Below, piece after piece: positions 1-20,000 of a stretch of DNA of 20,000 nt (the first letter of the stretch is position 1; every line of letters starts with the position of its first letter). The notes under the pieces were generated by a model, which did no database searches, was not told the origin of the DNA, and was given only the letters and a program-made list of their open reading frames with translations. A program made the position numbers and the translations under genes. Origin of the DNA: Catajapyx aquilonaris (lineage: Eukaryota); contig JYFJ02000499.1 in the NCBI GenBank assembly GCA_000934665.2, positions 106,850 through 126,849 on the forward strand, given 5' to 3'.

Positions 1-346
1 ATTTGCTGTGTTAGATGTTGCCATGTTTCAATGTGAATTTTCAGGGGGATTCAAGGGAATGTGAGGGACTCCAAGTGTGAGGAACATAATAATATTTAAT
101 TACATACACATATAATTATGACAAACTGAAATGTTTAGCTGTGAATGCTAAGTCATAATGTGTCACAACCATTTTATTCTGTAAAAATTATGTTTCATCT
201 GCAGCACCTGCACTATGAAAACACTATATTGAAGAAAGTACGCCTTAACATATAACCTTCGCTAGAGGTCGTACCGATGCTGCTTGTCACATGCTTGACA
301 CGTGAAAACACAATGGTGAATTGATCTGTAATTTTCCCCCCCACAG

Positions 347-391
347 GCGCAGGAGCCGCTGACAAGTCCAGGAACAAACGACTACGTATAA
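347..391 (+). CDS. Possible terminal coding exon of an upstream gene (AQEPLTSPGTNDYV* if phase 0)
   Basis: Strong acceptor attttcccccccacAG ends 346, followed by a GC-richer short reading frame and then long AT-rich UTR-like sequence; phase cannot be determined from this window. Confidence 0.35.
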   Translation, partial: AQEPLTSPGTNDYV

Positions 392-3300
392 CTAGGTGGC
401 CCAGGTAGCTGTATGAAGCGTGAATGATCACAAACTCAGCGTGTGAGCTCGAATCCAAGTGTGTGAGTGTGAGTGATAGCCTGGGTGACGATGACAGCTG
501 ACTTTGTTGGACTTGGTCCTCCTGTTCAAGAGGAGGGTTCTCCTAGAAGAAGAAAAAAAGCATTTTTGAGGGACGTGGCAGAGCGTGTGCGAACCAGGTT
601 GAGAAGAACGGGAGACAACAGAATAATATAGTTATTGGCGAGGCAAGCGAGCCAAAGGCTTCTTTGTTGTCTCTGCACACCAACACAAAAAAATGTATAG
701 TTGTAGGCTACTTGTCCAAAGTGATGTTTTGTACAAGTCGTGTTATTATTATTAATATTATTATAATTTTTTGTCAAAGGGCCTCCCTGCAGATAGGGAA
801 AACCTTGTTGTGATGATTCTACTGCGTTTTTTTTTCGAGAGTTGCGAGACGACTCGATGATAAAAAAATACGTCTTGAAGCAAAGCATTTTTTTGATGAA
901 AAACAGGACGCCAATCGTATCCCTCCAAAGTGTACTGCGCAGTTATTTTGTGTGTGCGGTGTTTGAACACATCGTACCCAAATGTAATGCAGCTTCCTGC
1001 TTCTGTAGGTTGGGACATATCACCAAGTCAGCAGCAAAATCGGGAGTGGTGTTTTTAAGTCAATGCAACAAAAAAATATATATATTAAAGGTTTGCTCCA
1101 TAGTTGGAAAAATTCCAGTTAGTATAGTCCAACAGCATGTGTGCCAAGGTTTTTTAATTAAATATTTCCTCACGATGTGAACAGGCGCGTCTGACTTAGG
1201 CTAGGATGACATTTCCCTGTAAGCCATTCACACATTGTATGATATCCCAAGAGATGTTTTTTGCTATAGTTAAGTAGAAGCAGCATGGATCTGAATTGCT
1301 CAAGTGTAGATGTTTAAAAGAAAACCACCCCTAACAACAACTTAAAAAGCAAAAAAAAAAATATATCCCTAATCCATTGTAAATACATTACCAGAGTTAT
1401 TTTTTAGTAATCATCCCCTTTTTCACACACTTGGCCATAAGTTATTGCTTGTCAAAGGAGCTTCACATCACCTTCATTTTGCTATCAGCTGCTGTCAAAA
1501 TCATTGTTTTTTTTTACAACTAATTTTTCTCGTGAATGGCTACTTGCGAGGTGCACCATTTTCAGTTACTCATAGTGCATTTCTTTTATCCGCTCAGTTG
1601 CGCCAATAATTATTTTCAAGGACGAGGTGCATCAAGGTGTCTCTCAGATGCTTGAAATATAACATTATTCAACTATCTTTCATACCCTTGGGCTTTTTGA
1701 AAAATAAAGTACGTACATAATATATGAATAGATAAATATATCTTATCTACCTGTCTTTAATACAATTTTTAAAGGGTTTAACGCAAGGGGAGTTCGCTGG
1801 AAAGTGGTAGCACGAAAATAAACAAAAAAAAAAGATTATTTACAATCTAGCAGTATTAGCTGACTTTAGAGGCTTGCGATAATTTTTGCTGAGCCTCATT
1901 GTACTGATGGGTGAACAAACAAAAAATAGCTGTCACTATAATTGTTCAAATGGATGAGGTAGGGGAGAAAAATCATTGAAGCCGGTCATAGAAGAAACTA
2001 ACGAACATGAGGAAACTAATGAGGGAAAGACAATGAAAGCTACTGTGATGAGCCAGTCTGGTGTGTGTGCAATTTGTAATAATTTTAATTTTGTGTCCTT
2101 TTTGTGGAGAGAGGGAGTCGAACCACATTACAAAAGAATTGAGTTTTCTTCTTCTTGGTTTAAACTTTTTGTCAAGTGCCAACTAATAATAACCTGAGTG
2201 TGACCACTTTTATGTGCAAAGTACACATTTGAAAAAGTTTTCTGGACGAGAGATCATCCTATTAACTCTTCTTTGGAAGAGAACATGTGCCATAAGTCAA
2301 ATCTGCTCTCTCCAGCTTTACGCAGCGATTTTCTTCGGATTTATTTCTTTGTAATGTGGTTTTTATTACAAGTGTGTTCAATTTTCTAGGTGAAAAAAGT
2401 CATGACAAGTCTACTCTGTAAGGGATGGAGATAATACAGTACCCGAGATACAGGAACATTTTATTAAGTGGATCGTTCGTAATAAAGTGCCCTTTGTCGA
2501 AAAAAGGTTAACGTAACCATATGTGCGGAGAATCCCAGCATTGCCTACATTAGTGCAATTCAGGTAGACTTGTCATGAACACGGCAAGCAAAACTACAAA
2601 AAAAAAAAATTTAACCGCATGTCATTCTAGAAAGTAGGCAGAATGTCACACAAAATGTCATACTTTTTCTACCAGGAATCAAACACACAATTATAATGTT
2701 CTCAGTCACATTCCAATGATAGGTGACAATTTTAATTTTTTTTTTGTCGTACAGAAAATTGTATAGAGAATACACTGTACGTGAATGGAATCTAAAAGTC
2801 AACGTGGGCGAATCCACCTGTTGACTTCGTGTATATACGAGTCTGTGTTTATATTGCTTCCAAAAAAAAACAAAAATAGCTCGTGTTTCCGGTGTAGTAG
2901 ATTGCCACGCAACTGACATTTAGTAGTCAGGTAGGGGACTCCTTTATTTACAATTTTTTTAGTGTTTTTTGAGAAACAAGAGTCGTTATGTCAGTGGTCG
3001 TATTTTGAAGTCTCATTGGCAGGCCCATATGGAGTGAAATTCAACAAGCCCTAATGACAAATGAGCTTGAAACTAAAGAAAACAACTGAGTTCCTAATTT
3101 TCGAATCTTGCATTTGTTCCGATACTTTTTGAGTTCACTTTCAATATATCTGCCATGTTGTTATTGTACAATGGTTGTCAATAAATATTATAAAGAAACT
3201 TGTGCTGTTGCATGTGAATAACCAACGAGTTTTCAGCCTTTGCCTTGGAGGACAAGCCTGCAACCTCTCAAGCACACCATTGACGTCAGCTCCTTTTTGA

Positions 3301-4582
3301 CCTTATTATGGATTCTTTAGTCGGATTTCAGCATTGATTTTCGGCATGGAATTTTCTGGAACTTCAGGCATTACGCAAGCAGCTCTCTCTTGATCTCCAG
3401 TGTCAGAGGAAATTTTAGACTATAACCGAGTTGAAGCTGAAAAGTTTTTTTTTATTGTTATTTTTAGGTGCTCCTTTCATCATTTTCCCATCAAGTCGAC
3501 TTATTGCAAATGCTGAGAAGGCCTAGTTTATTGAGATGGCATTATCCACATCCTTGATGGTGGTATTGTAAATCCCAGACATCTTCGACAAATAGGTGCA
3601 GCCACACTATGACCCAGGTTATCGCAGAAGAGATGATGTGAAAAGTAATTAAGCCTGTCTCTGACTCAGGCTGTACTTTTGTCACCCCAAACAATCAGCC
3701 AAATGATGATTACTGATTGCATGGTTCTACATGGCCAACTGGAATAGCGATGGTAAATTGGTAATGCAGCAAAATTCATTGCTGCTTGTATTGTAGTTTG
3801 TAGCAATACATTTTCACATGTTTCTGACTTATTTGCTGCTGTCAAAAGTTTGCTTCTTGCCTGCGCAAAGTAGCCCACAGGCCAGGGAACAAAGTTAATT
3901 GGCCAAAAGTTCTTCATGCTGTTGGCCTTTTATCACACTACATGTACCAACATTGGTAGAACGTTGGTTGGTTTATCTTGGAAGTAGGCCTACGTCAGCT
4001 GGTAATATACATATAACTTATATTAATGTTTTGCGGTTTACAGCGTATAGAACACACTGGAGTACATATGAGAATAGGTGCGTAAAACCAGCTTATTTGG
4101 TAGGTCTAATAAATTATGCTAAATTTAACTATCGTGCACCCCATATTGAAAATGCCGAGTAATAAAAAATCACTATTGACATCATATTCAATTTGCAGTT
4201 ATTTGTTGCTGTGGTCAGTACCCTACTTTTGCTCTACATGTCTGCTACATGTAAAAAATAAAACACTGATGCAGAATTTTATGAGCACTGTCAGAGATTA
4301 TTATCAAAAATCATTGCATAGTAGGCCTATAAATAATGCAGTAGCATGTCAACATGCATCATGTAAGCAACTGCATGTGCATGTTTTCCTCAATTTCATG
4401 CGCCGGATTAATTTTGACCTTTGACCCATCTGCCAACTGCGATAATTCAAATCTTTGGCTATACGCGATGCATATTTTCAGTACCTCATCCTGTACCCAC
4501 ATTTTAGTCTTTTAAACTTCCGATATTATGCCTACATTCTACCCCTTGGCATTTCCCGATAATAAAAAAAGCAATATTGTCG

Positions 4583-5641
4583 TTAAGAGTTAGGATTATT
4601 TTGCTGTGACTCGGTGAGCACAACTCTCCTTGAAGTCTGCACAACTTTGTTATTGTTATCTCTGCGGAAATACCTGGGAGCGAGAAACAGCGCTATAGTT
4701 TGGCCCAACAATGATGTGTTCATTATCCGGTTGTGTGGGTCCAATGAGCTCCCCCCCCCCCTCTGATTACTCTCGTTACGTCTTGTTTACTTGCTTCGGG
4801 CGAGTTGCTATTCGAAGCATCTTCCTCTCATCGTCAACAAAGCCTATAGCTGACAAAATACCCAGCACGTCACTCATGCTCCGTGCTGTTGACGCAGTTT
4901 TTTTTTGTGTATGTGTATGTGTGTGCTCACTTTTTAAATGACGTTCGTTAACTTTGCTCATGCCCCAACATAATATTCGGATTAAGTTTAATAACAATAC
5001 ACTTTTATCAGCATCAACATCAGCAGGTTGTGATTCATTATACCATACTACATCGACTCTGCTGGTGTCCCTGGAGAGGAAATGACATGACAGTGCTCTA
5101 TTATAATTATAGAACTGATTAGATTCGTAAGATATACTCTAGTACCGTACTGTCAATTTGTTGTCACACCTCGAATTCCTTTGCCCCACGTGATCGTAGT
5201 ACGTTTCAGTGAATAGCAAATGCTTATCTATTCCTAGTAAGAATCGCGCGATAATATCCCTATTGCAATCTTTTTTTTTCCCTGAAGCGCAGATCGGCCT
5301 TTGATCCGTGACTAACATGTAAACATCACATGCTGGGGGTTAACTGGGAAATAAATGCACCAATTCATTACTTAGCAAAGCTTTAAGCTGCTTAGTAAAA
5401 AAAAAGAAGCAGTTGGCTGCTTAGTAATATAAGCAACTTACTGTTAGTGCGAAACTATGTTTTGGACATGCCTCCTTCATATGTATGTTGTTATGGTCCG
5501 GTTGTATGCAAATTAGTGTAATTAACCTGCAATTGATTCAATTTGGTATTTTTCCCGGGCTGGGCCGGCAAATTGGGTGTGGTTAGTTGGCAGTAGCGCC
5601 GCATCGCTCCCACCGTGTCGCCACCATCGCCCACACAACAT
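4583..5641 (-). CDS. Putative 5-exon gene, protein of unknown function (about 192 aa): complement(join(4583-4673,4780-4849,4931-5070,5170-5332,5527-5641))
   Basis: Manual splice model with four GT-AG introns (194, 99, 81, 106 nt), phases 1,2,1,2 all matching, total 579 nt with no internal stop. Acceptors include catttcctctccAG, ttttgtcAG and tttctcgctcccAG; donors include A|GTGAGC. No homology recognised; exon 1 is the weakest part. Confidence 0.45.
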
Positions 5642-5861
5642 CGCCCACACTTCTTTAAAAAAACATCGATATTCCTACCCATAAGAAGACAACAGGAGAT
5701 CGATCCTTTCATGGTTCCAAAATATCGATATTTTTTGATATGGTGGGGAGAGGAGCAGCTTTTTTTCTTTTTTTTTTCCTTCCCTCGTCCCTCTTCCTCC
5801 CCACTTCCCTCCTTCCCATCATCGAATCCATTCCATTGTGATTTTGTGTAAATGGCCGACC
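5544..5861. promoter_or_regulatory. Probable housekeeping-type, possibly bidirectional promoter with DRE cluster
   Basis: Perfect DRE TATCGATA at 5723-5730 within the palindrome AAAATATCGATATTTT (5719-5734); CATCGATA at 5664-5671; GATCGATC at 5698-5705; TGGTATTTTT (Ohler motif 6-like) at 5544-5553; YY1/Pho-like AAATGGCC near 5850; locally CpG-rich. Confidence 0.6.
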
Positions 5862-6011
5862 TGTGCTGAAGAAAAGGGGGAAATATTCGCCTCTCTCGAC
5901 CCCCCACCCAAGAGACGGAGCCGGGATAGGAGGAGAGGAAACGCTGGAGCAGGACCAGGGGCAAACTAGGGGCAGGAGACATGGAGAGAAGCAGGAACTG
6001 GACGTAGCAGG
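5842..6011 (+). other. Candidate first (leader) exon of RAD54L2; 5' boundary approximate
   Basis: Purine/GC-rich segment right after the DRE cluster, ending at CAGG|GTGAGG (GT at 6012); the exon at 8516 has an acceptor and needs an upstream partner. Confidence 0.4.
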
Positions 6012-8254
6012 GTGAGGCTCACAACTAGTTGGTCCCCCCCAGTGGAATGCTGGGGATGGGCAGGAAAAACCATTGTTGGGGCAGCGCAGCAGGACAATGA
6101 GCAAATGCGCTGTCGCTAGTCGCAGTTGACATGTTCGGGTTAAGGTTCGCTGTCACGGTTTTGCTTCACAGGTCTTGTCAGGCGATAACAAGTCGAGGGT
6201 TGACACAAGAGTGACTTGCAAAGGGAAAGTAGTTGACCACTCATTGCAAGAAAGGGTGGGAGGAATAGGCTCTGCTTCGTGCTGTTCATTACCAAGGTTG
6301 CAGCATAATTATAGAACAAGATTTGTGAGAGGAAATCTCACATAAAAGTTTTTTTTCCGTAATGATGAGTGTGCAGAACTACGCAGTAGCAGACACAAGA
6401 TGCAAGGGTGAGTCTGGTCCACAAGTTCAATTTAATGTACGGAACGATCTGTTTCCATGGACATTCTCACAGAACAATATGAGTAAACGGTGCCAACAAA
6501 AAAAAGCAACAATGGAAGAAGCGATGTCGTCAGATCGTTCTGTCGTTTTCCGTACATTAGTGGCTGTCATTCCCATGGCTGTATATGTCATGCCTTGTTT
6601 GCTGCATAGGGTAAACTAAGACTAGCACTATTGCTTTGGTGTAGGCTGTAGGGCAATTTTATATTAAACACGCCTTTGTCAATAATAGCGAGACATGAAA
6701 AATTTCCGTTCTGGAATCTGATGCAAATTATTCCAACCTCGGACGTGTTTCTGCTGAATCCAGCGTCCATTCTGCGTAGGTTTTGTGAAATCGGCAATGA
6801 CAATACAACAATAGCTCATGATCCCCAATTTACGCTGGAAGTGTCATGGTTTTGATTTTCTGGCCGACTCTCAACCACTCTCAAGAGCGTGGCAACTAGT
6901 ACCTTCTAGTTATATCCGTAATTATTTTTTCTGAGTTTACGCAACATATAGCCACTGCGCCAGTGAGGCAATAAAAGATGTAATCAGGAGTTGCATATTG
7001 CATAGTTCTGCTGATCCACAAGAGGGTTAAAACGCAAGCTGCAGTGGTGCAATTGGTCATGAAAACAGTTTGAGAACTTGTTTGAAAAGTCACATGTGAT
7101 GAAAGCTCACTCTGGGGGAGAAACCTGATGGGTGGCCTTGAATATTCTGAAAATTGACTCACAAAATAAGGGCACTCTGACAATGGTGTGATGAATTGGG
7201 GCACAATTGAAGCCAGGCATTGTGGGAAGCTTGAAAGAAAATAATTTTAAAAATCTCTCTCATGTTATATCAAGGCCACCTGTTTACTTTCGGTGCAAAC
7301 AGGTGAACACTGACACTCTTACGGCATATCCACTTGGATGCTGGAAGTGAAGAAGACCTAGCCGTCACAAAATTGTCTATTGATTTGGCAAAATAATGGG
7401 CCGTTTTTATGATTCCGGTTGTATCTAGTAATAGAATTACTTCGTTGACGTTATTACTTTATTTTCTCACGGAGCTTTCAACTTGAAGTGGACCCAAATG
7501 AAGTCTCAGTTGGGTTTGCAATGTGAGTGCTTTTTCCTGGCTGAAAGTGTCAGCTTCGTAGTACTCACAATGGTTACTGTACAATTTAACACAAGCTTAA
7601 ACCACGGAATATATGAGCCCAACACATGAACAATTTACCCTACACATTGGGTAGGGCACTAGGCTGCTAGAAAAGACGTCTTATATCATGAAGACACCTT
7701 CAATGGTTGTTTTGAAAATATTTTAAAACATGTTTTATCTTGACCAACATTCGCAAATGAAGCATCCATATTGCAGCCTAAAGTGTTAATTGTTTTTAAA
7801 AACAGATTTGCATGACAATACAGACAGTTCTTTTCTGAAAACAAGTGGACCATACATTGGCATTTTAAAAAATATATATTTTTTTGTAGAAACGCTTGTT
7901 TAAAGCCCATGAAGAGGAAGTAGTTGGTTACGCCCAAAATAATTATAGGAGTGGTGATCATGAATCTGTCGGCTACAACTGTTTAAAATTATTCATTTGA
8001 ACTACCTTGAGGCTTATGCTTTACTTTGCATAGTCTCTGGTTGCTATTGAGTTGCCAATGTTGGAATCAGATAATTTTGTGTAGCTGTAGTGTTCACCTT
8101 GGTGTGAGCGGAAAGTATGTATTGATGCCTGGAGTGACCTTGACAGAATAATAAATTGTAATTGTATTGATTGGGCTATGCTTACAATATAGCAACTGGT
8201 TTATTACAGCAATATTATGAGCTGAGTCTTTTGGAACCTGCTGGGTTTGAGTTA

Positions 8255-8430
8255 CAGTGAAACCTCAATTCATGGTTTTTGTTAGGACCCCATGGAAAAA
8301 ACTAATCAATTAAGGAAAAATGATAATTGAGGGACACTATAGTAAGTAGAATTTGTTCTGGGACCTGAGGAATTGAACAATTGATCTAGGAAAACTATAC
8401 ATATAGGGATGATAGATTCAGGTTTCACTG
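8255..8430. mobile_element. 176-bp non-autonomous Tc1/mariner-superfamily (pogo/Tigger-like) MITE in the intron upstream of the first RAD54L2 coding exon
   Basis: Perfect 11-bp terminal inverted repeats CAGTGAAACCT (8255-8265) and AGGTTTCACTG (8420-8430), extending imperfectly; TA on the left, TG on the right (probable mutated TA target duplication). Confidence 0.75.
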
Positions 8431-8515
8431 TGATATTTTCATTTCACTATTTGATGATATCAAATTGTAATTATTATTTTATGATGTTTACATTTGTTCA
8501 CTTTTTGCATTTCAG

Positions 8516-8753
8516 GCCAAATACTGCCGAAATGGAGGCAAAGGTGGAATCAATCCTGGACCGTGCAGAGGTCCCGGAGTCAGTCTTGCAAGATCTACCC
8601 GAACTGACTTCACAGGATGTCAACGCAGAGATGGTGGATGATGGGGACTTGTCCGACTTTGACATGGATTTTAAACAAGAGGACACTGATGCAGACAAGA
8701 AGGGAAGCGAGGAAAGTGAAGTGATCTCATCTGAGGGGGAGGAAGAGGAGGAA

Positions 8754-8784
<31 letters not shown>

Positions 8785-9887
8785 TAGAGGAGGTAGAGGA
8801 GGCAGAGGAGGCAATAGAGGATGAGCCACCAGACAAGAAGGAATGGCCAGAAGAGAAGGATGTTGTAGAAAAGAAGGATGTACCAGAATTGAAGGATGTC
8901 CCAGAAAAGAAGGAGATACCAGACAATCTCCGAAAAACATTGAAGGGTAAGCGGAGTGTCGAGGTAACAACTGTAGAAGACGCAAAGAAGCGGAAGGTTG
9001 AAGCAGAGGTTTTGTCTGATAAAGAAGAGGAAAAAGATGATGAGAAGCCAGTCCTCTCAATTATTCCGTTGAACAAACCAAAGGAGGAGAAGAAGGAGAA
9101 GGAGAAAGAAAAGGAAAAGGAAAAGGACAAAGAAAAAGACAAGGAAAAAGAAAAGGAGAAAGAGGAGTCAGATGGTAATGAATCTGAGACTGAAAAGGCG
9201 AAAAAGTCAGCCAAGAAGAATCTGAGGCGTAACATTCGTGAAATATTCTCCGAGGACAAACTCGATGCACAGACACTGGCTGCACAGCGTGAGGAGCAGC
9301 AGCGTTTGGCACGTGTTCAAGAGCAGCAGCAGTTGATAAAGCAGGTGCTGCAGAAGTTTAAGTCTCGTGGGATTTCCATCTCCATCGCAAGTTCAGCACA
9401 GGGGCAGACAACAATGACACCAACTCCATCAATGGCGCAACCTTCTACGTCGAGCACAACAATGGCACATTTTCCTTCGATCCCTGGTCTGTCACAGATG
9501 CTGCAGAAATACAAGCCAGATTCAGATTCAGACAGCTCAGAGTCTGATTCTGACTCGGATGTTGTCCTAATATCAAGTGGAGATGAAGATGACAGCCCAT
9601 CAATCAAAACTGAACAAAAACCAATGTTACTAGGAGATCAGATCAAGAAGGAGATGTCAAGCAGTGAGGACGACGACGATGAAGACGACGACGACTGTGT
9701 CATGATATCTGAGAGTAGTGGTGAGGAGAATATAGAGGACGACCCCACCAATTCTGGAATGCACGTGAATGATACGTACAACACTCCTGATGAGCAGGGA
9801 CGAGTATTAGTCAACATGGGGCACCCACCGTGTGACCAGGACATTTACCTTTGTGAGCAGATGGCCAGGGCAGTTAAGCCTCATCAG
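8516..9887 (+). CDS. RAD54L2: RAD54L2 coding exon 1: acidic/charged low-complexity N-terminus (first ATG at 8532)
   Basis: Acceptor ttttgcatttcAG ends 8515; donor CAG|GTGAGT at 9888 (phase 0); exon ends ...ARAVKPHQ. Confidence 0.88.
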
Positions 9888-12800
9888 GTGAGTAGCTTTG
9901 TCAGGGGATAGCTGTTTACACTTGAACACATTTACTGTCAGGCAAGTAAGCATTTTGTCTCCATTTAGATTGGTGGGATCCGTTTCCTGTATGACAACGT
10001 TGTGGAATCCTTGGACCGGTTTAATGTGTCAAGTGGATTTGGCTGCATCTTGGCTCACTCTATGGGGCTCGGGAAGACCCTGCAGGTGGTAGCCTTGTGC
10101 GAGACCTTCCTGACTTACACCCAGGCCCGCACGGTCCTGTGCATTGTCCCTATCAACACCCTGCAGAACTGGGTTGCCGAGTTCAATCACTGGCTACCAC
10201 GTGATCCTGCGACCAGTCCTTTGTCCCAGTATGGAACAGTGAAGCCCAGGCAGTTCGCCCTCCATGTAATCAACGACTCTCACAAGTCACTAGGTGCAAG
10301 AGCCAAGGTTATCAAGGATTGGTACAAGGAAGGTGGTGTTCTGCTTATTGGGTACGAGTTGTATCGGCAGCTCTGCCTGAAGAGGCCACAGCCAAAGAAG
10401 AAAAAAGGTGGGTACATTTTTTGGCTGGTGCCATTGTTGACTGAATTATAATTGTTTGTTCCAAATAGGACGCCGTTGCAAGGGTGGCCTGGCAAGCGAG
10501 ATCATTGATTTGGAGGAAGAGGACCGCAATAAATCCCTGTTTGAAGAGACACACCATGCTCTTGTTAGGCCTGGTCCAGACCTGGTGATTTGTGATGAGG
10601 GCCACCGCATCAAAAATTCGCATGCCTCAATCTCGCAGGCCCTGAAGAATGTGAGGACGAAGCGGAGAGTGGTCCTGACTGGGTACCCCCTTCAGAACAA
10701 CCTGCTCGAGTACTGGTGCATGGTTGACTTTGTGAGGCCCAACTATTTGGGGACCAAGACTGAGTTCTGCAACATGTTTGAACGGCCAATCCAAAATGGG
10801 CAGTGTGTGGACAGCACACCAAAGGACATTAAGCTCATGCGCTACAGAGCGCATGTGCTGCACTCGCTCCTTGAGGGATTTGTGCAGAGGTAATATTATT
10901 TGTCTACTCACGTATGATGATGAAATGCGGATCTGATCAGAAAGGCATAAGTGGCTATTGGAGATGTTATTTGCGGGTTGTGTGTGGCATTAAGACAGAT
11001 GAGATTGGGAATGAGGATATGTTGCCGAGGTGTACTGTTAGTAGACTTAAATGTGTCTAGTCTAGAGCCTCCGTATGCATCAGTGTTGCTTGTAAATAGT
11101 GGTCCATAAGCAGGGTCCTTGTGCTGTGCTAATAACCCTGGCATTTCAAATAGCCTACATTGTTAGTAATTAAAGGCTAGCATTAATATTTCTCTCTTTA
11201 TTTCAGGCGCAGCCACAGTGTGCTTCAGGAATCCCTCCCGAAGAAGGAGGAATATGTGATCCTGGTTCGCATGACACCATTTCAGCGTAGCTTGTACCGT
11301 TCCTTTATGGCGGAGATTGGGCAGACGCAGAGTGTAGCCAATCCTCTAAAAGCCTTTGCTGTATGCTGCAAGATTTGGAACCATCCTGATGTTCTCTACC
11401 ATTTTTTGAAGAAGAGGGACAAGAAGGATGAATTTGATCTTGACATTGGAGAGGACGTCACAGGGGAAGCTAAGAAGAAGGGTGGAACAGGAGCAGGGCC
11501 AGGGAGGCCGCCCAAAGTGGTACCAGGAATGGTGGCAAGTTCAGGGCAGCCGGGTGTGGGATTACCAATGTTGGCACCTCTGTCACTGTCATCGTCGTCA
11601 TCCTCCTCATCCAACTCGAACTCGACAACTCCAGTGGCCACACCCAGTCCAGCCATCACAGCAGAGCCAGTCAGCCAGGAGATGGCTGTGGTGCCCACCA
11701 TCAGGGAAAAGGATGATGCGCTTAACTACGACTGGGTAAGTAATACGCATTATTTGATCAGTATCCTGGATTCTCATCATGGTAGTAAAAAATGTGTATG
11801 GCTGCTGATGCGAGTTCTTTTTGCATAAGGCTCCACTTCGGAGGAACCTGCATGCACCCATTTCCTTCCCATTCCTTGAGGTGACTCCTGAAGCCCTGTT
11901 GCTGCCATTCTACTTCTGAACACCTTTGCATGTAAGGGAAGTGAAACCCATCCACACCAGATCTTTGATTCAGCTGAGCCTATTCAATTTGGAATTTTTG
12001 TTTGGTTCAGGCAGAGGATTTTCTGTGCATTTCTGTTGCACAACCTGTTCAATTAGGAGAGTGTTTTGGCAGGTAAGCTGTAGGATGCCTATTTTCCTTA
12101 GTCCGCTAATATTTTTGGTGCAAATGGTGCTTGATGGTGCCTACAGAGCACGTGAGAAATAGGATTGCATGATAATGTATTTTTTCACCTAGGTGCACTA
12201 GTGACAAATCCCTCTTCATCCTGCCATATCCCTTGTAATTATTATGACCTTCCCACAGGCTACCTAGCAGTAGGTACACAATATTAAGAATATTCAATGT
12301 CTTTTTCTTATGTCCATAGGCAACGGCCCTGTTCAAAGGCTACACTCCTGGCCTGGTGGAAAACTCAGCCAAGATGGAGATATTTATGCACATCCTGGAC
12401 GAGTCCGTTCTATCTGGGGACAGGCTGCTTGTCTTCAGCCAGTCACTCTTCACTCTCAACCTGCTTGAAGACTTTCTCCAGAGGTCAAACTTGCCAGGAA
12501 GGAAGGAGAAGTGGGCTCAGAACTTCAATTATTTTAGTAAGATTACATTTACAACTATGTATTGCCGCTGCCTTGAGATTAATAAGTGTGTCATACGTAG
12601 TCTACTTTATCAATTAAATATTTATGAACCTGGTGGCACAGTGGGATAGTGGCTACAGCCTTCTGAGGCCCTGAGTTCAATCCCAGAACTACTTTTGCTT
12701 GTGAAAAACTTTTGATTATTAGTATTGACATGTATTTGAAAGGGGATTCTAAAGTGAAGGTCCCACATGGCTAATTGAACAATTTTTTTTCCGCATCCAG

Positions 12801-15218
12801 GACTGGATGGAAGCACGACAGCCCTTGAGCGTGAGAAGTTGATCTGCGAGTTCAACTGCAACCCCAATATCCACCTGTTCCTGATCTCCACCCGTGCTGG
12901 AAGCCTTGGAATTAATCTTGTTGGAGCAAATCGTGTGATTGTGTTTGATGCCAGTTGGAATCCATGCCATGACACACAGGCTGTCTGCCGTGTGTATCGC
13001 TATGGACAGACTAAACCTTGCTATGTGTACCGCCTGGTGAGTGACAACTCCCTGGAGAAGAAGATCTATGATCGGCAGATCAACAAGCAGGGAATGGCCG
13101 ACAGGGTTGTAGATGAGCTTAACCCAGATGCTCACCTGAGCACCAAGGATGTTAGCACCTTGATCTGCTTCAATGAGGAGGACCCAGAGGCAAGTGATTC
13201 TACTTCATTCGGCAGTATTTCTCAAGCTTTTCTATTGTGGCCGATTGTGGGGACAGAAGATCAGGTGTCCTGTTTTGATCACCAATCATAATGTCATAAG
13301 CTAGTACTTGTATGTGGAATATGGATTTTTGATGAGATTGTGATCAGAGTTCTCTTGTGGCCCTGGTTTGACCATTTTGTTGTGATTTTTTTTTTCTTCG
13401 AGCCGCTACTTTGTATAGTATGCATACAGTGCTGTGTGGTGTGCCTTTGGGCATAGGAATTTGAATATTCTAAATTTAAATTTTATTGCAGGCGAGGGAT
13501 CTGTCCGAAAGCAAGGGAAGATATGGTGATCCAATTCTCCAGACTGTGATGGAGAGGCTTGGAAATACAATGACCAGAGAGCCATTTGAACACGAGTCCC
13601 TGCTAATTGATCGCAAAGAAAAGAAGCTGTCTGAAGCAGAGAAGAGGCTAGCCAAGAGGAGTTACGAGCTGGAGAAGCAGGCCAGCATCAACTACTCACG
13701 TAACACGTACTCGGCATACTACCCAAAAGTAGGGGTCACCTCTCAGGCACAGGTAAACATATCACAGGCATGCGAGTGAAATTCACAGAGTCAAATTTTG
13801 GGGTTTTTGAATACGTTGCTTATTGATTTTGTGTTTCACAGGTCCTTCCTGCAAACCTCCTTGCCAACCTCCGTGCTGGAAAAGGCCGTGGGATGATCAA
13901 CCCTGCAGCCATGATGATGAAGCCAGTGGCAAGTGTCCGTCCAATGCAGTCGGAGTATGCCTCCCGGTTTGGTGCAGCTGCTGCCATGCATCACCGTGCA
14001 GCAGGTGGTGTGTCACCTCATCACCAGGCAGCTGCAGCTGCCAAGCAGGGGATCACCACCCACCAGCTAGTAATCCCAAAGGACGTTGTGATTCCAACAA
14101 GCACGAGAGATGGCACCAGTATCACTCTAAAAGCTGGTCAGAAGATATTGGTGATCAAGACACCGAAGGGAGTTTACTTGAGGTTACAAGACGGCAGGTT
14201 GATTGCTGTGAGGATCCCTACTGGTGGAAATGTCGGAATGGATTCTGCAGCGGTTCAGAAGACAAAGGCAGCTCCTGCAGTGGTACCAGCTCTACCTGCA
14301 CAACACCACCACACACCTCTACACCAACCATCTCAACACCATCCAACACAACAACCGCAAACACAGCACCATGCAACACAACATCACCCGACGCAACATC
14401 ATTCACCACAGCATCACCCAACGCAACATCATCCAACACCACCGCAGCCTGTGGTTAAGCCCCCAGAGCCTGCTAAACCAGATCCTCCTGTGATTGCGCT
14501 AGACACTGAAGAGGAGAAAAAGAAAAATACAAACTTTTACTATCCGACCAGCACCTCAGCACCTGTTTCGACTACATCCAGTACATCAACAACAACACCA
14601 CCATCAGTGTCTGAGACCTGGAACCAGTACTGGAATCCAGCTAACACACCCGCTACACCCAATCCTCCACCTTCTAACCCAACCAGCAACCCAGTGAACC
14701 CAGCACCTGAAGAGCCAGCAACTGTCCCAGTGCCAGAAAATCCTACCCCACAGCCAGATCCGTACCCGGACCACTGGCCAGAGCAGCCACCCCCACCGTA
14801 TTTCTACCAGCCGCCTAATCCAGGCTACTCTGGGTTTTATCCACCTCCACCAAACCCATACCACCCACCTCCCCCACCTCCGCCTCCACCAAACTCATAC
14901 CCATACCCGTATTATCCGGGCAACTATGCCACGCCAACTCCGCAAAACCCGTACAACCCGTACCAGTCGACTGGGTTCTACCCGTACACCCCAGGTTATT
15001 CGGCATCCACTTCAAACCGTGGGGCTGCACCAGAGAATCCTTACTTCGGGCAATCAGGGTACCCCCCTCCAGTGCCACCACCCCCAGTACCGCACCCTCC
15101 TCCACCCCCACCCACGCAACCAGCGGGTTATCCAGCGAATTACCCCCACTTTGCCGGGTCTGGATTTTATGGGGGAGGGATAGTGCAGGAAGTACCAGAA
15201 GTGAGCAAATCGACCTGA
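8532..15218 (+). CDS. RAD54L2: Helicase ARIP4 / RAD54-like 2 (SNF2 family, ATRX-like group), spliced CDS join(8532-9887,9969-10407,10469-10889,11207-11735,12320-12536,12801-13189,13492-13752,13842-15218), 4989 nt, about 1662 aa
   Basis: SNF2 motifs in order: [23 protein letters not shown] (I), VPINTLQNW (Ia), DEGH (II), TGYPLQNNL (III), KIWNHPD, LVFSQS (IV), [19 protein letters not shown] (V), [11 protein letters not shown] (VI). The pre-helicase segment [22 protein letters not shown] and post-helicase [32 protein letters not shown] are as I recall for ARIP4 rather than ATRX, and no ADD zinc finger is present. All 7 introns are phase-compatible. The start ATG at 8532 is the least certain part. 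Confidence 0.93.
8832..8921 (+). repeat. Coding 18-bp tandem repeat x5 ([30 protein letters not shown])
   Basis: Five in-frame units sharing a gaagga core, visible in both DNA and translation. Confidence 0.85.
9969..10407 (+). CDS. RAD54L2: RAD54L2 coding exon 2 (helicase motifs I, Ia)
   Basis: Acceptor ctccatttAG ends 9968; begins [10 protein letters not shown]; donor G|GTGGGT at 10408 (phase 1). Confidence 0.93.
10469..10889 (+). CDS. RAD54L2: RAD54L2 coding exon 3 (motif II DEGH, motif III)
   Basis: Acceptor ttccaaatAG ends 10468; donor AG|GTAATA at 10890 (phase 2). Confidence 0.93.
11207..11735 (+). CDS. RAD54L2: RAD54L2 coding exon 4 (inter-lobe region with G/P/S-rich insert)
   Basis: Acceptor ctctttatttcAG ends 11206; restores FVQRRSHSVL; donor TGG|GTAAGT at 11736 (phase 0). 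Confidence 0.9.
12320..12536 (+). CDS. RAD54L2: RAD54L2 coding exon 5 (motif IV)
   Basis: Acceptor tgtccatAG ends 12319; [19 protein letters not shown]...LVFSQS; donor A|GTAAGA at 12537 (phase 1). Confidence 0.92.
12628..12690 (+). mobile_element. tRNA-derived SINE-like head or tRNA relic in a RAD54L2 intron
   Basis: Pol III A-box-like TGGCACAGTGG (12634-12644) and B-box-like GAGTTCAATCC (12673-12683) with T-arm-like pairing CTGAG/CCCAG; no complete cloverleaf. Confidence 0.55.
12801..13189 (+). CDS. RAD54L2: RAD54L2 coding exon 6 (helicase C-terminal domain, motifs V-VI)
   Basis: Acceptor ttttccgcatccAG ends 12800; restores YFRLDGST; ends at GAG|GCAAGT, a GC donor at 13190 (phase 0). Confidence 0.9.
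13492..13752 (+). CDS. RAD54L2: RAD54L2 coding exon 7
   Basis: Acceptor ttttattgcAG ends 13491; contains [17 protein letters not shown]; donor CAG|GTAAAC at 13753 (phase 0). Confidence 0.9.
13842..15218 (+). CDS. RAD54L2: RAD54L2 terminal coding exon (small globular-looking module plus H/Q- and P/Y-rich tail)
   Basis: Acceptor gtgtttcacAG ends 13841; in frame with ORF 13893-15218; TGA at 15216-15218. Confidence 0.85.
   Translation, partial: VLPANLLANLRAGKGRGMINPAAMMMKPVASVRPMQSEYASRFGAAAAMHHRAAGGVSPHHQAAAAAKQGITTHQLVIPKDVVIPTSTRDGTSITLKAGQKILVIKTPKGVYLRLQDGRLIAVRIPTGGNVGMDSAAVQKTKAAPAVVPALPAQHHHTPLHQPSQHHPTQQPQTQHHATQHHPTQHHSPQHHPTQHHPTPPQPVVKPPEPAKPDPPVIALDTEEEKKKNTNFYYPTSTSAPVSTTSSTSTTTPPSVSETWNQYWNPANTPATPNPPPSNPTSNPVNPAPEEPATVPVPENPTPQPDPYPDHWPEQPPPPYFYQPPNPGYSGFYPPPPNPYHPPPPPPPPPNSYPYPYYPGNYATPTPQNPYNPYQSTGFYPYTPGYSASTSNRGAAPENPYFGQSGYPPPVPPPPVPHPPPPPPTQPAGYPANYPHFAGSGFYGGGIVQEVPEVSKST
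14299..14445 (+). repeat. Coding degenerate 15-bp repeat encoding QHHPT-like pentapeptides
   Basis: Units such as caacatcatccaaca and cagcatcacccaacg; peptides [15 protein letters not shown]. Confidence 0.8.
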
Positions 15219-16538
15219 AGAGCGTTTGATATGAAATGCCAAAGACACTTGCATTTTTTTTGTACCCACCCAATTTTTTGATGTCATGAAGTAGGAGACA
15301 AAGCGATATTGATCTCATCCCCGGATTTTTTCTTGCCCAGTAGATCCGTGTTTCACTTGTGGTTTTTAGATCAGAAGTTTTTGAAGGCGAATTAGTGTAT
15401 TTCATGTGCATGGTGTACCCCAAAATTTTAATGACGTATTAGAAAAATCCACTACTCGTTGCTTGGCTAAATTTGTTTCAGATATGGGAATCTAAATGAA
15501 ATGCATCGACTGTCTTTAATTAACTCTGGTTTCAACAAAGTGAGGAGTAATGGGTTTTCATGTGCGGTTATTTTGGGACACCAAGTGTTGGTGAGATTAC
15601 GAACACAGTGAAGGCAGACATGTTCATTGTTACTTGTTATTTGCATGAAATGACGACATTGCCTGCACACGTTTACCTGATGTGCGGACTGGTGCAATGG
15701 TAATTACAATCAGTGGTAGCGATTTGTAGCTTTTTGCAGTTTACACTTTTTATTGCAGTGGAAATATTTAGTGTTATACACCACGTGAATCGCCCTGTGA
15801 ATCCTCAGTTGTAATATTTATAGTTGAAAAGGGTGTCCCGCCCCCCCTTTGATGCACCACTCGGAATCAACTTGAAGATTTTATTTCATCGGTGCTGTGA
15901 AATTTTCTGTACCGTAGTTTTTGACAAACTTTATTTGTTGAATAATCATGCAAATTGAACATATTGGTATACTATTGGTGCACGGAAATATGATTCGCCT
16001 ATTACGTGTACAGTTATGGAATGATGACTCAGTATTTCTATTTACCTCTCCCACGTGCATGTTGTAGATAGACAAGAAGGCGTTAATGTGTTTTTTAAAA
16101 CTATTCCAACCAAAGTGTAAACTCCGAATTTACGAGTATTTATTCCATTTAGTTGTGAAATGTGCGGAAGTACACAATCATGTAGAGCAATGGATATAAC
16201 ATGCGAATAAAGTGGGAGCTTATGCCAATCAGTTCTTTACCTCCAACGTCACATACTGGAACAATCTCTCAGGATTTTTCAGACAGCCTCAAACAGTGGA
16301 AGTAACAGCTACTCTGGAAGTAATATTGTTACTGGGAAAAGTGCTGCTTATTGGGAAAATATTAATCAATATTTGTGCTGATGTGGAAAAAACTCAAAAA
16401 CCAGAAAGTTGTTACGAAGCAAACTGTTATCAGTAGCAGTGTGCACTGGACTAGCTCTACTTATTCCTAGCGCTACGTGATATCCGGCCCTCCCTCATCC
16501 GGCTTTCGTCCATGTTCTTTTCTTTCCTCTCTTGGCAG

Positions 16539-16663
16539 GCTGCAAGCCGCTCTTCAATACGTGCCGCTCTTCCAGGGCTGGGCAACAGGGACCACCAGGG
16601 GGTGACCCACCGTTCTTTCATCTCCTGGTCCTACGTCTGCTGCCCTTTGATTCAACCCTAGAG
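16539..16663 (+). other. Candidate 5' UTR exon of the LRR gene (intron 16664-16816)
   Basis: Pyrimidine tract plus cAG ends 16538; donor GAG|GTAACA at 16664; acceptor tttcccctccctccctAG ends 16816, 2 nt before the ATG. Confidence 0.5.
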
Positions 16664-16818
16664 GTAACAGTGATGTTTCCTCATTGACCGACATATCGAT
16701 GACGTCGTTACAGACTCATTAGAGCTTCACCCTTTGATGACAGGGTATCTTCTGTGTGAGAACTGAAATACTCATTTGCCTTCCAACCCCAATAATGTTT
16801 TCCCCTCCCTCCCTAGCC

Positions 16819-18318
16819 ATGCCAAGAGGGAGACAGCCTCAAAGCCTGAGACGCTTGAGTGTGAGCTGCCTTGCCAGCATAGTCCTACAATGGTGCAAGA
16901 GGAGCGAGTGCCACAATGATGATGGGAGTAGACAGTTTGTCCAAGACATACCCGAGATGTTTGCAAATGAATTTGTATTGAAGATTCTCAAGTTGTACTC
17001 AAAGGTGAGAGACAACTACAGGATTACTGAAGCATTTCATCCTAAATGCACCAAGATAGTCGAAGAGAATGGAATGACAATTCTGACACTCCCACCACAT
17101 TGTTACGTCCAACTGTTTATCAACCTTCATGTTATGACTGAGCTGCAAGTTTTAGATAGTTGTTGTCATGTGTGGGACGGACGCAGTTACGGTGTATTAA
17201 GTTCTGTTCCATTTCCCAACCTGAGCAAACTCCGTAAAGTTGTAATAGCAGGGCTTCTGCACTCACGGCACCTTGAGCAGATGGTTGAAAATTGCCCACT
17301 CCTGGAGGATATTATATTTTTGTCCTCATGTCATTATTTGATCATCAAATTCTGTTAGGCTGCAGGAACCTTAAAAGCTTTCATATGGTTAACATAAATC
17401 CACGTGTTGCGATATTCCTGCTTGAGAACCTGCCCAGCCTGGAAGATACGGATATTGGTGACGTGACCCAATTGTTGCCACTCTGCACACGGGAATATCG
17501 CTTGAAAAGATTGGGTTCAGGCATGAGGAAAATCAAAGCCACTACCTTACCAAAGCTCTTGACCCATTTTCCTCACCTTGAAGAGCTTGAGTTGAACATG
17601 GATAGTGACACAGATCCAAGCCCCATTAACAATCTCCTAGGCCTTAAACACTTAACAATAAGAGAAGGAGCAGTGACCCGTCTTGTCTGTCTGTCTGAGA
17701 GACGCATGCATGGGTCGTCTTTCCAAGTTGGAGTTGCGCAATGTCACCAACCCTACTTTCTTGTTCTCACCAGATATGAAGCTTCAATGCACACATCTGA
17801 AATGCCTGACCCTTACAGGATGCACTGGAATAAACTTGGCTGTCATTGGTGACGTAATTCCAGACATACAATCTCTTTGCTTATCTGGCACCTTTATTCC
17901 TCTTCCTCCTGACCAAATGAAGACAAGTTCTGCTTTTCAAGCACTTGAACAATTGAAGATGTCTGGGGAGGTGCCAATGGTTCATGCTAAATATCTGCTG
18001 TCAGCATCCAGCAAGAACTTAAAGAGTCTCTCTGTGTATAACACTCCAAACAATTTTGTTGCAAATGAACTGCTTTCTGGAGCTAGGCTGAAGGAGTTGC
18101 GTGGAATCTCCATAACAGACGTCAGCATGACAAAAGATATTATTCCAAGGATTTTGGCTGTATGTGGAGATTACTTGGCAGCAGCATTTGTGAGTGGGAA
18201 AGATTTGGAAATGTCACAGGATGAAGTCAATGCGTTGAAAAATCAGTTGCAACCATATGACATGATTTTTCATGTACAAAATCCGTTAACTAAATTTAGA
18301 TACCGATATGAAGGGTAA
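16819..18318 (+). pseudogene. Frameshifted leucine-rich-repeat protein gene with N-terminal BC-box/Cul2-box-like motif (about 498 aa if repaired); pseudogene or assembly error
   Basis: ATG at 16819 follows an acceptor; MPRGRQPQSLRRLSVSCL fits the BC-box pattern. RNI/F-box-type LRR units (CPLLEDI, CRNLKSF, LPSLEDT, FPHLEELEL, CTHLKCLTL, FQALEQLKM) run across three overlapping ORFs. Frame changes near 17315-17345 and at the (TGTC)3 run 17684-17695, with no convincing intron at either. Confidence 0.75.
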
Positions 18319-18431
18319 CCTTGATTTAATTATTCTACACAGCACTGAGGTATATCAGAGCTGTAAAAAAAGAAGCTAATCTACCATGTGGTATTATTAG
18401 TTGTCTGTAATATTGCTTCATTTCATTTACA

Positions 18432-18519
18432 TTTATTCCTCCTGACCAAATGAAGACAAGTTCTGCCAATAGTTCTGCTTTTCAAGGACTTGAACTATTG
18501 GATATGTCTGGAGATGTAC
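18432..18519 (+). repeat. Diverged partial duplicate of LRR gene segment 17893-17974
   Basis: cctcctgaccaaatgaagacaagttctgc is identical in both copies and similarity continues through ttttcaag-acttgaac-attg---atgtctgg; the copy has a 6-nt deletion and a 12-nt insertion. Confidence 0.92.
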
Positions 18520-19611
18520 TGTACTGTGTAGCGATAGTATTTCTATTAATCCATAAGATGTATTTTTCATGGGTTTTGTACTAGTAGTTTCTAATTTTGA
18601 AGTAAGTGTGAAAAGGAGCCACATGGATTTTATGAATGCTGGAAAGTAACTGTAAGTCCGTGTTCTCCAAGTTGTTTGACGACAACCCTAAAACCATTGT
18701 GTCCACTGGGGATGTGAATATTGTGCATGTGTAATGTATAATGGGCCACTTTTGTTAATTGATATGAATTGAACGAATCTCTAATAATGGGATCCCATTT
18801 TCTTCAGTGGTTCATCAACATGGCTTAAATATGGAGTGTTCCCCGAGTGTGCAAACCACAGTTATGTCGGGATATCCAACATTTGGTGCAGTACTCGGCA
18901 TGTCTTCTTTTTTTTTATATTGTAATTTCATTGACGTATAAGTTGTTGTTGTTGATGATAGAAAGATCAAGTCTTCAAGTAGGACTGACTGATTGCTCTG
19001 GCCCGTGTCCTTGTGAAAGCTCCTCATCTGTTCATTGCATTACTTTTAAGTGAGGGTGAGATATTTGTGTTCTTTAATGATAATGCTCAAGTTAACATTC
19101 ACACCTTAGTTGACTCAATTATTATAGTTTCTTTTGAGTTTTGACAGGTCCTCTCCATTCTGGGCATTAGTTGTGCAAAACCCAGTTTTATCATGTAAGT
19201 GCTTATTACTTGACAGGTAATACACAGAATAAACAGAAGGCAGGTGTGTGGGATTCTTGCTTCCCATTGCCTTAGAAGCACACTTCTCCATACGTGTTGA
19301 TCCAGACGATGAGAAACTTTCTATTGCCATAAAGATTATGCAATAATTTTTCATTATTATGTATGACTGCAATCAAATGCGAACAATTTTATCATTGCAT
19401 ATTCGCTGAAAGTAATATTAATTCAGGCATTTTTAATGTTGCTAGTTTCTAATGTGTTACTGAAGATATTGGACATTTCAAAGCCTCCATTTTATGGTAT
19501 TCTGGATGAAGAAGCTAGAAATAATTACACTTAATTTGACCAAAAGGTGAAACGACATTGCAGTTAATTGCCCTAGTATCCGCTATGACTCATACAGTGA
19601 TTTTCCCAAGA

Positions 19612-19635
19612 TATGAGGGTGAATCAGAAAGTAAT
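19612..19635 (+). mobile_element. Possible solitary mariner-like terminal inverted repeat
   Basis: TA-TGAGGGTGAATCAGAAAGTAAT resembles TA-CGAGGG...TCAAAAAGT mariner ends as I recall them; no partner end seen in the window. Confidence 0.3.
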
Positions 19636-19877
19636 TTAAAACTTTTTTAATTCAGGAGAGAGAAACTGAAATTGAGATATACAGTACATTAGATCAAAAA
19701 CTTTCCCTTCAGTAAAAAAAAAACAGAAGTAAGACCTCCGCGGCGGAATAAAAGTACTGAAACAAGGCAGGCGCACGTAAGACCTTCACCAATTGATTTA
19801 AGCTGTACCATAGGTCTTACTCAAGCAATTTCCAATTCACTGCTCATGAAGTCTCCTTTCTGAAACAAATCTGTGGA

Positions 19878-20000
19878 ATTTCTGTCGTACTACTAGTTAC
19901 TTTTAACTTAGCAGTACCAGTGTAGTGCAATGGTACTGCTATAAGTTAGCAGTAACTACAGACCTATAGTTAATAGTAATAATAGTAGTACGACGAAAAT
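19878..20000. repeat. Nested imperfect inverted repeat (foldback or MITE-like)
   Basis: GTCGTACTACTA 19884-19895 pairs with TAGTAGTACGAC 19983-19994; TAGCAGTACCA 19909-19919 pairs with TGGTACTGCTA 19931-19941; the intervening tagttac..taactta pairs with taagtta..gtaacta. Confidence 0.8.

Follow-up and report, generated by a model that had tools for sequence, protein, structure and literature searches.

The 20,000-nt stretch of Catajapyx aquilonaris DNA analysed here (contig JYFJ02000499.1, positions 106,850 to 126,849; hereafter the window), part of a 286-Mb genome, probably contains a spliced gene that diverges from a cluster of DRE sites. The candidate consists of five minus-strand exons and four GT-AG introns, and its joined exons of 579 nt encode 192 aa plus a stop codon. 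On recomputation, this model agreed exactly with that of the initial annotation, which had joined minus-strand frames through four GT-AG introns into a 192-aa product and had given its junctions as the last and first exon bases. The splice statistics support the proposal of a real gene, but the exact five-exon form is less certain, with roughly even chances of being correct. Both judgements are rough estimates that combine a prior of 10-30% that a compact gene adjoins such a promoter, a splice likelihood ratio near 17, and a modest coding term.

The reading that we favour, and consider probable, is a real single-copy, spliced coding gene at a DRE promoter shared with RAD54L2. It would be transcribed leftward from this DRE-type promoter, probably common to both genes, and the transcript would be spliced and translated into a small basic protein. 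The gene itself is likely old and fast-evolving, with relatives that have dropped below detection, rather than newborn. If real, it was missed by ORF tracks and standard coding models and detected solely by its splice grammar and its position beside a promoter. Orphans of this size are frequent at divergent promoters, and the candidate is an ordinary member of this common class of gene, so that on its own it changes little. The finding would be weightier if the product proved to fold like a DNA-repair factor presumed lost, or if comparison with relatives revealed that a gene with four introns had recently arisen de novo.

Gene model

All predicted exons and introns lie on the minus strand. Exon 1 (5527..5641, 115 nt), which begins with the ATG at 5641, is the least certain coding exon. 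Intron 1 (5333..5526, 194 nt) faces stronger rival acceptors before 5387 and 5343, which truncate the frame and yield products of 39 or 48 aa; the frame from ATG 5641 survives only with the acceptors before 5332 and 5281. Exon 2 (5170..5332, 163 nt) contains another in-frame ATG at 5318 and is followed by intron 2 (5071..5169, 99 nt), which has the top score among the 499 candidate introns of the region. Exon 3 (4931..5070, 140 nt) is AT-rich and contains a predicted long helix, and the adjoining intron 3 (4850..4930, 81 nt) is in frame and stop-free and includes a CA/A run. Exon 4 (4780..4849, 70 nt) precedes intron 4 (4674..4779, 106 nt), which carries a G11 run and has a weak donor, with another donor at 4790; if this intron is left unspliced, the frame ends at a stop at 4778-4776. 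The coding part of exon 5, including the stop, occupies 4583..4673 (91 nt). The first AATAAA past the stop, a possible poly(A) signal, lies at 3527..3532 on the same strand and would imply a 3' UTR of about 1 kb.

The intron sizes had been described as within the RAD54L2 range, which is borne out (RAD54L2 introns of 61-584 nt), and they are also typical for the genome, where the median is 136 among 539 predicted introns. Simple repeats had been assigned to the introns; this holds for the G11 and CA/A runs, and also for a T run, the exception being an A9 run within exon 2 (5279-5271). The phases do match, yet the lengths of introns 2 and 3 are each divisible by 3, and their agreement is no separate evidence because exons 2-4 already share one genomic frame (5339-4776). 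The sole in-frame stop between 5339 and 4779 is a TAG inside intron 2. A single broken ORF spanning 5339-4776 was rejected, as neither intron stretch has coding bias and no other intron of the region scores better than intron 2. A minimal model of about 120 aa, which starts at ATG 5318, takes in exons 2-4, and stops at 4776, is a live alternative. The core of the gene (exons 2-4 with introns 2-3) is robust; the weaker parts are exon 1 together with intron 1, and the donor of intron 4. Both by DNA and by protein the locus is single-copy in the genome, and no parent copy was found in either search.

Genomic setting

RAD54L2 (ARIP4) is a plus-strand gene, for which our own annotation gives eight coding exons between 8532 and 15218 that encode 1662 aa. 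In coding-region intron 6 (13190-13491, plus strand) it has an apparent GC donor, with which the frame is intact, and another of its introns harbors a 62-nt pseudo-exon (12011-12072, plus strand) with a good-looking acceptor and donor, whose inclusion shifts the frame and which may be a poison exon or a product of chance.

On the other side of the candidate, the 3' end of a lipoprotein-receptor gene (LpR/VLDLR-like) is found at 347-391 on the plus strand; as this gene ends at about 390, the candidate is arranged tail-to-tail with it. With plus-strand AATAAA sites found as far as 4561, the 3' UTR of the receptor gene could overlap that of the candidate. The receptor gene (locus L013, 4509-9630) has about 90 kb of intron or intergenic DNA upstream of its 3' end, and around L013 7410-7920 it includes an optional exon that is long and rich in Ser/Thr. 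Antisense to its last exon, a 109-codon open frame at 213-542 (minus strand) follows a strong-looking acceptor and is probably a shadow.

Beyond RAD54L2, an LRR-like gene (16694-18318, plus strand) with weak matches to PF24758 has a DRE-like site of its own at 16694 and is split over three overlapping frames. It is broken near 17330-17365 and, at a TCTG repeat, near 17660-17700; both breaks are shorter than typical introns, and the gene may therefore be frameshifted or a pseudogene. Directly behind its stop, a degenerate second copy of part of its last ORF is present at 17899-17970 and 18434-18515 (plus strand).

Splice signals

Splice sites were scored with a splice and coding model that was self-trained on 594 kb of this genome (60 loci, the candidate region excluded), with RAD54L2 and the receptor gene as seeds. 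Training yielded 539 introns with canonical consensus, which are predictions and not verified introns. Donors 1-4 of the candidate correspond to the 98th, 99th, 98th, and 75th percentiles of decoy GT sites, and acceptors 1-4 to the 91st, 99.7th, 92nd, and 98th percentiles of decoy AG sites. Seven of the eight sites are above the 90th percentile of the decoys (n = 7462 and 6204, respectively), and seven of eight fall within the 26th-86th percentile of the 539 predicted true sites.

For the whole chain, the highest-scoring complete ORF that contains four or more introns within 1450 nt was sought, with scores computed from splice signals and lengths alone. The best score at the locus was -22.8, compared with -23.4 for the exact model of the initial annotation and -42.4 for the opposite strand, and the best-scoring parse keeps ATG 5641 and seven of the eight earlier splice sites. 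This splice-only score was reached by 0/300 dinucleotide shuffles and by 0/130 upstream windows (94 kb of presumed intron or intergenic DNA), by 4/126 windows without a predicted gene, and by 15/256 antisense windows, giving a pooled null of 19/512 non-coding or antisense windows; among predicted-gene windows with four or more introns, 17/26 reached it. The score of the exact five-exon model was likewise reached by none of the 130 upstream windows, and the result is unchanged when the demand is lowered to two or three introns. When 29 non-coding windows were scanned in sliding fashion on both strands, the locus also gave the highest peak, and a parser blind to the DRE chooses ATG 5641 within 5.2 kb. 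The splice signals exceed chance.

These comparisons bear on the idea that splice-like sites of ordinary intergenic DNA happen to line up at the candidate and that the DRE serves RAD54L2 only. Given the pooled null of 19/512, a chain of this quality could arise by chance in a window of this size if position is ignored; moreover, the ab initio parse leaves the gene out, and the model had been picked by eye for phase agreement. We nevertheless regard this explanation as unlikely, since the cleanest control and the shuffles gave no case, the two strands differ, and the start adjoins the only perfect DRE in 120 kb; some of the control windows that reach the score may themselves be missed genes. 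The pseudo-exon of RAD54L2 with its good-looking sites and the self-predicted training introns call for caution in the use of splice evidence.

A parse that ignores open reading frames recovers introns 2 and 3 and the acceptor of intron 4 but not intron 1, and it prefers the donor at 4790 over that at 4779. Its introns 2 and 3 leave 362 nt open, which occurred in 1/5000 shuffles, a figure flattered by the choice of the region for its open frames.

Coding signal

The codon bias of the candidate is only weakly above chance. For exons 2-5, the codon-position bias gave z = 2.1 (p = 0.025) and the Markov coding model z = 1.3 (p = 0.097), and in a set of 80 chance ORFs the former value ranks above the 90th but below the 97.5th percentile. 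Exon 1 (z = -0.7 and -1.1) has no coding bias, nor does exon 3 by itself; in the model frame, biases were found for exon 4 (z = 2.0 and 2.2) and exon 5 (z = 1.6 and 1.8). Conserved exons typically reach z = 4-6, and the LRR-like neighbor is similarly low (z = 1.9-2.7). Such a weak bias is compatible with a fast-evolving AT-rich gene without being proof of one. The score of the locus is matched by 28/130 upstream windows when the coding term has its full weight, and by 9/130 at a weight of 0.3; the windows that overtake the locus once the term is added are the GC-richer controls. A full parse of the whole window omits the candidate gene.

A splice signal far stronger than the coding signal could also be expected from a spliced non-coding divergent transcript, or from a decaying pseudogene, expressed from the same promoter. 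In line with this explanation, the long frame is lost with the stronger acceptors of intron 1, and several out-of-frame ATGs are present upstream of the candidate start. It is disfavored by the 362-nt core that remains open when introns 2 and 3 are placed without regard to frame, by the codon bias of exons 4 and 5 in the model frame, by the lack of any Rfam match within 400-8500 of the window, and by a genome in which no parent copy was detected. Accordingly weighted, a non-coding or decaying locus seems improbable to us, and a coding gene remains the preferred reading.

DRE cluster and probable shared promoter

The perfect DRE TATCGATA at 5723..5730 lies 82 nt upstream of the candidate ATG, and a motif scan identified two degenerate DRE-like ATCGAT sites at 5664-5671 and 5699-5704, placing the cluster 23-89 nt from this ATG. 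The perfect site is the only copy in the window and, with none in the 100 kb upstream, the single one in the 120 kb of contig examined; five were found in 594 kb elsewhere. DRE-like sites occur 50-500 nt before predicted gene starts in 3/11 inspected loci. On the plus strand, RAD54L2 would begin with a non-coding first exon at 5760..6011 (start approximate), with a donor at 6012 and an acceptor before 8516, ahead of the ATG at 8532. The resulting putative first intron of 2.5 kb has site scores of 5.85 and 7.23. With this predicted exon, which ends at 6011, and the first intron that follows it, the candidate and RAD54L2 would be arranged head-to-head. A shared DRE promoter had been part of the initial annotation: the DRE cluster is indeed present, but the sharing hangs on the 2.5-kb first intron inferred for RAD54L2. 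The two genes would probably share a DRE-type promoter.

In Drosophila, 32% of genes are reported to be divergently paired, with BEAF/DREF-type sites linked to such pairs (PMC4132727). The candidate and RAD54L2 resemble these pairs in their opposite orientation, in predicted starts well below 1 kb apart, and in the CGATA/DRE cluster between them. They differ in that both starts, including the first exon of RAD54L2, are predictions and DREF binding is putative. In the literature on RAD54L2 and head-to-head arrangements, we found no account of this gene pair.

Search for relatives

The queries in all remote searches were either single exons or frames with intron residues left in, which limited sensitivity. 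With exon 2, the one candidate among proteins of 94-2000 aa was not a relative (0/1), and the frame spanning exon 3, intron 3, and exon 4 had no usable match in the ESM Atlas (recognition 1523). The sole match of the read-through frame (P0124) among 1.84 billion representatives was rejected, as it was a tandem-repeat ORF aligned mainly to intron-3 residues. Searches of Pfam with exon pieces and the read-through frame gave only a sub-threshold RcpC match (E 0.016-0.051), PDB sequences gave no match at E 10, and none of 570 pattern matches in metagenome contigs was a relative. In viral contigs, exon 2 matched 0/9 loci and a second query 2/59, both on intron-3 CA-repeat residues only. A viral or transposon origin found no support, given the single copy, the lack of viral loci for exon 2, and the repeat-only nature of the other matches. 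A tblastn search of the model against fetched loci of the same genome, including the SAS-6, LIG4, and PAXX-like loci, had a best E of 0.47. The initial annotation had recognized no family, and no relative, paralogue, or family emerged from any of these searches.

The lineage itself is isolated in the databases. Named matches to the RAD54L2 helicase domain are all arthropods with 77-88% identity, and none is identical to it (120 listed of 1723). The C-terminal half shares 56-69% with its top 25 matches, insects and a crustacean alike, and 0 of 2306 candidates matched the last ORF of the LRR-like neighbor. With only distant matches for RAD54L2, the organism appears to be an arthropod that has no near relative visible in the database, and because the LRR-like neighbor is unmatched as well and the organism's own RAD54L2 protein is missing from the matches listed, the absence of relatives of the candidate says little. 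The initial annotation had called the gene possibly lineage-specific or fast-evolving; with no close relative in the databases, a lineage-specific gene is indistinguishable from one that is old but undetectable.

The orphan status would most likely reflect homology detection failure, to which PMC7660931 attributes many of the lineage-specific genes of insects and fungi. The candidate shares with the genes described there by Weisman, Murray and Eddy (2020) a short length, apparently fast evolution, the lack of a detectable homologue, and an isolated lineage. Their test, as outlined in that source, uses the scores of orthologues from related species, of which the candidate has none.

Alternatively, the locus may be a young protein gene, arisen de novo or truly lineage-restricted, that was born of divergent transcription at the RAD54L2 promoter. 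Such an origin fits the absence of relatives among 1.84 billion representatives (one spurious repeat match aside), the weak codon bias, the nearly open genomic frame of exons 2-4 as a ready-made substrate, and a CpG content that is not depleted (observed/expected 0.85). The CpG value is non-discriminating, however, as the first kb of predicted genes is as high in 4/13 cases. In addition, four introns with gene-like sites suggest age, the recognizable LRR-like neighbor is equally without matches, and detection failure accounts for many such genes in the insects and fungi covered by PMC7660931. A young gene is therefore a rather unlikely explanation, and we retain an old, fast-evolving gene as the preferred one.

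Predicted product and comparison with known systems

Depending on its ends, the product is 120-192 aa long; the long form has 22 kDa and a pI of 9.4. It has no signal or transmembrane segment and no hydrophobic 19-mer above 1.2, and is predicted to be a soluble basic protein whose front half is rich in strands and is followed by a single long helix and a polar tail. A single-sequence structure model of the intron-containing frame places strands in exon 2 and the long helix in exon 3 at a mean pLDDT of only 34; a Foldseek search with this model had no match at E 0.001, which is meaningless at such confidence. The layout of these elements and a few short motifs may resemble XLF and its relatives. 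PH-like, longin-like, and XRCC4-like folds all suggested themselves as likenesses, which shows how weak such resemblances are. If the locus is coding, the likeliest role, put forward tentatively, would be that of an adaptor or scaffold subunit without enzymatic activity, expressed together with proliferation and DNA-metabolism genes.

Profiles of the XLF, XRCC4, and PAXX families (PF09302, PF06632, PF15384) had no match at the locus in a search of low power, in which exons were separate or intron-interrupted and the controls were also without a match. The same applied to the REC114 profile PF15165 (PH-like fold), for which no control matched either. Elsewhere in the genome, a match to ligase IV (LIG4-type) is present, and SAS6 and a weak PAXX-like match are found on other contigs. 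A sub-threshold match of the PAXX profile is located at C1351:32894-33079 (minus strand, locus L078; E 0.037) and has one stop inside. The genome search with XRCC4 or XLF profiles gave no match. A genome with ligase IV but no XRCC4 or XLF match leaves room for a protein of this type, and the locus itself provides no support for it. XRCC4/XLF-type end-joining factors are described as unidentifiable in a mite (PMC13571142), and the architecture of the end-joining complex is treated in PMC8549938.

Provided that the gene is coding, a very divergent head-plus-helix protein of the XRCC4/XLF type is the leading named candidate, albeit a doubtful one, and we do not file the product under this family. 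The fuller proposal of a compact, extremely divergent XRCC4/XLF-type end-joining scaffold, acting as an undetected partner of ligase IV and co-regulated with RAD54L2 from one DRE promoter, is more speculative still. In this family, a helix-turn-helix separates strands 4 and 5 of the head; the candidate head seems too short for seven strands and the helix short for a coiled-coil stalk, and a C-terminal Ku-binding motif is not recognizable. Members of the XRCC4 superfamily (XRCC4, XLF, PAXX, SAS6, and CCDC61) are reported in PMC7267773 to have a head of seven strands, then a coiled coil, and a tail of low complexity, with less than 20% identity between them, and the predicted order of strands, short helix, strands, long helix, and low-complexity tail in the candidate is the same. 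Should the XRCC4/XLF-type reading be true, the "missing" end-joining factors of arthropods can hide as orphans.
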